This document shows positions 1 to 64,000 of a DNA stretch of 64,000 nucleotides, piece after piece. The stretch spans positions 960,001 through 1,024,000 of the forward strand of contig OY761614.1 of NCBI GenBank assembly GCA_963664825.1, given 5' to 3'. Every line of letters begins with the position of its first letter. Position 1 is the first letter of the stretch. Position numbers and translations under genes: made by a program. The notes under the pieces were generated by a model. That model did not search any database. It was not told the DNA's origin and saw nothing but the letters and a program-made list of their open reading frames with translations. The stretch comes from an uncultured Holophaga sp. GTDB taxonomy: Bacteria; Acidobacteriota; Holophagae; Holophagales; Holophagaceae.

Positions 1-658
1 GGATGACCTGGGTATCCTCCACGGCATCCTCGATGAGCCGCGTGGTATTCATCCTGCCTTCGTAGTCGTCCTTGATGCTCGTGCCATTCAGGGTGTAACC
101 CGTTTCCTGGGTCTTGCCACCTCGGATGGAGACGCCGCGATCACCCATGGAAGTGACCCCGGGCGCGAGATCCATGGCGCCGATGAAAGCACGGTCGCCA
201 CCACTTGTCGGAAGGGCCAGCATTTCCTCGGAGGAAATCGAAGTCGCCGCCTTGGTATCCGATTTATCCATACTGGCACTTGTGCTGATCACATCAACCA
301 TGGCGGATGCCTGGGCGATGGGCTTCAGGGTGAAATCCTGGTGAATGCTCGCACCCACACCGATGCGGACATTGCGCGCCCCCTGTCCGGCATATCCATC
401 CTTGATGACATCCACCTGATAATCACCGGGAGGCAGGAGGGGGGCCCTGAACGTGCCCGAGGCATCCGTCACAACCTTGCGGGGGGCGATGAGCTGGGAT
501 GCACGAATAAGGACCTGGGCACCCGCCAGTTTGGCGCCCTTGGAATCCTTCACGGAGCCAGAGAGCGTACCGGTTACTTCCTGCCCCTGAAGGACGACAC
601 CGGCCGTGATGGCCATGGCCACACTACCGAGCATCAATGAGCGTTTCACGAAAGACAT
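1..658 (-). CDS. TonB-dependent receptor (Oar-like), N-terminal part; runs off the window
   Basis: Not in the ORF track. Manual translation from ATG 658 (RBS GGAGG) gives MSFVKRSLMLGSVAMAITAGVVLQGQEVTGTLSGSVKDSKGAKLAGAQV...APLLPPGDYQV...LAPGVT...SIRGG...YTLNG. This is a signal peptide, a carboxypeptidase-regulatory-like domain and the start of a plug domain. Confidence 0.85.
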   Translation of the reverse strand, partial: MSFVKRSLMLGSVAMAITAGVVLQGQEVTGTLSGSVKDSKGAKLAGAQVLIRASQLIAPRKVVTDASGTFRAPLLPPGDYQVDVIKDGYAGQGARNVRIGVGASIHQDFTLKPIAQASAMVDVISTSASMDKSDTKAATSISSEEMLALPTSGGDRAFIGAMDLAPGVTSMGDRGVSIRGGKTQETGYTLNGTSIKDDYEGRMNTTRLIEDAVEDTQVI

Positions 659-692
659 GTAACCTCCAATCATCAATGAGTTTCGATTGCAA

Positions 693-1349
693 TCAGAACT
701 TGAAGGTGTAGCCGATCTCGATCTTCGGCTTATTGACGCTCTTCTCCCCGATCTGGTAACCCGTAGTAGTTGTTCCGTACACGGGATCCACGGTCGTCAC
801 CTTGTTGCAGGCGAAGATGACGTTCAACTCCAGTGCGCCAATTTCATTCAGGTCCCACTTGACGCCTGCATAAGGAGATGCCGTCATCCAGGACTTATAC
901 GTGGCCAATTCCCAGGAGCCATACTGTCCCGTCGAACCGAAGGTTCCGATGGACTCATTGTGGTTCTTGAGCTTCGCGATGGAGACCCCAACCTGGAAGC
1001 CGAAGTCCTTGACGATTTCCTGACTCCACCCCAGCCGCAGCGCGATCCCATCTGTGGAGTTCTTGCGGGAATCCACGGCTGTAGCGTCCGTAAGTCCGAA
1101 GGGGTTGGTCCCAATGGGCTGACGGTATTGCTTGCCCGAGAAATACTGATAGCCGAGTTCAGCATTCAGGGCGCCGGGTCCAATCTTGTAGGCGTAATTC
1201 ACACCGACACCGAAGCCATTCCGCATCCCTTCCGTGGTTTCAAAACCGCCCTGGAAGCGCAGTTTAAGGGAGAGCGGCGACGCATCATCGGCGGCGCTCA
1301 AGGCTCCAGCCAACAAAAAGGCCGAAACCACCAGCAGTGTTTTCTTCAT
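693..1349 (-). CDS. Outer-membrane beta-barrel protein
   Basis: Start MKKTLLVVSAFLLAGALSA after RBS GGAGGAG. Signal peptide, amphipathic strands and a C-terminal IGYTFKF signature. Confidence 0.75.
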   Translation of the reverse strand: MKKTLLVVSAFLLAGALSAADDASPLSLKLRFQGGFETTEGMRNGFGVGVNYAYKIGPGALNAELGYQYFSGKQYRQPIGTNPFGLTDATAVDSRKNSTDGIALRLGWSQEIVKDFGFQVGVSIAKLKNHNESIGTFGSTGQYGSWELATYKSWMTASPYAGVKWDLNEIGALELNVIFACNKVTTVDPVYGTTTTGYQIGEKSVNKPKIEIGYTFKF

Positions 1350-1658
1350 TGCAACTCCTCCTAGGAATTTTGGGGAAGGGCTGGGCACATCCAATGCCCG
1401 GAACCCAGGTGATGGAGCAGGTCTTCCTGGTCCATGTGGCAGCACCAAAAATCACCGCCGTGGCTGGGAACGGTAAAGCTCAGCCAACCATTCTTCGAAC
1501 GGACATCCATGGGCCAAACAAAATGTCAAAGCGGAAACCTTTGAAAGGAAAGTAGCACTATCGGCTTCCCTTAGATGAATTTTTTTCACATCCATGACAC
1601 GCCGTGACATTCGTCACACGTTCGCCACAGCCCATATCTGACTTGGCTATTGGTTTTT

Positions 1659-2303
1659 TTACGCCCCGATGACCACTCTCATCTCGTCGCTGCCGGCGTC
1701 GGAGCTGCAACCCACCAGCAGGGCACAGTGGCCGGGCTGGCTGGGGGGGAGCTCCACCTGGCCCTGGAAGAGGCCCTCGGCGTCGGTGCGGCCGCTGAGG
1801 AGTGTCACGGCTTTCTTGAGGCTGGAGATCAGGCGAATGGTAATCTCGGCATCCGGGACGGGATTCTGGCTGATGCAGAGCCGGGCCATCACCTTGAGGG
1901 GGAAGAGGGTGCCGAAGGTGGGCTTCAGGGGTTCCTCCACCACCAATTCCAGCGTATCGACATCGCCCTCCTGCTGGAGATACTCCAGGATGGCCTGATC
2001 CAGGGGACGCTCGTTGAAGACCAGCGATTCCGCGCCCTCTCCCTCGACGGGGGTCACGTCATACTTGCCATTCTTGATATCGCGGATGACGGACTTGTGC
2101 TGCTCGTCCATGCGGATCTGGATGACGTTATCGGGGACGGCGCCCCCCAGCAGATCCTCGTAGGAGGAGCGGTAGTTATCCAGGATCTCTCCGCCCACAT
2201 AGATCAGGGTCTCGATCTTGGGGTTTGCCAAGCCCTTGTCCTCGGTCTGGACGTGGAAGGTTCGGCTTCCGTGGCGGACATCCGTGTTGTAGCCAGTGAT
2301 CAT
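1659..2303 (-). CDS. Hypothetical protein (MITGYNTDV...HVQTEDKG N-terminus), downstream of the RomR-like gene
   Basis: 214 aa ORF with normal composition, starting 25 bp after the upstream stop. Confidence 0.7.
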   Translation of the reverse strand: MITGYNTDVRHGSRTFHVQTEDKGLANPKIETLIYVGGEILDNYRSSYEDLLGGAVPDNVIQIRMDEQHKSVIRDIKNGKYDVTPVEGEGAESLVFNERPLDQAILEYLQQEGDVDTLELVVEEPLKPTFGTLFPLKVMARLCISQNPVPDAEITIRLISSLKKAVTLLSGRTDAEGLFQGQVELPPSQPGHCALLVGCSSDAGSDEMRVVIGA

Positions 2304-2328
2304 GCCGGGTTCCCGTCCTTCTTCCTGG

Positions 2329-3807
2329 TCAGTGCCGCTGGAGGCGCTCAGCCACTTCGGGCATCACCTCCCAGGCGATTTCCCGGAGCACCTGATCGCT
2401 GAGCTTGGCCACCAGGGCCTTGGCCAGCATATCCAGGAGGACCGGGTCTGAGGCGATGGCCCGTACCAGGGCCTCCCCATCGGCCGAGGCTGGAATGGGG
2501 GTCGGAGCCAGAGTCGGGGTCGGAATCGGCACCAGGGGCGTGACGGCCTGCAAGGGGTCAAGGGCTGCGGGCACCTGCGGGGGCAGCATTTCAGCGGCGG
2601 GCGGCACTTCGGCAAGGGCCGGCTCGGCCAAGGAAGAATCCGGGGCCGGAGCGGCCTCCGGTATCTCCCCCAGATCCAGTTCCTCCTCGGGCTCAAGGGG
2701 AGGCATGGGGTGGGAAGGGGTCAGGGTCCCCAGCAGTGCTTCGCTTTCCTCCGGCCAGTCCACCATCGCCACGCCCGGCGTGATGGAAGTCTCGCCCAGC
2801 CCGGCCAGGAAATCAGGATCCGGAGCCAGAGCCGCGGGGGAGAAATCCAGGGGAGACCTGGGTTCGAAGGCCTCATGGGAGAGGGCTTCGAGCCCGGCCA
2901 GGGCCTCGGCATCGAAGGTGGCTTCCCCCTCGGGGCCCAGATCCGGAAGCTCCTGGGTGGCATGCTCCTCCAGCAGGTTCTCCTCCCAGAAGGGATCCAG
3001 GACTGGCGAGGTTTCAAGCGCCGGGGCAGGAATCGAGACGGGTTCGAGGGGTGGAATGACTGGGGGAGGGACCGCTGCCGGAGCCTCCATCCCTTCAGGC
3101 TGGGGCTGGGGCTCGATGACCATCCCCTTCAGGCTATCGAGATCGAGATCCTCCAGATCCAGGGATTCCTCCGGTGGGATCTCAGCGAAGATCGAGAGAT
3201 CCTCGGTGCCTGTGCCCGGGGTCTCCACCCAGAGATCGGATTCCGTGAGGACGAGGAGATCGGCCTCAGGGCTTTCCGATAGGGGTCCTACCGGGGACAA
3301 GGGTTCTGTCGAAGGCGTGGACTCCATGGAAGGAACGGCTTCCACCGGGGCTTCCATTCCCAGGGGCTTGCGGTATTCGGGCAGAGCCGAGAGTTGCACG
3401 GCCGGGAAGGTGGCGAAGGGCGAGGGCGAAGGCTCCACCCGAGCCTCGAGGAAGGCGTGGACGCGTTCCCCCAGATCCCGCAGTTCCACGGGTTTCTTGA
3501 GGAAGCCCTGGATGGAGGCCTTCTCGATCCGCAGGGGATCCACCGTATCCAGGACTCCCGCCATCATGGCAATGGGCATCCCCGCGGTGGCGGGATGCAT
3601 GCGGAACTGGTCCAGCAGCTGCCATCCGTCCATGCCCGCCATCATGATGTCGAGCAGGGCCACGTCGAAACGTTCCCCCTGGGCCACCAGATTCAGCGCC
3701 TCCTGGGCGCTTTCAACGCATACAAGCTGGATATCGGTGGGCGCCAGTAGCGTTTCCGCAATCTTGTGGATGCTCGGGTTATCGTCCACGAGGAGGAGAC
3801 GGGGCAT
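2329..3807 (-). CDS. Response regulator, RomR-like (receiver, Pro/Glu-rich linker, C-terminal helix)
   Basis: Receiver motifs LLVDD, ALLD and FLKKP. Long acidic/Pro-rich linker. C-terminal LREIAWEVMPEVAE. Confidence 0.8.
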   Translation of the reverse strand: MPRLLLVDDNPSIHKIAETLLAPTDIQLVCVESAQEALNLVAQGERFDVALLDIMMAGMDGWQLLDQFRMHPATAGMPIAMMAGVLDTVDPLRIEKASIQGFLKKPVELRDLGERVHAFLEARVEPSPSPFATFPAVQLSALPEYRKPLGMEAPVEAVPSMESTPSTEPLSPVGPLSESPEADLLVLTESDLWVETPGTGTEDLSIFAEIPPEESLDLEDLDLDSLKGMVIEPQPQPEGMEAPAAVPPPVIPPLEPVSIPAPALETSPVLDPFWEENLLEEHATQELPDLGPEGEATFDAEALAGLEALSHEAFEPRSPLDFSPAALAPDPDFLAGLGETSITPGVAMVDWPEESEALLGTLTPSHPMPPLEPEEELDLGEIPEAAPAPDSSLAEPALAEVPPAAEMLPPQVPAALDPLQAVTPLVPIPTPTLAPTPIPASADGEALVRAIASDPVLLDMLAKALVAKLSDQVLREIAWEVMPEVAERLQRH

Positions 3808-3894
3808 AGGAACCTCGGGAGGCCGGGGGTGAGAAGGCTGCGCCTAAACTAGCAGAAAAAAGGGACTACGAGTGTGGAAATGCGGCTGAAGGCA

Positions 3895-5205
3895 TCATCG
3901 GGCCCGCAGCAGGTGGCGAATCTTGCGCGGGCGTTCACCGCCCTGGAGCCGCACCAGCAGGATGCGATCCCCCACCCAGACCCAAGCCACCTCGGAGGCC
4001 TCCCGCATGGCGATATCGGGACCATCGGGGAGCCAGCCCCGCACGGAGGCCCGCAGGCTCGAGGCCGCCCGCCAATCGGCGCGGAAGGCGTTCATGAGCC
4101 CCTCCCGCTGCCTCTCCTTGGGAATCTCCTCCAGGCCCTTGCCCCAGCGCAGATCCCAGGCCGTGAGGGCCCCATCCTCTCCCTGCCAGGCCCAGGCCGC
4201 GTCATAGACGGGCCAGGATGGGCTCCCTTCGGGCAGATCCTTCCACTCCAGGGAGTTCAGGGAAGAGATGGACCGGATCATGCGATCCTTCTTCTGCGGC
4301 CGGATCCGCCCCATGCGCAGGGGAGGCAGGGCCGCCAGTTCCCCATCCCCGGCCCCCAGGCGGCGCCAAGTGCCCCCTTCCAGGCCCCAGAGGCTCCAGG
4401 CATCCCGACTGCTCACCCAGAGGCGATCCTTCCGGGGAAACCAGATCCGGGCTTCCGGACGCAGGGAAACCAAGAGGCGCGGCCCCTTGAGATCCTGGCC
4501 ATCATCCCAGAGCTGATCGGCCTTGGTGATCCAGCCCTTGGGGGCCCTGGGCATTCCGGATTCGTCCCAGGGGGCCAGGGTCTGAGGGGGCACTTCGCCC
4601 TCCACGGGAAGCGTAGTCAAGAGCCAGGCCCCTTCGGGTGCGGGAGCCCGCAACCCGAAGAGCACGGCCTTGCCATCCCAGCTGAAACGGCTCCAGGGGC
4701 CGCTATCCGAGGCCCAGAGCACCCGCCCCTCGGGCATCTCCAGCAGCCGCGTCTCGAAACGATCCGCACCCAGCACAAGGGTCACCAGCAGGTGATTGCC
4801 CTTGTCGGGATCCAGGCGCGCCGAGCAAATGGGCGCCTCGAAGCGGAAGCGCCGCCACTCCAGGCCCCGCCAGATGAGGATCTCGCCCCGTCCCGTGGGG
4901 CCATTCATGGCGAAACCCTGGTCCCCCAGGAAGGGGGAAGCGGGTTCCCAGGGGGCCTCAAAGCCCCCCGCCGAAGGCCAGGGCTTGCCCTGATCGGGAT
5001 CCTGGGCCCCCTGAAAGCGAGGAGCCCACCCATCGGCCAGGCGGTACTCGGCCAGGGTTTCGAAACTCTCCAGACTCAATGCCGACGGGACATCCCCCTT
5101 CCCTACCCCGCCCTGATTCTTGGAGCGCGGCGCCTGCACCACCGCCAGCAACACGAGCATGGCCGCGATGAACAAGGTGGCGATGAGATAGCGTTTCGGG
5201 ATCAC
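3895..5205 (-). CDS. Hypothetical membrane-anchored or exported protein
   Basis: 436 aa with an N-terminal hydrophobic helix, Trp-rich. GTG start after AAGGAG. Confidence 0.6.
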   Translation of the reverse strand: MIPKRYLIATLFIAAMLVLLAVVQAPRSKNQGGVGKGDVPSALSLESFETLAEYRLADGWAPRFQGAQDPDQGKPWPSAGGFEAPWEPASPFLGDQGFAMNGPTGRGEILIWRGLEWRRFRFEAPICSARLDPDKGNHLLVTLVLGADRFETRLLEMPEGRVLWASDSGPWSRFSWDGKAVLFGLRAPAPEGAWLLTTLPVEGEVPPQTLAPWDESGMPRAPKGWITKADQLWDDGQDLKGPRLLVSLRPEARIWFPRKDRLWVSSRDAWSLWGLEGGTWRRLGAGDGELAALPPLRMGRIRPQKKDRMIRSISSLNSLEWKDLPEGSPSWPVYDAAWAWQGEDGALTAWDLRWGKGLEEIPKERQREGLMNAFRADWRAASSLRASVRGWLPDGPDIAMREASEVAWVWVGDRILLVRLQGGERPRKIRHLLRAR

Positions 5206-5400
5206 CGGGGTTCACCCACTCCTTCCCGCCCATGATGAAGTGAATGGGGGCATCTCCGCCATGGAACATCGCGATCGGCGGAAAACCCAAGACCCCGGCC
5301 GGACTTAGCAGCCTTGTTGCAGAAAGGTCTCCCGGAATTGACCCGGGCCCCACGGAAGCGTCACGGCGGCTATGGATCCTCAGAGCCGAGGAGGTGCCCC

Positions 5401-5943
5401 ATGGCCCCGATCCAGCTCCAGCCAACGCCCACCCCGGACCCCAGCCGCTTCCAGGTGCGGCCGCTGGTATCCACGGACTTTCCCGCGCTCCAGCGCCTCG
5501 AGCGGGCACTCTGGTCAGAGGACTCCGCGGGGCTCCTCTGCCCACACTACTTGCGCCTCTGCACAGAGATGTACGCGGACTGGTGCTTCATCGCCTGGAG
5601 GGGCGAGGAGGCCGTGGGCTACGTGCTCAATTTCCCCAAGGGCAAGGTCAATTACTGCGCCACCCTGGCCGTCCTGCCGGAATTCCAGAAGACCCGGGCC
5701 AACTACCTGCTGATCCGCGCCATGGTCAATAAGCTCCTGGAAGAAGGCATGGAGGAATGCCGCTTCCTGGTCGAACCAAACAACCGCGAGGCCCGCAGCG
5801 TCCACCAGGCCCTGGGGGCCCGGGTGGTGGCCGAAGTGGAGGACTACTACGGCAAGGGGGACACGCGGCTCTGGTCGGTGATCGGCCAGGAGGATCTGGA
5901 ACGGCTCCGGGCCAAATACACCCGGCTGCGCCTGGTCTCCTGA
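5401..5943 (+). CDS. GNAT family N-acyltransferase
   Basis: ATG 5401 after GAGGAGG. GNAT motifs LAVLPEFQ, VEPNNREARSVHQALG and EDYYG. Confidence 0.8.
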   Translation: MAPIQLQPTPTPDPSRFQVRPLVSTDFPALQRLERALWSEDSAGLLCPHYLRLCTEMYADWCFIAWRGEEAVGYVLNFPKGKVNYCATLAVLPEFQKTRANYLLIRAMVNKLLEEGMEECRFLVEPNNREARSVHQALGARVVAEVEDYYGKGDTRLWSVIGQEDLERLRAKYTRLRLVS

Positions 5944-6650
5944 TGAATATGCTCGGGACCTCCTTCCGCCTCGGGGCAGTCCTGGCCGAAACCCTCTGGG
6001 CCCTAGGCCGCATCTCCCTGTCTCGGAATCCCCACAGGCTCCTTTCCCCCTCCTGCCATCGCCTGCTGGAGAGCCTGGGGGTGGAGATCCGGGTGGAAGG
6101 GCATATCCCGCCAGGTGGCCAACTCTGGGTGGCCAATCACCTCAGCTGGCTGGACCCCCTGGTGCTGATGTCCCTTCGCCCCAGCAGCACCCTCGCCAAG
6201 CGCGAGATGGCGGACTATCCCCTGGTGGGCCGGGGAGCTCGACAGGCCGGTGTGCGCTTCGTGCGCCGGGAAGATCCCTTCAGTCGGGCCACGGCCCTCT
6301 GGGGGATGCGTCGGGAATTGGCGGCGGGCCGAAATTTTCTGATCTTCCCCGAAGGCACCACCACCCATGGCGAAAGCCTGGCCCCCCTAAGGGAAGGCGC
6401 CCTGCGCCTGGCGTTCCGCAAACAGGTGCCCCTGCTGGCCCTGAATCTATCCAGCGGACATGTCAACTATCCATGGGTGGGGGATGACGCCCTGCTCTCC
6501 CACATCCAAGGCCTGTGCCGCTCCCGGACGGTGGTGCGCGTGCGCCCTGGAACCGTGCTCCACCCCGGGGAATTTCCCTCGGAGGCAGCCTGGATCCGCC
6601 GGATCCGGGCAGACATCCACCCCAGCTCCTCCATCCAGGAATGTGCATGA
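5943..6650 (+). CDS. PlsC/OlsA-like lysophospholipid acyltransferase
   Basis: NHLSWLD (HX4D) and FPEGT motifs. Start overlaps the GNAT stop (TGATG). Confidence 0.85.
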   Translation: MNMLGTSFRLGAVLAETLWALGRISLSRNPHRLLSPSCHRLLESLGVEIRVEGHIPPGGQLWVANHLSWLDPLVLMSLRPSSTLAKREMADYPLVGRGARQAGVRFVRREDPFSRATALWGMRRELAAGRNFLIFPEGTTTHGESLAPLREGALRLAFRKQVPLLALNLSSGHVNYPWVGDDALLSHIQGLCRSRTVVRVRPGTVLHPGEFPSEAAWIRRIRADIHPSSSIQECA

Positions 6651-7588
6651 ACCCCTCGGAAGCCCTGCTTGGCCATCTCCAATCCGGATTGACGCCCTTC
6701 CTGGGCCTGCCCCACGGCAGCCAGCCCAGACCCGTTTCAGGCGTCGTGTTGGGCGCTCCCTTTGATGGCGGCGTCATCAACCGCCCCGGTGCACGAATGG
6801 GCCCCTGGGCGCTGCGCATGGCGACCCTCGGCATGGGCAGGCAGCCCATGCCTCTGCGTCTCCAGGGCCCTAGAGAGGAATACCGCCCCTTCGCCGGGCT
6901 CGATTGGGTGGATGGGGGCAATATCCCCACCCGACCCTTCGATATGATCGTGGCCCTGGACGCGGTAGAAGAGACAGTGGCCGCCTGGATCGCTCAAGGG
7001 GCCCGCACATTGATGCTGGGAGGCGATCACCTGATGACCCTGGGCGCCCTGCGGGCCCAGGCCAAGCGGAACGGCCCCTTGGGCCTCCTTCATTTGGATG
7101 CCCACCCCGACGCAGGCCACGGCGAGGCCTGGGGAACGCCCCTCCATCACGGCACCTGGGTGCGCCAAGCCATCGAGGAAGGCCTAGTGGACCCCCATCG
7201 CACGGTGCAGGTGGGCCTGAGGGCCCCCCGCTTCGAGGAAGGTGAACTCGCCTTCCTCCATGGAGCAGGCGTCCACCTCTGGACCCCCTGGGATCTGAAG
7301 GATCCGCGCCTCAGCAGCCAGCTCCAGGGTGATCTGGCCCGAGTGGGCCAGGGGCCCGCCTATGTGAGCCTGGATCTGGATGTGCTGGATCCCGCCTTCT
7401 GCCCCGCGGTGGCCGAACCCGTGCCCGGGGGCCTCACGGTGATGGAGGTGATCGGCCTCCTGCGCCCCATCCACCACTGGAGCGTCCCCTTCGTAGGCGC
7501 CGATGTGATGGAACTGGCCCCCACCCTGGCCGGCGCCGAGGAATCCGCCCGGGTGGCCGCCCATCTAGCTCTGCATCTGCTCGGGTAA
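6647..7588 (+). CDS. Ureohydrolase (agmatinase/arginase family)
   Basis: GAPFD..RPGARMGP, GGDH, DAHPD, HGT and DLDVLDP motifs. ATGA overlap with the upstream gene. Confidence 0.85.
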   Translation: MNPSEALLGHLQSGLTPFLGLPHGSQPRPVSGVVLGAPFDGGVINRPGARMGPWALRMATLGMGRQPMPLRLQGPREEYRPFAGLDWVDGGNIPTRPFDMIVALDAVEETVAAWIAQGARTLMLGGDHLMTLGALRAQAKRNGPLGLLHLDAHPDAGHGEAWGTPLHHGTWVRQAIEEGLVDPHRTVQVGLRAPRFEEGELAFLHGAGVHLWTPWDLKDPRLSSQLQGDLARVGQGPAYVSLDLDVLDPAFCPAVAEPVPGGLTVMEVIGLLRPIHHWSVPFVGADVMELAPTLAGAEESARVAAHLALHLLG

Positions 7589-7668
7589 CGCCGAGATATC
7601 ACCTCGTTGTCAGAGCAATGCCACGGCCTCTTCACAGGGCCCCCCGATACTTTCCTTGAGGTGATGCG

Positions 7669-8178
7669 ATGGTGATCGGCAACTGGTTGGGCCTTCTTTC
7701 GAGGCAGTCCCTGAAGGGCGCGGCCATCGGATGGGACGAGATCGTCGTGGGCTACGACTTCGGGTTCCTCAAGGCCGAGGAGATCCAGGCCTGGGTGCGG
7801 GATCAGGGCTTCGCAAGCGAGGCCTGCCAGCGCCTCATCCAGCTGGAGGGCCCCGGCCTGGAGGTCTTCGAGGCGGCCCTTTGGCTGGCCTCGGCCGAAC
7901 TCACCGGCAAGACGCCCCGGCCCGGGGGACGCCGCTGGGCCCGAGCCCAGGACCGATGGAGAATCGCGCTCCTGAAGGATGTCCTGGAGGCGCCCCTCAG
8001 CGCCGAGGCCCTGGGCATCGCTGTGGAGACCGTCTACGAAGCCGTGGGCTGCCCGGAGGACATGCTGGATCTGTGGAGCCGGGGAAACCGCTGGACCCAG
8101 ACTCCAGCCTCGGCCCAACGCCCCACCATCGAAGCCTTCCTGCGCCGCAGCGAAGAAGGACTCGTCCTGGCGAGTTGA
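7669..8178 (+). CDS. DUF2247-like hypothetical protein
   Basis: WDEIVVGYDFG and VETVYEAVGCPEDM resemble the DUF2247 pattern as I recall it. Confidence 0.5.
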   Translation: MVIGNWLGLLSRQSLKGAAIGWDEIVVGYDFGFLKAEEIQAWVRDQGFASEACQRLIQLEGPGLEVFEAALWLASAELTGKTPRPGGRRWARAQDRWRIALLKDVLEAPLSAEALGIAVETVYEAVGCPEDMLDLWSRGNRWTQTPASAQRPTIEAFLRRSEEGLVLAS

Positions 8179-8218
8179 GCTCTCGGATAAGCTGGCAGGG
8201 CCCCGAGGCAGATAGCCC

Positions 8219-8656
8219 ATGAACAGATACAGCCCCGCGATCCTCCTGTCCTGCCTTTTCCTGGCCTGCGCGCCCTCCAGCCCCGAGGCTCGCGTGAAGC
8301 GCGCCTTCGAGGCCTGCGTGAAGGGTGTGGAGACAGGCGACATCGACGCCGCCCTTGAGGCCCTCGATCCGAAATTCACGGGTCCCGAAGGCATGGATAA
8401 GGCCTCGGCCAAACTCTATCTCCTGGGCGTGCTGCGCCGGGAGAAGATCGGCCTGACGATCATCTCCAGCCGGATCCAGGTTCAGGGCCGGGAGGCCCTC
8501 CAGACCGTGGAGATCCTGCTCACCAGCCGCAGTGGCGGCATCCTGCCCCAGGACGCCTCCCGCCATACCTTCCTCCTGCGTTGGACAGAGACTGACGACA
8601 CCTGGCGCCTCCGGGAACTGGTGGAGGAAAGGGCCGCCCCGATTCCAGCGGGATGA
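8219..8656 (+). CDS. Putative lipoprotein, NTF2-like fold
   Basis: Lipobox FLAC. Helix-then-strands pattern ending W..TWRL. Confidence 0.6.
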   Translation: MNRYSPAILLSCLFLACAPSSPEARVKRAFEACVKGVETGDIDAALEALDPKFTGPEGMDKASAKLYLLGVLRREKIGLTIISSRIQVQGREALQTVEILLTSRSGGILPQDASRHTFLLRWTETDDTWRLRELVEERAAPIPAG

Positions 8657-8690
8657 TCCGCCAGGAACACCGATCACCCTTCGCAGTGTT

Positions 8691-12350
<3,660 letters not shown>

Positions 12351-12354
<4 letters not shown>

Positions 12355-14237
12355 GGTGCGACCTCGGAGCTCTGCGCCTTCTTGGGATCCAGCTTGAAGG
12401 CATCGGGCAGCTTGCCCCCGGGCGGGGGCAGCGGGTTCTTGAAGCGCTGGAGGAACCAGTACTCGCAGAGTTTCTTGGCGATGGGCGCGGCGCTGGAAGC
12501 TCCGAATCCGGCGTTCTCGGCCACGATGGCGAAGGCGATCTGGGGGTTCTCCCGGGGCGCATAGCCCGCGAAGAGGGCGTTGTCCTTCAGATGCTTGGCC
12601 AGCTGCGCGTAGTGGGCCTTGTCCACGAAGGTGGTCACCTGACTGGTGCCCGTCTTTCCCACCATTGAAAGGCCGGGGATCTTGCTGGCGGAGGCCGTGC
12701 CGATCTCCACCACCTGGGCCAGGCCCTCGTCCAGCACGGCCCAACTGCTGGGATCCAGGCCTGTCTCCCGGGGCGTGGGGGGCCGGAAGGGATCCATCTT
12801 CCCGGTCTGTTCGTTGCGGAAGCCATAGAGCAGATGGGGCGTGAGGAGCTTGCCCCGGGTGGCCAGCATCCCGTAGAAGCGGGCCAGAGCGATGGGCGTG
12901 AGGGCGTTCTGCCCCTGGCCGATGGCCACGCTGATGGTCTCGCCTCCGTACCACTTGGGTTCCTTGGGGCGATACTTCTTCGCCCAGGCCCGGCTGGGCA
13001 CGCGGCTGGTGGCCTCGTGGGGCAGATCGATGCCCGTCTTCTCCAGGAGCCCGTACTTCACCGCCGCGGCATTTATATCGTCCACATCGAGACGCATGCC
13101 CAGCTCGTAGAAATAGACATCGCAGCTATGGGCGATGGCCTGGATGAGATTGACGGAACCGTGCACGGCGTCGCATCGGTAATCCCGGTTGTAGAAGACC
13201 TTGTGGCCCGCGCAATGGAAGGCCGTCTCGGGGGTGATGATCCCCTTGTCCAGGGCGGCCAGCGCCACCAGCAGCTTGAAGGTGGAGCCCGGAGGATAGA
13301 GACCCTGGACGACCCGGTTGAGCATGGGCTTCACGGGGTTGCGCATGAAGTAGTCCACCTGCTCCTGGCTGAGGCGGTTCAGGAAGACATTGGGATCGAT
13401 GGAGGGCGCCGAATAGAGGGCCAGGATGCCGCCATCCCGCAGATCGATGACCACCCCCGCGCCATTTTCCGTGCCGAAGGCCTCCTTCATCACCTGCTGC
13501 AAACCCGCGTCCAGGGTGAGGAAGACGCTGCGCCCGGGGACGGGTTCCTGCACGCCATAGAGCGCCATCTCGCGCCCCAGATGATCCACCAGGATGCGCC
13601 GCATCCCGTCTACCCCCCGGATATCGTCGTTGTGGGTGGCCTCGAAACCGCTGCGGCCGATGATCTCCCCCAGGTGATAGCGTTCCGGATTCTTGGCCAG
13701 GAGCTTGTCGTCGACCTCCCCCACGTAGCCCAGGGCATGGCCCGCCAGATCCTCGCCGAGATAGGAGCGCCGGGGAGCTGCCTGGATGCTGAGGAAGGGG
13801 AAGCGGGCCCGCAGCAGTTCCGCCTGGGCCAGACCGGCGTCATCCAGATTGTCCTGGAGCACCACCATGCGGTTGCCCCCCACCTGGCGACTGAGAGCGA
13901 TGCGCCGCTTCAGGTCATTGGGATCCCGCTGGATCAGCTGGGCCAGGGCCTCCACCTGGCTGAGATCCTTGGGCAGTTCCTCGGCCTGGATCACCAGATG
14001 CAGGGCCCTCCGGTTATCCACCAGCTTATGGCCATTGCGATCGAAGATGATGCCCCGGGGGGCGGGCGTCGTGCGGTTCTTCACGGCCTGGCGCAGGGCC
14101 AGATCCTGCATCTCCCGGCGCTTGATCAGCTGGACCCACCCATAGGCCAGCATCAATCCGATGATGCCCACCCACACGAGGGCCTTGAGCACCTCGATGC
14201 GCTTCTGGACATGGCTGCGGATCCGCCCCTCCAACAC
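12351..14237 (-). CDS. mrdA: Penicillin-binding protein 2
   Basis: APRGIIFDRNG, PPGSTFK (SxxK), SCD and GKTGTSQ motifs. Located in the mre operon. Confidence 0.95.
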
Positions 14238-14240
14238 GGC

Positions 14241-14723
14241 CTACCTCCGGTGGATGGGCTGGTGGAGCTTGAAGGCCACCGTGCCCCAGAGGGGGACTGC
14301 GAGAAGCGTCCAGAGCCAGCCCCATCCCCAGGGATGGGGACCGCAGGCGATGCGCACCGCGAAATGGATCAGCAGGGATTGGAACAGCGCAAGAGCGGCC
14401 AGCCGAGTCCAGAAGGCCTTGCGATGGCTGGGAGGCCACTGGGTCAGGGCCCAGCCCGCGATGAGAGCCACAATCAGATTGGCCAGGGCCGTGCCGCCCA
14501 GGTGCGGGTAGGCGCGCATGGCGCCCTCCAGCACCCAGCCCGCCGCCGCCGCCCAGCAGGCGCCCACCAGGGGGGAACGGAATTCCGGCGCCAGCCCCAG
14601 GACGAGGAAGGCGTTGAGCACGGCCTGGAGGGCCGGCCAGGGGGCCGTGTGATAGATACCGCCGAGGACGAGCAAGACGAAGATCAGGCGCCGCACGGTG
14701 ATGGAGACGGTGGAGGTGCTCAC
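14241..14723 (-). CDS. mreD: Rod shape-determining protein MreD (putative)
   Basis: 160 aa polytopic membrane protein between mreC and mrdA. Confidence 0.7.
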   Translation of the reverse strand: MSTSTVSITVRRLIFVLLVLGGIYHTAPWPALQAVLNAFLVLGLAPEFRSPLVGACWAAAAGWVLEGAMRAYPHLGGTALANLIVALIAGWALTQWPPSHRKAFWTRLAALALFQSLLIHFAVRIACGPHPWGWGWLWTLLAVPLWGTVAFKLHQPIHRR

Positions 14724-15595
14724 TTGTCACCCCCCTTGGGGAGTTCGGCCCCGGGTTCCGAGGGGGGCTGGACCTGCATGGGGGGCTTGGGCGGCAGGAG
14801 CAGAACCAGATGGACCCGGTCCAGGGGGGCCGCCAGGGCCACCTCCACGCCCAGTTCCGCGTCCCGGGGCTTGGCGGAGGTCACGTACCCCACCAGGAGG
14901 CCCCGGGGAAAGACCCGGTCCAGCCCCGAGGTGTAGACGGGCTCCCCCACCTGGGCCACTTCCTGGCTGCTGATATAGCGGATCTCGGCCCGGCCAGGGC
15001 CCACGCCCTGGAGCACGCCAGTGGCCCGGCTCCGAGCCAGCATCACGGCGGTGGAAGCGTTGTAGGAATCCAGGGGCAGCACGCTGGCCTGCCCGTGGAC
15101 CACCGACCAGATGCGGCCGACGACCCCTTCGGGGCAGATGACGCCCTGGTCCGGCAGGAGGCCCGCGTCCTCCCCCTGATCGAGCACCATGCCCCCGAAG
15201 GGCGCCCGGCGAAGATTGGCGATGATCCGCGCCCCCCGGGTCTCCAGGGGCAGGAGCTGCTTGAGGCCCATCAGCCGGAGGGCCTCGTCGGCTTCCATGC
15301 GCCGGGAGGCATCCTGGATGGCGGCCATCTGCAGATATTCCACCCGCTGGCGCAGCATCTGGATCTCCCACAGGGCCTTCCGGTGATCGCCAGTCCTCTG
15401 GCTCCGAGCGAATCGCCAGGCCTCGAAACGGGCGCTCAGCACCTGGGAAGGCCGGGACAGGACTCCCAGCAGGTTCTGCCAGCGGGTGGCCGGGCCCCGT
15501 CCCAGACAGACCCACAGCACATGGCCCACCACAAGCACCAGGATGCCCCAGCGGCGGCGACCGGAAGGGTTCCAGCCCCAGGGGCGCTCACGCAT
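14720..15595 (-). CDS. mreC: Rod shape-determining protein MreC
   Basis: TM helix plus coiled coil, GVVGRI and VYTSGLDRVFPRGLLVG. Confidence 0.92.
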   Translation of the reverse strand: MRERPWGWNPSGRRRWGILVLVVGHVLWVCLGRGPATRWQNLLGVLSRPSQVLSARFEAWRFARSQRTGDHRKALWEIQMLRQRVEYLQMAAIQDASRRMEADEALRLMGLKQLLPLETRGARIIANLRRAPFGGMVLDQGEDAGLLPDQGVICPEGVVGRIWSVVHGQASVLPLDSYNASTAVMLARSRATGVLQGVGPGRAEIRYISSQEVAQVGEPVYTSGLDRVFPRGLLVGYVTSAKPRDAELGVEVALAAPLDRVHLVLLLPPKPPMQVQPPSEPGAELPKGGDK

Positions 15596-15634
15596 GGATG
15601 GCCCCCCCGCCTTCCCAGACGACAGGAATAGACT

Positions 15635-15727
15635 CGCCACCGAGGCACGAAGAAAAGAGCACCGGGAGAACACGGAGAAATAGGTGTGTCCTGGTCATTC
15701 CTCCATGCACTCCGTGTCTCCGTGGTG
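15635..15727. repeat. REP-like imperfect inverted repeat, copy 1
   Basis: Left arm CGCCACCGAGGCACGAAG...CACGGAG, right arm CTCCGTGTCTCCGTGGTG. A similar element lies at 49671-49773. Confidence 0.6.
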
Positions 15728-15745
15728 GTGGGTCGGACTAAAGCC

Positions 15746-16801
15746 CTAGTCGAGAATCTGGATGCGCCGCAGGAACGGGATATCGTCCAGCAGCTTGGCC
15801 GTGCCGCGCACGACGGCGGTCTCGGGGTTCTCGGCGCGGTAGCAGGGGAGGTGCGTCTCCTTGGAGAGACGGATATCCAGTCCCTGGATCTTGGAGCCGC
15901 CGCCCGTGAGGCAGATGCCGCGGTCGATGAGGTCGGCCGCCAGCTGGGGAGGCGTCTCGTTGAGGGCCTTGCGCACCAGATCGATGATGGCGCTGATGGG
16001 CTCCGAGAGGGATTCGCGGATCTCCGTATCGTTGAGCACCAGGGTCTTGGGCAGGCCCTCGAACTGATCCCGGCCGGAGATGTTCATGGTGCGCGGCTTG
16101 TCGGAAGGATAGGCCGAGCCCAGGTTCCACTTCACCTCTTCGGCGGCGGATTCGGAGATGAGGACGTTGTACTTTTCCCGGATGTACTTGATGATCGCCT
16201 CGTCCATCTCATCGCCTGCGATGAGGATGGAATCGGCGAAGACCTTGCCGTTGTAGGAGATCACCGCCACATCCGTGGTGCCGCCCCCCACGTCCACGAT
16301 CATGCAGCCGCGCTTCTCGTTGATGGCCAGCCCGGCGCCGATGGCGGCCACCATGGCCTGATCCACCAGGAAGACCTCCCCGGCCTTGGCGTCATAGCAG
16401 ACCTGCTTCACGGCCCGGCGGGCCACCTGGTGGGCCCGGGGCGGAACGCTCACCACGATGCGCGTGCGGGCGATGCCGCGGTTAGGGCGGGCCTTCTTGA
16501 TGAAGGCCGCCAGCATCTTCTCGGCGGCATCCACCTCATAGATCATGCCGTCCTTCATGGGGCGGATGGTCTGGACGCCCTGGGGAGCCCGGCCCAACAG
16601 CTGCTTGGCCTCGTCGCCCACGGCTTCCACCTCGTGGGTCTGGGTGTTCAGGGCGACGATGGAAGGTTCGTAAATCACGATGCGCCCAGCCTGTTTGGTA
16701 TAGACCAGCACGGAGGCCGTGCCCAGATCGATAGCCAGATCAGTGGTGAAGAGGTTGGACCAGAAATGGGATGAAAAGGGATGCGACAAGGCAGGCTCCA
16801 A
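15746..16801 (-). CDS. mreB: Rod shape-determining protein MreB
   Basis: IDLGTA, IRPMKDG, DVGGGTTD, AGDEMD and LTGGGS motifs. First gene of the mre operon. The start codon is uncertain. Confidence 0.95.
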   Translation of the reverse strand: MEPALSHPFSSHFWSNLFTTDLAIDLGTASVLVYTKQAGRIVIYEPSIVALNTQTHEVEAVGDEAKQLLGRAPQGVQTIRPMKDGMIYEVDAAEKMLAAFIKKARPNRGIARTRIVVSVPPRAHQVARRAVKQVCYDAKAGEVFLVDQAMVAAIGAGLAINEKRGCMIVDVGGGTTDVAVISYNGKVFADSILIAGDEMDEAIIKYIREKYNVLISESAAEEVKWNLGSAYPSDKPRTMNISGRDQFEGLPKTLVLNDTEIRESLSEPISAIIDLVRKALNETPPQLAADLIDRGICLTGGGSKIQGLDIRLSKETHLPCYRAENPETAVVRGTAKLLDDIPFLRRIQILD

Positions 16802-16844
16802 AGGAACCTCCTAGTTTTCCACGAATTCGATCCCTTGGACAGGC

Positions 16845-16867
16845 TTCACGGCGCTGCGCGCCGTGAA
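16845..16867. terminator. Hairpin, putative terminator after the glutaredoxin locus
   Basis: TTCACGGCGC-TGC-GCGCCGTGAA, a perfect 10-bp stem. Confidence 0.5.
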
Positions 16868-16868
16868 A

Positions 16869-16959
16869 GGGGCTCAGGCCCTCCCGGCCTCCACCAATTC
16901 CCGAACGAATAGCTCCGCATCGAAGCGGCCGGGCCGTTCGGGATGGAAGTCCCGGACCC
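16869..16959 (-). repeat. 91-bp duplicate of the glutaredoxin 3' end (other copy 17102-17192)
   Basis: 90 of 91 nt identical by eye (mismatch at 16950 vs 17183). Confidence 0.9.
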
Positions 16960-17106
16960 GCGAACCGGATGTGGGTCGCGAGTGGACAGCCCAGTGGGCT
17001 GTCCCGAGCGGGGCACCCACACCGGTGAGCATCAAAGCCGGATGTGGGCCGCGAGCCATCCCAGGCTCGTCCCCATCGACGCAGGCATCAGGCGCGTGTC
17101 CGGGGC

Positions 17107-17403
17107 TCAGGCCCTCCCGGCCTCCACCAATTCCCGAACGAATAGCTCCGCATCGAAGCGGCCGGGCCGTTCGGGATGGAAGCCCCGGACCCAGCGCCTC
17201 CCGTCCACGAGAATGAACGGGATCGAACGCTTGCCCGTTTCCCGTTCCAGCCTCTCGGCGGCCCCCTCCACCTCTTCGATATCCACCACGGTGTGGGCCA
17301 GGGCATTCTCCCCGAGCCAACGATCCAGGCGACGGCAATCCCCGCACCAGGTCGCCGAATAGACCTGGAGATCGAGTCCTTGGAGAAGGCTGAGATCAGG
17401 CAT
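17107..17403 (-). CDS. Glutaredoxin/NrdH-like protein
   Basis: VYSATWCGDC (CxxC) and GKRSIPFI (cis-Pro). ATG 17403 after GGAGG. Confidence 0.85.
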   Translation of the reverse strand: MPDLSLLQGLDLQVYSATWCGDCRRLDRWLGENALAHTVVDIEEVEGAAERLERETGKRSIPFILVDGRRWVRGFHPERPGRFDAELFVRELVEAGRA

Positions 17404-17532
17404 GTTCCCTCCGATGAGACAGCTTAACCCGGGGTCATCCTGCCCCCTCGACGAAGGCAGCCCCCTCTTTCTATGGCAGGATAGGATGCACAGCCCAGTC
17501 ATGCTGGGACAACAGGATTAGAGGAGAACGAT

Positions 17533-18132
17533 ATGAAGCTGCGCCACGCGCACGGGATTGCCATCGCAGGACTGGCCCTGGTGGCAAGCCTTGGCTGCCA
17601 CAGGTTTTCCAGGGATAACAGCAAGGTCATCGCCAATGTCGCAGGCGAAAAGATCACGGAAAAGGCCTTCGCCGAGACCATCAAGGCCATGGTGCCCGAC
17701 GAAGCCAAGGCCAAGGAGATCCTCACCAGCGAGACCCTGCGCGATAAGCGCAACGAGTTCCTGGGCCAGGTGGCCAAGGCCAAGGCCCTGATCCTGCTGG
17801 GCAAGGCCCAGGGCCTGGACAAGGACCCCGCCGTCAAGCTCCGCATGGAACAGATGACGGCCCAGGCCTACGTGCAAACCCTCATGGAGCGCCGCCTGGC
17901 CAAGGCCCAGCCCACGGATGCCGAGCTCAAGGCCACCTACGACGAACTGGTCGCCGAGCGGAAGGCCCAGGGCCAGGACCAGGCTGTCCCGCCCTTCGAG
18001 CAGGTCAAGGCCCAGATGCCCGCCCTCTGGAAGCAGCGGCAGGAGACCAAGGTCTTCGAGCAGCTCATGAAGGAAGCCACCCAGAAATACCAGATCACCT
18101 ACGCCGACGCCTACAAACCCGCGCAGCAGTAA
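17533..18132 (+). CDS. Lipoprotein, PrsA/SurA N-terminal-like chaperone without an evident parvulin domain
   Basis: Lipobox SLGC, VIANVAGEKIT, GLDKDP and PPFEQVK. Confidence 0.65.
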   Translation: MKLRHAHGIAIAGLALVASLGCHRFSRDNSKVIANVAGEKITEKAFAETIKAMVPDEAKAKEILTSETLRDKRNEFLGQVAKAKALILLGKAQGLDKDPAVKLRMEQMTAQAYVQTLMERRLAKAQPTDAELKATYDELVAERKAQGQDQAVPPFEQVKAQMPALWKQRQETKVFEQLMKEATQKYQITYADAYKPAQQ

Positions 18133-18153
18133 GGCCCAATTTGCTTTATGGGA

Positions 18154-18175
18154 AAGGGGGCGCTGGCGCCCCCTT
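18154..18175. terminator. Rho-independent terminator between convergent genes
   Basis: AAGGGGGCG-CTGG-CGCCCCCTT followed by CTTAT. Confidence 0.65.
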
Positions 18176-18210
18176 CTTATGTCCCGACGGGACCAGCCGT
18201 CGCATCTTCG

Positions 18211-18740
18211 TCATGCCTTCCGCCCCCGCTTCTGCTTGACCTGGGTCTCCAGGGCTTCCAGCTCCGCGAGATCCTGGCGATCGGCTTCCTGGGCATCGAG
18301 CTGTTTGCGGCGGGCGTCGAAAGCCTCGAAGCGGGTATGGATTTGCTCGGACATGGCTTCGTGGCTGATGCTGCCCTTACCCTTCAAGAGTGGCAGTTCC
18401 TGGAAGGCGATGAGGCTGTCCTGCTTGCGCACGATGCGGCCCTGCCAGGTGGTGAGGGCCATGTGGGGTTGGGTGGGATCGGCCCGCTCCAGGACGAGTT
18501 CGGCCGCCGTGCGCTCGGTGGCGGCAAAGTTGTTAAGTAGTCCTTAACAACTGAACCAGCGTTCAACTCCTTTTCCTGCAATATCTTAGAGATGTGCATG
18601 CTGGTATTAGGCACCGAGGTGGCAAAAAACTCAGTGAGCTGGGCCTGGTTCATCCAGACGGATCCATCCCGGGCCATCAGGGACAAGGCGGCCTTGCCGT
18701 CATCGGTGCGGTAGAGGATGACTTGGGTATCGTCGGCCAT
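18211..18740 (-). pseudogene. rhuM: RhuM-family (virulence RhuM) pseudogene with internal deletions and a frameshift
   Basis: One frame has the N-terminal ILYRTDDG...VWMNQAQL...HISKILQEKEL. Another frame has TAAELVLERAD..PHMALTTWQG..VRKQD joined directly to PLLKGKGSISH. Confidence 0.7.
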
Positions 18741-18919
18741 TAAAGCAACTTTCAAAGGCTAAGGGAGGGATGCCGTTACCGATGGGAGTCCACCTGGAAC
18801 CCGGCCTTCAAGTCTAGTTCATTCCCGTCCCCACCCTTCACCGCCCATCACGAAAGAAGCCCAGGCGGGCCCAGGCTTCTCTTGACCATAGAATCATTGG
18901 GCGCTCGCGCCCCCCGATT

Positions 18920-20347
18920 CTATTTCCAGTGCTTCTCCACGAAGGCGTCCACTTCGGGCAGGCCGCCCTGAAGGATCAGGTAGCCGTTGTGGGGCTCCCG
19001 GGTCTCGATCTCGTGGTTGATGGCGGTGGTCATCATCTGGCGGATCGTCGCAGGGTCATCGGTCTGCCCCAGCACCCAGGCCAGCTTCATGTAGGCGGTC
19101 TCAGGCAGCATGTTATCCATGGGGATGATGCCCAGATCCAGCAGATCCCGCCCCGTGTCGTAGACGTACATCTGGGCGAAGCCCCAGAGGGTCTGCACGC
19201 ACATCACCACGGTCATGCCCTTCTCGATGGCCCGGCGGATGGCCGGATAGAGGGGCTTGTTCACGTGCCCCAGTCCCGTGCCGGCCATGACGAGGCCGCG
19301 GTAGCCCATGGAGGAAAGCCCATCGATGATGTCGGGATTGAAGTTGGGGTAGTAGTACTGGATCGTCACCTTCTCTTCGAAGCTGGGGTTGATGATGGGC
19401 TTGCGCGTCTTGTCCCGGCGGAGGATCTCCTCGGAGATGTAGGTAAAATGGCTGCCGTTGGCGTTGGGGTAGCGGCTCACGGTGGCCAGGGGGGTGGCGC
19501 CGATGGTGCGGAAGGTGCTGCGGTAGGAGGAGTGCATCTTCCGACAGCGGGTGCCCCTGTGCAGCAGATCGTAGTTGTCCGAGGTCGGCCCGAACATGCA
19601 GAGCATGACTTCGGCGATATCGCATTCGGCGGCCGTGCGCACGGCGTCCATGAGGTTCAGGGCCGCATCCGACGAGGGCCGGTCCGAGCTGCGCTGGCTC
19701 CCCACGATGACGATGGGCACGGGGCTCTGCTGGACCATGAAGCTGAGGATGGCGCCCGTGTGGCTCATGGTGTCGGTGCCATGGCCCACGACGATGCCGT
19801 CGACGCCCTTCTCGATCTCCTTGCCGATGGCGATGGCCAGGGCCTTGTACTGCTCGGGGCCCATATTCTCGCTGAAGACGCCGAAGAGCTTTTGCGTATC
19901 CAGATTGGCGATATCGGCCAGTTCGGGCACGGCGCCATAGAGCTCCCCCGGCGTGAAGGCGGGGATGACAGCGCCTGTCCGATAATCGAGGCGCGAGGCG
20001 ATGGTGCCCCCCGTGCCCAACAGCGTGACGTTCTTCTTCTTGGGGTCGTAGGGGAAAGCCTTCTCGGGAATCTTGTAGACGGCCTTCTTGTAGCCCTTCT
20101 CCTGGACAGAGACGATGCGGTCGGCGTGGATGCCCACGTTGTAGCCGTTGAAGAGCTTGATGACCACATGCTGATCGTCGGCGGTCTCGCTTCGGGGAAG
20201 GATCACGCCGATGAAGCTCGAGCCCTTGTCATTGAGGATCTCGACCTCGCTCCACACGCCGATTCCAAACTTCTCCAGCGTCTCCTTGGCCAGGCCTCGA
20301 TAGCCCTGGAAGGGGTTGGTGCGCTCTGCGAAAGGTGTCGTTGTCAT
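18920..20347 (-). CDS. gatD: Glu-tRNA(Gln) amidotransferase subunit D (archaeal type)
   Basis: N-terminal GatD domain (GYRG...HVVIKLFNGYNVGI). Asparaginase motifs GTGGTIASR and HGTDT. GatD-type GSQRSSDRPSSDA and RKMHSSYR. Confidence 0.92.
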   Translation of the reverse strand: MTTTPFAERTNPFQGYRGLAKETLEKFGIGVWSEVEILNDKGSSFIGVILPRSETADDQHVVIKLFNGYNVGIHADRIVSVQEKGYKKAVYKIPEKAFPYDPKKKNVTLLGTGGTIASRLDYRTGAVIPAFTPGELYGAVPELADIANLDTQKLFGVFSENMGPEQYKALAIAIGKEIEKGVDGIVVGHGTDTMSHTGAILSFMVQQSPVPIVIVGSQRSSDRPSSDAALNLMDAVRTAAECDIAEVMLCMFGPTSDNYDLLHRGTRCRKMHSSYRSTFRTIGATPLATVSRYPNANGSHFTYISEEILRRDKTRKPIINPSFEEKVTIQYYYPNFNPDIIDGLSSMGYRGLVMAGTGLGHVNKPLYPAIRRAIEKGMTVVMCVQTLWGFAQMYVYDTGRDLLDLGIIPMDNMLPETAYMKLAWVLGQTDDPATIRQMMTTAINHEIETREPHNGYLILQGGLPEVDAFVEKHWK

Positions 20348-22311
20348 CGCAGGACCTCCGCGGAGCCCGTGCCAGGGGCGCCTCCGCTGGTGTTGGGGCT
20401 GGAACCTCCCTCAAGCTTGGCGCGCAGGTAATCGGCGACGTCCTTGGCCGGAGCCTTGCCCAGGAGTTGTTCCATGGCGCGCCCGGCCAGAAAGCGCAGG
20501 CGCTTTTCCTGGGTATCCACCTTCTCGCCCTGGTAGCCCTCCATGGTGAGGCGGTCCACCTGTTCCTTCCACCTTTCCCGGGGCTGGATCGCCACGCCTT
20601 CGGCGCTGGCGGCCGCTTCCGCGGAAAGGCCATCCTCGGCCACACGGGCCGCCACGATGGAGATGGTCTCCCGGGGGATGAGCCCCCCTGTGAAGAGATC
20701 AAAAATTTGCACCCATTCGGAAACGCCCAGGCGTTCCACGGGGATGCCCGCCCGCTTGAGGGCCTTGCTGTGCTGGCCGATCTCGATGGCCGCCAGCAAC
20801 CCGTCCACGCCGGTCTTCTCGATGACCGCATCGAGGATCTCCGCCCCGCCCCGGCGAATGAGATACTGGCAGGTTTCCTCGGGCACGCGCCAGGACATGT
20901 AGCGCTCGATGCGCTTCCAGGGCACGGGTCGCAGGCGGGCCCGCAGACCCTCCACGCGGTCGTTGGTGACGCGGGTGGGCGGCGAATCCGTATCGGGATA
21001 CATGCGATCGGGACCGGGCAGGATGCGTTCGAAGGTGGTGAAGCCACCCGTCACCGCCTGGCGCGTCTCCTGGGGCACGCCCTGGGTGGCGTCGGCAAAG
21101 CGCAGGCGGATCTCTTCTGCGGCCGTGCGGCAGTCGTCCTCGGGGCCGAAGACGAGGAAGAAGTCGTCCCTTTCCCCCACCCGGGCCCGCTTGCGCAGGC
21201 GTTCGAGCACCCTGTGCTTATCGGGGAATTCCGGTAGCAGGGCACCACTCAGCACGATGGGCGCCTCGTCCAGGCACGCGATGACGCGGATGCGGCCGGA
21301 GAGTTCGTCCAGGAAGGTGGTATCGGGCTGGGTGGGATACTGGGCCAGGCCCGCCACACCCTCCACCTTCACGGCAAAGACCTTCCCGCCCACCTTGAGG
21401 GCCCGGCGCAGGAAGCCCAGATCCACCTCGGCGCAGATATCCGAGACATCGAAGGGCTGGACATGGATGGATTCACGGGTGCTGAGGCCCCTCGCATGGA
21501 GCTCGTCCCGCAGCTTCAACAGATTGCACTGGCGGACGCCTTCGTTGTGGACCAGCTTCACGGCGTAGCCCGCCCGGGGCACGCCCTTGATCTCGCAGCG
21601 ATTGCCACCCCGCACGCTGACATTCACGTCCTGGCGGCTGGCGCCGATCCCGGTGCGCACGCGCTGGGTGGAACGGGCGGTCATGCCGCAGAGGATGATG
21701 GCGTCCCGCACTTCCTGGGGCGAGCGCAGCTCGGGACCGGTCACGGTCTCCGTGAGCGGCATGCCCAGGCGATCCGTGCGCCACACGATCTGGTGGCCCT
21801 TGTCGCGCACCTCCCGGCAGGAATCCTCCTCCAGGCTCACATGGGTGATGGTGAGATCGCGGCCGTGGAAGGGCAGCTTCCCGTTCATGCCGATGATGGC
21901 CGTGCGCTGGAAGCCCGTGGGGATGGAACCATCCAGGTACTGCTTCCGGGCGATATGGATCTCGTCGATGATGTCCATGCCCATCATCAGGCAGAGCTCG
22001 ATGGAGGCGTCGATGGCCTCCTGGTTCACGAGGAAGGGCGGCGTGTCGTCCATCTCGTAGGTGCAGACGTTCTGGTGGTTCAGGAGGTAGATGATCTCCT
22101 TCTTCGTCTTGAATTCCATGAGGGCGGTGCCATCGTACTCCCCCAGTTCCGAGAGGGTCGGTCTCATGTGGCGCAGCACTTCCCCATCGTGGGTCTCGGT
22201 GTAAAGCCCTGCCGGGCAGCGGCAGAACAGCTTGTGCTTGGTCAGCAACTGCTGATGCACCTCCAACCCAGAGATGAGTCCTACGGCTTCGTAATCCAGA
22301 CGCTCAAGCAT
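20344..22311 (-). CDS. gatE: Glu-tRNA(Gln) amidotransferase subunit E (archaeal type)
   Basis: GLEVHQQL, RPTLSELGEYD, RKQYLDGSIPTGFQRT, LEEDS, DRLGMPL, GIGASRQDVNVS, a central insertion domain and PGPDRMYPDTD. The start may be slightly upstream. Confidence 0.92.
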   Translation of the reverse strand: MLERLDYEAVGLISGLEVHQQLLTKHKLFCRCPAGLYTETHDGEVLRHMRPTLSELGEYDGTALMEFKTKKEIIYLLNHQNVCTYEMDDTPPFLVNQEAIDASIELCLMMGMDIIDEIHIARKQYLDGSIPTGFQRTAIIGMNGKLPFHGRDLTITHVSLEEDSCREVRDKGHQIVWRTDRLGMPLTETVTGPELRSPQEVRDAIILCGMTARSTQRVRTGIGASRQDVNVSVRGGNRCEIKGVPRAGYAVKLVHNEGVRQCNLLKLRDELHARGLSTRESIHVQPFDVSDICAEVDLGFLRRALKVGGKVFAVKVEGVAGLAQYPTQPDTTFLDELSGRIRVIACLDEAPIVLSGALLPEFPDKHRVLERLRKRARVGERDDFFLVFGPEDDCRTAAEEIRLRFADATQGVPQETRQAVTGGFTTFERILPGPDRMYPDTDSPPTRVTNDRVEGLRARLRPVPWKRIERYMSWRVPEETCQYLIRRGGAEILDAVIEKTGVDGLLAAIEIGQHSKALKRAGIPVERLGVSEWVQIFDLFTGGLIPRETISIVAARVAEDGLSAEAAASAEGVAIQPRERWKEQVDRLTMEGYQGEKVDTQEKRLRFLAGRAMEQLLGKAPAKDVADYLRAKLEGGSSPNTSGGAPGTGSAEVLR

Positions 22312-22430
22312 CGGAATCCTTCCGGTAATGGGTACACTCACGGAAGGGTCCCGCCTTCGGGGACCCATCGTCAAGCCGCAAAATCTTCTGAAATCGAGGA
22401 ATGACGGGCGTCACAGCCTCTGGACGACAA

Positions 22431-22465
22431 AAGACCGCCCGGCCTCCGAAAAGACCGGGCGGTTT
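22431..22465 (-). terminator. Terminator after pepD
   Basis: ACCGCCCGG...CCGGGCGGT stem, followed by a U-run on the minus strand. Confidence 0.65.
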
Positions 22466-22488
22466 CTATTGACGCTGGCAATCTCGGT

Positions 22489-23937
22489 TCAGGCCTTTTC
22501 CAGCACGGCCGTCACCAGTTTCCAGCAGTTGCTCACGGACGGGATGCTCAAGTGCTCGTCGGGGGTGTGCACATCCCACATATCGGGGCCGATGGAGACC
22601 ATCTCCATCTCGGGATATTTCTCGCCGATGAGGCCGCACTCCAGGCCCGCATGGATGGCCACCACCTTCATGGGCTGGCCGAAGAGCTGCTTCTGCAGGC
22701 CGTCCACGAGCTTCACCAGGGAAGCATTGGGCTCGGGCTTCCAGCCGGGATAACCGCCCACCAGATGGGACTCGAAGCCCGCCATGGCGCAAACCGCGGC
22801 GATGCGGTGGGTCAGGGCGAACTTGGAGGCATCGATGGAGCTGCGGGAGAGGAGATTGATCTCGATCTTGCCATCCTTGGTATCGATGACGCCCAGGTTG
22901 GTGGAAGTCTGGACCAGGCCCTGGATATCGGGGCTCATGGCCTCGACGCCGTGGGGCAGGCAAAGGATCAGGCTGATGACGGAGACCGCGTCGTGATCGG
23001 ACATGACCTGGCCCGCCACGCCGGCTTCCAGGCTCATGACCAGCCCGGGATCGAAGGCGCCGAAGGCGGCCTTCCAATCGGCTTCCTGCTTGGCCAACTC
23101 GGCCTTGAAGGCCGCTTCCTGGGCAGGCGCCAGATAGAGATAGGCGGAAGCCTCTCGGGGAATGGCGTTGCGCTTATTGCCGCCCTTGATCGCGGAGAGC
23201 TCGAAGGCGAAGTCCGGCCGCAGGGCATAGAGCACCTGGCCCAGGATGCGGATGGCATTGCCGCGGCCGGCGGGGATATCGATGCCGGAATGGCCGCCCT
23301 TGAGGCCCGAGATCTTCAGGCGGAAGGGCTTCTTGGCTGCGGGAGGCGCGCTCAGGGTGAGCTGGCGGGTCGTGATGGTATCGACGCCCCCGGCGCATCC
23401 GATGGTGAGAAATCCCTCTTCCTCGCTATCGAGATTGAGGAGGTACTTGGACTTCAGCCAGTTGGCCTGGATGTTGGTGGCGCCCGTGAGACCCGTCTCC
23501 TCGTCGATGGTGACCAGCAGCTCCACGGGACCATGGGCGATGTCCTTGCTGGCCATCACCGCCAAGCCCATCGCGACTCCGATGCCGTTATCGGCGCCCA
23601 GGGTCGTGCCCGTGGCCCGGAGGTTATCGCCATCCCGGCGCAGCCGGATGGGATCCTTGAGGAAGTCGTGCTGGGTGTCCTCGTTCTTCTCGCAGACCAT
23701 GTCCACATGGGCCTGGAGACAGACGCCGGGGCGGTTCTCCTTGCCCTTGGTGCCGGGCTTGCGGATGAGCACGTTGCCGATGGCGTCCCGGGAGACATCC
23801 AGGCCCAACGCGCGGCCCTGGTCGGCCACCCAGTTCGCAGCCTCGGCTTCCAGCTTGGATCCCCGGGGGATCTTGGAGAGTTCGAAGAAATAGTTCCAGA
23901 GCGGATTGGGCTCTAGGGTTGCGAGAAGCTTATCCAC
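22489..23937 (-). CDS. pepD: Aminoacyl-histidine dipeptidase (M20)
   Basis: LQAHVDMV, TTLGADNGIG, DEETG, NLDSEE, GGHSG, IHAGLECG and HTPDE motifs. GTG start after GGAGG. Confidence 0.93.
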   Translation of the reverse strand: MDKLLATLEPNPLWNYFFELSKIPRGSKLEAEAANWVADQGRALGLDVSRDAIGNVLIRKPGTKGKENRPGVCLQAHVDMVCEKNEDTQHDFLKDPIRLRRDGDNLRATGTTLGADNGIGVAMGLAVMASKDIAHGPVELLVTIDEETGLTGATNIQANWLKSKYLLNLDSEEEGFLTIGCAGGVDTITTRQLTLSAPPAAKKPFRLKISGLKGGHSGIDIPAGRGNAIRILGQVLYALRPDFAFELSAIKGGNKRNAIPREASAYLYLAPAQEAAFKAELAKQEADWKAAFGAFDPGLVMSLEAGVAGQVMSDHDAVSVISLILCLPHGVEAMSPDIQGLVQTSTNLGVIDTKDGKIEINLLSRSSIDASKFALTHRIAAVCAMAGFESHLVGGYPGWKPEPNASLVKLVDGLQKQLFGQPMKVVAIHAGLECGLIGEKYPEMEMVSIGPDMWDVHTPDEHLSIPSVSNCWKLVTAVLEKA

Positions 23938-24083
23938 GACAGACCTCCAGAAAGGGAAACTTGGAACCATCGGATTTCTGTGGACCCCGAGGCCACGCCC
24001 CTGAGCCCTCATGGCACGAGGGTACCAGGAACGGGCTCCCGGGGGGCCTCATCCCCTGATATTCATCTCAGCCATATGCGCCA

Positions 24084-24112
24084 AAGGGGGGAGGCGCATG
24101 GCCTCCCCCCTT
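24084..24112 (-). terminator. Terminator after the outer-membrane protein gene
   Basis: AAGGGGGGAGGC-GCATG-GCCTCCCCCCTT. Confidence 0.7.
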
Positions 24113-24129
24113 GCATTCGCGTGGTGAGG

Positions 24130-25083
24130 CTAGAAGGTGAAACTCAGACCGGCTGTGACCCCGTTCAGAGAACCCCAGCCGCGGTTGGGCTCAGCATTGT
24201 AGACGGCCAGCATGGGCTGCTGCGAATCGGCCGTCACCTTGCCGAAATCGCGCATCTCGCAGCCCAGATAGCCGCTGAGCTGCTTGGTGAAGGCCATGTT
24301 CAGGCGCACCCGGTAATCCAGCTGCTGGAAGGAACGATGGTTGCCCTTGTTGGTGATCATCCGCCAGCCGTCATCTCCGTTGCCCATCTGGAAGACGCCC
24401 CGGATATCCCCCTGGAGCATGGCGCAGGTGACGCCCGCACTGAGCCAGAGGCTCTTGGTGAGCTCGTAGCGGGTGTTCAGGCCGAAGGTGAAGCCGTAGG
24501 CCGCGGTCTTGGCCTTGTTGAAGAATTGCTCACTGTTGGTGCCATCGGGCAGGGCATCGATCACGCTCCCCGTGCTTGCCGTCCAGGAACCGTAGCGAAG
24601 GCCGAGCTCGTAGCCGAAGGAGGCCGAGCCCACGGTGGCCAGGGGACGCATCCACTTGAGATCCAGGACCACGGCCTCCAGCTTGCTCTGGCCATCGATG
24701 CGATCGGCCGAACCGCCGGGGCCGAAGCTTCCCCAGACCAGGTTAGGCCCCACTTCGGTCTGCCGCGTCGTCTTGGAGGTACTCATGTAGTCCAGGACGA
24801 AGCTGTTGTCCCCGAGCTTCAGGCCGAGGTTGATCCCGAGAGGCGTGTGGGAGCCGGCCTTGAAGTTGATATCCTCCACTACACGGGTCGAGACCGAAGC
24901 GAATTTGGCCCCCGCGGCCTTCTCCACACCCTTGGGGTTCACCCCCGCCCCACGCATGGCCAGGCTCCGATCGGTCCCCTGGACGGTGGCATAACCGGTG
25001 TTGATTCCAAAAGTGAACTCCTGAGCCTGGACGCTGCAGGCCGCAAGGGCGAGGGCCAGGGTGGTAAAAACTGAGGTCTTCAT
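24130..25083 (-). CDS. Outer-membrane beta-barrel protein (porin-like)
   Basis: Signal peptide MKTSVFTTLALALAACSVQA, beta-strand pattern and C-terminal GLSFTF. Confidence 0.7.
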   Translation of the reverse strand: MKTSVFTTLALALAACSVQAQEFTFGINTGYATVQGTDRSLAMRGAGVNPKGVEKAAGAKFASVSTRVVEDINFKAGSHTPLGINLGLKLGDNSFVLDYMSTSKTTRQTEVGPNLVWGSFGPGGSADRIDGQSKLEAVVLDLKWMRPLATVGSASFGYELGLRYGSWTASTGSVIDALPDGTNSEQFFNKAKTAAYGFTFGLNTRYELTKSLWLSAGVTCAMLQGDIRGVFQMGNGDDGWRMITNKGNHRSFQQLDYRVRLNMAFTKQLSGYLGCEMRDFGKVTADSQQPMLAVYNAEPNRGWGSLNGVTAGLSFTF

Positions 25084-25279
25084 GATCATCTCCAAAGGGA
25101 AGGTGGGAGCGCTTGACGCGCTCCGCTTCAGGCGGCCCCACCTGGGCCGTCCTATCAGCGTGGCAAGGGAAGGCATTCCCGTCTGTCCGGGAAAAGTACG
25201 TACACCGCCCCTCGGAGTTCCGGCTGATCGGCGAGAAGTCCCTCGGCCGCCCCCGGCGTTTGGGGCACACTGGAGGGCT

Positions 25280-28200
25280 ATGGAAACCCGTGACCGCGCC
25301 GCGCTGAACGATCTCCTGCGCCTGTTGGACGGCCCCGCGAAGGCCCTTGCCCTCGAGGGGGCGCGCCTGCGATGGACCGCCGTGCCAGGCCTGGCGCTGC
25401 TCCTGGCGCGCTGGGCCCGGGAGGGAGGGCGCGTCCAGACCCTATGGGTGGACGCCCCCACGGAGCTGGAAGCCCAGACCCTGGCCCATGATCTGGCCGT
25501 GCTGCTGCCCGAGGCCGGCGTGGCCTACTTCCCGGGCTTTGCACCCTTCGCCGGAGGGGAATCGAGCCCTCCGGGCATGGTGCTCCGGGAACGCCTTTCC
25601 ACCCTGGTGGGCCTCCTGGAGCGCCGTATCCAGATACTCGTCGCCACTCCGCTAGCGGCCCTTGAGCGCCTGCCCCATCCCACCTGGTTCGCCAAGCAGA
25701 CCCTTCAGCTGCAGAAGGGCGCCGAAGTACCCCGAGAGCTGCTGCTGGAAACGCTCGTGGCCTTGGGCTACCGGCGCACGGATCTGGCCTCGGAGCCCGG
25801 GGAATTCAGCGCCCGGGGCCTGGTGGTGGATCTCTGGCCCGATCATCTGGAGACGCCGCTGCGCATGGAATTCTTCGGCGATGAGCTGGAGCAGCTCTCC
25901 CCCTTCGACCCCGATACCCAGCGGCGCACGGGGGATTCCCTGGAGTCCCTCACCCTCTACCCCCGCTTCGAGGGCGCCAAGGGGGATGGCGCGCCCATGA
26001 TGGCGGCCCTGGAATCCCGGGCCGACAGGACCCTGGAGCCCGCGGAGGACCTGGGGTTCCGCCGGAGCCGCCTGGCCACCCAGGGCCACTTCCCCGGCGA
26101 AGAGCTGTTCTATCCCATGCTGGACCAGCCCAAGGGCCAGCTCACACACTGGGTGCCCCCCTGCCTGCGGGTGAGGCTCGAACCCGAATGGGCCGCCGCG
26201 CTGAAAGAAACCGAGAAGAATCGCATCGATGCGAGCCTGGCCGTGCTCCGGCGGGGAGGCGTGGTCTGCCCCGACTTCGAGGACCGCTACCTGGATGCCG
26301 ATCCCAGCCGCCCCACGCTGCTCCTCACGGAATGGCAGGCGGAGGCGAGCCTAGCCGATGCAGACCAGGATGGACCCCGCAGCGAGTCGGGGCAGAGCCC
26401 CACCTCGCTGCCCCCGATCCAACGGATGACCATTCCCTTCAAGGCCCTGAAGGCCCGGGAATTCCAGGGCCGCCTGGGAGAACTCCACACCTATCTCCGG
26501 GAGCTCACCGACACCGGCACCCGCGTCTTCCTGGCGGGTTCCACCGCGGGCATGCGGGATCGCCTGAGCGAAATCATCTCCGAATACGAACTCCCCCTCT
26601 CCCAGGGCACCGAAGCAGGATGCCGCGCCATCCTCCTGCCCTTGAGCGCCGGTGTGATGATCAAGGAAGGGGGCCAAACGCTATTGGAGGCCCTCCCGGG
26701 CGCTTCCCCCTTGAATATCTTGAATGTCCTGCTTCTCACGGAGCGGGAGGTCTTCGGCCGCAAGGCCATCCAGGCCAAGCCCCAGAAGAGCCGCACGGCG
26801 GCCTTCCTCTCGGACCTGAAGGATCTGAAGCCGGGGGATCGCGTGGTCCACATGGACCATGGCATCGGGGAATTCCTCGGCCTCGGCACCCTCATCGCAG
26901 GAGGGGAGGAACACGAGGTCGTGGAACTCCGCTACGCCGACGGGGGCCGGGTGGACGTGAGCCTGGAGCGGGCCGATCTCATCCAGCGCTACGTCTCTCC
27001 GGATGGCACCCAGCCTCCCCTGGATAAGCTGGGCGGCGCCAGCTGGGCCAGGATCAAGCGGAGGGCCAAGAAGGCCATCCGGGATATGGCCGAAGAGCTG
27101 CTGAAACTCTACGCCAAGCGCAAGCTGGAGAAGGGCCACGCCTACGCCCCGGACGGCCCGGAGATGGCGGAATTCGAGGCCACCTTCCCCTTCGAACCGA
27201 CCCCGGATCAGATCGAGGCCATCCAGGCCATCAAGGCCGATCTCGAATCGGACAAGCCCATGGACCGCCTGCTGGTGGGGGACGTAGGCTACGGCAAGAC
27301 CGAAGTGGCCATGCGCGCCGCGGCCAAGGCCGCCCTGGACGGCAAGCAGGTGGCCATTCTGTGCCCCACGACCGTGCTCTGCTTCCAGCACTTCAGGACC
27401 TTCAAGGAACGCTTCGCGGGCTTCCCCCTGCGCATCGAGATGATCAACCGCTTCGTGGATCCCAAGGAGGCCAAGCAGATCCTGAAGGATGTGGCCGATG
27501 GCCGAGTGGAGATCCTCATCGGCACCCACCAGCTCCTGGGGGCCCGGACGAAGTTCCACGATCTGGGCCTGGTGGTCATCGACGAGGAGCAGCGCTTCGG
27601 CGTGGGCCACAAGGAGAAGCTCAAAAAATTCCGCGCCAATGTGGAAGTGCTGGCCATGAGCGCCACGCCCATCCCCCGCACCCTCCACATGAGCCTCACG
27701 GGCCTGCGGGAGATCTCCCTCATCGAGACGCCCCCCAAGAATCGTCTCGCCATCGAGACGGTGGTGGCCCCCTGGTCCGACGAACTCATCGCCACGGCCA
27801 TCCAGTTCGAACTGCGCCGGGGAGGCCAGGTCTATTTCCTCCACAACCGCGTGGAATCCATCGTCAGCATCGCCGAGCATATCCGCACCCTGGTGCCCGA
27901 CGCCCGGGTGGGCGTGGGCCACGCCCAGCTCACGGACGAGGCCCTGGAAAACGTGATGCTGGGCTTCATGGAGGGCCGCATCGATGTGCTGGTTTCGACA
28001 ACCATTGTAGAAAACGGCCTGGACGTGCCCAACGCCAATACGCTCATCGTCCACCGGGCCGACAAGTTCGGCCTCAGCCAGCTCTACCAGCTCCGGGGGC
28101 GGGTGGGCCGCAGCGATGTGCCCGCCTACGCCTACCTGCTGATCCCGGGGAAAAATGAGATCAGCGAGGACGCCCGCAAACGCCTCCAGGCCCTTGAAGA

Positions 28201-28816
28201 CTTTTCGGAACTCGGTTCGGGCTTCCGCGTGGCGGCCATGGACCTGGAACTGCGAGGGGCAGGCAACCTGCTGGGGGGCGAACAGTCCGGCCACATCCAC
28301 GACATCGGCTTCGAGCTCTACATCAAGCTGCTGGAGGAGACCCTCCAGGAACTCCAGGGCCAGCCCTCCGGCACCTTCGAGGTGAAGATCGAGCTGGGCC
28401 AGGCCCAGCTGGGGCGCCGCTGGATCGATATGGCCGCCGAGCGCCTAGTGGCCTACAAACGCGCCTCGCGCCTCAAGACTGAGCGGGATCTGGAACTCTA
28501 CCGGCTGGAACTGGAGGACCGCTTCGGCCAGGTGCCCCAGGACGATGAGGACAGCGCCCGCTTCTTCGAGCTGCTCAAGGTGAAGCTCCGGGCCCAGGCC
28601 ATCGCCGTAAACGAGGTATCCCTCGACAAGGGCCGCCTCAAGCTGCGGGTCAGCCCCCAGACCTCGGTGGATTCAGCCAAGCTCCTGGACTGGATCGGCG
28701 CCCAGAAGGGCGCCCAGTTCGCCCCCGATGGCTCCGTGTTCCTACCCGTCCAGGGCCACGAACTGGGTGCAATCCACCAGGCCCAGCGCGTGCTGGAGGA
28801 ATGGGCGAAGCTGTAA
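25280..28816 (+). CDS. mfd: Transcription-repair coupling factor
   Basis: UvrB-like N-terminus, VVHMDHGIG, GDVGYGKTEVA, DEEQRFG, SATPIPRT, QLRGRVGR and DLELRGAG. Confidence 0.97.
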   Translation: METRDRAALNDLLRLLDGPAKALALEGARLRWTAVPGLALLLARWAREGGRVQTLWVDAPTELEAQTLAHDLAVLLPEAGVAYFPGFAPFAGGESSPPGMVLRERLSTLVGLLERRIQILVATPLAALERLPHPTWFAKQTLQLQKGAEVPRELLLETLVALGYRRTDLASEPGEFSARGLVVDLWPDHLETPLRMEFFGDELEQLSPFDPDTQRRTGDSLESLTLYPRFEGAKGDGAPMMAALESRADRTLEPAEDLGFRRSRLATQGHFPGEELFYPMLDQPKGQLTHWVPPCLRVRLEPEWAAALKETEKNRIDASLAVLRRGGVVCPDFEDRYLDADPSRPTLLLTEWQAEASLADADQDGPRSESGQSPTSLPPIQRMTIPFKALKAREFQGRLGELHTYLRELTDTGTRVFLAGSTAGMRDRLSEIISEYELPLSQGTEAGCRAILLPLSAGVMIKEGGQTLLEALPGASPLNILNVLLLTEREVFGRKAIQAKPQKSRTAAFLSDLKDLKPGDRVVHMDHGIGEFLGLGTLIAGGEEHEVVELRYADGGRVDVSLERADLIQRYVSPDGTQPPLDKLGGASWARIKRRAKKAIRDMAEELLKLYAKRKLEKGHAYAPDGPEMAEFEATFPFEPTPDQIEAIQAIKADLESDKPMDRLLVGDVGYGKTEVAMRAAAKAALDGKQVAILCPTTVLCFQHFRTFKERFAGFPLRIEMINRFVDPKEAKQILKDVADGRVEILIGTHQLLGARTKFHDLGLVVIDEEQRFGVGHKEKLKKFRANVEVLAMSATPIPRTLHMSLTGLREISLIETPPKNRLAIETVVAPWSDELIATAIQFELRRGGQVYFLHNRVESIVSIAEHIRTLVPDARVGVGHAQLTDEALENVMLGFMEGRIDVLVSTTIVENGLDVPNANTLIVHRADKFGLSQLYQLRGRVGRSDVPAYAYLLIPGKNEISEDARKRLQALEDFSELGSGFRVAAMDLELRGAGNLLGGEQSGHIHDIGFELYIKLLEETLQELQGQPSGTFEVKIELGQAQLGRRWIDMAAERLVAYKRASRLKTERDLELYRLELEDRFGQVPQDDEDSARFFELLKVKLRAQAIAVNEVSLDKGRLKLRVSPQTSVDSAKLLDWIGAQKGAQFAPDGSVFLPVQGHELGAIHQAQRVLEEWAKL

Positions 28817-28855
28817 ATCGTGATCACGAAATGACAATGCGATTAGGGCCGGCCC

Positions 28856-29986
28856 CTACTGGACTCCAGCCGCTTCAGCGGTTTCAGGTTTCGGTGGCGC
28901 CACCAGCAGGGTCGACGGCTGGGGTTTCCCATCGATTCCCATGAGAAAGCGGAATCCCGACAGGAGTTCAGGCTTCAGCAATCGGCTCGGCAAGCCCTCT
29001 GGCGTGGCGACCGGATGGAAGGTGCCTCCATCGGGCCGGAACTCCCACCACAGGACATCCGGATAGGCATCCAGGCTCCGCTGATGGGTCGCGTAGTTTC
29101 CCACCTGCCACGCCGAGACGGTTGCGCCCAGTCCCGAGGTCGGATGGACTTTGCGGGAGAAGAGCACGGCGTCCATGCTCCGGCTGGCCAGCAGCAACTG
29201 GCCATCGGGACACGGCTGGACACCCAGCACCGCGAATTCATCCTCGGAGCTCAGATCGGCGATATCGCGGCCAAACAAGGTGCATACCCTCTCTAGGTTA
29301 CCGCGTTCGGCATTGAAGACCAGGAGCAGGCCATGCCATCCGTCCACGGCCACCACGCGGCCCTCTGTGTGGACAAAGCGGGTCCAGATGCCGAGGGAGT
29401 CCATCGCGGCAAAGGGTTTCCGGAGGGACCATCTCTGGGTTCCAGGAATGGGCTGCCACATCGGAATGCCGAGATCGATGGATTCTTCGAGGGTGACCTC
29501 GCCATCTCCATGGATGTTGGCAATCGCAAAATAGGAAGGTCGGCGGTCGATAACGAATGGATCGGCAAACCCGGCCAGGAGCAGCTTGCCGTTGGCAAGC
29601 AGGCGGAAATCCAGCACCGAGCCCTGCTTCCGGAGTTTCCCCAAGAGTTCCCAATGGTGCCCATCCGGACTCCGATAAAAGCCGTAGCTCCGATCGGCCT
29701 TGTCGTAGCGCCCGCCGAAGAAATACCCCTGGGCTGCGTACCGTGGGGCGATCCCTCCAGGCAGCGGGATGACTTGCGGCCCAGGATCCGCGCGCTTGTG
29801 CCTGAGGTCCTTCGGCAGAGGCTGGAGCACCTCGAAACTCCTAGGGTTCGTGTCCGGCCGAACGCTGACCAGCCTCCCCTCATCCCAGCATTGGCGCGGG
29901 GATGGGGCAGGAATCTGCTGCGCGCGCAGAGCCCCAAGACTCAAGAACAGGCAGGCCGCGCAGAACATCCTTGAGCATTCGCGCAT
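28856..29986 (-). CDS. Hypothetical exported protein (possibly beta-propeller)
   Basis: Signal-like N-terminus and a BNR-like YRSPDGHHW. The start is uncertain. Confidence 0.6.
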   Translation of the reverse strand: MRECSRMFCAACLFLSLGALRAQQIPAPSPRQCWDEGRLVSVRPDTNPRSFEVLQPLPKDLRHKRADPGPQVIPLPGGIAPRYAAQGYFFGGRYDKADRSYGFYRSPDGHHWELLGKLRKQGSVLDFRLLANGKLLLAGFADPFVIDRRPSYFAIANIHGDGEVTLEESIDLGIPMWQPIPGTQRWSLRKPFAAMDSLGIWTRFVHTEGRVVAVDGWHGLLLVFNAERGNLERVCTLFGRDIADLSSEDEFAVLGVQPCPDGQLLLASRSMDAVLFSRKVHPTSGLGATVSAWQVGNYATHQRSLDAYPDVLWWEFRPDGGTFHPVATPEGLPSRLLKPELLSGFRFLMGIDGKPQPSTLLVAPPKPETAEAAGVQ

Positions 29987-30239
29987 CGGGGACCCCGGAG
30001 GAAAAGTGCTGTGTGCAGGCAAGGCTAGCCGCATATTCGTCGGCAGGCCCCTGGACGTGATCTTCATGACGCGCTGGTTGATTGTTTATAAAATCCTGTC
30101 CCCCACCTAGGCACATGTCAAAGGGTAAACAGGCGGTGCCCGGGTTCATTGCCAGGCGCGGAAAGGCCTGGCAAGGCCCTTTCCCTGTTTGATCCTCGCG
30201 TTACGAGGGCTATCCTGGAGCCCGTATCAAGGAGTCCCC

Positions 30240-32312
30240 ATGCGCATCGCACCCTCCTCCCTCACCGTCCTGCTCGTTCTGGGGGGCCTGAACTTCGCCC
30301 CAGCCGCCGCGCCCGTGGCCAGGGTTCACGCGACCAAGGGCAAGGGCATCGATCTCGCGGCCATGGACCGGACCGTCATCCCCGGGGACGACTTCTACGC
30401 CTTCGCCAACGGGGCCTGGACCAAGCGCACCGCCATCCCGGCGGATCGGGGTTCCTACGGCATCGGCACGGAGGTGCAGGAGCGCACCAGCGAGCGCATC
30501 GCCGCGCTGATCCGGGATATCGCCCAGGGCAAGGCGAAGCCCAGTGCGGACGCCGCCAAGATCCGGGACTTCTACACCAGTTTCATGGATGAGGCCGGCA
30601 TCGAGGCCCGGGGCCTGAAGCCCCTCCAGCCCACCCTGGACAGGATCCAGGCCATCTCCGACCGCCAGGCCCTGTCCCAGGCCCTGGGAGATACCCTGAG
30701 GGCCGACGTGGATGTGCTCAACGCCACGAGCCTCACCACCCGCAATCTGCTGGGCCTCTGGGTGGCCCAGGACCTGAACGATCCCTCCCGCTACGTGCCC
30801 TTCCTGCTCCAGGGAGGCCTCAGCCTGCCGGACCGGGATTTCTACCTCTCGGCCACCCCCCAGATGGAGACCATCCGCGCGCGCTACCTGGCCCATATCG
30901 CCAAGGTCCTCCAGCTGGCGGGCCTCCCCGACGCCGAGGCCAGGGCCTCACGCATCCTCCAGCTGGAACACCGCATGGCCGAGGCCCACGGCAGCCGCAC
31001 GGAAACAGGCGACGTAAAGAAGGGAAACAATCCCTGGACCCGCCATGACTTCGACACCAAGGCTCCCGGCATGGATTGGGAGGCCTACTTCAAGGCCGCA
31101 GGCCTCAAGGACCAGCAGGCTTTCGTGGTATGGCAACCCGGCGCCCTCACGGGACTCTCGGCCCTGGTGGGTTCCGAATCAATGGATACCTGGAAGGACT
31201 ACCTCACCTACCAGGCTCTGGATGGCGTCTCCAGCGTGCTGCCCAAGGCCTTCGCCGAGGAGCGCTTCGCCTTCTTCGGTCAGACCCTCCAGGGTGTGCC
31301 CCAGCAGCGGGAACGCGCCAAGCGGGGCATCGATTTCACCAGCGTGGCCCTGGGGGAGATCACCGGCAAGCTCTACGTGGAGCGCCATTTCCCCGCTGCC
31401 GATAAGGCCCGAGTCCAGGCCCTGGTGGCCAATATCATGAAGGCCTTCGAGCGCCGCATCGATAACCTGGAATGGATGGCCCCCAGCACCAAGGCCAAGG
31501 CCAAGGCCAAACTGGCGGTCATGAAGGTAGGCGTGGGCTACCCCGATCAATGGACGGACCACGCGGGCCTCACGATCGACCCCAAGGATATCGTCGGCAA
31601 CCTGGAGCGCATCGGGCGCTTCGAGCTGGCGCGGAACCTGAAGAAGCTGGGCAGCCCCGTGGACCGCGCCGAATGGGTGATGACGCCTCAGGTGGTCAAT
31701 GCCGTGAACCTGCCCGCCATGAACGCCATGAACTTCCCGGCAGGGATGCTGCAGCCCCCCTACTTCGACCCCCGGCAACCCGACGCCATGAACTACGGCG
31801 CCATCGGCGCCATCATCGGCCACGAGGTCAGCCATAGCTTCGATGACCAGGGCGCCCTCTTCGACTCGAAGGGCAGGCTCAACAACTGGTGGACCGACGA
31901 GGACATGGCCCACTTCCAGGCCAGCGCCGCCAAGCTGGTGGCTCAGTACAACGGCTACCATCCCCTCCCGGATGTGGCCGTCAATGGCCAGCAGACCCTT
32001 GGGGAGAATATCGCCGATGTGGCGGGCCTGGCCGTCTCCCTGGACGCCTTCCATCTCTCGCTGAAACACGGCAAAGCCCCCAGGCTCCAGGGATTCACCG
32101 GCGATCAGCAGTTCTTCCTGAGCTACGCCCAGAGCTGGCGCCAGAAGAGCCGCGAGGCCATGCTTCGCCAGCAGCTCATCACCGACGGCCACACCCCCGC
32201 CCAATACCGCACCTACACGGTCCGGAACCTGGACGCCTGGTACGAGGCCTTCAACGTGAAACCGGGCCAGAAGTTCTTCCTGGAGCCCAAGGAGCGGGTG
32301 AGGATCTGGTAG
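30240..32312 (+). CDS. M13 family metallopeptidase (PepO/neprilysin-like), exported
   Basis: PGDDFY..ANG.W, VNA, GHEVSH (HExxH) and GENIAD motifs. Signal peptide. Confidence 0.95.
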   Translation: MRIAPSSLTVLLVLGGLNFAPAAAPVARVHATKGKGIDLAAMDRTVIPGDDFYAFANGAWTKRTAIPADRGSYGIGTEVQERTSERIAALIRDIAQGKAKPSADAAKIRDFYTSFMDEAGIEARGLKPLQPTLDRIQAISDRQALSQALGDTLRADVDVLNATSLTTRNLLGLWVAQDLNDPSRYVPFLLQGGLSLPDRDFYLSATPQMETIRARYLAHIAKVLQLAGLPDAEARASRILQLEHRMAEAHGSRTETGDVKKGNNPWTRHDFDTKAPGMDWEAYFKAAGLKDQQAFVVWQPGALTGLSALVGSESMDTWKDYLTYQALDGVSSVLPKAFAEERFAFFGQTLQGVPQQRERAKRGIDFTSVALGEITGKLYVERHFPAADKARVQALVANIMKAFERRIDNLEWMAPSTKAKAKAKLAVMKVGVGYPDQWTDHAGLTIDPKDIVGNLERIGRFELARNLKKLGSPVDRAEWVMTPQVVNAVNLPAMNAMNFPAGMLQPPYFDPRQPDAMNYGAIGAIIGHEVSHSFDDQGALFDSKGRLNNWWTDEDMAHFQASAAKLVAQYNGYHPLPDVAVNGQQTLGENIADVAGLAVSLDAFHLSLKHGKAPRLQGFTGDQQFFLSYAQSWRQKSREAMLRQQLITDGHTPAQYRTYTVRNLDAWYEAFNVKPGQKFFLEPKERVRIW

Positions 32313-33672
32313 GGGCTCGTCGGATCAGATCCAGGAGCCTCGAGAGGGAAGCCTCCGTCTCCCTCTGGAGGCCCCGCAGTTTCTCCAGAGCCTCCTGGCG
32401 GGCCATGGGGCCCTGCCGGAGCTGAATGGCGGTTTCTTCCAGGGCGGCCCGGAAGGCCGACCAATCCTTTCCCAATCGGGCAAAGGCCTCCCGCTCCCTG
32501 TCCTCCATAGGCAGGGACGCGAAGTCCTGGAGATCTTGATCCACAACTCGGAGCTGGTGATCCAGGCCCGCCAGGAACTCCCAGGGCGGGATTTCCCCCC
32601 GGAGCACCCACCTCATCGAGTCGCCCGTCGCCCTGAGGGTCACCCCCCCGTGGACGAGCCGCGCCAGGCGCAGGCGCCCCACATCCAGGGCGACCCGGGG
32701 GCCCCGTTCCCGGGCGTGAATCCAGTGGGATTGTAAAAGAGCATCCGTCAGCCCCAGGACGAGGCAGAGAGAGACCAGGAGGGCCCAGGGCCTGATACGG
32801 GCCCGGCCTCCGCTGGGGCTCAGCCTCAAGGCCACGCCCCCCAGGGCCAGCAGCACCGCACCCAGGATCATCCGCCCCCCCGCCGCGGCGGCCGCCAGGG
32901 CGCCCACGGGGCCGGGCCGAGTGAGATCCAGCGAAAGGCAGAGCAGGAGCCCCGAGAAGAGCCCCGCCAGCCCCAGGCCTGCTAGGGCCAAAGCGGAAAT
33001 CCTTTCAATGCCCCGGGGAGCCTCCCCCACATCGGCCGCCGCCAAGCACTTCGTCGCCAGGCAAGCCCCCAGCAGGGTCAGGAGCACAGCCCCCAGGATA
33101 TCAAAGGGAGGGTGATGGCCCCCCAGGAAGAGGGCGCAGCTCACCAGGGCCGCGCCGAGCCCCCCCACCGGCGCAAGCCAGGGGCGCCACCGAGGGGGAG
33201 CCAGCAGCAGGAGGGATAGGGCCAAAGAGACGGCCATCGTCGTATGCCCGCTGGGAAAGCCCACGGGCAGGCGGACCGGGAAACCCAGGTAGGGAAGGCC
33301 GCTCTTGATCATCTGCGTGCAGAGATTGGCTCCCCCGAAGAAGAGCACCGTGATGCCGAGGCTCCGAGGGAAGGCCCGGGTGCGCACCCATTGGAGCAGG
33401 AGGGCCAGCAGGAGCAGGATCCCCCAAAGGATTGCCAGCGCCTGGGAGCCGGAGATGATCCTCCCCAATAGCCCCTCCGGGCCTGCCTCCAGGAGCATTC
33501 CAGCCCCTCCCTGGGCCAGCCGATCGAAAGCCCAGAGCCGCCCGGGACCCAGGGCCCCCCGGGCCAGGAGCAGGAAGCAGCCAAGGGCCGAGAGACTCAG
33601 GAGCATCCCAGGAACTCCCAGGACGCGCCGAGGAGAGGCCGTGGCCCGCAGGGTCAGCCCCGCCTCGCTCAT
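32251..33672 (-). CDS. PAP2-family membrane phosphatase with a C-terminal helical-bundle extension
   Basis: GFPSGHT and HHPPFDILG motifs, many TM helices. The 3' end overlaps the M13 gene by 62 nt. Confidence 0.65.
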   Translation of the reverse strand: MSEAGLTLRATASPRRVLGVPGMLLSLSALGCFLLLARGALGPGRLWAFDRLAQGGAGMLLEAGPEGLLGRIISGSQALAILWGILLLLALLLQWVRTRAFPRSLGITVLFFGGANLCTQMIKSGLPYLGFPVRLPVGFPSGHTTMAVSLALSLLLLAPPRWRPWLAPVGGLGAALVSCALFLGGHHPPFDILGAVLLTLLGACLATKCLAAADVGEAPRGIERISALALAGLGLAGLFSGLLLCLSLDLTRPGPVGALAAAAAGGRMILGAVLLALGGVALRLSPSGGRARIRPWALLVSLCLVLGLTDALLQSHWIHARERGPRVALDVGRLRLARLVHGGVTLRATGDSMRWVLRGEIPPWEFLAGLDHQLRVVDQDLQDFASLPMEDREREAFARLGKDWSAFRAALEETAIQLRQGPMARQEALEKLRGLQRETEASLSRLLDLIRRAPTRSSPAPWAPGRTSGPVSR

Positions 33673-35171
33673 GCCTCGAAGGGTTCTTCGGCGGAGAGGG
33701 CTGGGGAGAGAGGCGGCCCCCCCGGGCTGCTGGGATCATGGGGCAGGCTGCCCCGGGGGGAGCGGAGATAGACATAGGGTGTCGCATGGAGGAAGTTGGA
33801 GACCCGCGACGTGTAGACATCGGCGTAGCGCTCCACCTGGCGGGCCAGATGGCTCTTGTCGTTGCCCGCCCGGGTGAGGAGGCCCCAGCGCCCATTGGTC
33901 AGCTCGGTAGAGGCCTTGGCCAGGGGGGCGATGGTGGCGTCCAGCACCAGCAGGCGGCTTCGCAATTCCTGGATCGAGGCCTCCAGTTCCCCGGCACTGC
34001 ATTCAGGCACGGGCCCGTACCCGCTGCGCAGACGCTGAAGGGCGATGCGCGCCTGGGAAAGCTGGGATTCCAGGCCCTCTTTTTCCTCCATCTTGGCCGC
34101 GAGGATCACTTCGGTCTGCCGGAAGGATTCCAGAGCCGCCACCTCGGCCTCCAGCTCCCGCAGCACCAGCGCCGTACGCCAGTGCAGGAGGCGCTTGCTC
34201 ACATGCACATCGCCGAACATGTGATCGCCCACGTAGAGGATCTGATCACCGGCGATCCCCAGATCCAGTTCCACCTGGGCGGCGCATCCCCCCACGTAGG
34301 CGGCCCCGTGCTTCAGGGGGCCCACCAGGGGACGGAGTAGTCCCTCATTGGTGACGATCTCGTAGAAGGGCGCGTGCGCCGTGAAGAAGTCCGGCTTGCG
34401 GGCGCTGACGATGACCAGATCAAAGAGTTGGCGCCAGGTCATGCCCCCGGGCAGGAAGGGGTCGAAGGCGTAGGCCATCATCCGCCGGGTGAAGCTCCAT
34501 TCGGAATTGGTGATGAGCACCAGCTTCTTGCCCGCGGCCCGCTGATCCAGCAGCGTCAGGGCCGCCTCCGGGTCCAGCACCACGTAGCGTTCGGGCTCGG
34601 CGGCCATCTCGGCCTTGAGCTTGCCCTCCAGATGCTGGGCGTCCACCTTGGCCCGCACCCGGCGGTAGAGTTCCTCGTAGCCCCTCACCTTGGGAAGCTT
34701 GCCCTGGTCCAGCAGCTCCACCATCTGGGCGTAGAGACATCCCTCCGAGAGCGAGAAGAGCGTATTGAGGAAGACCCAGCGGCTCTCGGCCAGATCCACC
34801 AGGGCATGGGTGTAGGCCTCCCGCTGGGTGGCGAAATCCAGGGCCTGGGTGCCGTGCATGGCCCGCTTGATGAAGCCGAAGCGGTTGGCCTTCACCAGAT
34901 TGCCCAGTTCCGTATCGATCACGAGGCCCCGGGCCACCATCTCCGGGTCGAAGACCAGATCCTGGACCGGCCAGCCTTCTCTCAGGCAACTCTCCAGGGC
35001 CATATCGAAGACCCGCCGCTCCAGCACCTCCACCTGGTAGTCCACCAGCGTATAGTCCATGTCGTAGCCGACAGCCTTGAGCGCCCGGAAATTCAGGGTC
35101 CGGTTGCAGAAGACGCCCCGGCCCCGGGGAAGAGTGCGGGATGAATCGGGGTTATGGGCATCGGGGGTCAT
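33669..35171 (-). CDS. HAD-IG family 5'-nucleotidase (cN-II-like)
   Basis: VFCNR, GYDMDYTL, LITNS, KPDFF, YVGDHMFGDV and RYADVYTS motifs. Confidence 0.9.
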   Translation of the reverse strand: MTPDAHNPDSSRTLPRGRGVFCNRTLNFRALKAVGYDMDYTLVDYQVEVLERRVFDMALESCLREGWPVQDLVFDPEMVARGLVIDTELGNLVKANRFGFIKRAMHGTQALDFATQREAYTHALVDLAESRWVFLNTLFSLSEGCLYAQMVELLDQGKLPKVRGYEELYRRVRAKVDAQHLEGKLKAEMAAEPERYVVLDPEAALTLLDQRAAGKKLVLITNSEWSFTRRMMAYAFDPFLPGGMTWRQLFDLVIVSARKPDFFTAHAPFYEIVTNEGLLRPLVGPLKHGAAYVGGCAAQVELDLGIAGDQILYVGDHMFGDVHVSKRLLHWRTALVLRELEAEVAALESFRQTEVILAAKMEEKEGLESQLSQARIALQRLRSGYGPVPECSAGELEASIQELRSRLLVLDATIAPLAKASTELTNGRWGLLTRAGNDKSHLARQVERYADVYTSRVSNFLHATPYVYLRSPRGSLPHDPSSPGGPPLSPALSAEEPFEA

Positions 35172-35279
35172 GGCTCTCAGGATACAAGGGACGAAGGCGG
35201 CTGCGGCCCCTAAGCCCTGGGACAAATCCTGCCCTGGACGAAGGAGCCCCTCCCACCTCAGTCTGGACGTGGAGAAATC

Positions 35280-36098
35280 GTGAAAGCCATGTCCGCACGC
35301 CACCTGATCCTCCTCACCAACGATGACGGTATCGCCTCTCCCGGCCTGAAGGCCGCGGTCCGGGCCGTGCTGGACCTGGGAGAGCTCCTGATCGTGGCGC
35401 CCTCCACCCAGCAGACGGCCATGGGCCGGAGTTTCCGGTGCCGCAAGGAGGGCCGATTGGAGCCCATCGCCTATGAGGTGGATGGCCATAGCCTGCGCGC
35501 CTTCCACGCCGAGGGCACACCGGCCGCCGTGGTGCGCCACGCCCTCCAGGTCCTCTGCGGGGAACGCCATCCAGACCTGCTCATCTCCGGCATCAACTAT
35601 GGCGAGAATGTCGGCACCAGCATCTCCGCCTCCGGCACCGTGGGCGCCGCCATCGAGGCCGCCAGCATGGGCATCCCCGCCCTGGCCGCAGCCCGCCAGG
35701 TCCATCCCGACGATTTCATGGAGCACGGCCAGCAGGATTGGCGGGCCTCGGAGCACTTCCTGAGGCTCTTTGCCCTGAAGCTCCTGGCCAATCCCATGCC
35801 CTTCGACGTCGATATGCTGAAGATCGATGTGCCCGATGGGGCCACGATGGATACGCCCTGGCGCCTGAGCCGCCTGTCCCGCCAGCGCTACTTCGAGTTA
35901 GCGCTGGAGGCTCCCAGCCCGGAGAGCCCCATGGGCGACGGCCGGATCGCGGTGAGGATCGATCACGCCACCCTGGAACCCGATTCGGATATCCATGCCC
36001 TGGCCGTGGACCACGTGGTGGCCGTCACCCCCCTCAGCCTGGACGCCACCTCCCGCACGGATTTCGGGATGCTCCGCCGGATCCTGGGCCAGGGCTGA
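35280..36098 (+). CDS. surE: 5'/3'-nucleotidase SurE
   Basis: ILLTNDDGI, GTPA, SGINYGEN and SGTVGAA motifs. Confidence 0.93.
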   Translation: MKAMSARHLILLTNDDGIASPGLKAAVRAVLDLGELLIVAPSTQQTAMGRSFRCRKEGRLEPIAYEVDGHSLRAFHAEGTPAAVVRHALQVLCGERHPDLLISGINYGENVGTSISASGTVGAAIEAASMGIPALAAARQVHPDDFMEHGQQDWRASEHFLRLFALKLLANPMPFDVDMLKIDVPDGATMDTPWRLSRLSRQRYFELALEAPSPESPMGDGRIAVRIDHATLEPDSDIHALAVDHVVAVTPLSLDATSRTDFGMLRRILGQG

Positions 36099-36174
36099 AC
36101 CCGATCGTGGCCGATCATCCCGCCAAAACCTGACCCGGATTCAAACCCGCCCCTCCTCCTGCCGAAGGGGTTCC

Positions 36175-37641
36175 ATGGCCACCCTTCAGATCCGAAGTTC
36201 CTGGGGCAACCGTCAGACCGCGCTCCTCACCCTGGTCTGCCTGCTGTTCGCGGGAGCGGCTGTGTTTTTCGTCATGGACTACGGCAGTCTCAGGGACTTC
36301 GAGCCCAACGGGATCTCCACGGCCAGCCGGGCCTTCAACCAGTTCATGGCCGTGGCCACCACCAGCATCGCGCTCATCATCCCCCTCACCGCCAATCTCT
36401 ATACGCCCAAACTGGTGAAGCTCTACGTGACCCATCCCCTCATCGTCGGGGGGATGGTGGTCTTCATCGCGGGCCACGCACTGACCATGTCCCTGCACTT
36501 CTTCCCCAGGGAACACCTCGTCAGCCAGATCATCGTTGTCCTGATCGCAATCATCTATGTGATCGTGCTGGCGGGGGCCCTGCCCTATCTCTACGGCATC
36601 AGCCAATTCCTGCGGCCCAGTTTCTTCATGCCCATGCTCACCCGCAAGGGCGCCCGCAGCCTGGAGGAGCTCAAGGAGGGCAAGCGGCCCCGCCAGAACG
36701 GCCATGATCTCTTCGAGACCATCGACGTGGTCACCAATATCGCCCTCACGGGCATGGCCCGGGGCGATCGCCAGATTGTGCTGCTGGCCCTCCAGTCCCT
36801 GAACGCCCTCTTGACGGAGATCATCGGCAGTTCCAGCCCCGCCTGGCGTGCGGCACAGCCCTTCTTCGTGCCCGGCCTGGCCATGGAGGGGCAGGAATTC
36901 CTCATCCGCGAGCGCATCTGGCCCGAGGCTTACGTGCTGGCCCAGACCCTCAAGGTGATGGAGGGGGCCACCAAGCGCCAGCACGAGGTCATGGCTGAAC
37001 TGGCTGGCCAGATGGTGGAGACGGCCCATCTCGCCTCCGTCCTCCAACGGGATGCCGTGGTCGAACTCCACATCATGGCCTTCAATTCCCTGCTGCGGGA
37101 GGCCATCGAGGAGAAGGATCTGCGCCGTTTTCAGAATCTCTCCTACCACTACCGCCTCCTCATCGAGGGCTTCCACGACACCCCCGCCCGCATGCACGAG
37201 GCCACCCAGCACCTACTCCACTACGGCAGGCTCGCGGTCCGCCAGGGGCTCCATTTCGGGCTGGAGACCGTGATCTACGATATGGGGGAACTGGTGCTGA
37301 GCCTGGGCCGCCACGACGAGGAGCGGGCGGTGGAACTGGTCCAGGCCTGGGCGGGCCCCCTGTGGCAGGACGCCATCGACCAGGGCAGCCTGATGAAGAA
37401 GGTGGGCTGGCGCACCCTGATCCGGGTCCACTGGGAGGCCAAGGCCCTGGACCTGGAGGAACTGGCCAGCTCCGTCTACTGGCGCTATCTCTCGGACGAG
37501 ACCATCCACCGGGACCAGCTGGAACTGATCCTGGGCGAAAATAACGAGCTCCACTACGAATTCAACGACCGCCTCATGCGCTTCGCCCATCTTTCCCCCG
37601 GGGCCGAGGCCAGGGCACGGGAATTCCTGGAGAGCTGGTGA
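36175..37641 (+). CDS. Membrane protein (DUF2254-like: about 4 TM helices plus a helical C-domain)
   Basis: N-terminal TM helices, ANLYTPKL motif and a long helical C-terminal region. Confidence 0.6.
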   Translation: MATLQIRSSWGNRQTALLTLVCLLFAGAAVFFVMDYGSLRDFEPNGISTASRAFNQFMAVATTSIALIIPLTANLYTPKLVKLYVTHPLIVGGMVVFIAGHALTMSLHFFPREHLVSQIIVVLIAIIYVIVLAGALPYLYGISQFLRPSFFMPMLTRKGARSLEELKEGKRPRQNGHDLFETIDVVTNIALTGMARGDRQIVLLALQSLNALLTEIIGSSSPAWRAAQPFFVPGLAMEGQEFLIRERIWPEAYVLAQTLKVMEGATKRQHEVMAELAGQMVETAHLASVLQRDAVVELHIMAFNSLLREAIEEKDLRRFQNLSYHYRLLIEGFHDTPARMHEATQHLLHYGRLAVRQGLHFGLETVIYDMGELVLSLGRHDEERAVELVQAWAGPLWQDAIDQGSLMKKVGWRTLIRVHWEAKALDLEELASSVYWRYLSDETIHRDQLELILGENNELHYEFNDRLMRFAHLSPGAEARAREFLESW

Positions 37642-37696
37642 GGGCTCCCCGTGGGATCCTGGAACCTGGACCGACTCCGCTCTGTCGAGGTGAATC

Positions 37697-39784
37697 ATGT
37701 CGTTGAATTGGATCCTGGCCCCGGCCCTCATCCTCACGCTTCCCGTTGCGGCGGCAGAGAAGCGGGCCTTCACCATTGAGGATCTCTACAAGCTGAAGGG
37801 AGTCTCCGGCCTCAGCCTCTCGCCGGACGGTTCCAGGCTGCTCTTCCAGGTCTCCACCCAGGATCTCCGGAAGGCCAAACGCAATACCCAGGTGTGGATG
37901 CTGGATCTGGCCACGGGGGCCTCGCGCCAGATGACCTTCAACGACAAATCCAGCACTTCCCCCCAGTGGTCCAAGGACGGGAAGACCATCCACTTCCTAT
38001 CAGCCCGGGAGGGGGGCAACCAGCTCTGGTCCCTGGATTTGGCGGGCGGAGAGGCGAAGCGCCTCACCACCTTCGAACCCGGCATCGGCACACCCCGGTT
38101 GCTGCCCGGAAACCAGGTGGTCTTCGATGCCCAGGTCTTCTGCGAAAGCATGGCCGATGGCGCGCGCCACAAGGAGCTGGTGGAGAAGCTGGAGAAGGGC
38201 CCGGTGCAGGCCCATCTCGCCGATAGCCTGCTCTACCGCCACTGGACCGAATACCGCGATTTCCAATACACCCATCTCTTCCGGGCCTCCTTCGGGGACG
38301 TCAAGGTGGAGGCCCTCACCTCTGGGCCCCAGGACTATCCGGCCGATGCCACCAGCGGCAGCCCCCAGACCTTCGATGTCAGCCCCGATGGCCGGGAGCT
38401 CTGCGTGGTCACCAACACGGATCCCATGCCCGCCCGCTCCACCAATAAGGATCTCTTCCTGATCAGCCTGGACGGCGACCGAACGCCCCAGCGCATCACG
38501 GGCAACAACCCGGCCTTCGACGGCGATCCTAAATACTCCCCGGACGGCCACGCCATCGCCTACCGGATGCAAAAGAGCCCCGGACAGGAATCCGATCGCT
38601 TCCGCCTGGCGGTGTACGACCGCACGGCCAAAACGAGCCGCGTGCTCACCGAATCCATCGATAACTGGGTGACCTCCTTCCAGTGGTCTTCGGACGGGAA
38701 ATACCTCTGGTTCACGCTGGACGAGAAGGGACGCCATCCCCTGCTTCGCGTCGACATTGCCACCGGCCGCATCCAGCGCATGCTGGAGGGCCATAGCATC
38801 GGCGAATTCGCGGTGGCTCCCGACCAGAAGTCCGTGGTCTTCACCCAGAGTCGCGTGGGCGAGCCTCTGGAAATCTGGCGCTACGGCTTCGGAAACAAGG
38901 AACTGAAGCGCCTCACGGCCTTCAACCAGGCCCTGGCCGACGAAATCGATATCCGCCCTGCGGAGGAGATGTGGGTGAAGGGCGCAGGTGGCGCCGATGT
39001 GCAGGTCTTCATCGTGAAGCCCCACGGCTTCGATCCGGCGAAAAAATACCCGCTCATCCTCAATGTCCACGGCGGTCCCCAGATGATGTGGTCGGATACC
39101 CTGCGAGGCGATTGGCAGGTCTACCCCGGCGCCGGATACGTGGTGGCCTTCCCCAATCCCCACGGTTCCACGGGCTACGGCCAGGCCTTCACCGACGCCA
39201 TCAGCGGCGACTGGGACGGTAAGGTCATGACCGATCTCGAGAAGGTGACCGACGCCCTGGCCGCCCTGCCCTTCGTGGACAAGGACCGCATGGGCGCTAT
39301 GGGCTGGAGCTGGGGCGGCTACGCCATGATGTGGTTGGAGGGCCACAGCACCCGCTACAAGGCCCTGGCCGCCATGATGGGCGTCTACGATCTGCCCAGC
39401 ATGCACGGCGCCACAGAAGAGCTGTGGTTCCCCGAATGGGATGTGAAGGGCACGCCCTGGGATAACCCCATCGGATACGCCCGGGCCAACCCCAGCGCCT
39501 CCGTGAAGAGTTTCAAGACCCCCTGCCTCGTCATCACCGGTGAAAAGGACTACCGCGTGCCCTACACCCAGAGCCTCCAGTTCTTCACCGGCCTCCAGAT
39601 CATGAACGTGCCCAGCCGCCTCATCGTCTTCAAGAACGATGGCCACTGGCCGGATGGTTTGAAGTCCATGCCCATCTACTACAACAGCCACCTGGAATGG
39701 TTCCAGAAATACCTGGGCGGAGGAGCTGCGCCCTGGAAGACCGAAGACATGGTGAGGAATGTGGCCTTCGAGGAGAAGAAGTAG
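37697..39784 (+). CDS. S9 family peptidase (acylaminoacyl/dipeptidyl peptidase), exported
   Basis: SPDG propeller repeats, VHGGPQ, GWSWGG nucleophile, GEKDYRVP and DGH. Confidence 0.95.
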   Translation: MSLNWILAPALILTLPVAAAEKRAFTIEDLYKLKGVSGLSLSPDGSRLLFQVSTQDLRKAKRNTQVWMLDLATGASRQMTFNDKSSTSPQWSKDGKTIHFLSAREGGNQLWSLDLAGGEAKRLTTFEPGIGTPRLLPGNQVVFDAQVFCESMADGARHKELVEKLEKGPVQAHLADSLLYRHWTEYRDFQYTHLFRASFGDVKVEALTSGPQDYPADATSGSPQTFDVSPDGRELCVVTNTDPMPARSTNKDLFLISLDGDRTPQRITGNNPAFDGDPKYSPDGHAIAYRMQKSPGQESDRFRLAVYDRTAKTSRVLTESIDNWVTSFQWSSDGKYLWFTLDEKGRHPLLRVDIATGRIQRMLEGHSIGEFAVAPDQKSVVFTQSRVGEPLEIWRYGFGNKELKRLTAFNQALADEIDIRPAEEMWVKGAGGADVQVFIVKPHGFDPAKKYPLILNVHGGPQMMWSDTLRGDWQVYPGAGYVVAFPNPHGSTGYGQAFTDAISGDWDGKVMTDLEKVTDALAALPFVDKDRMGAMGWSWGGYAMMWLEGHSTRYKALAAMMGVYDLPSMHGATEELWFPEWDVKGTPWDNPIGYARANPSASVKSFKTPCLVITGEKDYRVPYTQSLQFFTGLQIMNVPSRLIVFKNDGHWPDGLKSMPIYYNSHLEWFQKYLGGGAAPWKTEDMVRNVAFEEKK

Positions 39785-39805
39785 CTTTCAAAATCTCTCT
39801 GTTTC

Positions 39806-39835
39806 TATAAATCCGGGCTCGCGCCCGGATTTATA
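39806..39835. terminator. Bidirectional terminator-like hairpin
   Basis: TATAAATCCGGGC-TCGC-GCCCGGATTTATA, a perfect 13-bp stem between convergent genes. Confidence 0.7.
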
Positions 39836-39850
39836 TTGCAAAAAACGCGA

Positions 39851-41452
39851 TTACCCCAGCGCCTGCACGAGCACTTCCCTGCGCCCTTCCAGATACCGCG
39901 CTGCGGCGGGAAGGATCACCCGCCTGTAGACCAAGTACAGGAGGCCCAGCAGCAGGGCCATGACAGGGAGCAGCAGCAGGGGCGCCAGCCAGGCCGTGAG
40001 GAGGTAGATGCCGCCGAATACGGCGGTCCCAGCCAGTGTGCACGCCATGCCCAGCCAGATCACGGGTTGGGCCATGTTGTTGTTCTTGAGGCTATCCCTG
40101 GGCATGGGCCGGGGCAGCCAGGCGCTGGTCCAATGGCCCAGGCTTACTTGCAGGATGAACAAGCAACCCATGAGGCATACGCCCGCCACGGCCTGGAGGG
40201 GGCCCAGGTTTCCGGCGATGCCCAGCAGGATCAGCATCAGCAGGACCTGGAGTCCCAGGAAGGCCAGGAGTCCCAGGGCCTTGCCCACCAGCAGATCCCT
40301 GGACCGCAGCGGCAGGAGCAGCAGGGCCTTCACGCCGGAGCCGTCCAGGCCGAACTGGTTGAGTTGCACCTGCATGCCCGCCATGGAGAGGTAGGCGAAG
40401 GCCATGGGCAGGCTCCAGACCCCGGCCCCCCAGGCGCGGGCTAGGGGCCCCTTGATCAGCACCAGCACCATCAGGGGAATGAGGAGCTGGAACCTGCCCA
40501 GATGGCTGGAGATGACGGCCCGCCACTGGAGCCGAGCGATGCCGTACATGGGCTCGGAAAAGCTCCAGAGTTTTTCTGAGGAGTCCTTGGCCACTGACTC
40601 GAACGCCTGGGGCTCAGAATCTCGCCTCAGGGTGCTCGCCGCGGCCAGTAGCAAGAGCACCAGCATCGCGATGGGATAAACCTGCCGCCCCAACGCCTGT
40701 CCCCAATGGCCCGCCAGTCCCTCTCCCATGCCTCGAATGGACTGGGTGGTGGGCAGCGCATCGACGACCATCAGCAAATTCCCAATTCGTTGCTGCATCT
40801 GTACTGATTCGGCAGCAGGAACTTTGCTTTTTTTGGCCGACCGGGCGGTCATGGCAGGCAGGAGGGTCGTGGAGATCCAGAGGAGGAAGGCGAGCACCCC
40901 AAAGGCCAGTCGGAGGTGCTTGGCGATGCGAGCGGTGAGGCTTCCGACCAGATACTGGACGCACAGAAGGGCCACCATCGTGCCCAGCCAAGGCAAGGGC
41001 AGGAAGACCAGCAGCAGGGGCTTGGCCACGCCAACGCCCAGAAGCAGACATCCGGCGACCAGGCCGATGCAGAGAGGCAGGATATCTCCCAGCCCCGCGA
41101 TCAGCTCCGCCAGGAATAGACTCCGAACACGAAGGGGGAAGAGACGGGTGCTCTCCCACCCCAAGGTGCGGGTGCCCCCGAAGAGTCCGCCGGTGATGCC
41201 TCCCAGCAGGGCCAGGCAGGCCAGGATGGCGCCCAGGCCCCGGACAAAGGCGGGATCCGGCAAGCCGCGGCCCAGGAAGTAGCCGCCCACCAGAATGCCG
41301 AACACCGCAGGCAGCGCCGCGAAGAGCCCAAACAGCGTCACGACGATGACAAAGGCCGTACGGCCGGATTTGCCAAGTTCCTTGCGGGAACGGTTCCAGC
41401 CCGCCTGGAGATGGGCGCTGAGGAGCGTGCGGACGGGGCCCACTACAGCCAT
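39851..41452 (-). CDS. ABC exporter permease (EcsB/ABC-2-like, about 12 TM helices)
   Basis: Polytopic membrane protein with NQFGLDGSG and LLVGK. Overlaps the ATPase gene. Confidence 0.8.
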   Translation of the reverse strand: MAVVGPVRTLLSAHLQAGWNRSRKELGKSGRTAFVIVVTLFGLFAALPAVFGILVGGYFLGRGLPDPAFVRGLGAILACLALLGGITGGLFGGTRTLGWESTRLFPLRVRSLFLAELIAGLGDILPLCIGLVAGCLLLGVGVAKPLLLVFLPLPWLGTMVALLCVQYLVGSLTARIAKHLRLAFGVLAFLLWISTTLLPAMTARSAKKSKVPAAESVQMQQRIGNLLMVVDALPTTQSIRGMGEGLAGHWGQALGRQVYPIAMLVLLLLAAASTLRRDSEPQAFESVAKDSSEKLWSFSEPMYGIARLQWRAVISSHLGRFQLLIPLMVLVLIKGPLARAWGAGVWSLPMAFAYLSMAGMQVQLNQFGLDGSGVKALLLLPLRSRDLLVGKALGLLAFLGLQVLLMLILLGIAGNLGPLQAVAGVCLMGCLFILQVSLGHWTSAWLPRPMPRDSLKNNNMAQPVIWLGMACTLAGTAVFGGIYLLTAWLAPLLLLPVMALLLGLLYLVYRRVILPAAARYLEGRREVLVQALG

Positions 41453-42195
41453 GAAAGCTCACCCGTCTTCACACCACCCACAAGATCCACGAAGAGGCTC
41501 TCCAGGTTCTCGGCCCCTTCGGCGGCGCGCAGTTCCGTGAGGGGACCAAAGCCTAGAAGGCGTCCCTCATCGAGAATGGCGATCAAGGGGCAGAGCTTCT
41601 CCACCACCTCCATGATGTGGCTCGTGAGGATGATGGTGACCCCGCGGCCCTGGAGGGAATGCAGGATGTCCTTGATGGTGCGGCTGGTGACGGCATCGAT
41701 GCCCTCGAAGGGTTCGTCCAGGAAGACCACGCGAGGCGCGTGGATGAGGGCCGCGCAGAGGGCCAGCTTCTTCTTCATCCCGTAGCTGTACTCGGCAACG
41801 AGGCCTTTGGGCGCAGGGGCAAGGTCCAGCTTGGCGAAGAGCTCCTGACGCCGGGCGTCAATAACGGCGTCCTCCAGCCCATACATGCGGCCCACGAAGC
41901 GCAGATACTGAGGGCCTGTGAGGTATTCCAGCAGCGCCATGTCCTCGGGCATGACTCCGATCTGACGCTTGATGGCGAGTTCGTCCGTGGCAAGATCCAG
42001 CCCCAGCACACGAATGCGACCGCGGGTGGGCTTCAGAAGGCCCGTCACCATCTTCAGGGTCGTGCTCTTACCCGCACCATTGCGCCCCAGCAGTCCCAAC
42101 AGGCTTCCGGGCTCTATGCGTAGCGTCAGATCGTCCACGGCGACTTTCTCGCCGAAGGTCTTGGTCAGGTTTTCGAATTCCAGGGCGTATTCCAT
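41443..42195 (-). CDS. ABC transporter ATP-binding protein
   Basis: GRNGAGKST, YSYGM signature, FLDEP and H-loop TSH. Confidence 0.95.
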   Translation of the reverse strand: MEYALEFENLTKTFGEKVAVDDLTLRIEPGSLLGLLGRNGAGKSTTLKMVTGLLKPTRGRIRVLGLDLATDELAIKRQIGVMPEDMALLEYLTGPQYLRFVGRMYGLEDAVIDARRQELFAKLDLAPAPKGLVAEYSYGMKKKLALCAALIHAPRVVFLDEPFEGIDAVTSRTIKDILHSLQGRGVTIILTSHIMEVVEKLCPLIAILDEGRLLGFGPLTELRAAEGAENLESLFVDLVGGVKTGELSWL

Positions 42196-42300
42196 GCTCT
42201 CGACGCTACCGGGGGACGCTTATGAGGTCCAGCACAACGCCAAGCGGCTCCCCGGGGAGGCCGAACCACACCCAGTCGCCGCCCATGGGCTCCAGGATCC

Positions 42301-42522
42301 ACACCCGGAGCCTCCAGTTCTTCACGGGACTCCAGATCATGAACGTGCCCAGCCGCCTCATCGTCGTTCAAGAACGATGGCCACTGGCCCGATGGCCTCA
42401 AGTCCATGCCCATCTACTACAACAGCCACCTGGAGTGGTTCCAGAAATACCTGGGAGGAGGAGCTGCTCCCTGGAAGACCGAGGATATGATCCGAAACCT
42501 AGCCTTTGCCGATAAGCTATAA
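42301..42522 (+). pseudogene. Frameshifted remnant of the S9 peptidase 3' end
   Basis: Matches about 39564-39770, with mostly synonymous differences and a +1 G (ATCGTCGTTC vs ATCGTCTTC). Ends NLAFADKL*. Confidence 0.85.
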
Positions 42523-42544
42523 AGGTCAGAATCGAGGCAGAAAC

Positions 42545-44089
42545 ATGAAAATAGGGAAGAAGGTTTCCCTGGCGAGCGGGGCGATGATCGCCTTCGCCAC
42601 GGCCCTGGTGGCCTTCACCACGCTCGCGATCATGTACCGGTCCCTGGAGGACCAGGCCATCTCCATGCAGGAGAGCCGCATCAAGACCCTCAGGGAGCTT
42701 CTCGCCCACAAGGGAAGGGATTTCAGGATCTCCGAGGGCGCCCTCTTCGCCGGGGAATACCAGCTCAATGGAGACTTCGAGATCCCCGACCGGCTGAAGG
42801 AACTCTGCGGCGGGACGGCCACCATCTTCATGGGGGACGTGCGCGTCTCCACCAATATCGTGGACAGCCAAGGCAGGCGGGCCGTGGGCACCCACCTCCA
42901 GGGCCCGACCCGGGAGGCCATCTTCGAGAGGAAGGAGAGCTTCCGTGGCCAGGCCGTGATCCTGGGGGAGCCCTACTTCACGGCCTACGATCCCATCCTG
43001 GACACCCAGGGGAAGGTCATTGGTGTGCTCTACACCGGGGTCAAGAAGAGCGAGTATTTCAGCGGTTTCTACCACCTCCTCTGGATCGTCTCAGGCATGA
43101 CCGCGGCGGTCATCGCCGGGTCCTTCCTCTTCATGCGCTACCTCGCCAGCAGGATCAGCCGCCCCCTGGATCACATGATCTCCGGCATGGAGCGCTCGGA
43201 TCTCACGCTGGTCCTTCCCGAAGAGGGTGATGACGAAATCCGCGCGCTGGCCAAGGCCTTCAACCAGCACAACGGGGAACTCCGGGAGGCGCTTCGGCAA
43301 TTCGGTTTCCAGTCCCACCAGGTAGCCAGCGGGAGCACGGAGCTCTCTGCCACCGCCGAACAGCTCTCGGCGACCACCGAGGAACTCGACCGCGGCATCG
43401 AGACCCAACGGGAGCACACGGACCAGATGGCCAGTGCCATCACCGAACTGACGGCCTCCATCGCCGAGGTGTCCCAAAACGCCGGCCTCTCGAGACAGGT
43501 GTCCGAGCAGGCCGCCCAGGCGGCCACTGCGGGGGCCCAGGTGGGCCAGGAGACCTCTAAAGCCATGGAGACCGTGCGCGAGAGCACGGAGCGGATGGTG
43601 CAGGCGATCCGCGTCATCCGGGAGATCGCCAATCAGACGAACCTGCTGTCCTTGAACGCGGCCATCGAAGCCGCGAAGGCCGGATCCCTGGGCAAGGGCT
43701 TCGCCGTCGTCGCCGAGGAGGTGCGGAAGCTGGCCGAGCGTTCCCAGACGGCAGCCAAGGAGATCGAGGGGCTCATCTCATTTTCCCAGACCGCTGTCGA
43801 GGGAGGCAACCGCAGCGTGGAGGCGGTCGTGGCCCAACTCGAGCAGATCAAGGAACAGGCGGAGCGGGCCGCGGAAACCGTGCATCAGATCGCTCAGGCC
43901 AGCGGCGAGCAGGCCCGCACCGCCGAGGAGGTGGCGCGTACCATGGCCCAGGTAGCCTCAGAAAACACCCGGACGGCCGCAGCCAGTGTGCAGATCGCCT
44001 CGACGAGCCGAGAGGTAGCGCGCACGGCCAGCGAACTAGCCAAGATCGCCGAGGCCCTCCAAGCCGAGGCAGGCAAGTTCAGGATCTGA
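42545..44089 (+). CDS. Methyl-accepting chemotaxis protein (Cache, HAMP, MA domains)
   Basis: TM helix, [19 protein letters not shown] (Cache), a second TM, HAMP and [30 protein letters not shown]. Confidence 0.95.
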
Positions 44090-44127
44090 GGCCCCCATCT
44101 TCGGCGTTCTTGCGGTGGGATCCCCCT

Positions 44128-45357
44128 TCAGTCCTTCACCTTCGCCAACAGTTCCTTCACCGCGTCCTTGTGCACCATGAAGGCCAACACCTTCAGCTTC
44201 ACGTAGTCCTCCCGGTAGAAGTAGTAGCCGGGGTGTTCGCTGTTCCAGGAGCTGCTCCAGGAGTCCTTCACCAGGAACCAGTCCTGGCCATGCCTCTGGG
44301 TGAAGCCCACCACGTGCAGGCCGTGATCGTCGGTGGTGCTGCCGTTCTGGAAGCGGAACTGGCGGGCGGCCGCGTCGATATGGCTCGCGGGGATATCCCA
44401 GGTGGGCACCACCGCCAGGCCCGGACCACCGATGGAATAGCCGGGCTCGGACATATCGGCGGCGATGGCCAGGGAGTAGCCCTTCTGAATGGCGCCCTTG
44501 AAGGCCCCCATGAATGCGTCCAGGGGGATATTGAGATACTCCTTCCCGTGCCACCAATTGTCAGGCACCTCGTATTCCGTGCGCTCCCAGGCGGGCTTCC
44601 CGAGGAATGAAACGAATTCCACGTAATCGTCGGGGTTGAGGCGCACCACCTGGGCCAGGTATTCCTGGGGCGTGAGCGTCTTCCCTTCCACCTGCACGGT
44701 GGCAGGCGGCGCTCCCAGATAATGATCGAGGATGGCCCGCACGGTCGATACCACCTGCTCCTCGTTCCAGGCGTTTGAAGCCTTCACGCCATCCAGGTAG
44801 GCCTTCAGCTCCTTGAAGAGGGGAGCGTGATCGTAGTTCTGGCGGCCATCCTGCAGGCCGGTGTAGGCCTCCAGGGGAATTACGCCGTGTTCCTTCCAGG
44901 CCCTCATCACCGCCGCCCCTTGAGAGCCCTCGCCGAAGACGGACTTCCCGCGGCTCCGCACGAAGCCCCGGGCCTTCTCCACGTACTCCCAGTAGACCGA
45001 ATGCATCACGGAGAAGCGCAGCTTCCGCTGGGTCAGGCGGTAGGCCTCGGATTCCAGGAAGGAGGTCGTGGAGAAGCACCAGCACATCCCCGAGAGCCCC
45101 TGGCAAATCGAGGGCTGATGGAAGACCTGGGTGAATGCCGAAAGCCCCTTGGGGGCGTCGATGGTGGCGAAGTCCACCCACATGGTCTTCTTCTCGGGTT
45201 CTTCGGACTTCTTGCGAAGTTCGGCCCGGATGCCATCGAGCTTGGCATCCTTTTCCACCTCGAAGAGGACCTTGTCCCGATGTTCCTGAGCTTGAGCCTG
45301 AGCCTGGGCCGGAGCGATGAGGACGGTGCCAGCGATCAAAAGGGCGAGTGTGCGCAT
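44128..45357 (-). CDS. C1 family cysteine peptidase (aminopeptidase C-like), exported
   Basis: QGLSGMCWCF, TTDDHGLHVVG and VKDSW motifs. Signal peptide. Confidence 0.88.
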   Translation of the reverse strand: MRTLALLIAGTVLIAPAQAQAQAQEHRDKVLFEVEKDAKLDGIRAELRKKSEEPEKKTMWVDFATIDAPKGLSAFTQVFHQPSICQGLSGMCWCFSTTSFLESEAYRLTQRKLRFSVMHSVYWEYVEKARGFVRSRGKSVFGEGSQGAAVMRAWKEHGVIPLEAYTGLQDGRQNYDHAPLFKELKAYLDGVKASNAWNEEQVVSTVRAILDHYLGAPPATVQVEGKTLTPQEYLAQVVRLNPDDYVEFVSFLGKPAWERTEYEVPDNWWHGKEYLNIPLDAFMGAFKGAIQKGYSLAIAADMSEPGYSIGGPGLAVVPTWDIPASHIDAAARQFRFQNGSTTDDHGLHVVGFTQRHGQDWFLVKDSWSSSWNSEHPGYYFYREDYVKLKVLAFMVHKDAVKELLAKVKD

Positions 45358-45436
45358 GAAGGCTCCTCCGGGAATGACCTCGTATTAAGATGATGACGTC
45401 CATTCTGCCACCCACGTCCAGTTCCCGGAGGATCTC

Positions 45437-47527
45437 ATGCGTTCCCTCATCCCGCTGACCGCCCTGGTCTGCCTTGCGAGTCCCGCCATGGCCAAGCCCA
45501 CCGACAACCCCTTCTTCACCCAATGGAAGACGCCCTTCGGCGTGCCCCCCTTCGACCAGATCAAGGCCGAACACTTCCTGCCGGCCTTCCAGGAGGGCAT
45601 GCAGCGCCATAAGCAGGAGATCGAGGCCATCACCAAGAACCCCGCCAAGCCCACATTCAAGAACACCGTGGCGGCCCTGGACGATGCCGGCGAGGACCTG
45701 GCGCGGGTGGAGCGAATCTTCCTGCTCCTCACCAGCGCCGAGACCAACGAACAGCTGCAGGCCCTGGAGGAGAAGGTCCAGCCCCTGCTCACATCCCACA
45801 GCGACGACCTGAACCTGAACGAGGCCCTCTTCCTGCGGGTGAAGGCCGTCTATGAGCACCGCGCCCAGCAGAAGCTCGGCGCCCAGGAAGCCATGCTGCT
45901 GGAGAAGACCTATCACCGTTTTCTGAGGGGTGGAGCGGGTTTGGGTGCGGCCCAGCAGGAGCGCTTCCGGGCCATCAACGCCGAGCTCTCGGCCCTCCAG
46001 GTGAAGTTCGCGTCGAATCTTCTCAAGGACACCAACGCCTATCGCCTGGTGATCGATAAGCAGGCGGATCTGGCCGGACTCCCCGCCGATCAGATCGCCG
46101 CCGCTTCTGAGGTGGCCAAGAAGGCGGGCCAGGAGGGTACGTGGGTCTTCACCCTGGCCTACCCCAGCATCTGGCCCTTCATGACCTACGCCGAAAACCG
46201 GGAACTGCGCCGCCAGATATTTACCGCCTACACCACCCGCTGCTTGACCGGGGAGACCGAGAACCGCACGGTATTTGCCAAGATCGCCGCCCTGCGCGCC
46301 GAGAAGGCCCAGCTCCTGGGCTTCAAGACCTGGGCGGCCTACACCCTGGACGACACCATGGCCAAGACCCCCGCCAAGGCCTATGAACTCATGGAGCAGC
46401 TCTGGAAGCCTTCCCTGGCGCTGGCCAAGCGCGAGGCCGCCGATCTCCAGGCCATGATCGACCAGGAGAAGGGGAGTTTTAAACTGGAGCCCTGGGATTG
46501 GTGGTACTACGCCGACAAGGTCAAGAAGGCCAAGTTCGCCCTGGATGAGGAGGCCATGAAGCCCTACTTCCCCCTGGAGCAGGTGCGCCGCGGCGCCTTC
46601 GCCCTGGCCGGGAAGCTCTACGGCATCACCTTCACCGAGCGCAAGGATCTGCCCGTCTATCACCCGGAGGTGCAGGCCTTCGAGGTCAAGGAGAAGGACG
46701 GACGGCATCTGGGGGTCCTCTACATGGACTTCCACCCCCGGCCGGGCAAGACGGTCGGCGCCTGGTGCGACACCCTGCGGGATTCCTGGATCAAGAACGG
46801 CAAGTTCATCTCGCCGGTGGTCTATAACGTCTCCAATTTCGCCCGGCCCTCAGCCAATGCCCCGGCCCTCCTCAGCGCCGACGAGGCCGAGACCCTCTTC
46901 CACGAATTCGGCCACGCCGTGCACAACCTCCTGGTCCATGTGCGCTTCCGCAGCGCTGGCGTGAACGGGGTGGCCATCGATTTCGTCGAGCTGCCCAGCC
47001 AGGTCATGGAGAACTGGGTCTTCGAGCCCGAGATGCTCAAGCTCTACGCCAAGCACTATCAGACCGGCGAAGTGATTCCGGCCAGTCTGGTGCAGAAGAA
47101 GCTGAAGGCTTCCACCTTCAACCAGGGATTTGCCTGGACGGAGAAACTGGCAGCTTCCCTATTGGACATGGACTGGCATTCCCTCACCACCACCGTACCC
47201 CAGGACGCCGCGGTCCTCGAGCGGGCCAGCTTCACCAAGTGGGGCCTCATCCCCGAGATCGTCTCCCGCTACCGGACTTCCTACTTCAAGCACTCCGCCA
47301 CGGACTACTCCGCCAGCTATTACAGCTACACCTGGTCCGAAGTGCTGGATAGCGATGCCTTCCAGGCCTTCAAGGAGACGGGGAATATCTTCGATCCCAA
47401 GACAGCCAAGGCCTTCCGCAAGATGCTCTCCAAGGGCGGCAGCGAGGATCCCGCAGTCATCTACCGGGAATTCCGCGGACGGGATCCCAAGGTCGAGGCC
47501 CTCCTGGAAAAGCGCGGACTCAAGTAG
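45437..47527 (+). CDS. dcp: M3 family peptidyl-dipeptidase (Dcp-like), exported, paralog 1
   Basis: TLFHEFGH, DFVELPSQ, PRPGK and YYSYTWSEVLD motifs. Signal peptide. Confidence 0.9.
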   Translation: MRSLIPLTALVCLASPAMAKPTDNPFFTQWKTPFGVPPFDQIKAEHFLPAFQEGMQRHKQEIEAITKNPAKPTFKNTVAALDDAGEDLARVERIFLLLTSAETNEQLQALEEKVQPLLTSHSDDLNLNEALFLRVKAVYEHRAQQKLGAQEAMLLEKTYHRFLRGGAGLGAAQQERFRAINAELSALQVKFASNLLKDTNAYRLVIDKQADLAGLPADQIAAASEVAKKAGQEGTWVFTLAYPSIWPFMTYAENRELRRQIFTAYTTRCLTGETENRTVFAKIAALRAEKAQLLGFKTWAAYTLDDTMAKTPAKAYELMEQLWKPSLALAKREAADLQAMIDQEKGSFKLEPWDWWYYADKVKKAKFALDEEAMKPYFPLEQVRRGAFALAGKLYGITFTERKDLPVYHPEVQAFEVKEKDGRHLGVLYMDFHPRPGKTVGAWCDTLRDSWIKNGKFISPVVYNVSNFARPSANAPALLSADEAETLFHEFGHAVHNLLVHVRFRSAGVNGVAIDFVELPSQVMENWVFEPEMLKLYAKHYQTGEVIPASLVQKKLKASTFNQGFAWTEKLAASLLDMDWHSLTTTVPQDAAVLERASFTKWGLIPEIVSRYRTSYFKHSATDYSASYYSYTWSEVLDSDAFQAFKETGNIFDPKTAKAFRKMLSKGGSEDPAVIYREFRGRDPKVEALLEKRGLK

Positions 47528-47580
47528 GGCCACCCGAAATCCAGCCTCCGTATTCCCGTCACTCCATTTCTGAGGACACC

Positions 47581-49662
47581 ATGAAATCAAGCGCCCTCTC
47601 CGCATTGCTGGCCCTGCCCATGCTCGCGGCCACCCCCAATCCCACCCAGGCTTCCAATCCCTTCTTCCGGGAATGGAAGGCCCCCTTCGGCGCCCCTCCC
47701 TTCGCCCAGATCCAGGAGGACCACTTCCTGCCCGCCTTCAAGGAGGGCATGGCGCGCCAAAAGGCCGAAATCAGGGCCATCACCGCGTCCAAGGCCAAGC
47801 CCACCTTCAGGAACACCGTGGAGGCCATGGAGCGTGCCGGGGCCTTCCTGGAAAACGTGGCCTCGGTCTTCGGTTCCCTTTCGGGTGCCGAGACCAACCC
47901 CAAGCTCCAGGCCATCCATGGTGAACTGGCCCCCCTCATGGCGGCCCACGATGACGATATCAATTTCAACGAAAAGCTCTGGCAGCGGGTCAAGGCCGTC
48001 TGGGAACACCGCCCATCCGAGAAGCTGAGCCCAGAGCAGGCCCGCCTCCTGGAAGAGACCTACAAGGGTTTCAAGCGCACGGGAGCAGACCTGAATGCCG
48101 AGCAGAAGACGCACATGCGCGCCATCAACGCCGAGCTCTCCCAGCTCGGCGTGCAGTTCGGGGACCGGATACTGAAGGCCACCAAGAATTTCAAGCTGGT
48201 GGTCGAGAACCCCGCGGACCTGGCGGGCCTGCCCGAGGGTGTGCTTAGCGCCGCGGCAGGCGCCGCCAAAAAGGCAGGACAGGACCACAAGTGGCTCTTC
48301 AGCCTGGATGGCCCGAGCCTCTGGCCCTTCCTCCAGTATGCCGAGAACCGAGAGCTGCGCCGCCAGATGCTCACCGCCTACACCGAGCGCTGCAACGGAG
48401 GGGACCAGGACACCCGAGCCATCGTCAACCGCATCGCCGCCCTGCGCTCAGAGAAGGCGCAGCTCCTGGGCTTCAAGACCTGGGCGGATTTCGTCCTTGC
48501 CGAAAACATGGCCAAGGACGCCAAGGGAGTCTATGGCCTCCTCGACCAGCTCTGGAAGCCTTCTCTCGAAGTGGCGAAGAAGGACCGGGTCGACTTGCAG
48601 GCCCTCCTGGAGAAGGATCTGCCCGGCGAGAGACTCCAGCCTTGGGATTGGCGATTCTACGAAGAAAAGGTGCGCAAGGCGCGCTTCGAACTGGACGAGG
48701 AGGCTCTGAAACCCTACTTCCCCCTCGATCGGGTGCGCGAGGGCGCCTTCCGAGTGGCCGGGAAGCTCTACGGCATCACCTTCACCGAGCTGAAGGACAT
48801 GCCCGTCTATAACCCGGAAGTGAAGGTCTTCGAAGTCAAGGAGAAGGACGGGCAGAGCCTGGGCCTCCTCTACACCGATTACCATCCCCGACCCGGGAAG
48901 CGGGGCGGGGCTTGGTGCGGGCGCATCCGCGCGGGCTACGGCAAGGTCAAGCCCATCGTGACCAACGTCTGCAACTTCACGCGACCCACGGGCGATAAGC
49001 CTGCCCTGCTCACGCCCGATGAAGTGCAGACCCTCTTCCACGAGTTCGGTCACGCCATCCACGGGTTCTTCTACAAGGGCCATTACCGGGGGCTGGCCGG
49101 AACGCCCCGGGACTTCGTGGAGCTGCCCAGCCAGATCATGGAGAACTGGGCCCTGGAGCCCGAGGTGTTGAAGCTCTACGCCCAACACTACAAGACCGGC
49201 GAGACGATTCCCGACGCGCTCCTGCAAAGGATGCAAAGGGCTGGGACCTACGGTCAGGGTTTCAAGACCGTGGAATACCTGGCGGCCTCCCTGCTGGACA
49301 TGGCCTGGCACACCCAGACCGAACCCGTGACCCAGGACGCCATGGCCTTCGAAAAGGCCACCTTCGACAAACTCGGCCTGATCCCGGAGATCCCCTCCCG
49401 CTACCGCACACCCTACTTCAACCACATCTGGGGCGGCGGGTACAGCGCCGGGTACTACGCCTACATCTGGAGCGCCGTGCTGGATAGCGACGCCTTCCAG
49501 GCCTTCAAGGAGAAGGGCAATCTCTTCAACCCCGCCACCGCCCAGGCCTTCCGCAAGCTGCTATCCAAGGGCGGCAGCGAGGATCCCGCCGCGCTGTACC
49601 GCGCGTTCCGTGGCAGGGATCCCCAGGTGGAGCCGCTGCTCGTGAAGCGAGGCCTGAAGTAG
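47581..49662 (+). CDS. dcp: M3 family peptidyl-dipeptidase (Dcp-like), exported, paralog 2
   Basis: TLFHEFGH, DFVELPSQ, KRGGAW and GGYSAGYYAY motifs. Signal peptide. Confidence 0.9.
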   Translation: MKSSALSALLALPMLAATPNPTQASNPFFREWKAPFGAPPFAQIQEDHFLPAFKEGMARQKAEIRAITASKAKPTFRNTVEAMERAGAFLENVASVFGSLSGAETNPKLQAIHGELAPLMAAHDDDINFNEKLWQRVKAVWEHRPSEKLSPEQARLLEETYKGFKRTGADLNAEQKTHMRAINAELSQLGVQFGDRILKATKNFKLVVENPADLAGLPEGVLSAAAGAAKKAGQDHKWLFSLDGPSLWPFLQYAENRELRRQMLTAYTERCNGGDQDTRAIVNRIAALRSEKAQLLGFKTWADFVLAENMAKDAKGVYGLLDQLWKPSLEVAKKDRVDLQALLEKDLPGERLQPWDWRFYEEKVRKARFELDEEALKPYFPLDRVREGAFRVAGKLYGITFTELKDMPVYNPEVKVFEVKEKDGQSLGLLYTDYHPRPGKRGGAWCGRIRAGYGKVKPIVTNVCNFTRPTGDKPALLTPDEVQTLFHEFGHAIHGFFYKGHYRGLAGTPRDFVELPSQIMENWALEPEVLKLYAQHYKTGETIPDALLQRMQRAGTYGQGFKTVEYLAASLLDMAWHTQTEPVTQDAMAFEKATFDKLGLIPEIPSRYRTPYFNHIWGGGYSAGYYAYIWSAVLDSDAFQAFKEKGNLFNPATAQAFRKLLSKGGSEDPAALYRAFRGRDPQVEPLLVKRGLK

Positions 49663-49670
49663 GGTTCAAT

Positions 49671-49773
49671 CACCACGAAGGCATGGCCCACGGAGGGGAA
49701 TCCCGAAAAAAAGCGGGTGGAGAAACCCGTGATGATTCGGAAGCCTCTCCGTGCCCCTTGTGTCTCCGTGGTG
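49671..49773. repeat. REP-like imperfect inverted repeat, copy 2
   Basis: CACCACGAAGGCA...CACGGAG ... CTCCGTG...GTGTCTCCGTGGTG. Confidence 0.6.
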
Positions 49774-49820
49774 TTCTAACTTTTTTGAATGCAGCACAGG
49801 TGTCCGAGAAGACGGGCCGT

Positions 49821-51308
49821 CTACTTCTTGCGGGTTTTCCTGCCGGGCACCACGGCTCCCGCCCGATCCCGCGAGCTGGAAGGCCGCCGGGAGGGCTTCA
49901 GTCCCTCACCCACGTCCATGATCCTGCGGACCTTGGCCCCTTCCTGAGGCGCCTCATCCCCCTGCTGTTTCTTCTGGATGCTCAGGCGGATGGGCGTGCC
50001 CACGAAGCCGAAGGCCCCGCGAAGACGATTCTCGAGGTAGCGCATATAGCTGAAGTGCAGACCCCGATCGGTATTGGCCTTGATGACGAAGGAGGGCGGG
50101 CGCACGCCCACCTGGACCATGAAATAGAGTTTGGGGAGTTTGCCATCCACCGCGTGAGGCGACATCGCCTCCACCGCATCGCGCAGGAACAGGTTCAGTT
50201 TCCCCGTGGAAATACGCCGGGCATGGGCCTCGGCACATTCATGGATGAGCGTGAAGAGTTTGGACACCCGCTGTCCGGTCAGGGCGGAGATGAAGAGCAT
50301 CGGCGCGTGCTGAAGGAACCCCAGGTCGTAGCGGATCTTTTCTTCGAAGGCGATGGAGGTGTAGGTGTCCTTGGGGACCAGATCCCACTTGTTGATCACC
50401 AGAATCACCGCCGCGCCGGCCTCCTGGGCGTAGCCCGCGATGACCGCGTCCTGGTGGGTGACGCCCTCCACGGCGTCGATGAGCAGGAGCGAGACATCCG
50501 CCCTGGCCATGGCCTGCTTGGCCTTCAGGATCGACAGGATCTCGGCCCCTTCGGTGGTCTTGCCCTTGCGGCGAATGCCCGCGGTATCGATCAGGCGATA
50601 GAGATGCTCGTCCACATTGAAGACCGTATCCACGGTATCGCGGGTGGTACCGGCCACCTCGCTCACCAGGCTGCGTTCATATCCCAGCAGCTTATTGGTG
50701 AGAGACGACTTGCCCACATTGGGCCTCCCGATGATGGCGAAGCGCAGCTCATCTCCCGGATCATGGCGCTCGGCTTCCTCCGGCGTCAGGTGATAGGGCA
50801 ACTTCGCCCGAACGGAGGCTAGCAGTTCAGGAACGCCCGAACCATGGCTGGCGCTGATGATATGGACTTCGTCGAAACCCAGCTCGTAGAAGGCCCCATC
50901 CGGGGACCCGCTCTTCACCCCATCGATCTTGTTGACCACCAGGACCGAGGGCTTGCCCGCCTGGCGGATGCGGAGGGCGATTTCGGCGTCTCCGGGGTTC
51001 CAGCCATCATGGGCATCCACCATCATCACAAGCACGTGAGCCTCGGTCATGGCCGCCTGGGCCATGCGGGTGATGCCCGCGGTGATGACATCGTCACCCT
51101 CGAAGTCCAGGCCACCGGTATCCATCAGCTCGAAGACTTCCTCCACCTCACCCTCTTCACTGAGGCAGTTGACCTGGGAATAGGAGCGATCCCGCGTCAT
51201 GCCCGGAAGATCATGCACCAGCGCCGTGCGCGTGCGCGTGAGGCGGTTGAAGAGCGTGGACTTCCCCACGTTGGGGCGACCACAGAGAGCGACGAGGGGG
51301 AGTTTCAT
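49821..51308 (-). CDS. der: Ribosome biogenesis GTPase Der/EngA
   Basis: Two GRPNVGKS P-loops, DTGG/DTAG, NKID/NKWD and a KH-like C-terminus. Confidence 0.97.
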   Translation of the reverse strand: MKLPLVALCGRPNVGKSTLFNRLTRTRTALVHDLPGMTRDRSYSQVNCLSEEGEVEEVFELMDTGGLDFEGDDVITAGITRMAQAAMTEAHVLVMMVDAHDGWNPGDAEIALRIRQAGKPSVLVVNKIDGVKSGSPDGAFYELGFDEVHIISASHGSGVPELLASVRAKLPYHLTPEEAERHDPGDELRFAIIGRPNVGKSSLTNKLLGYERSLVSEVAGTTRDTVDTVFNVDEHLYRLIDTAGIRRKGKTTEGAEILSILKAKQAMARADVSLLLIDAVEGVTHQDAVIAGYAQEAGAAVILVINKWDLVPKDTYTSIAFEEKIRYDLGFLQHAPMLFISALTGQRVSKLFTLIHECAEAHARRISTGKLNLFLRDAVEAMSPHAVDGKLPKLYFMVQVGVRPPSFVIKANTDRGLHFSYMRYLENRLRGAFGFVGTPIRLSIQKKQQGDEAPQEGAKVRRIMDVGEGLKPSRRPSSSRDRAGAVVPGRKTRKK

Positions 51309-51503
51309 GGGAGCCGATCGGAAGGCAGAGTTGCCTGGTAATTCAATGGTATGTCAGAAGGATGGGAAGAACTTGGAATCAATCCCATCGGGCGCAGGCT
51401 CACCCTGGTCCAGGGAGTCGACCTTGCCATGGCGAATAGGGCTGCACTCGAGAGAAGGTCCTGGGCCACCAACGCGTGAGTTCGGGTCTGGAACTTCCTA
51501 GCA

Positions 51504-51529
51504 AAAAGCCCCCCATGCGGGGGGCTTTT
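51504..51529 (-). terminator. Terminator after the tRNA pair (bidirectional form)
   Basis: AAAAGCCCCCC-ATGC-GGGGGGCTTTT. Confidence 0.8.
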
Positions 51530-51531
51530 GT

Positions 51532-51608
51532 TGGCGGGGCTGACGGGACTCGAACCCGCGACTTCCAGCGTGACAGGCTGGCACTCTAACCGACTGAGCT
51601 ACAACCCC
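51532..51608 (-). tRNA. tRNA-Asp(GTC)
   Basis: Reverse complement GGGGTTGTAGCTCAGTCGGTTAGAGTGCCAGCCTGTCACGCTGGAAGTCGCGGGTTCGAGTCCCGTCAGCCCCGCCA. Confidence 0.96.
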
Positions 51609-51634
51609 ATGTTTTCAAACTACCAGAACGAGTC

Positions 51635-51710
51635 TGGTGGGCGATGACGGACTCGAACCGCCGACATCCTCCGTGTAAAGGAGGCGCTCTACCGACTGAG
51701 CTAATCGCCC
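51635..51710 (-). tRNA. tRNA-Val(TAC)
   Basis: Reverse complement GGGCGATTAGCTCAGTCGGTAGAGCGCCTCCTTTACACGGAGGATGTCGGCGGTTCGAGTCCGTCATCGCCCACCA. Confidence 0.96.
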
Positions 51711-51881
51711 GTCTCGCCGAACCGAAATCCTCCCATGCCCCAGGGGCAGAGTCAACTCAAAAAGCATCCTTTCAGGCTGGGGGACCTAGCGGTAAGATGG
51801 CGCGAGCCTCGTCCTTGGGGCCGATACAACCCGCAAACCGCAAGGTTCCGACCTGTCGGAATGGGAACTGGGGGGGAGACT

Positions 51882-52394
51882 GTGACTCCAATCGCTTTGG
51901 AAGGTCTGACCGGGATGGGCCTCCTGACCGAGGGGGCATCCCCAAGTTTCATGGACGCCCTGCCGGACCCCATGAAGCTGGACCCTTACCAGATCGGCTT
52001 CGTCATCGTGCTATTGACGCTGCTCTACCTCTTCCTGAAATTTGCCTTCTTCAAGCCTGTCACCCGGGTGATGGACGAGCGCGAAGCGGCTATCGCCGCA
52101 GGTGGCGCCGCCAAGGCGGAGGCCTCCTCCAAGGTGGAACAGCGCCAGGCCGATTACGCCACGCGCCTGCGGGAACTCCGCGCCCAGGCCTTTGAACATC
52201 GCAAGGCTCTCGCCGCGGCCGCCGCCCAGGAGAAGCTATCCCTTCTGGAGAAGGCTCGGCAAGATTCTATCGAGACCCGGAACGCCGCCCTCCTGGATCT
52301 GAAGGCCCAAGGGGAAACCGCCAAGGCCGAGCTCGTGGCCCAGGTGGATGCCCTCTCCGAATCCATGGTCCAGCACCTTCTGAAGCAGGCTTGA
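51882..52394 (+). CDS. ATP synthase F0 subunit b'
   Basis: TM helix, FFKPVTRVMDERE and a coiled coil. First gene of the atp operon. The start is uncertain. Confidence 0.85.
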   Translation: MTPIALEGLTGMGLLTEGASPSFMDALPDPMKLDPYQIGFVIVLLTLLYLFLKFAFFKPVTRVMDEREAAIAAGGAAKAEASSKVEQRQADYATRLRELRAQAFEHRKALAAAAAQEKLSLLEKARQDSIETRNAALLDLKAQGETAKAELVAQVDALSESMVQHLLKQA

Positions 52395-52397
52395 TCC

Positions 52398-53117
52398 ATG
52401 ACGCGCCGCCGCAATCTTCCCTTCGTCTGCATGATCCTGGCCTGCGCCCTGTGGCTGGGCACCCCCGCCCTGAAGGCCCAGGAACACGCTCCCGCCGCGC
52501 AGGAGGCCACTGCTCACGAGGCGGTGGGTCAGCCCTCTGCCGCACCGTCCGCCCATGAGGCCACCTCCCACGAAGCTGCGGGACACGAGGCTGCGGCCCA
52601 TCACGGGCCCGAGATCAAACTCTTCGGCAGGAGTCTGGGCCCCTTCAGTCAGTTTCTGGTCAAGCTCTTCAACTTCGCCATCTTCTTCTTTGGACTCTTC
52701 TTCCTCCTGAAGGGTGCACTGGGATCGGCCTTCAAGGCCCGGACCCAGGAGCTGAAGGAACAGTTGAGCCAAGCCGAGCGGGACCAGGCCCAGGGCCAGG
52801 CCCAGATCCAGGAACTGGAGACCAAGATGGCCGGGCTCCAGCAGGAACTGGACGGCATCATGGTGAAGGCCGAGGAAGAGGCCGAACTCGAAAAGCAGCG
52901 GATCCTCGAAGCCGCCCGGCAGGAGGCCGACCAGATCCGGACCCAGACTCGTCAGGAGATCGAATACCAGAAGCGATTGGTGGAGCAGGAGCTGCGGGCC
53001 CTGGTGGCCGAACTGGCCGTTCAGGGCGCCACGGAGCGTCTGAAGATCCGCGTCCAGGGGGCGACCGCCGAGCAGGTTCTGGATCGTTCCATCGCGCAGG
53101 TCGGAGGTGCCGAATGA
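52398..53117 (+). CDS. atpF: ATP synthase F0 subunit b
   Basis: Signal-like N-terminus, His/Ala-rich linker, KLFNFAIF TM helix and a coiled coil. Confidence 0.88.
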   Translation: MTRRRNLPFVCMILACALWLGTPALKAQEHAPAAQEATAHEAVGQPSAAPSAHEATSHEAAGHEAAAHHGPEIKLFGRSLGPFSQFLVKLFNFAIFFFGLFFLLKGALGSAFKARTQELKEQLSQAERDQAQGQAQIQELETKMAGLQQELDGIMVKAEEEAELEKQRILEAARQEADQIRTQTRQEIEYQKRLVEQELRALVAELAVQGATERLKIRVQGATAEQVLDRSIAQVGGAE

Positions 53118-53161
53118 GCATGCAGCAGGATGCGAAGTGCCACACAGGATGTGCCGAATGA
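53114..53161 (+). other. 15-codon mini-ORF (MSMQQDAKCHTGCAE*) bridging atpF and atpH
   Basis: ATGA overlaps at both ends. GTGCCGAATGAGCA is repeated at 53107 and 53151. Confidence 0.5.
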
Positions 53162-53703
53162 GCAGCAACCGCCTCATCGCTCGTCGCTATGCCAAGGCCA
53201 TGCTCGAAATCGGCATAAAACAGGGCACCCTCCAATCCATCCAGAAGGAACTGGCCGCCGTCGACACCCTGGTGCGGGGCAACGCCGATCTGGAACGTCT
53301 CGTGACCGCTCCCCTAGTGGGCCCCACCAAGAAGGCCGCTACCTTCGATGAGATCCTCTCAAAGGCCGGTGTCACCGGGGGGATCCGCAAGTTCTTCATG
53401 GTGGTGGCCCAGGCCGCGCGGCTCAATCTGATCCACGAGATCATCGAAGCCTTCGACGAGCTGTTGGATGAGCACATGGGCGTGGTGAACGCCAGCGTGG
53501 CAAGTGCCCAAGCCTTGAGTCCCACTCAATCCAAAGCCCTGGAAACCTCGCTCGCCTCGCGCACAGGCAAGACCATCCGCCTGCGATGGAACCAAGACGC
53601 GACACTCCTCGGCGGCCTCAGGGTCCAGGTGGGTTCTACCGTCTACGATGCCTCGCTCCTGGGTCAACTCCGCCAGCTCAAGACCCGTCTCCTTTCAGCC
53701 TAA
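53158..53703 (+). CDS. atpH: ATP synthase F1 subunit delta
   Basis: IARRYAKAM and LLGGLRVQVGSTVYDASL. Confidence 0.93.
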   Translation: MSSNRLIARRYAKAMLEIGIKQGTLQSIQKELAAVDTLVRGNADLERLVTAPLVGPTKKAATFDEILSKAGVTGGIRKFFMVVAQAARLNLIHEIIEAFDELLDEHMGVVNASVASAQALSPTQSKALETSLASRTGKTIRLRWNQDATLLGGLRVQVGSTVYDASLLGQLRQLKTRLLSA

Positions 53704-55305
<1,602 letters not shown>

Positions 55306-55308
55306 GCC

Positions 55309-56184
55309 ATGGCTTCGATCCAGGATATTCGCCGCCGCATCCGGTCGGTGAAGAACACCCAGCAGGTCACCAGGGCCATGAAGATGATTTCCGCTGCGAA
55401 ATTGCGGAAATCCCAGGACCGCCTTGTGGCCATGCGGCCTTATGCCACCAAGCTGCATGAGGTCGTCGGTCGTGTGGTGGCTCGCTTTGAGGAGGGTGTG
55501 CCGGTGCCGTCCTCCGCTCTGGCCCAGGCCTTTCTGGCGCCCAGGGAAGAACAGCACATTCGCGTGGTGGTCGTGGCCAGTGACAAAGGCCTCTGCGGCG
55601 GCTTCAACGCCAATCTCCTGAAGGCAGCCGACGCGTTTTTCCTCGAAAGAGGAGAGCTGGTGACCCACCTGGACGTCGTAGGCAGGCGCGCCACCGACTG
55701 GGCTCGCAAGCACGAGCACGCCGTTTCCGGGGAGTTCCTGCAGGTGGCCCTGCCCGGCCTCTTGCCGGTGGCTCGGGAGATCGCCGAGGGCGCCATCGGG
55801 CAGTACGCCCGGGGCGAGATCGATGCGCTCTACGTCGTGCACAACTACTTTCACTCCGCCATCAGCCAGGGACCGAGGGTCATCAAGATCTTCCCCATGG
55901 CCCTCGAGGCGGCCCCAGAAGGCAAGCCCGAGGTGAGCCATCTCCTGGAACCCGATCCCACGGGTGTGCTGGAGAGCCTGCTGCCCCGTTTCCTGGAGAC
56001 GGAGTTGTATCGTTCCCTGGTGGAGAGCTGCGCTTCCGAGCACGCGGCCCGCATGTCCTCCATGGACAAGGCCAGTTCCAACGCCCAGGAGATGATCGAC
56101 AAACTGACCCTCAATATGAACAAGGTCCGTCAGGCTGCCATCACCAACCAGATCATCGAAATCGTCTCCGGCGCGGCATCCTAG
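55309..56184 (+). CDS. atpG: ATP synthase F1 subunit gamma
   Basis: RRRIRSVKNTQQVTRAMKM, DKGLCGGFN, SEHAARM and RQAAIT. Confidence 0.97.
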   Translation: MASIQDIRRRIRSVKNTQQVTRAMKMISAAKLRKSQDRLVAMRPYATKLHEVVGRVVARFEEGVPVPSSALAQAFLAPREEQHIRVVVVASDKGLCGGFNANLLKAADAFFLERGELVTHLDVVGRRATDWARKHEHAVSGEFLQVALPGLLPVAREIAEGAIGQYARGEIDALYVVHNYFHSAISQGPRVIKIFPMALEAAPEGKPEVSHLLEPDPTGVLESLLPRFLETELYRSLVESCASEHAARMSSMDKASSNAQEMIDKLTLNMNKVRQAAITNQIIEIVSGAAS

Positions 56185-56218
56185 ATACCAGATTCATTCG
56201 CGGTTCCCATTTTTTTGA

Positions 56219-57652
<1,434 letters not shown>

Positions 57653-57655
57653 GCC

Positions 57656-58069
57656 ATGGACGGCCACCTGCAACTTGAAGTCGTGACGCCGGAGCGGAAG
57701 GTCTTCTCCGCAGAGGTGTCCGAACTCTCCTTTCCCACCGCCCACCGCGGCTACTACGGCATCCTGCCGGGCCACACGCCCATCATGACCCCCGTGGGAG
57801 ACGGGCTCATCACCTACATCCAGGAGGGCCAGAAGCATCTGCTGACGGTCTTCGGGGGATTTGCCGAAGTGGGCCCCGATCGCGTGACGGTCCTGGCCCG
57901 GGAGAGCGAGACGCCGGAGATGCTCGATGCCACGGCCCTGGAGAGCGCCCGTCAGGATGCCCTCCTGCGCCTGAAGGCGGCCCAGAATCCCGAGGAGATG
58001 GGCACTGCCCAGGCGGAACTGGACGCCGTCGCCATCCGCGTCCAGGCCCTCAGCCCTGCCGCCTCCTGA
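57656..58069 (+). CDS. atpC: ATP synthase F1 subunit epsilon
   Basis: LEVVTPE, GILPGHTP and GGFAEV. Confidence 0.95.
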   Translation: MDGHLQLEVVTPERKVFSAEVSELSFPTAHRGYYGILPGHTPIMTPVGDGLITYIQEGQKHLLTVFGGFAEVGPDRVTVLARESETPEMLDATALESARQDALLRLKAAQNPEEMGTAQAELDAVAIRVQALSPAAS

Positions 58070-58082
58070 ACCCAAACCAGCG

Positions 58083-58118
58083 CTAGAAGAGGGCCTCCCG
58101 CGGGAGGCCCTCTTCTAG
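58083..58118. terminator. Palindromic terminator between convergent genes
   Basis: CTAGAAGAGGGCCTCCC-GC-GGGAGGCCCTCTTCTAG. Confidence 0.75.
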
Positions 58119-58876
58119 AATGCGAAGACCGCGTCCTGCTCCAGAAGGCTCAGTCGGGGGTGGCCGAGGGCCTCGATCTGGGGCAGGATCACGGGCCGAT
58201 CGCCGGGCGTGAGATGGTAGACCGCCACCGGCACTTCACGCTTCAGCTTCTTCAGTTCCTCCCCGAGCCTGGCTGGCGTCAGGTGCTTGGAGGCCTCCGC
58301 CAGAGCCCCCTGCTCGTTGGGGAAACTGGCCTCGGTGATGAAGAGATCCAGGTGCTTGGCGCCATTGGCCGCCTGGTAGACGGCATCGGTATCGGCGGTA
58401 TCGGAGGTGAAGAGGAAGCCCGAGCGCGCGTCCTCCACCAGGAACCCAACGGTGGGCACCAGATGGTTCACGGGGATGGGCGTGATCTTTAGGCCCTCCA
58501 CCTCGTAGACGCGGCCGGCTTCGATTTCCGAATAGCGGATGATGGGCGCGTCTGGATGAGGAATGACGGAGAAGTCCGGCCAGATCTCGTCATTGAAGAG
58601 GTGGCGGCGAAGGGCGTCCAGGGTCTCGGGCAGCGCGTGGATCTCCACCGGCGCCCCCACGTGGCCAAAGATGTTCTTAGTGAAGAAAGGCAGCGTGCAG
58701 ATGTGATCCAGGTGGGAATGGCTGAGGAAGATATGGCGGATCGCCACCTGCTCGGAAATCCTCAACGCCTGGGTGAGACTCCCCGCATCCAAGGCCACCG
58801 TGCCGTTCACGAGGAAACCCGTGAGCCGATCCCCCTCAGCCTCGCCACCCGAACACCCTAGGACACGCAGGATCAT
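58115..58876 (-). CDS. MBL-fold metallohydrolase, class II cAMP phosphodiesterase-like
   Basis: VLGCSGG, LDAG, SHSHLDH, FNDEIWPDF, EASFPN and HLTP motifs. Confidence 0.85.
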   Translation of the reverse strand: MILRVLGCSGGEAEGDRLTGFLVNGTVALDAGSLTQALRISEQVAIRHIFLSHSHLDHICTLPFFTKNIFGHVGAPVEIHALPETLDALRRHLFNDEIWPDFSVIPHPDAPIIRYSEIEAGRVYEVEGLKITPIPVNHLVPTVGFLVEDARSGFLFTSDTADTDAVYQAANGAKHLDLFITEASFPNEQGALAEASKHLTPARLGEELKKLKREVPVAVYHLTPGDRPVILPQIEALGHPRLSLLEQDAVFAF

Positions 58877-58955
58877 GAAGCCTCGGAAGTTGCTGCCATC
58901 ATAGCCGCAAAAAGGGCGCCCCGCGGACGCCCATTTTTAGTAACGAAGAGTCTCG

Positions 58956-58988
58956 ACATGGTGGCTGGGCTTTGCCCGGTCACCATGT
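58956..58988. terminator. Long hairpin downstream of the outer-membrane protein gene
   Basis: ACATGGTGGCTGGGC-TTT-GCCCGGTCACCATGT. Confidence 0.45.
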
Positions 58989-59007
58989 GGGGGTCCCCCG
59001 GACAGCA

Positions 59008-59607
59008 TCAGAAGCGAATGCCGCCGTAGAGGGCGACCTGGTACTCGGGGGCCAGGGCCTTGCGTGTGTTTTCCGTAGGCGGAACGCCATCCACTGTCTT
59101 GTCGTCCTTCGAAGCGGCCATGGCCACCTCCAGGCGGAAGAAGGGGCTCACGACAGGCGTTGGGACCGAGAATCCGATGCCAGCCTTCACCCAGGGCCGC
59201 GTGACGGTGTTGCTCGCCTTGCTGCCACTTATATCCGAGGTGTACTTCTCGCGGCGAAGATCCACGCCCGCATAAAGATTCGCCAGGAACTTCCACTCCA
59301 CCTGGGCGCCGATGGCGATGTATTCCGTGCCCAACTTGCCTTTCGTGCCATTGAGGACCAGATCGCCCTCGGCCTTGGGATGATAGGTGGCCGTGAGCCC
59401 GAGTTCGGCCACTTTCAGGTCCAGGAGGCTGAAGCCCGCGCGAATGCCGTAGCCCGTGGGACTCACGGAATCGTACTTGCCGGTTCCCGCAGTGACCGTC
59501 TGGGCCTTGCCGAACTGCTTGTCCAGGAGGATGCCCACTTCAGTGGCCTGGGCAGGGATGGTCGCCAGGACAGCGGAAACCAGGGCGATACGAGCCAAGG
59601 TCTTCAT
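59008..59607 (-). CDS. Outer-membrane beta-barrel protein
   Basis: Signal peptide MKTLARIALVSAVLATIPAQA and C-terminal YGGIRF. Confidence 0.75.
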   Translation of the reverse strand: MKTLARIALVSAVLATIPAQATEVGILLDKQFGKAQTVTAGTGKYDSVSPTGYGIRAGFSLLDLKVAELGLTATYHPKAEGDLVLNGTKGKLGTEYIAIGAQVEWKFLANLYAGVDLRREKYTSDISGSKASNTVTRPWVKAGIGFSVPTPVVSPFFRLEVAMAASKDDKTVDGVPPTENTRKALAPEYQVALYGGIRF

Positions 59608-59760
59608 GGGAACTCCTTCGATGGATCGAACCTTTCTATGTTCGGCAGCATCGGCCTTCCAGTCAATGAAATCCTCGCCCAAACCCCGTGCCACCTCACA
59701 TTATCGAAGATTTCCACCTCTCGCCTCGCGCCTCGGCTCCGGCTGTTTTACTCTCGATCC

Positions 59761-60810
59761 ATGCGGTCCCATCTCCAATACCTCCTCCTGGACGGGTTCG
59801 ACCCCGAAACGGGGGAACTGACGTTGCGGGTGGAAGCCTTCGAAGAGGAGAGCCAAGCAGCCCAGGTGCTGCGCCTCAAACTCCACCTGGGACGCAACGT
59901 GGATCCCCTCCAGCCGCTGCGCCGCGAGCTTCAGACCCATGTGCAGATGCCCGTGCCCCCCCTGTGGGACAAGGGGCTCAAGATCATCGTCCGCGCCATT
60001 GAGGACGAACTGGCCAGCGATCTGGGCCGACAACCCCAGCGCTACGTCTGGGTCCGCACCCAGATCCTCCACCCCACCGACGAGCGCCGGGGGACCCTGA
60101 ACCATCCCGTGGCCCGACAGACGGAAATCCTCTGGGACTGGGCCCAGCGCTTCGACCAGGACGGGGATGCCATTCACGCCCTGGAAATCTACGAGCGGAT
60201 GCTTCTGCTTTCCCCCCAGCACCTGCCCGCCCTGGCCCGCCTGACCTCCCTGCTCCGCCAGCAGGGCATGATCGAAGAGATGCTCAGCGTGGCCGATCGC
60301 TGGCTCCAGGTCCGGCCCAGCGAACCGGAGGCCCTGCTGCGCCGGGGAGAGGCCCTCCTCCACCTGGAACGGCCGCGGGAGGCCCAGGAGGCCTTCACCT
60401 CGGTCCTCAAGCTGCACCCCGTCCATCCCCTCGCCCATCTGGGCGCCGCCCAGGCCAAGAGCTACTCGGGCGGCGATCCCCTCCCTCACCTGGATGCCGC
60501 CATGGAACTGGACAAGGAGGCCACCCTCTCCGTGCTCCGGGAGACCTTCGATTTCCGGGTGCTGGTGCCCATTTCCGGCGAGACCCTCTACCCCCTGGAC
60601 GAACTCGCCAGCGTCCTGGGCGTGAGTCCCGGAGAGGTGAGGGCCTTCATCCGGGAGCGGGGATTGCCCGCCACCGGGCCCGGAGGCACGGTGCGAGAGC
60701 CCGAGCTCTCCCGGTGGGTGACCCTCCAGAACCGCTACCAGCTTCTGCCCATGGGCCTCCACTGGATGGCCCCCACGCCCCGGCACATTCCCGAACTCCC
60801 CTTCCCCTGA
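59761..60810 (+). CDS. Tetratricopeptide-repeat protein with a possible C-terminal HTH
   Basis: TPR-like helices (ALEIYERMLLLSP, ALLRRGEALL) and C-terminal LDELASVLGVSPGEVRAFIRERGLPA. Confidence 0.7.
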   Translation: MRSHLQYLLLDGFDPETGELTLRVEAFEEESQAAQVLRLKLHLGRNVDPLQPLRRELQTHVQMPVPPLWDKGLKIIVRAIEDELASDLGRQPQRYVWVRTQILHPTDERRGTLNHPVARQTEILWDWAQRFDQDGDAIHALEIYERMLLLSPQHLPALARLTSLLRQQGMIEEMLSVADRWLQVRPSEPEALLRRGEALLHLERPREAQEAFTSVLKLHPVHPLAHLGAAQAKSYSGGDPLPHLDAAMELDKEATLSVLRETFDFRVLVPISGETLYPLDELASVLGVSPGEVRAFIRERGLPATGPGGTVREPELSRWVTLQNRYQLLPMGLHWMAPTPRHIPELPFP

Positions 60811-60817
60811 GGTGCCC

Positions 60818-61705
60818 ATGACCCCCATCCTCTCCACCCAGCTACCCTTCCCAATCTTCCGTCGCGGCAAGGTGCGGGATGTTTACGCCCTGGGGACCCA
60901 GCTCCTCATCGTGGCCACCGACCGCATCTCAGCCTTCGACTGCGTCATGGGCCAGGGCATTCCAGACAAGGGGCAGATCCTGACGCAGGTGGCCAATTTC
61001 TGGTTCCAGGCGACCTCGGATATCCTGCCGAACCATCTCCTGGCCACCCGGGTGGAGGATTATCCGGCCGAACTGCGCCCCTTCGCCGATCAGCTCCGAG
61101 GCCGCTCCATCCTCGTCCAGAGGACCCGGCCCCTGCCCATCGAATGCGTGGTGCGGGGCTATCTGGCCGGTTCCGGCCTGAAGGAATACGAGGCCCAGGG
61201 CACCGTGTGCGGCATCCAGCTGCCCCCCGGCCTGCGCATGGCCGATCGGCTGCCGGAACCCATCTTCACCCCCTCCACCAAGGAGGACGAAGGCCATGAC
61301 ATCAATATCGATTTCGCGCGCATGTGCGAGATCGTGGGCCCCGAACTCGGCACCCGGCTGCGGGATACCAGCCTGGCGCTCTACAGACGGGGCGTGGAAC
61401 TGGCCGCCCAGCGAGGCATCCTCCTCGCCGACACCAAGTTCGAATTCGGCCTCCTGGAGGACGGGCGCCTCCTGGTCATCGACGAGGTGCTGACGCCGGA
61501 TTCCAGCCGCTACTGGCTGGCCGATCAATGGGCCCCGGGCAGCAACCCGCCCAGCCTGGACAAACAGTTCCTCCGGGACTACCTGGAGACGCTGCAGGAC
61601 TGGGACAAGCAGGCCCCCGCTCCGGATCTGCCCCCGGAGATCATCGCAGGCATTCGCGCCCGCTACCTGGATCTCGCCAGCCGCTTCGGCGTGGCCTTGG
61701 ACTAG
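60818..61705 (+). CDS. purC: SAICAR synthase
   Basis: GKVRDVY, TDRISAFD, ECVVRGYLAGSG, DTKFEFG and DEVLTPDSSRYW motifs. Confidence 0.97.
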   Translation: MTPILSTQLPFPIFRRGKVRDVYALGTQLLIVATDRISAFDCVMGQGIPDKGQILTQVANFWFQATSDILPNHLLATRVEDYPAELRPFADQLRGRSILVQRTRPLPIECVVRGYLAGSGLKEYEAQGTVCGIQLPPGLRMADRLPEPIFTPSTKEDEGHDINIDFARMCEIVGPELGTRLRDTSLALYRRGVELAAQRGILLADTKFEFGLLEDGRLLVIDEVLTPDSSRYWLADQWAPGSNPPSLDKQFLRDYLETLQDWDKQAPAPDLPPEIIAGIRARYLDLASRFGVALD

Positions 61706-61711
61706 GCCGCC

Positions 61712-62845
61712 TCAGTGCCCCTTCACCAGCCAGTGGAGGGTGGACAGGCGCACACGCAGAGCGGCGTTCACCTCCTCCAGCCGCACCACATCCAGTGTGG
61801 CCCCCGGGTCCCCGAAGAGACAGCCCTGGGTCCAGGCCGAAAGATAGGCTTCCGGGTGGAGCGCCAGGGCACTCCGTTCCGCCCGCCACTGCCCCTTGGC
61901 CACCTCCAGTTCCTCAAGGCTGAAGCCCCGGGCTCCGAGACGCTCCAGCTTGGTCCGCAGGAGGCCTTCCGGATCGGGAGACTTGCCAAGGAGCGTCTGG
62001 AATAGGATCGGCCCCGCATCCCCCAGGGGCCGTGGAGCCTCCACCCGGATGGAGCTTTCCCCGGTCTCCCGGAAGGCGCGCTCCAGGAGGAAGGAGACAA
62101 GCACGTGGGCCGTCCGGGCAGGGGCCTCTCCTTCCGGGGGCAGGGAACCCGCCCAGGCGAAGGCCCCCTCGCCGGGGATCGCTTGTCGAAAGGCCCATTC
62201 CGGAAGTTCCTGCCCCTGGGGAGAGGGCTCAGGAGCCGGGGCCCAGGTGCCCAGGTGGAGCATGACGAGCTGGCGGGCCTGAGGCAGATTGAGGTCCCCC
62301 TGGATGATGAGCACGGCCCGCTCCGGGCGCACCAGCCGCCGATGAAGGGCCAGACAACCGGGAAGGTCTAGCTTGGGCAAGGCCCCCTCTCCGGTGGGAA
62401 GACCCAGCACAGCGAGGAAGGACTCCTCGGGGCTGGCCGCCTCCTTGGTCGCCTGTCGGAGTGCGGTGATCCCTTCTGCCAGCGCGGGTCGGAAGAGCGC
62501 GTGGGCGAAGAACTCGAAGGCATCCTCCTGGTCCTGGCTATCGGTGAGCATGGACCAGGCCAGGGAATGCCTCCCGGCCTCCAAGTTCATTTTCAAACCC
62601 CGATCCGCCAGGGCCTGCTCCAGGGCCGTGCGACTAAATCCGCCGGCGCCCCCGTGGCCCAGGACGGCACACATCGAGGCGCTGTCCTCGCGGCCCTCCC
62701 AGGGCACCCTCAGCTCGAAACGCACCAGGGGCTGCTCGTGACGTTCATCGAGGATCACCCGAAGGCCATTGGGGGCGCGGAACTCCAGGGAAGGCGCCGG
62801 AACCGCCACGAGGATGCAGGGGAGGAGGAAGGGCAGGATGTTCAC
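61712..62845 (-). CDS. M16 family peptidase-like subunit (no HxxEH, likely non-catalytic)
   Basis: PNGLRVIL and RPERAVLIIQGD. Signal peptide. Coupled to the upstream M16 gene. Confidence 0.7.
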   Translation of the reverse strand: MNILPFLLPCILVAVPAPSLEFRAPNGLRVILDERHEQPLVRFELRVPWEGREDSASMCAVLGHGGAGGFSRTALEQALADRGLKMNLEAGRHSLAWSMLTDSQDQEDAFEFFAHALFRPALAEGITALRQATKEAASPEESFLAVLGLPTGEGALPKLDLPGCLALHRRLVRPERAVLIIQGDLNLPQARQLVMLHLGTWAPAPEPSPQGQELPEWAFRQAIPGEGAFAWAGSLPPEGEAPARTAHVLVSFLLERAFRETGESSIRVEAPRPLGDAGPILFQTLLGKSPDPEGLLRTKLERLGARGFSLEELEVAKGQWRAERSALALHPEAYLSAWTQGCLFGDPGATLDVVRLEEVNAALRVRLSTLHWLVKGH

Positions 62846-64000
62846 GCTCCCGCCTGGGCTTCGAGGAGCTTGAGGGTCTGTTGGCGCTCGGGCAGGGAGA
62901 GCATGCGCAGCTGCCGCAGGGTCTCCCGCACCACCGTTCCGGTCTGGGCCGGATCATCCAGCTTGCGCTGCACCAGGATCGTCAGGACCTTGCCCAGCTT
63001 CTCCTCCAGAGGATCCCGGGGGGCCAACAGCGGATCGGCCTCCAGGAGGGCCGTGACCCCTTGGCCGGGGACGAGGTAGCGCCGGGCCACATTCTGAATA
63101 TCTTCCGGCCTGAGATCCCGGCCCAGGCTGCGGGTTCGGAAGGCCTGACGCCAGTCCCCGGACTGGACCACCGCCCGGCCCAGGGTCCGGGCCAGGGCAG
63201 CCGCGTCCTCCTGGAGCGTCAACGCCTCGGTTTCAAGCTGGCGTTGGGCCTTCCGGAGTTCCTCCTCGGGGAGGAGTTCCCGCTGAATACGGAGGATCTC
63301 CCCCTGGATCCCCTCCTCGAGTTCCACCAGGCCGTGGCCCTGGGAAGGCCTGGCCTCGATGATGAAGAGAGAGGGATCGCGGTCCCCGGGGACACCGGCC
63401 CGGACATTCAGGCTGGCAGCCAATCCGCGTTCCTCCTGGAGCCGTCGGACGAGTCGAGAGCCCTTGGCCCCTCCCAGCGCCTGGGCTAGGAGCCGGAGGG
63501 CCGGTTCATCGGGATGGTTGGCCGAGGGGATCCGCCAGGCCACGAAGAGACGAGGCTCCCCGGGGATGCTGGCCTGGAGACGACGATATCCGGGTGCCTC
63601 GGGCAACTCGGAAATCCGTTCCTCCCGCCGCCCCCACCCCTCCGGGGCTGGGGACAGGGCCCCGAAACTGGCACCCAGGGTTGGCACCAGCGCCTCCAGA
63701 TGTAGATCGCCCACCAGAATGAGCGTCATCCGCTCCGGCGAGCACAGGCTGTGCGCGAAGGCGCGCAGCTCGGACCAACTGAGGGCCTCGAGGCTCCCCT
63801 TCTGGAGATCGCAGGTCTGTGCATAGCCGTGACCGCTGAAGGCCGTGCCCAGGAGGATGGAGAGCCCCCCCTCGCCCTCGAAATACGCCTTTCCAATCTC
63901 CTGGATCAGGCGCTCCCGCTCCAGGGGAAACTGGAAAAGGGCCATCCGCTGGAGGTGCCGCCGTTCCAGGCGACACCAGGCTTCGAAGGATTGGACGGGC
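62842..64000 (-). CDS. M16 family peptidase, C-terminal part; runs off the window
   Basis: PERMTLILVGD, LGGAKGSRL and EDIQNVARRYL. Confidence 0.8.
   Translation of the reverse strand, partial: PVQSFEAWCRLERRHLQRMALFQFPLERERLIQEIGKAYFEGEGGLSILLGTAFSGHGYAQTCDLQKGSLEALSWSELRAFAHSLCSPERMTLILVGDLHLEALVPTLGASFGALSPAPEGWGRREERISELPEAPGYRRLQASIPGEPRLFVAWRIPSANHPDEPALRLLAQALGGAKGSRLVRRLQEERGLAASLNVRAGVPGDRDPSLFIIEARPSQGHGLVELEEGIQGEILRIQRELLPEEELRKAQRQLETEALTLQEDAAALARTLGRAVVQSGDWRQAFRTRSLGRDLRPEDIQNVARRYLVPGQGVTALLEADPLLAPRDPLEEKLGKVLTILVQRKLDDPAQTGTVVRETLRQLRMLSLPERQQTLKLLEAQAGA

Follow-up and report, generated by a model that had tools for sequence, protein, structure and literature searches.

The window analysed here is a 64,000-nt stretch of the chromosome of an uncultured Holophaga sp. 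(contig OY761614.1, positions 960,001 to 1,024,000). It carries two genes, gatE and gatD, whose products belong by family to the archaeal-type Glu-tRNA(Gln) amidotransferase GatDE (Table 1). The ATGA overlap that an earlier note on this DNA had pointed out is indeed a run of 4 bases common to both reading frames, and in 57 of the 80 best related bacterial loci gatD likewise follows gatE immediately, in the same orientation. The gatE reading frame remains open up to a TTG (20344..22374, minus strand, 676 aa from TTG). The ATG is nevertheless the likely start, because it is preceded by a Shine-Dalgarno-like GGAAGGA and because GatE homologues align from residue 1 of the ATG version.

Table 1. 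Features of the gatE-gatD locus (positions are those of the window).
Feature	Position	Strand	Description
gatE	20344..22311	minus	tRNA-dependent kinase/amidotransferase subunit, 655 aa from ATG at 22311
gatD	18920..20347	minus	asparaginase-type glutaminase subunit with GatD N-terminal domain, 475 aa
ATGA overlap	20344..20347	minus	gatE stop / gatD start, from ORF coordinates; predicted translational coupling
Shine-Dalgarno-like site	22317..22323	minus	GGAAGGA with a 5-base spacing to the gatE ATG; read from the sequence
Terminator-like hairpin	22434..22463	minus	13 pairs, 9 of them G-C, then CTTTTGTCGT; in the gap that separates gatE from the PepD-like dipeptidase gene; consensus scan

The surroundings are bacterial, as had been stated earlier: ligA, rodA, mreC and mreB lie on one side, and a PepD-like M20 dipeptidase gene and mfd on the other. 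The hairpin between the dipeptidase gene and gatE suggests that gatE-gatD may form a transcription unit of its own, although such sites are pattern matches only (the scan gave five, and shuffled sequences 3.7 on average). A consensus scan for sigma-70-like promoters returned none in 18300-24400. Contigs of a metatranscriptome run match gatD and gatE at 95-99% likeness, which is a weak hint of expression; operon stretches without contigs in RNA run X20 carry no meaning.

According to NCBIfam models, both proteins are true family members. GatD scores 480.8 bits with NF003217 (cut-off 310) and 479.4 bits with TIGR02153 (cut-off 324), and GatE scores 481.6 bits with NF003107 (cut-off 456) and 425 bits with TIGR00134 (cut-off 319.6). 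In contrast, GatB and asparaginase models stay far under their cut-offs for the window proteins; GatE reaches at most 131.6 bits on GatB models, the cut-offs of which range from 315 to 680 (338 for the best-scoring model). The comparison of GatD, GatD_N and GatE with AnsA and GatB that had been proposed thus comes out for GatDE. In Pfam, GatD matches Asparaginase, Asparaginase_C and GatD_N (48.8 bits, cut-off 25.7), the last of these being the extra N-terminal domain already described. The GatE match to Pfam GatB_N, a profile of 277 positions, stretches over residues 14-453; this reflects the central insertion that had likewise been recognised, a domain within the catalytic cradle that GatB lacks. 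Alignments to the archaeal chains 1zq1_C and 2d6f_C are continuous through this insertion, and PF02938, the Pfam model for it, is absent among GatE hits at E 0.001 or better.

Comparison with solved structures leads to the same assignment. GatE aligns over its full length with 1zq1_C (E 3.2e-96) and 2d6f_C (E 7.3e-93), its candidate YqeY-like C-terminal tail, the part of GatE that reads the D-loop of the tRNA, being aligned up to residue 634 (Pfam GatB_Yqey, 22.1 bits, is under the cut-off of 27). GatD aligns with 2d6f_A (E 1e-110) and 1zq1_A (E 4e-106), whereas the best plain asparaginase reaches only E 9e-35. All motifs listed in the earlier note (GLEVHQQL, DGSIPTGFQRT and RMYPDTD in GatE; TGGTIAS, HGTDT and GSQRSSDRPSSD in GatD) are present in the translations. 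TGGTIAS and SQRSSDRPSSDA are matched residue for residue in 1zq1_A, HGTDT is aligned in both 2d6f_A and 1zq1_A, and the counterpart of TGGTIAS in 2d6f_A is TGGTVAS; the Thr/Asp motifs of GatD are kept, in line with a type I asparaginase fold that has a Thr nucleophile and a Thr-Lys-Asp triad. GatE retains all 43 invariant columns of a 52-sequence alignment of bacterial and archaeal proteins, in which H19, E161 and E188 are invariant. By the offset read from the structure alignment, these three residues are the counterparts of His15, Glu157 and Glu184, which the available text on M. thermautotrophicus GatE names as its Mg ligands (PMC2330236). With equivalog cut-offs exceeded and structures aligned end to end, the claim of an archaeal-type GatDE in a bacterium holds, and the pair is, as judged by family models and alignments, intact.

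Apart from its unexpected domain of origin, nothing favors reading the locus as the product of a chimeric assembly, as an island of recent import or as a relic in decay, a reading that retains hardly any probability. The genome is a single closed contig of 3.47 Mb. An independently assembled genome of the same genus has an identical gene order at the locus, and in a different genus the operon still adjoins mreB-mreC-pbp2-rodA-ligA. The junction coverage that had been singled out for checking is supplied by exact contigs of run X1, which may be the source sample; these bridge 17153-19001, 19829-21772 and 22084-23515, and runs X3 and X4 bridge the junctions as well. The operon genes have GC contents of 0.625 and 0.658 (genome, 0.637), and the codon usage earlier judged native by eye places gatD at the 98th and gatE at the 87th percentile of conformity among 1110 long ORFs. 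Both frames are intact, and their dN/dS values against the same-genus genome are 0.122 (gatD) and 0.121 (gatE), compared with 0.042 for mreB, 0.203 for the M20 gene and 0.212 for mreC in the same genome pair. Chimerism, recent import and decay are refuted by synteny, bridging contigs, codon use and dN/dS. Within this acidobacterial family, GatDE has probably been inherited vertically.

The window pair is one ordinary member of a large bacterial clade that is already annotated in databases. The earlier note had allowed that homologues might be annotated in other bacteria; such homologues are abundant and come from numerous bacterial phyla. None of the best 80 genome loci has an archaeal title, and the labels of most denote bacterial bins or isolates, from many phyla. 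Of 401 Acidobacteriota genomes, 65 have a GatE that exceeds the cut-off, while the same search in 14 named controls is positive only in the 4 archaea. In the best 80 loci, identity to the window protein is 39-79% for GatE and 59-92% for GatD, GatE being much more diverged; the 120 GatD matches listed are all at least 81% identical. In the portions available of reviews and primary papers to 2022, GatDE is treated as restricted to archaea (PMC9499178, PMC2811023, PMC2330236). The label "archaeal signature protein", in the sense of archaea only, is contradicted by these bacterial loci.

Clustering of ORFs in the best 80 loci yielded no conserved neighbor gene beyond gatE and gatD. One candidate accessory gene, ORF family 2, runs antisense across gatD in the loci inspected and was therefore taken for shadow ORFs. 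A scan of 60 of these loci for neighboring tRNA genes gave no tRNA(Gln). The only recurrent context is that of gltX and glnS, which ties GatDE to tRNA(Gln) metabolism: in all three Gemmatimonadota loci found, a divergent gltX is followed by gatE-gatD-glnS, and in two of them the glnS ORF overlaps the end of gatD. In the two Gemmatimonadota genomes checked, no GluRS hit other than this operon-side gltX was obtained.

In a GatB-rooted maximum likelihood tree of GatE, the bacterial sequences form a clade (support 100/100) that is sister to GatE of Heimdallarchaeota (99/95), the latter being a group of 8 rows, of which 7 were picked as Heimdall-group (4 source-named Heimdallarchaeota) and 1 is named Thorarchaeota. 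Two quick trees recover the same join, with support of 98 and 97. The GatE of these Asgard archaea is thus the nearest archaeal branch, at approximately 38% identity (sequence P0158) to the window protein. The old interdomain transfer proposed earlier is partly upheld: the phylogeny that had been called for does place a single bacterial clade beside Heimdallarchaeota, but a topology that unites all archaea is not rejected by an AU test (p 0.30). An old transfer is the favored reading, short of proof. A large and apparently single-origin bacterial clade beside Asgard GatE alters the archaea-only picture. In the accessible part of a 2022 review (PMC9499178, citing Sheppard and Soll 2008), the absence of GatDE from bacteria is used in scenarios for the evolution of Gln-tRNA formation and of the two amidotransferases from LUCA.

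The survey of aminoacylation genes suggested in the earlier note finds GlnRS (729 bits) and AsnRS in the window genome, together with GatB (522.7 bits, C1:1491030-1492469) and GatA (532.1 bits). With GlnRS, AsnRS and GatCAB all encoded, GatDE is on paper dispensable for Gln-tRNA. Among 41 relatives, 34 also have GlnRS, as do 43 of 50 other GatDE-bearing genomes, and no genome examined clearly relies on GatDE for Gln-tRNA. As candidates for bacteria in which GatDE is the sole route, 7 of these 50 genomes give no GlnRS hit and 5 of the 7 give no GatB hit either. A glnS fragment lies at the end of a contig in one of the five, and in three of the remaining four the search misses even GluRS, which it found in 14 of 14 controls, so these bins are probably incomplete. 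A dedicated second GluRS was likewise set aside, the genome having one GluRS and a GluQRS-like paralogue (read by eye rather than by family search). Arg358 of the Thermus enzyme is taken here to be the residue that bears on GluRS discrimination.

Both host tRNA(Gln) genes have U1-A72, the bacterial pair that had been anticipated; host tRNA(Asn) likewise has U1-A72, and the pair is G1-C72 in tRNA(Asp) and G1.U72 in tRNA(Glu). The A1-U72 feature of archaeal substrates is absent from host tRNA(Gln), which bears on the mode of recognition and not on homology. No archaeal-type tRNA(Gln) was found in the host genome; a third ARAGORN "tRNA-Gln" call looks false. Elsewhere, tRNA(Gln) checked in one Krumholzibacteria genome is U1-A72, and of 5 genomes from other phyla searched by BLAST with a 75-base tRNA(Gln), only 1 yielded a tRNA(Gln). 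A loop of GatE (217-228) is placed beside the tRNA's first base pair in the available text of PMC2811023. Of 79 archaeal rows, 92% have Ile at GatE position 225, where 87% of 95 bacterial rows carry Ala, Gly, Thr or Val; at position 220, Arg prevails in archaea (96% of rows), and the bacterial rows show Thr (53%) or Arg (37%). These clade differences are correlative. Together with U1-A72 in the host, such substitutions in the first-pair loop make a shift in GatE tRNA specificity plausible.

Taken together, these data lean toward a working GatDE that would operate beside GlnRS as a Glu-tRNA(Gln) amidotransferase re-tuned to U1-A72, a reading to which we give somewhat better than an even chance. 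GatE would bind mischarged Glu-tRNA(Gln) and phosphorylate the glutamyl side chain, a step so far shown for archaeal enzymes only. GatD would free ammonia from Gln or Asn, and the ammonia would move to GatE to yield Gln-tRNA(Gln). Since host tRNA(Gln) carries U1-A72 and not the archaeal A1-U72, bacterial GatE would have been re-tuned at the first pair, and since GlnRS is in the cell, GatDE would be a second, indirect route. Its likeliest job may be to convert Glu-tRNA(Gln) made by an incompletely discriminating GluRS, serving for repair or for supply under shortage of free glutamine. The GatCAB of the host could do the same repair.

An unlikely alternative is that bacterial GatDE has relaxed its tRNA specificity and makes Asn-tRNA(Asn) from Asp-tRNA(Asn), in addition or for the most part; asparagine would then be formed on tRNA, and GatCAB replaced where it has been lost. 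Archaeal GatDE turns away tRNA(Asn) by two elements, the first base pair among them, according to the text available of PMC2330236, and U1-A72 is common to bacterial tRNA(Gln) and tRNA(Asn), so that in this genome the first pair cannot separate the two. A tail motif of GatE (618-624) has also been linked to tRNA(Asn) discrimination (PMC2811023, in the part available), and bacterial sequences follow it less strictly: its form in archaea is mostly G-[KR]-x-D-G-K, with the Asp and Gly in 64% and 81% of archaeal rows but in 26% and 53% of bacterial rows, and the window protein reads GKAPAK, with Pro-Ala in place of the pair. On the other hand, characterized GatDE does not act on Asp-tRNA(Asn), the insertion that modeling predicts to clash with AspRS (PMC2330236, as far as its available text goes) is kept here, and the genomic context ties GatDE to gltX and glnS rather than to aspS or asnS.

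The distribution of asparagine genes bears on the same alternative. The window genome lacks AsnA, and AsnB over the cut-off, but its GatCAB already accounts for asparagine synthesis. AsnA, AsnB and GatB are all missing from 5 of 17 GatDE-bearing relatives and from 0 of 24 relatives without GatDE (41 in total). Four of the five are genomes of one genus of this class (all 4 of its genomes, at 92-99% completeness), so they represent one event, and the fifth is 76% complete; GatA is likewise not found in the four-genome genus, which may simply import asparagine. All three are also missing from 8 of 50 GatDE-bearing genomes elsewhere, one of these being a closed chromosome, although 37 of the 50 have an AsnB-family gene. 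That GatDE is the sole asparagine route in lineages without AsnA, AsnB and GatCAB, an Asgard-derived enzyme having taken over the job of GatCAB, would be a shade more doubtful still.

Repurposing of the pair outside translation, for instance to amidate some other acyl-tRNA or a substrate that is not a tRNA, appears improbable. GatDE does look surplus to Gln-tRNA and Asn-tRNA needs, and GatE differs more between clades than GatD, as given above. However, the tRNA-binding parts (cradle, insertion, helical part and tail, as far as residue 634 in the alignment) appear to be kept, as are the catalytic residues mapped, and the best 80 loci offer no conserved extra neighbor, gltX and glnS being the only recurrent context. 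A Glu-tRNA(Gln) amidotransferase beside GlnRS remains the preferred reading. Bacterial GatDE usually occurs with GlnRS and often without GatCAB, which raises the question of what an indirect route does beside a direct one, and the closed genome and the conservation of the operon in the genus make this role experimentally approachable, provided that a cultured strain exists.

Among known systems, archaeal GatDE (Methanothermobacter thermautotrophicus, 2D6F; Pyrococcus abyssi, 1ZQ1) has the same two subunits with the same domain order. No archaeal species encodes GlnRS, according to the available part of a 2022 review (PMC9499178), whereas the window GatDE coexists with it. The Mg ligands, the Thr/Asp motifs of GatD and the insertion of GatE are common to both, and the GatE tail can be aligned up to residue 634; the window pair differs in having a bacterial host, a tRNA(Gln) with U1-A72, and a loop and tail motif changed by clade. 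Bacterial GatCAB performs the same overall chemistry, and its GatB, a paralogue of GatE, recognizes U1-A72 in tRNA(Gln) and tRNA(Asn). Its ammonia subunit is the amidase GatA, with GatC, whereas GatDE uses the asparaginase-like GatD. Deinococcus, Thermus and Bdellovibrio keep an amidotransferase beside GlnRS and AsnRS, and so offer a precedent for apparent surplus. GatCAB is retained in these organisms for asparagine synthesis. It is the extra enzyme there (PMC4206432, in the text available), whereas in the window genome, where GlnRS, AsnRS and GatCAB coexist and AsnA and AsnB are likewise missing, the extra enzyme is GatDE.

By every sequence test, the operon is predicted to encode a true GatDE. 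The gatD product carries the Pfam domains GatD_N, Asparaginase, and Asparaginase_C, while the gatE product matches GatB_N, a profile of only 277 positions, over residues 14-453; the stretch within this match is the GatE insertion. Both proteins exceed the NCBIfam equivalog cut-offs (GatD, 480.8 bits vs. 310; GatE, 481.6 bits vs. 456) and score far under those of the GatB and asparaginase models. They align end to end with solved archaeal subunits, GatD with 2d6f_A (E 1e-110) and GatE with 1zq1_C (E 3.2e-96); the closest plain asparaginase chain for GatD and the closest GatB chain for GatE give E-values of 9e-35 and 8e-17, respectively. These results bear out the archaeal-type identity proposed in an earlier note, whose quoted GatE and GatD motifs are all found in the ORF translations. 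Across 52 aligned GatE sequences from bacteria and archaea, the window GatE keeps 43 of 43 invariant columns, including H19, E161, and E188. By the offset of the structure alignment, these would correspond to His15, Glu157, and Glu184 of the M. thermautotrophicus enzyme, Mg ligands at which mutation abolishes activity (PMC2330236).

The two ORFs overlap by 4 bases. The ATG at 22311 is the likely gatE start, which would give a protein of 655 a.a.; a GGAAGGA motif lies 5 bases 5' of it, and alignments with homologues begin at residue 1 of this form. The window's GatD is on record as a 430-a.a. form (P0006; 100% identity, 90% coverage). Because homologues of 474-478 a.a. span 99-100% of the 475-a.a. 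ORF, this short form probably stems from an end set wrongly during gene calling.

Features of the GatDE locus and related loci (window positions unless a genome or locus is named; G000:C1 is the contig of the window's own genome, L numbers are gatE-bearing loci of other bacteria)
Feature	Position	Strand	Remark
gatE ORF	20344..22374	-	676 aa counted from TTG
gatD ORF	18920..20347	-	475 aa
One flank of operon			ligA, rodA, mreC, mreB
Other flank of operon			PepD-like M20 dipeptidase, mfd
Terminator-like hairpin	22434-22463		between dipeptidase gene and gatE
ORF of 199 aa	17533-18132	+	
tRNA-Asp(GTC)	51532-51608 (genome 1011532-1011608)	-	G1-C72
tRNA(Glu) genes	G000:C1:819523-819597, G000:C1:828844-828918		
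ARAGORN 'tRNA-Gln(ctg)', third call	G000:C1:3083857-3083938		82 bases
Gemmatimonadota gltX/gatE-gatD-glnS loci	L069 (804-4488), L077 (3283-10005), L087 (3376-10940)		

The operon is native to this bacterium of the Holophagaceae (Acidobacteriota), whose genome is closed (3.47 Mb). Its neighbors are bacterial, as the earlier note claimed. Gene order is unchanged in a same-genus genome (GatD 91%, GatE 90% identical), and linkage of the operon to mreB-mreC-pbp2-rodA-ligA persists in a second genus of the family. Conformity to the codon preference lies at the 98th (gatD) and 87th (gatE) percentile of 1110 long ORFs of the genome, a reference set that may include some shadow ORFs, in agreement with the native usage previously judged by eye. 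Both junctions are bridged by contigs from three public sequencing runs: X1, which may be the source sample (17153-19001, 19829-21772, and 22084-23515, with zero differences), X3 (18661-19001 and 22250-22647), and X4 (22084-23515). An assembly chimera or a recent island was rejected on the basis of this synteny in two genera, the junction-bridging contigs, and the native codon use. The operon is under purifying selection, with dN/dS against the same-genus copy of 0.122 for gatD and 0.121 for gatE (mreB, 0.042; M20 gene, 0.203; mreC, 0.212 for the same pair). A metatranscriptome run has contigs that match gatD, gatE, and also the M20 gene at 95-99% likeness, which hints weakly that a close relative transcribes them. 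The 199-a.a. ORF, which has no notable family match, is also conserved as a neighbor of gatD, at 80% identity in the same-genus genome and 46% in a different genus; in the former, 3 kb without counterpart in the window separates it from gatD.

The window operon belongs to a very large GatDE clade of bacteria. At least 120 GatD homologues were retrieved, all at least 81% identical among the matches listed; where named, they are annotated GatD in Thermoanaerobaculia, Holophaga, Pirellulaceae, Polyangia, Clostridia, and other bins, so that homologues are indeed annotated in other bacteria, as had been surmised. A GatE scan over one genome per prokaryote species returned at least 600 matches. None of the best 80 loci has an archaeal title; most are labeled Acidobacteriota, Bacteroidota, Ignavibacteriota, Planctomycetota, Gemmatimonadota, Myxococcota, Spirochaetota, Cloacimonadota, Fermentibacterota, or Krumholzibacteria, a few are labeled with other phyla or with none, and the isolate Perlabentimonas gracilis accounts for one. 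Among these 80, gatD was found in 62 (directly 3' of gatE in 57), 10 are cut by a contig end, 8 have no gatD within 4.5 kb, and no third gene family recurs. Within Acidobacteriota, GatE exceeds the cut-off in 65 of 401 genomes (all at least 90% complete) and 43 of 230 genera, a distribution that is patchy across the phylum and consistent inside families; in the window's own class, GatD does so in 17 of 41 genomes. The GatE search was positive in 4 of 14 named control genomes, all four archaea. A 2008 paper (PMC2330236), a 2009 paper (PMC2811023), a 2021 review, and a 2022 review (PMC9499178) call GatDE archaeal or archaea-only, and no paper describing a bacterial GatDE was found in the literature searched, whose coverage stops short of subscription journals. 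The bacterial clade is annotated in databases but not discussed in that literature.

A FastTree phylogeny of 174 GatE sequences splits 95 from 79 with support 100. The side of 95 takes in all 61 sequences from the best 80 loci, none archaeal by title. Named members of the other side are Heimdall-, Thor-, and Odinarchaeota, Thermoplasmatota, and Methanofastidiosum (5 of 20 representatives carry an organism name, and the archaeal label of the rest is deduced). A careful tree of 56 sequences (LG+C20 PMSF), rooted with three GatB, recovers a bacterial clade of 19 (100/100). This clade unites at 99/95 with an eight-sequence clade (100/100), nested among other Asgard branches; two quick trees give the join 98 and 97. 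Seven of the eight were picked as Heimdall-group (four named Heimdallarchaeota by a source, three close relatives), and one is named Thorarchaeota. The old interdomain transfer proposed earlier gains from this join, and a single ancient transfer out of an Asgard-like archaeon, with later spread through bacteria, is favored. Forcing all 34 archaeal sequences together costs only 7.58 log-likelihood units (AU test, p 0.30), which leaves a deep bacterial-archaeal split as the less favored alternative. P0388, a GatE labeled as Thermoplasmata archaeon, groups with the bacterial sequences of that clade; its label is suspected and may be wrong, as the record is from a 5.16 Mb contig.

GlnRS exceeds the cut-off in 34 of the 41 relatives, with or without GatDE. 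Among 50 genomes from other lineages that carry GatDE, 43 give a GlnRS match (39 over cut-off), and GatB is found in only 19. In all three Gemmatimonadota loci, a divergent gltX on the opposite strand is followed by gatE-gatD-glnS; two of the genomes were checked for GluRS, and each gave this gltX as its sole match. In L077 and L087, glnS begins within the gatD end (L069 is cut by the contig end), and L087 has an extra 254-a.a. ORF between gatE and gatD. Such a gene order links GatDE to the metabolism of Glu-tRNA and Gln-tRNA. From homology, this context, and the co-occurrence with GlnRS, we infer that GatDE most likely acts as a Glu-tRNA(Gln) amidotransferase beside GlnRS. A GluRS with incomplete discrimination would make Glu-tRNA(Gln), which GatDE probably mops up or exploits.

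In the window's genome, the tRNA(Gln) genes (CUG and UUG), as expected of bacteria in the earlier note, and tRNA(Asn) carry U1-A72, and tRNA(Asp) carries G1-C72. The usual first pair of tRNA(Glu) is G1-C72; a reading of the ARAGORN fold gives a G1.U72 wobble and A73 for the two copies here. The third tRNA-Gln(ctg) call lacks a CCA end, folds poorly, and is probably false. Archaeal GatDE, in contrast to what the host tRNA(Gln) offers, recognizes A1-U72, together with the D-loop (PMC2330236); the bacterial enzyme must therefore read the first pair differently. A docking study places a GatE loop beside this pair (PMC2811023). The loop reads KVKRG[LI]GTIRQD in archaeal and KVR[TR]GIGA[AGT]RQD in bacterial sequences, with position 225 being Ile in 92% of the former and Ala, Gly, Thr, or Val in 87% of the latter.

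The shared U1-A72 of tRNA(Gln) and tRNA(Asn) voids one of two archaeal discriminators against tRNA(Asn), and bears on a less probable reading, to which we give a small but appreciable chance: that bacterial GatDE also, or mainly, converts Asp-tRNA(Asn) to Asn-tRNA(Asn) as a route to asparagine. The GatE tail motif tied to tRNA(Asn) discrimination (PMC2811023) is looser in the bacterial clade, but modeling predicts an AspRS clash with the GatE insertion (PMC2330236). An AsnB-family match occurs in 4 of 17 GatDE-bearing relatives and 18 of 24 without GatDE; AsnA, AsnB, and GatB are all missing from five of the former (four of one genus at 92-99% completeness, one at 76%) and none of the latter. 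GatA was likewise not found in that four-genome genus. However, these four represent a single lineage, and asparagine auxotrophy is a simple alternative. Elsewhere, all three are missing in 8 of the 50 GatDE-bearing genomes, one a closed chromosome, but AsnB-family genes occur in 37 of the 50. The members of the four-genome genus (G025, G027, G035, and G039) and the closed chromosome G080, which holds locus L070, have GatDE and AsnRS; with no AsnA, AsnB, GatA, or GatB found in them, no known asparagine route is visible.

On paper, GatDE is surplus in the window's own genome. This genome encodes GlnRS (729 bits), AsnRS (624 bits), GatB (523 bits), and GatA (532 bits) and, from a by-eye reading of ORFs around weaker matches, one GluRS, one bacterial-type AspRS, and one GluQRS-like paralogue. 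Neither AsnA nor an above-cut-off AsnB was found in it, so that GatCAB is accounted for as the way to make asparagine. GatCAB serves as such a route in Deinococcus and Thermus. According to PMC4206432, both genera encode GlnRS and AsnRS with GatCAB, the same combination as in the window's genome.
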